Of a stretch of 10,677 nucleotides of DNA, positions 1-10,677 are shown in pieces. The notes beneath the pieces are model-generated. The model was not told where the DNA came from. It saw only the letters and a list, made by a program, of their open reading frames with translations, and made no database searches. Each line of letters starts with the position of its first letter. Position 1 is the first letter of the stretch. Location of the stretch: assembly GCA_034722955.1 (NCBI GenBank), contig JAYEOM010000099.1, positions 1 to 10,677 on the forward strand. The letters run 5' to 3'. Origin of the DNA: Campylobacterota bacterium. Its GTDB lineage: Bacteria > Campylobacterota > Campylobacteria > Campylobacterales > Sulfurovaceae. A program made the position numbers and the translations under genes.

Positions 1-1047
1 GAGTATACTAGCGGATACCTCTTTGCGTACAAGAATAGAGGGAGGTATGATACCGCTTTGCATCAACTTCATGATAGAGTTTGAGTGGTAGTGAGTATGG
101 TGATGTTCGCCATGTGGGCATGTCTGTGTACTGACAAGAGTTTTGCAAGTGTCGCAGTAGACATACTCATCAACAGTAGTGATAGTAATGTCTATATCTT
201 TGAGACTATCAAAGATCGTGCTGAGACGATTTTTGTCATAATAGAGTCCCAGTCCTGCATGGTTTTTGCCTATTACTAACTCATTGCAGCCATAATTTTT
301 TGCCAGAAGGGCATCTAGTACCAACTCATTGTATCCTGCAAAGATATAGCTATTTTCAAAAGGAATTATGATTACTTTATTTCTAGGCAGGAAATGATCT
401 ACAAAAGTATTCAATGCATTGTGGCGGATATCATAACGCAATCCATTTGAGGTAAAAGGTTTTCTCAAAAATATAACCATCATATCGGAAGTATTCAGTG
501 CTTGTCGTATCATCCTCTCATGTGCACGATTGAAGGGATTTGATGCTAGCATCATCGCAGAGATATTGGTAGCACCTGTACGGTTGATCATACTTCTGAT
601 ACGGTTTATGTTGTCATCGATGAGAGGATAGTCTACATAGTAGTCACCGCTTACAGCTATATCGCCCAATCTCGCCATGGTATTTTTGACACCTGGATGA
701 GAAAGATCACTGGTGCCATAGATATGATAGAGTCGCTCTTTTGGTACTATCCCAAAAGTTTCATCTACGACTATCTCCCCGACTTTCCCCTCACTGCTCA
801 AGAGATCTAGAGTCTCTCCTTCTGCAGCCGTGAGTAGAACTTCCCTATTTCTCTTTCCCTTTGGAGCAAGGATGAAAGCAAAAGGGTATGGAAAACCTTT
901 GAATATTTTGGCTTTATCGACTTGGTTGGCTATCTCTTTGTTCATCAAACTCACTACCGGTGATATGAGACCTGCCTTGACTAGTGCGAGAGTAGATAGT
1001 GCTTCTGCATCGATATAGAGTGATCTATTTTTTCTTGAAGATGCCAT
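1..1047 (-). CDS. Sulfate adenylyltransferase (ATP sulfurylase)-like protein, Cj1609-type; 3' end runs off the window
   Basis: Not in the ORF track because it has no stop in the window. Manual translation from ATG at 1047 is open to position 1 (349 codons): MASSRKNRSLYIDAEALSTLALVKAGLISPV...SAMMLASNPFNRAHERMIRQAL...YIFAGYNELVLDALLAKNYGCNELVIGKNHAGLGLYY...YVYCDTCKTLVSTQTCPHGEHHHTHYHS...ILVRKEVSASIL. It aligns by eye to Sat motifs (QxRNPxHRAH, KNYGC..IVGRDHAG, CxxC..CPH, RxEV). It follows ispDF and the regulator, as in the C. jejuni Cj1607-Cj1609 order recalled from knowledge. Confidence 0.85.
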   Translation of the reverse strand, partial: MASSRKNRSLYIDAEALSTLALVKAGLISPVVSLMNKEIANQVDKAKIFKGFPYPFAFILAPKGKRNREVLLTAAEGETLDLLSSEGKVGEIVVDETFGIVPKERLYHIYGTSDLSHPGVKNTMARLGDIAVSGDYYVDYPLIDDNINRIRSMINRTGATNISAMMLASNPFNRAHERMIRQALNTSDMMVIFLRKPFTSNGLRYDIRHNALNTFVDHFLPRNKVIIIPFENSYIFAGYNELVLDALLAKNYGCNELVIGKNHAGLGLYYDKNRLSTIFDSLKDIDITITTVDEYVYCDTCKTLVSTQTCPHGEHHHTHYHSNSIMKLMQSGIIPPSILVRKEVSASIL

Positions 1048-1906
1048 ATTTCTTCCTTTTTTCCCATAAGCTTTTTCGAGAGATACCCAATTTTTTGGAT
1101 AGCTCTGTATCTGGAAATTTGTATTGAAAACTGTTGACGATAAATTTGACATAGTCATCGATAGTCAAGATCTCATTCTGGTCATAGAGTTTACTCTCTG
1201 TTCTCAGCTCTATAGTATCAAAATCTGTCTCTATATCAGAGGTTGTTGAGAGGATGAAATCACTATCTTTGATCAGACTGAAGAGCTGCTCCCTCTCTGT
1301 CTTTTTTAGTACTTGAAGCTCAGAGAGGTATAGCAGTGAATTTGCCGATGAGAGTGCTATCTTCTCTTTCCATCCTTTGTCAGCAAGGGGGATGAAGCTC
1401 AGTGGTCTACGGTGAAGCTCTATATAGGAGAAGACTACTTTATCTACAAGTCTAGGGTAGTTTGTCAGGATGACAATGGGTGTTGTGATCTTCTCTATAG
1501 TGATATTTATATTGATATCTTTTAGAAGATTTTGTGTATATTCTGAAAAGAGTGTATTTTGCTGTTTCAACTCTTGATACTCTTTGAAGTGCTCTATTTT
1601 GCGTTGCAACTCTTCGATCATAAATGGCTTGACAATATAGTCTTTGGCTCCCTGCTGTAGCGGTATACTAACTGTATCATTGTTGATATAGCTAACCATG
1701 AGTATAATGATCTTATCTTTAAGTCGTTTGATAAGCGGAGAGGGGTTTTGACCAGGAAGTGTTGTGGAGAGGAGGTAGACATCACCTTCACTATGCAGTG
1801 CCTCTTTGATCAAACTATAGATCTCTGTCTCATAGCCGTTTTCTTGGAGTTTTGAGGAGATACTCTGTGCTAGATAGAGTTCATTTTCTACGATAATAAT
1901 TTTCAT
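1025..1906 (-). CDS. Atypical orphan response regulator, HP1021/Cj1608 family (receiver domain plus C-terminal Fis-type HTH)
   Basis: N-terminal receiver fold (MKIIIVENE...DVYLLS...GAKDYIVKPF) with Ser47 at the phosphoacceptor Asp position. C-terminal DTELSKKLGISRKSLWEKRKKYGI HTH. Directly downstream of ispDF with ATGA overlap, as for HP1020-HP1021 and Cj1607-Cj1608. Confidence 0.88.
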   Translation of the reverse strand: MKIIIVENELYLAQSISSKLQENGYETEIYSLIKEALHSEGDVYLLSTTLPGQNPSPLIKRLKDKIIILMVSYINNDTVSIPLQQGAKDYIVKPFMIEELQRKIEHFKEYQELKQQNTLFSEYTQNLLKDININITIEKITTPIVILTNYPRLVDKVVFSYIELHRRPLSFIPLADKGWKEKIALSSANSLLYLSELQVLKKTEREQLFSLIKDSDFILSTTSDIETDFDTIELRTESKLYDQNEILTIDDYVKFIVNSFQYKFPDTELSKKLGISRKSLWEKRKKYGIFKKK

Positions 1907-3024
1907 TCTTGTGTCCAGTTAAAATATGTTAAGTTTGCGACAGCTTCTACAGCGACTCCCTCTTTTCTACCTAGAGCTCCTAGGTGTTCTGCTGTAGTTG
2001 CTTTGATATTGACAAAATTTGCTCTTATATTTAAAAGTTTTGCTAAGTTTTGTCGCATTCTCTCTTTGTATGGGAGTAGTTTTGGTGCTTGAGCGATGAT
2101 GGTCAAATCAACATTGCCGATAACCAATCCGCAATCTTCTAATTTTTGTACAACATCTAGTAGAAGTCTGCTTGAGTCGATACCTGCATAAGCATCATCT
2201 GTATCGGGATAAAACTCACCGATATCTCCAAATCCAGCAGCCCCTAGAAGGGCATCGATGAGAGCATGAATAGCTACATCTCCATCGCTATGAGCTTTGA
2301 ATCCATAGGATAGATCGATTTTTGTGCCACAGAGCATCATGACCTTTCCCTCTTCAAAAGGGTGAATATCTATACCAAAACCTGTCAGTGTCTGTGCAGA
2401 TGGTCTCTTGAGACAGGGTAGTTTGCTCAAATCCTCTGTAGTTGTGAGTTTGTGAGCACTTTGGGAGCCTTCAACAAAGAGAATTTTCCCTCCATGGGCT
2501 TCGATAGCACTACTCTCATCTGTATAGTCAACCTTTGAGAGGAGAGCTTCTCTTAGAAGTTTTGTACTGGTGAGTTGAGGGGTTTGTATCACTCTTGCAT
2601 TGCTGCGGTCGGCAGGTTTGCCATCTATATATAAAGTATCTACGACAGAGAGAGCCGGAACAATACAATCAGCCTCTCCTTTGGTATCTATTACACGGTG
2701 TATCATCGCTTCATCAAGACAGCATCTTGCTATATCACTGACCAATACATAAGGGGTTTCTACCTCCGCTAGTGCATTTTTCAGAGATGCTTGACGACTG
2801 TTACCACCCTCTACATAGTCAAACTCAGCAAAATATCGCATCAGTTTGATATCCTCTCTAGATGAGACTATTATGACTCTGTCGAACTCATATAGAGATG
2901 AGAAGTGATCACTAACCTGTAGCCACAGAGGCTTATCAGCACTATATAGCCACTGTTTTTTGGGTTTCATTTTGAAGCGTGTTGCAGAGCCTGCACCTAA
3001 AAGTATCAAGGTAATATTAGACAA
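1903..3024 (-). CDS. ispDF: Bifunctional MEP cytidylyltransferase / MECDP synthase IspDF
   Basis: IspD motifs LLGAGSATRF..KKQW, GGNSRQASL, IQTPQ, TDESS, KLTT.EDL. IspF motifs GFGIDIH, AHSDGDVAIHALIDALLGAAG.GDIG..YPDTD, NIKATTAE.LG..GRKEG. Start moved from 3078 to TTG at 3024 because AGGAG (3037-3033) lies 8 nt upstream, giving 373 aa. Confidence 0.95.
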   Translation of the reverse strand: MSNITLILLGAGSATRFKMKPKKQWLYSADKPLWLQVSDHFSSLYEFDRVIIVSSREDIKLMRYFAEFDYVEGGNSRQASLKNALAEVETPYVLVSDIARCCLDEAMIHRVIDTKGEADCIVPALSVVDTLYIDGKPADRSNARVIQTPQLTSTKLLREALLSKVDYTDESSAIEAHGGKILFVEGSQSAHKLTTTEDLSKLPCLKRPSAQTLTGFGIDIHPFEEGKVMMLCGTKIDLSYGFKAHSDGDVAIHALIDALLGAAGFGDIGEFYPDTDDAYAGIDSSRLLLDVVQKLEDCGLVIGNVDLTIIAQAPKLLPYKERMRQNLAKLLNIRANFVNIKATTAEHLGALGRKEGVAVEAVANLTYFNWTQE

Positions 3025-3069
3025 ATCAACTTCTCCTTTGGTAGGGGTCATCCCCAAAAATGTAACGAA

Positions 3070-3075
3070 AGTATA
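3070..3075 (-). promoter_or_regulatory. Putative sigma70 -10 element (TATACT) for the ispDF operon
   Basis: Minus strand reads ...CTTTAGAGTGTATACTTTCG, about 45 nt upstream of the TTG start. Motif match only. Confidence 0.4.
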
Positions 3076-3124
3076 CACTCTAAAGCTTGTAATAATCTTG
3101 GTAATCTATTTAAGAGAAGTATAA

Positions 3125-4596
<1,472 letters not shown>

Positions 4597-4597
<1 letters not shown>

Positions 4598-4653
4598 GGG
4601 TCTAGTGTTGCAAAATCAACTCATTTATGAGTGGATTTTCGACACCTGACCCC
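4597..4653. repeat. 57-bp imperfect palindrome with GGGGTC...GACCCC termini (REP/MITE-like hairpin)
   Basis: Left arm GGGGTCTAGTGTTGCAAAATCAACTCAT. Reverse complement of the right arm is GGGGTCAGGTGTCGAAAATCCACTCAT. Centre is TT, and there is no U-tract after the stem. Confidence 0.75.
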
Positions 4654-4683
4654 ATTATACATTATAAAAATTAAGGAAAATAG

Positions 4684-5799
4684 ATGACAAATGAACAAGT
4701 TTTAGATGCATTGAAAAATGTAACTTATCCAGGATTTACGAAAGATATTGTTGCTTTTGGATTTGTAAACAATATCGCTATAGATGGTGAAAATGTCTCA
4801 TTGAATGTTGATATAACATCGAGTGCCGATGAGGTAAAACTTCAGCTAATCAAAGATATAGAGAGCGAATTGAAAAAAGTAGGCTTTAGTGATGTGACAG
4901 CCAATATCATACAGCCTAAAGCACCACGAGAGATGAGCAACTCTATGAGCGGCAAAAATATAGCACCACAAGTGAAGAACTTCGTGATGGTAAGTTCTGG
5001 AAAAGGTGGTGTTGGCAAATCAACCACTGCGGTCAACCTCGCAATCGCTATGGCGATGCAGGGTAAAAAAGTAGGTCTGCTAGACGCAGATATCTATGGG
5101 CCAAATATCCCTCGTATGATGGGTGTCGATGATCAGAAACCAGAGATCCAAGGTAACAAAGTGATGCCTCTAAAGGCGTATGGTGTAGAGGTGATGTCTA
5201 TGGGTTCTTTGATGGAGCCGGGTCAATCTCTCATCTGGAGAGGTGCTATGATCATGAAAGCTATAGAGCAGTTCCTCAGAGATATCCTCTGGTCTGAGCT
5301 GGATGTATTGGTGATAGATATGCCTCCAGGAACCGGTGATGCTCAGTTGACACTAGCTCAATCCGTACCGGTAACTGCCGGCATAACTGTCACAACACCT
5401 CAAGAGGTCTCTCTAGATGATAGTAGACGATCTCTCGATATGTTCCAAAAGCTTCATATCCCTACAGCAGGTGTCATCGAAAATATGAGCGGATTTATCT
5501 GTCCTGAGTGTGATACTGAGTCTGATATCTTTGGTATGGGAACCACGGCACCTGTAGCAAAAGAGTATGATACAGAGCTTATCGCTCGTATACCTATAGA
5601 GCCTGCTATCAGAATAGGGGGAGATACAGGTATGCCTGTAACTTATCATAACCCAGATAGCCAAACAAGCAAGCGTTATCAAGAGGCAGCTAGTAAACTT
5701 CTATCGTTTATCGACAAGGTCAATATAGAGGGCGGAGCAGACAATCAAGCTATCCAGCCAACAACACCTCCCGGCGTGAGTGCTTGTAGCACAAGCTAA
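4684..5799 (+). CDS. mrp: Mrp/ApbC (NBP35 family) Fe-S cluster carrier ATPase with N-terminal DUF59/MIP18-like domain
   Basis: N-terminal LKNVTYPGFTKDIV.FGFV domain, deviant Walker A SSGKGGVGKST, LLDADIYGPN, IWRG.M, IDMPPGTGDAQL, VTTPQ and ENMS.FICPEC. AAGGA RBS upstream. Confidence 0.95.
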   Translation: MTNEQVLDALKNVTYPGFTKDIVAFGFVNNIAIDGENVSLNVDITSSADEVKLQLIKDIESELKKVGFSDVTANIIQPKAPREMSNSMSGKNIAPQVKNFVMVSSGKGGVGKSTTAVNLAIAMAMQGKKVGLLDADIYGPNIPRMMGVDDQKPEIQGNKVMPLKAYGVEVMSMGSLMEPGQSLIWRGAMIMKAIEQFLRDILWSELDVLVIDMPPGTGDAQLTLAQSVPVTAGITVTTPQEVSLDDSRRSLDMFQKLHIPTAGVIENMSGFICPECDTESDIFGMGTTAPVAKEYDTELIARIPIEPAIRIGGDTGMPVTYHNPDSQTSKRYQEAASKLLSFIDKVNIEGGADNQAIQPTTPPGVSACSTS

Positions 5800-6254
5800 A
5801 TCCCGTTTTTGACTTTTTTAAGATCCTCTGTCCAAAAAAAGTCGATCCACGCTTTTGCTTCTTGAACATACCAGTCAGGATCTATCGAAGCTGTGGGTTT
5901 ATAAAAGAGTACTGCTATTTTAAATGTAACATCTTGGTAGTGTGATCTCATGATCTCCATCACCTCTCTCATCGTATCTCCGCTATCTATGATATCATCG
6001 AGTATTAGTATATTTTTGGCATTTTTTATATCTGGTATATTGAAAATTTTCACTTCATCGAGTTTCTGCTTGTCGTTATACCCTATGGTATTGATAGTAT
6101 AGACTTCACGGATATCATAAAACTCCCCCATCGTATGTCCTAGTGTCATACCTCCGCGACTCAGAGTGATAATAGCATCAAATTGTTCATCAATAAGGTC
6201 TGTAAGCTTATGGCAATCAGAGAGGTACTCACTGTAGCTGTAGTAATAGGGCAT
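5796..6254 (-). CDS. Type I phosphoribosyltransferase (xanthine/guanine PRT-like)
   Basis: ITLSRGG loop, PRPP-binding motif LILDDIIDSGDT and C-terminal W(I)DFFW. Strong AGGAGGAGG RBS (6267-6259). Convergent with mrp, with stops overlapping by 4 nt. Substrate cannot be determined from the sequence. Confidence 0.85.
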   Translation of the reverse strand: MPYYYSYSEYLSDCHKLTDLIDEQFDAIITLSRGGMTLGHTMGEFYDIREVYTINTIGYNDKQKLDEVKIFNIPDIKNAKNILILDDIIDSGDTMREVMEIMRSHYQDVTFKIAVLFYKPTASIDPDWYVQEAKAWIDFFWTEDLKKVKNGI

Positions 6255-6380
6255 CTATCCTCCTCCTATTTTATTTCTGCCTCATAGTATACAACAATAA
6301 AGATATTAAAATATGATATATTAGAGGTTTCCTTAAGCAGATTCAAGTAATATACGATCATAATTGTTAGAAGGATAATA

Positions 6381-6917
6381 TTGATAAATAGTATACGATA
6401 CACACTTTTTTTTCTCTGCTCTGCACTGCTCTTTGCTCAGGGTGAAGTGAAACTTCCTATGGGTTTTCATGCAAGCTTTGTACAGACTATCACAAATGAT
6501 CAGAAGAAAAAGATCATCTATAGAGGCAAGATAGACTTCTCTTCCCCTGAGAATTTCAAATGGCACTATACTTCACCAACAAAAAAAGAGGTCTGTACAG
6601 ATGGTACAGAGCTACTGGTAGTTGACCATGATCTAGAGCAGGTATCATATTATGTGATGGATGGGGAGTTGGATCTGCCTGCTATACTCAAAGAGTCAAA
6701 ACTACATAGAAAATCTGTCTATATAGCTACGCATAGAGGTAAAAACTATACTATACAGGTCAACAAAAGAGGAGAGCTGAGTCGTATCGCCTATATGGAC
6801 AATCTGGACAATACCGTATTGATCGTTTTTTCAAATATGAAATATAGAAAAAAGAGATTTTCTACTAACCGTATGAAGTGTCACACACCTAAGAACTATG
6901 ACTATATAGGCGGATAG
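6381..6917 (+). CDS. lolA: LolA-like outer membrane lipoprotein carrier
   Basis: Signal peptide, F.ASFVQTIT....KKI.Y.G, FKWHY.SP.KKEV..DG..L.VVDHDLEQV and Y.D.LDN.V.I.F, a typical epsilonproteobacterial LolA pattern. TTG start after AAGGA. Confidence 0.8.
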   Translation: MINSIRYTLFFLCSALLFAQGEVKLPMGFHASFVQTITNDQKKKIIYRGKIDFSSPENFKWHYTSPTKKEVCTDGTELLVVDHDLEQVSYYVMDGELDLPAILKESKLHRKSVYIATHRGKNYTIQVNKRGELSRIAYMDNLDNTVLIVFSNMKYRKKRFSTNRMKCHTPKNYDYIGG

Positions 6918-6918
6918 T

Positions 6919-8316
6919 ATGGAGTTTATACTAAACTACATAACAGATGAGTCACAGCGTCTATTTCTTTTGGGTGTTTTGACTGTGATCATCTTGACGA
7001 TAGCTTTGGTGATTGTCATCTTTATCAGTAGGATTATGTTTCTCAAGCATCAGCTTTTTGATGGAAAGGTGATAGATGTAGAGAAGGATAGAGAGATCAG
7101 CAGACTTCAAGAGCAGTATCGAATAACAGAGATCAAAAATGGTGAACTAGAGGAGGAGCTTCAGGTTCTCAATAATACAAAAGATGCACTCAAATCAAAA
7201 AAACAGCTGATACTAAAGATGCAAGAGAAGATCATATATCTAGAAGAGAGTCTAAGAGAACATCTTGTAGCAGCCGAAGCAGAGAGTAGGGATTTGCAAA
7301 CTTTGACTTTCAAGTATAAAAGTTTACAAAAACGAAATGAATTTCTCATCGATGAAAATAGACAATTTCGCTCTATAAATATGAAATATACTCTGAAAGT
7401 CAGAGATCAAGATCGACGCATATTTGAGAAGTTGATGGCAGCACAGGGCAATAAAGAGGAGCATCGTAGAGAGATAGAGATATTGGCAAGTAGGAGTTTG
7501 GATAAAAATCAGCAACTCTTTGATCTGTTAAACAGTGATCCGGTATCCGAATCTATCTTGTCACTTTCAGATGATATAGTACAGTATAAGAGTGAGTTGA
7601 TCTATGGGTATGAGAAGAGATTCTCCAAAGATAAAAATCTTCAGAGTGATATATTTTTGCAATCGAGACTCTATCAGCAGATAGAGGATGACACATATAG
7701 GCTTTTGGATATATCTAAAGATGAGAAAAAACTTGAGACTTTAGGAGAGCAGATCGTAGAGCATATATTGGATCTATCACAGATCGATAGAGAGAAGATT
7801 ATCCGAGAGGATGAAGAGTCTACCGGTATACTGCTGCCTAATCATCAAAAGATAGTGATAGATGCAACTTTCTCTATAGGCTCTTATGAAGTCTATAGAG
7901 ATACGATAGTAAAGTCAAAGAGAGAGCTTGCTTTGAGAGACTATATAGAGTCGTTTAAAAAACATATTGATCTTATGAAAAGATCTCTGTCGCAGGGTGA
8001 GTATAGAGTGATACTGATCCCTACCCAAGAGGCTCTGAGGGTAGTGCTCAAAAATGAAGAGCGTCTCTACGATCAACTATCCAAGAGGGGTCTACTGCTT
8101 GTATCACCGACAACACTACTGGTCACTTTGCAAAATATTGCTATACTTTGGGAGTACCATCGTCACTATAAACACTCAAGCGACATAGGTATAGTAGTTG
8201 AAGAGTTATATGCAAAGTTTTTAAAGTTTGGTAAAGAGATCAGTGTGGTTTCACAAAATCTAGAGATGATACAGGGGAGTCTCCCCGTAAATACCGATAA
8301 AAATAGGAGTATATAG
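6919..8316 (+). CDS. RmuC-family-like membrane-anchored coiled-coil protein with degenerate nuclease-like domain
   Basis: N-terminal TM helix and long coiled coil. RmuC-like C-terminal segments: GEQIVEHIL, LLP....IVID..FS..SY, VILIPTQEAL, LVSPTTLLVTLQNIAILW and LYAKF..F. Confidence 0.7.
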   Translation: MEFILNYITDESQRLFLLGVLTVIILTIALVIVIFISRIMFLKHQLFDGKVIDVEKDREISRLQEQYRITEIKNGELEEELQVLNNTKDALKSKKQLILKMQEKIIYLEESLREHLVAAEAESRDLQTLTFKYKSLQKRNEFLIDENRQFRSINMKYTLKVRDQDRRIFEKLMAAQGNKEEHRREIEILASRSLDKNQQLFDLLNSDPVSESILSLSDDIVQYKSELIYGYEKRFSKDKNLQSDIFLQSRLYQQIEDDTYRLLDISKDEKKLETLGEQIVEHILDLSQIDREKIIREDEESTGILLPNHQKIVIDATFSIGSYEVYRDTIVKSKRELALRDYIESFKKHIDLMKRSLSQGEYRVILIPTQEALRVVLKNEERLYDQLSKRGLLLVSPTTLLVTLQNIAILWEYHRHYKHSSDIGIVVEELYAKFLKFGKEISVVSQNLEMIQGSLPVNTDKNRSI

Positions 8317-8667
8317 ATGAAAAGAGTAACAGTGTGGCATAACCCAAGATGTAGTAAATCCAGAGCAGTTATGACTCTCTTGGAAGAGAGTGGAGTTGAG
8401 ATCGAAGTTGTGAAGTATCTCGATGAGTCGTTGAGTGTAGAGAGAGTAGGAAAACTTCTCGATCAGCTGGGGCTTGAACCTAGAGCATTGATGCGCACTA
8501 AAGAGCAGATATATAGAGAGCTGAACCTCAAAGATGAGAGTGATCCGCAAAAACTGATAGAGGCTATGGCAGCTAACCCCAAGCTGATAGAGAGACCTAT
8601 CGTGATCAGAGATGGCAAAGCTGTAGTAGGAAGACCTATCGAAAATGTGATAGAGCTCATTGGATAG
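8317..8667 (+). CDS. arsC: Arsenate reductase, glutaredoxin-type ArsC family
   Basis: WHNPRCSKSR catalytic motif, VKYL, LMRTKE, NPKLIERPIV and GRP. No arsR/arsB/acr3 in the window. Confidence 0.85.
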   Translation: MKRVTVWHNPRCSKSRAVMTLLEESGVEIEVVKYLDESLSVERVGKLLDQLGLEPRALMRTKEQIYRELNLKDESDPQKLIEAMAANPKLIERPIVIRDGKAVVGRPIENVIELIG

Positions 8668-8676
8668 GTTGATATT

Positions 8677-9408
8677 TTGAAATTTTTTTTAGTTATAGTT
8701 ATGGTGTTCTCCTCCTTGTGGGGAAAAGAGAGTAGTTATAGTATCGCAAAGATACCAGAGGCATCAGGTATCAGCTACTGTAGAGATAGTGATACTCTCA
8801 TTGTGGCCAATGATGAGGGGTGGTACTATGAGATAACTACAGATGGCGATATAGTGACAAAGAGACGAGTTGGCAACTATGATCTAGAGGGTGTGGTTTG
8901 CGAAGAGGATAGATTTCTATTTGCTATCGAAGATAGAGGTATCTTAATAGTAGATCGCAAAACAGAGAGAGCAAAAGTACTGGAGATAGATAGTACCTAT
9001 AGAGGTAAAAAACTGAAACTCTTTGACAAAAAGAGCGGTATAGAGGGGATAGCAAAAGTAGATGATCTCTACTATCTCTCCAAGCAGTCAAAGAAGAAAA
9101 ACAACTCTTTTGTAGTAGCTGTAGAGTTAGATCGTTATCATAATAAGATCGTTGATAAGATCAAACACAAAATTCCTGATACTGCCGGGCTTGACTACCA
9201 TAATGGGTCGCTATATATGGTAAGTGACAAAAAAGATCTTCTGGTTCGATATGATTTGAAAAAAAAGAGGGTGATCTGCAAGATGAAGCTACCTTCGTCT
9301 GCACAGGAGGGTATCGCTTTTGATAAGAAGCACCTATATATAGCGGATGATGATGGGCAGGTACTAAAGTACAGAACCAAAGATATAGGCGGAGAGTGTT
9401 TCAAATAA
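8677..9408 (+). CDS. Secreted beta-propeller protein, YjiK / SdiA-regulated-domain-like
   Basis: Signal peptide and repeated blade motifs EASGISY, DLEGVV, GIEGIA, TAGLDY and QEGIAFD..LYIADD. Confidence 0.65.
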   Translation: MKFFLVIVMVFSSLWGKESSYSIAKIPEASGISYCRDSDTLIVANDEGWYYEITTDGDIVTKRRVGNYDLEGVVCEEDRFLFAIEDRGILIVDRKTERAKVLEIDSTYRGKKLKLFDKKSGIEGIAKVDDLYYLSKQSKKKNNSFVVAVELDRYHNKIVDKIKHKIPDTAGLDYHNGSLYMVSDKKDLLVRYDLKKKRVICKMKLPSSAQEGIAFDKKHLYIADDDGQVLKYRTKDIGGECFK

Positions 9409-9410
9409 TA

Positions 9411-9440
9411 TGCTATACTTCCATCGTCTATTAACAGGAG
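9411..9440 (+). promoter_or_regulatory. Extended -10 promoter (TGCTATACT) and RBS (AGGAG) of galU
   Basis: TGnTATACT at 9411-9419. AGGAG at 9436-9440, 7 nt before the ATG at 9448. Confidence 0.55.
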
Positions 9441-9447
9441 AGATGAG

Positions 9448-10269
9448 ATGATAACCAAATGTTTATTTCCGGCTGCAGGATATGGAACACGATTTCTGCC
9501 TGCTACTAAAGCGATGCCAAAAGAGATGCTCCCTATATTGACTAAACCGTTGATACAGTATGGTGTAGAGGAGGCTATGGAGGCAGGGTGCAGTGTCATG
9601 GCTGTGATCACAGGTCGTGGCAAACGAGCTATAACTGACCATTTTGATATCTCTTATGAGTTGGAGCATCAGATCAAAGGCTCTTCTAAGGAGATACTTT
9701 TGAAGGAGATCCGTACTATTATCAAAAACTGTACTTTTACCTATACTCGTCAAAATGAGATGAAAGGCTTAGGGGATGCGATCTATAAAGGCAAAGTTCT
9801 TGTAGGAGATCAAGATCCTTTTGCAGTTATCCTCGCCGATGATCTATGTGTCAATCCCCAAGGTGAGGGTGTCTTAGCACAGATGATAACGCTCTACTAC
9901 AAATATAAATGCTGTATTGTAGCTATCATGGAGGTACCTCAAGATGAGGTAGACAAATATGGTGTTATCGAGGGCAATCAGATAGAGGATGGTGTCTACA
10001 TGGTCTCCAATATGGTAGAGAAGCCAGATAGAGATAAAGCCCCGTCAAATCTCGCTGTCATAGGGCGATATATCCTCACACCAGATATATTTTCTGTGAT
10101 CGAAAAGACAAAAATAGGAAAAAATGGAGAGCTTCAGATCACTGATGCACTCTGTGACCAAGCAAAAAAAGGAATGGTTATCGCTTATAAATTTAAAGGT
10201 AAGCGATTTGACTGTGGAAGTGTAGATGGTTTTGTCGAAGCTACAAATTACTTTTATGAGCAGGGTTAG
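9448..10269 (+). CDS. galU: UTP--glucose-1-phosphate uridylyltransferase
   Basis: KCLFPAAGYGTRFLPATKAMPKEMLPI..KPLIQY, RQ..MKGLG.A, LADD, MVEKP, GRYILTPDIF, GELQITDAL and RFDCGS. Confidence 0.96.
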   Translation: MITKCLFPAAGYGTRFLPATKAMPKEMLPILTKPLIQYGVEEAMEAGCSVMAVITGRGKRAITDHFDISYELEHQIKGSSKEILLKEIRTIIKNCTFTYTRQNEMKGLGDAIYKGKVLVGDQDPFAVILADDLCVNPQGEGVLAQMITLYYKYKCCIVAIMEVPQDEVDKYGVIEGNQIEDGVYMVSNMVEKPDRDKAPSNLAVIGRYILTPDIFSVIEKTKIGKNGELQITDALCDQAKKGMVIAYKFKGKRFDCGSVDGFVEATNYFYEQG

Positions 10270-10320
10270 GCTACTACAAAGATCGCCCCTACAGATAGTC
10301 TCATCGTAGGGGTACCCCTT
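10270..10320. repeat. GTAG-type REP-like inverted doublet (..CGCCCCTAC / GTAGGGG..), possible galU terminator hairpin
   Basis: CCCCTAC(A)GAT at 10286-10296 pairs with ATC-GTAGGGG at 10303-10312, immediately after the galU stop. Confidence 0.5.
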
Positions 10321-10362
10321 ATTCTCAGCTAAGGCTACCCCAAGGAGATAAACACACAAATA

Positions 10363-10485
10363 GCTTTATGAGGTTTTTCATAGACAAGGCAATCGTTTGA
10401 AGTACTAGCCTTAGCTAATTGCCCGTAGGAAATGCCCTTGGGGTACAAAAACGATTAACGAAGTATATGGGAAACCTCATAAAGC
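10363..10485. repeat. 123-bp ERIC-like imperfect palindrome (MITE-like)
   Basis: Left arm GCTTTATGAGGTTTTTCATAGACAAGGCAATCGTTTGAAGTAC. Reverse complement of the right arm is GCTTTATGAGGTTTCCCATATACTTCGTTAATCGTTTTTGTAC. The terminal match is a perfect 14 bp, with an asymmetric CAAGGC / AACGAAG internal loop. Confidence 0.8.
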
Positions 10486-10594
10486 CCGTAGGGATTATCA
10501 CAACCTGCTATTTTGGTGTGATTAGGAGGAGTAGGATATGAGTTATCATTATCAGTCGAGTAGCCCCAAAGAATCACACTTCAAGGCTCTCACA

Positions 10595-10628
10595 GAACCG
10601 TGCTTGATAGTCTCCCATCACACGGCTC
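10595..10628 (-). ncRNA. Group II intron catalytic domain V
   Basis: 34 nt with AGC catalytic triad, 9-bp lower stem GAGCCGUGU/GCACGGUUC, 2-nt AA bulge, 5-bp upper stem GAUGG/CUAUC and GAGA (GNRA) tetraloop. Confidence 0.95.
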
Positions 10629-10640
10629 CTATTGCTAAAA

Positions 10641-10677
10641 TCATTGATATTTAAGTTGCCAATGTGGAAATAGATTT
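10641..10677 (-). CDS. C-terminus of group II intron-encoded reverse transcriptase/maturase (partial)
   Basis: 10676-10641 translates to NLFPHWQLKYQ*, with the stop 12 nt before domain V. LFxHW resembles the C-terminal motif of bacterial class D (RmInt1-like) IEPs. Only 11 residues are visible. Confidence 0.65.
   Translation of the reverse strand, partial: NLFPHWQLKYQ

Follow-up and report, generated by a model that had tools for sequence, protein, structure and literature searches.

The intron end in the window

The window, meaning the whole stretch of 10,677 nucleotides that was analysed, is the entire contig C99 of an assembly of 2.51 Mb in 140 contigs. Its gene products include ATP sulfurylase, IspDF, ThiC, an Mrp-like ATPase, LolA, RmuC, ArsC and a nucleotidyl transferase, among others, and with this gene content the earlier label of a housekeeping region is fair. 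For the Mrp-like protein, identity is 91% with the counterpart in a same-genus genome and 85-87% with the counterparts in the MAGs that carry the loci L031 and L032 discussed below, and because of these identities the placement in Campylobacterota, near Sulfurovum, holds. ThiC shows 57-58% identity to longer frames in Sulfurovum MAGs, which are probably another form of the gene. The window is present in four metagenome runs (share of words 0.55-0.95), and a search for expression data listed no RNA dataset that contains it.

The last 123 bases of the contig, read on the minus strand, are a genuine 3' end of a group II intron comprising domains V and VI. The covariance model RF00029 (Intron_gpII) matched 10630..10555 on this strand with 61.6 bits (E 1.8e-10; gathering cut-off 40 bits) over model positions 1-77 of 77, and it is the sole gathering-level Rfam match within the window. 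The intron follows the nucleotidyl-transferase gene in antisense orientation, within an intergenic repeat, and its splicing is needed by no host gene. A scan of 10150-10677 for promoters and terminators gave one promoter-like site, with 1.5 expected, and no terminator.

All parts of the intron end lie on the minus strand. At 10641..10676 stand the last 11 codons of an IEP and its stop (AAT CTA TTT CCA CAT TGG CAA CTT AAA TAT CAA TGA), the frame 10676..10644 encoding NLFPHWQLKYQ, with the LFxHW end of the class D motif, and the TGA occupying 10643..10641. The same C-terminal tail is found, identical, in the 413-aa proteins P0002, P0003, P0004, P0007 and P0011. The stop is separated from domain V by a 12-nt linker (10629..10640), which by its position would be the 3' side of domain IV. 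Domain V itself, at 10595..10628, has 34 nt and folds with an MFE of -18.2 kcal/mol into a 9-pair lower stem containing the AGC triad, a bulge formed by A24 and A25, a 5-pair upper stem and a GAGA loop. The AA bulge is in the canonical register, with the lower stem closed by a U9.G26 wobble. Pair 12-21, which is U-A here, reads C-G in the relatives L031-L034, a compensatory change that supports the fold. An exact scan of genome_contigs for a 45-nt domain V pattern gave no matches.

The segment 10558..10594 contains J5/6 (UGU) and domain VI, the hairpin of which spans 10591..10558 and carries the bulged branch A at 10561, which is base 7 when counted from the 3' end. The final intron bases, GAC, are at 10555..10557, and the 3' splice site after 10555 was placed by the diverging flanks of three copies and by empty sites. 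What follows at 10495..10554 is, from comparison with paralogues, the 3' exon and the downstream half of a homing-site unit, with T at +1 as IBS3 and then GATAATGATAAC... An intron-free paralogue of this exon lies on contig C75, and the 3' exon on contig C108 is homologous to it (89% over 173 nt, intron end included). The predicted ligated exons are GGGGTCAGG joined to TGATAATG...

The initial annotation had proposed a group II intron here, with an upstream frame ending in NLFPHWQLKYQ and a stop, a 34-nt domain V with an AGC triad, AA bulge and GAGA loop, and a domain VI with the bulged A 7 nt from a terminal AC at 10555. The covariance model confirms the intron, and each of the named elements was seen in the sequence. 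It had further called the element invisible in the ORF track, which agrees with the lack of any ORF of at least 60 aa over the intron end.

Relatives and class of the intron

Of 36 further genomes from the family, 6 carry the intron 3' end, four of them within the 13 same-genus genomes, and some of these copies are plainly truncated (G006, G013). Searching with the 115-aa IEP tail of a relative identified 54 longer proteins, typically of 413 aa, with RVT_1 and GIIM domains. The 413-aa IEPs have YADD, RGWVNYY and a C-terminus ending in WLTKIASKEPNLFPHWQLKYQ. Pfam found no domain beyond RVT_1 and GIIM in the full-length relatives, hence no endonuclease domain, and with the ORF stopping 12 nt before domain V this bears out the earlier description of the element as En-minus. 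The closest loci in genome_contigs are L031 (Sulfurovum sp. MAG, 92%) and L032 (Campylobacterota MAG, 84%), while L033 and L034, both from a Sulfurovum sp. MAG, have truncated IEPs. The remaining loci are at most 62% identical and spread over many phyla. The full copy in L032 occupies 322..2251 (1930 nt) and contains a match to the domain I model RF01999 (113.3 bits) as well as one to RF00029. Public collections already contain these proteins, some of them labelled group II intron RT/maturase.

For class assignment we examined the C-terminal motif of class D proteins, given as LX3AX3PXLF[V/A]HW in the available text of PMC4615759. The window shows NLFPHW only, and the tail of the relatives, LTKIASKEPNLFPHW, reads L-TKI-A-SKE-P-N-L-F-P-H-W, with all fixed positions present and P at the [V/A] position. 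RmInt1 (L113) has the strict motif. Three introns on the S. meliloti plasmid pSymA match the IEP, with identities of 58%, 50% and 49%. The second of these is RmInt1, since its 5' exon ends in GATGAGA and a loop holds UUUCGUC, the IBS1 and EBS1 of that intron (PMC4075523); it spans 1884 nt on pSymA. The 58% match, L110 (CP140947.1 142525-146754), is the S. meliloti intron closest to this one and is inserted within another RT gene exactly at the YADD-coding sequence, its EBS1 AGUCGU matching the exon ACGACU.

Domains I-IV of L032 and L034 can be aligned with RmInt1 along their whole length, and RF01999 matches L032, L034, RmInt1, its kin and six further relatives, while three more distant introns (31-35% identity), which served as outgroups, match RF02005 instead. 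From 88 IEP rows, 17 were removed because they were duplicates or did not reach 380 aa, and the other 71, which included these three outgroup introns and no class E, F or g1-g4 references, went into a quick ML tree. In it, six Sulfurovum/Campylobacterota rows formed a clade with an SH-aLRT of 96. This clade is sister to, not nested in, a 62-row clade (96) that holds RmInt1, and the 68 rows together split from the three outgroups at 100. A Shigella IEP on a long branch sits within the clade.

Comparison with known systems places the intron nearest to RmInt1, RmInt2 and Sr.md.I1, which likewise have an RT and X protein of about 413-419 aa, without D/En, that carries an LFxHW signature near its C-terminus. 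It has in common with RmInt1 and its kin the 34-nt domain V with a 4-nt loop, the RF01999 type of domain I and the alignable domains I-IV, and with RmInt1 itself EBS1, EBS2 and a single-base EBS3 at homologous places. The differences are that protein identity to RmInt1 is only 50%, that the motif has P for V/A, and that the host belongs to a Campylobacterota lineage in which few of the searched genomes had a group II intron. The sequence evidence thus supports assignment to the endonuclease-less RmInt1 type (class D or IIB3-like). The class D-like label of the initial annotation therefore stands as far as the fixed motif positions, the 50-58% identity, RF01999 and the grouping with RmInt1 against the three outgroups go, and it is weakened by the P at [V/A] and by the position of the clade beside, rather than among, the other 62 rows.

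Other classes of small introns fit less well. Class C introns have a shorter domain V. Like class C (GsI-IIC and the terminator- or attC-targeting introns), the present intron has a small En-minus IEP of about 420 aa and is associated with palindromic DNA, and the best solved-structure match of the protein by sequence is the GsI-IIC RT (E 1.9e-46). Unlike class C, which inserts after hairpins and is described without EBS2 (PMC4075523), it has a 34-nt domain V with AGC, and its EBS2/IBS2 covary, pairing 5/5 in four types. Classes E and F (Cl.be.I2, Pe.th.I2) share a small IIB-like ribozyme and an En-minus IEP with it, but have a domain V loop of 5 nt in the available text of PMC3753933. Here the loop is GAGA, and of 33 domain V pattern matches in this intron and in relatives, 30 are 34 nt long and have a loop of 4 nt, which argues against both classes. 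The combination of EBS1, EBS2 and a single-base EBS3, which is IIB-like, was found in the relatives, together with the RF01999 match in common with RmInt1.

Group II introns appear to be scarce in this phylum, as the initial annotation had supposed, since only 2 of the 150 other genomes sampled from it gave an RF00029 match. No IEP with more than 41% identity to this one was present in 400 other genomes searched. Such absences are weak evidence because binned genomes tend to lose repeats of this kind. Class D as a whole is widespread, with 67 ORFs from 49 species in the accessible part of a 2013 survey (PMC3552965), and its introns are typically located in insertion sequences. No printed description of this Sulfurovum/Epsilonproteobacteria lineage was found in the literature searched, which again is weak evidence. 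The class D list of PMC3552965 may include epsilonproteobacterial members.

RmInt1 and other class D introns that lack an endonuclease serve as tools for gene targeting and as models for the spread of retroelements without DNA cutting. The present lineage, which comes from sulfur-oxidising Campylobacterota living in brine and at vents, widens their host range and supplies a natural series of retargeted EBS/IBS pairs. It leaves the understanding of how group II introns work unchanged.

Homing site and exon-intron pairing

The homing site of the intron is the repeated motif GGGGTCAGG^T, with ^ marking the insertion point, which forms part of a short repeated palindrome. Empty sites are abundant in the same genome and read either ...GGGGTCAGG^TGATGC... 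(^TGAT..) or ...GGGGTCAGG^TAACAACTAC... (^TAAC..), and because of them the boundaries could be fixed as a 5' exon ...GTCAGG followed by the intron GTGTG...CTCGAC and then T. The sequence GGGGTCAGGT occurs in 57 copies in this genome, against 1.7 expected from base composition. The motif GGGTCAGGT has 70 sites. At 19 of them an inverted copy lies no more than 160 nt away, at 12 the N-terminal part of a Y1-transposase-like ORF comes next, and 42 are no more than 300 nt from a contig end. An intact paralogue of this ORF matches Pfam Y1_Tnp with an E of 6e-14. The repeats that end in GGGGTCAGGT are a REP-like system, and this system is the homing site of the intron. Some of them (e.g., C3:68-160, C132:291-380 and C13:106-200) include perfect palindromes of about 50 nt, and other units with this end lie directly upstream of truncated Y1-transposase (IS200/RAYT-like) ORFs.

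Homing into repeated mobile-element sequence is also a property of RmInt1 and RmInt2, the targets of which are, in the available text of PMC4615759, ISRm2011-2 and the inverted repeats of insertion sequences, respectively. Unlike RmInt1, the present intron has a short palindromic repeat motif, GGGGTCAGG^T, as its target. An association of a group II intron with REP elements has been tabulated for Pseudomonas putida, for 2 of 9 copies (PMC1525189).

To the two junctions of L032 and L034, a metagenome scan added 59 further 5' junctions, giving 61, of which 35 came with enough sequence. An EBS1-like loop was found by pattern in 21 of these 35 metagenome or MAG copies, about 6 of them apparently spurious. 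Ten of the 21 pair 5/5 with exon positions -6 to -2, two pair 4/5, and nine, some of them spurious, pair at 3 positions or fewer. The fully paired copies represent four types (GTCAG/CUGAC, GACAG/CUGUC, GACGT/ACGUC and GTGGG/CCCAC), and only 3 of 2000 shufflings reached the observed mean. For EBS2/IBS2, pairing at 5/5 was seen in only 5 of 17 copies, again in four types. In 4 of 4 introns the +1 base covaries with a single alignment column, A in the column going with T and G with C; this column corresponds to RmInt1 position 329, which is probably the EBS3 of RmInt1. The covariation and the empty sites lend good support to retrohoming by base pairing in the lineage.

The exon base at -1 behaves differently. 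It is G in 9 of the 10 fully paired copies (L032, L034, L173, L180, L194, L195, L211, L216 and L219; EBS1 loop around intron positions 262-270), where it faces an invariant A in a non-standard pair. In RmInt1 and L110, in contrast, the -1 base forms a Watson-Crick pair with EBS1.

Tandem copies occur as well. On the metagenome contig L212, one copy has the 3' end of another (...GGGGCTACTCGAC) in the place of its 5' exon, a head-to-tail arrangement as described for RmInt2 in the accessible part of PMC4615759.

Copies in the genome and the state of the copy in the window

The intron is present in several copies in this genome. Four RF00029 matches were found, each at a contig end: C99 itself, C70:48-123, C108:33-108 and C28:251-326. 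The 3' ends on C99, C70 and C108 are 100% identical over 123, 123 and 108 nt, and C28 carries a variant. The copy count that had been suggested as a check on the initial annotation thus reveals a multi-copy element rather than a lone one. Beyond ...CTCGAC (+T) the three identical ends enter three different flanks. Matching 5' ends (GTGTGCCAAGAAGGCG..., GTGTG...) stand at the ends of C21 and C47, so that the genome holds only two clean 5' junctions versus three identical 3' junctions. Internally deleted intron remnants are present on C139 and C67. The 5' copy on C21 (C21:22816-22845) has an insertion of about 28 nt in domain I, resembling part of the 165-nt repeat described below (GGAAATGCCCTTG...), and because of this insertion the copy is probably disabled.

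The region C28:1-326 (locus L009/L027) is an ORF-less derivative of a related intron (RF00029, 63.8 bits), in which the domain III/IVa region reaches domain V within about 90 nt without an IEP. The same joint, at which L031 jumps from 221 to 1515 and 1293 nt are skipped, also occurs in contigs of three of the four runs.

The body of the intron is absent from the assembly. Its PF00078 matches are other reverse transcriptases, and searches of the assembly with GIIM and with the 115-aa IEP tail of a relative returned only the C139 remnant. Ends of neighbouring contigs overlap by 127 nt. We attribute the stop of the contig inside the intron to the collapse of identical or near-identical copies during assembly, and the break implies that the repeat continues beyond 123 nt, over a distance that it does not specify. 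This accounts for the assembly break at the locus and is a warning that binned genomes lose intron bodies.

The four runs that contain the window were compared with L031, which among the loci that have both a full IEP and the 3' end is the nearest to this intron. Their contigs cover 28-30 of its 30 bins in many short pieces that are mostly 90-95% alike, so that a swarm of related copies exists in the source samples; this accounts for the contig break but does not prove the C99 copy complete. The bin 1211-1265 is uncovered in runs X1 and X2, and the last bin, the 3' exon of L031, in X1, X2 and X4. Loose ends in the source runs carry the same CUGAC EBS1 loop.

Synteny gave no link from C99 to a 5' junction: nine same-genus loci differ downstream of the orthologue of the last gene, and their downstream DNAs map to C31, C11, C22, C52, C96, C44 and C133, never to C21 or C47. 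The GC skew on the intron-sense strand, taken as a proxy for lagging-strand bias, is -0.108 for C99, +0.073 for C70, +0.063 for C21, +0.084 for C47, about 0 for C108 and +0.026 for C28. For these few copies, it hints only weakly that the C99 copy may lie in the orientation that RmInt1 does not prefer.

Taken together, the stretch 10555-10677 (minus strand) is likely the 3'-terminal part of one copy of a mobile RmInt1-type intron that is present in several copies and spreads by retrohoming. The lineage has so far been seen in Sulfurovum-like Campylobacterota. Its spliced RNA, bound by the RT/maturase, would base-pair through EBS2, EBS1 and EBS3 with ...GGGGTCAGG^T... DNA, reverse-splice into the motif and then be copied into DNA. 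Priming would probably be by nascent DNA at replication forks, as in RmInt1, since the IEP has no endonuclease domain and RmInt1 provides the precedent (PMC4615759). The C99 copy may be of full length and active at the present day.

It is possible, though not what we favor, that the C99 copy is a dead or 5'-truncated fragment, arisen by incomplete reverse transcription or by decay, that keeps the IEP tail and domains V and VI. Such fragments do exist: the copy G006:C124 retains only the 115-aa IEP tail, G013:C76 has no RT ORF upstream of its 3' end, L033 and L034 hold only IEP residues 105-412 and 131-412, C139 and C67 are internally deleted, and the 5' junctions in this genome are outnumbered by the 3' junctions. 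However, the complete identity of three 3' ends suggests recent copying, the runs with the window also contain sequence over nearly the whole IEP region, and the contig break places the repeat past 123 nt, though not how far. An origin as a chance hairpin, or as a mis-join or contaminant of the assembly, is very improbable. The assembly does appear to be a binned metagenome (140 contigs, with metagenomes as runs) and the intron body is missing from the bin, but the full RF00029 model is matched with an E of 1.8e-10, one 3' end joins three different unique flanks in the genome, the flank in the window bears the genome's own repeat families, and 4 of 13 same-genus genomes carry the same intron end. 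The identities of the Mrp-like protein, both to the same-genus genome and to the MAGs with the closest introns, also speak against contamination.

A different doubt concerns the class. The intron might stand next to class D as a lineage of its own, with D or D plus E as its sister group, instead of being class D proper, which we consider unlikely. The sister position of the six-row clade and the P at the [V/A] position of the motif would fit such a lineage, and D and E are sister clades in the accessible part of PMC3552965, class E proteins being outside the present tree. On the other hand, the root lies on a long outgroup branch, so that the sister position may be an artefact, and the P variant also occurs inside the 62-row clade that holds RmInt1, e.g., in Endozoicomonas and Pseudomonadales rows. 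The domain V loop has 4 nt instead of the 5 nt of IIE/IIF, RF01999 is common to this intron and RmInt1 with the outgroups in another family, and domains I-IV align with RmInt1 throughout. An RmInt1-type, class D-like intron is the preferred reading.

The observations can also be combined, tentatively, into a broader and rather doubtful scenario. The intron would represent an early-branching, Sulfurovum-restricted sister lineage of class D that specialised on the conserved GGGGTCAGG end of REP/IS200-like repeats, with an unpaired -1 G opposite an invariant A at the 5' splice site. ORF-less derivatives would be mobilised in trans, and the introns, together with the repeats, would be a leading reason why the genomes of these bacteria are fragmented and rearranged.

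The window contains a further repeat of about 165 nt at 10329-10494, 60 nt from the intron. The region 10300-10677 has 56 matches in this genome, most of them on this repeat, and about a dozen of these are nearly full (94-99%). It folds as one long hairpin with z of -5.2 on the plus strand and -3.2 on the minus strand, and Rfam gave no match at E<=1 for 10250-10560. The repeat looks like a MITE or a structured repeat, and a piece of it is inserted in the C139 intron remnant.

Reverse transcriptases outside this intron lineage were also noted. At C60:12355-14728, an RT ORF of at least 367 aa with YADD is cut off by the contig end. About 0.7 kb upstream of it lies another ORF that presumably resembles a CRISPR RAMP protein, and the RT may be CRISPR-associated. 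RT domains in open frames of about 730-770 aa were found at C109:2232-2843 and in loci L125-L141, from many genomes of the phylum. With 30-37% identity to the RT part of the IEP and no maturase match seen, they are a different, non-intron RT family common in the phylum. Two loci, L049 (2738-2861) and L097 (3024-3139), have a second RF00029 match; its domain V is 33 nt long with a 5-nt GAAAA loop (IIE/IIF-like), and it lies directly downstream of a class D-like intron, the IEP match of which is stretched by about 500 nt, and these second matches may be nested introns.
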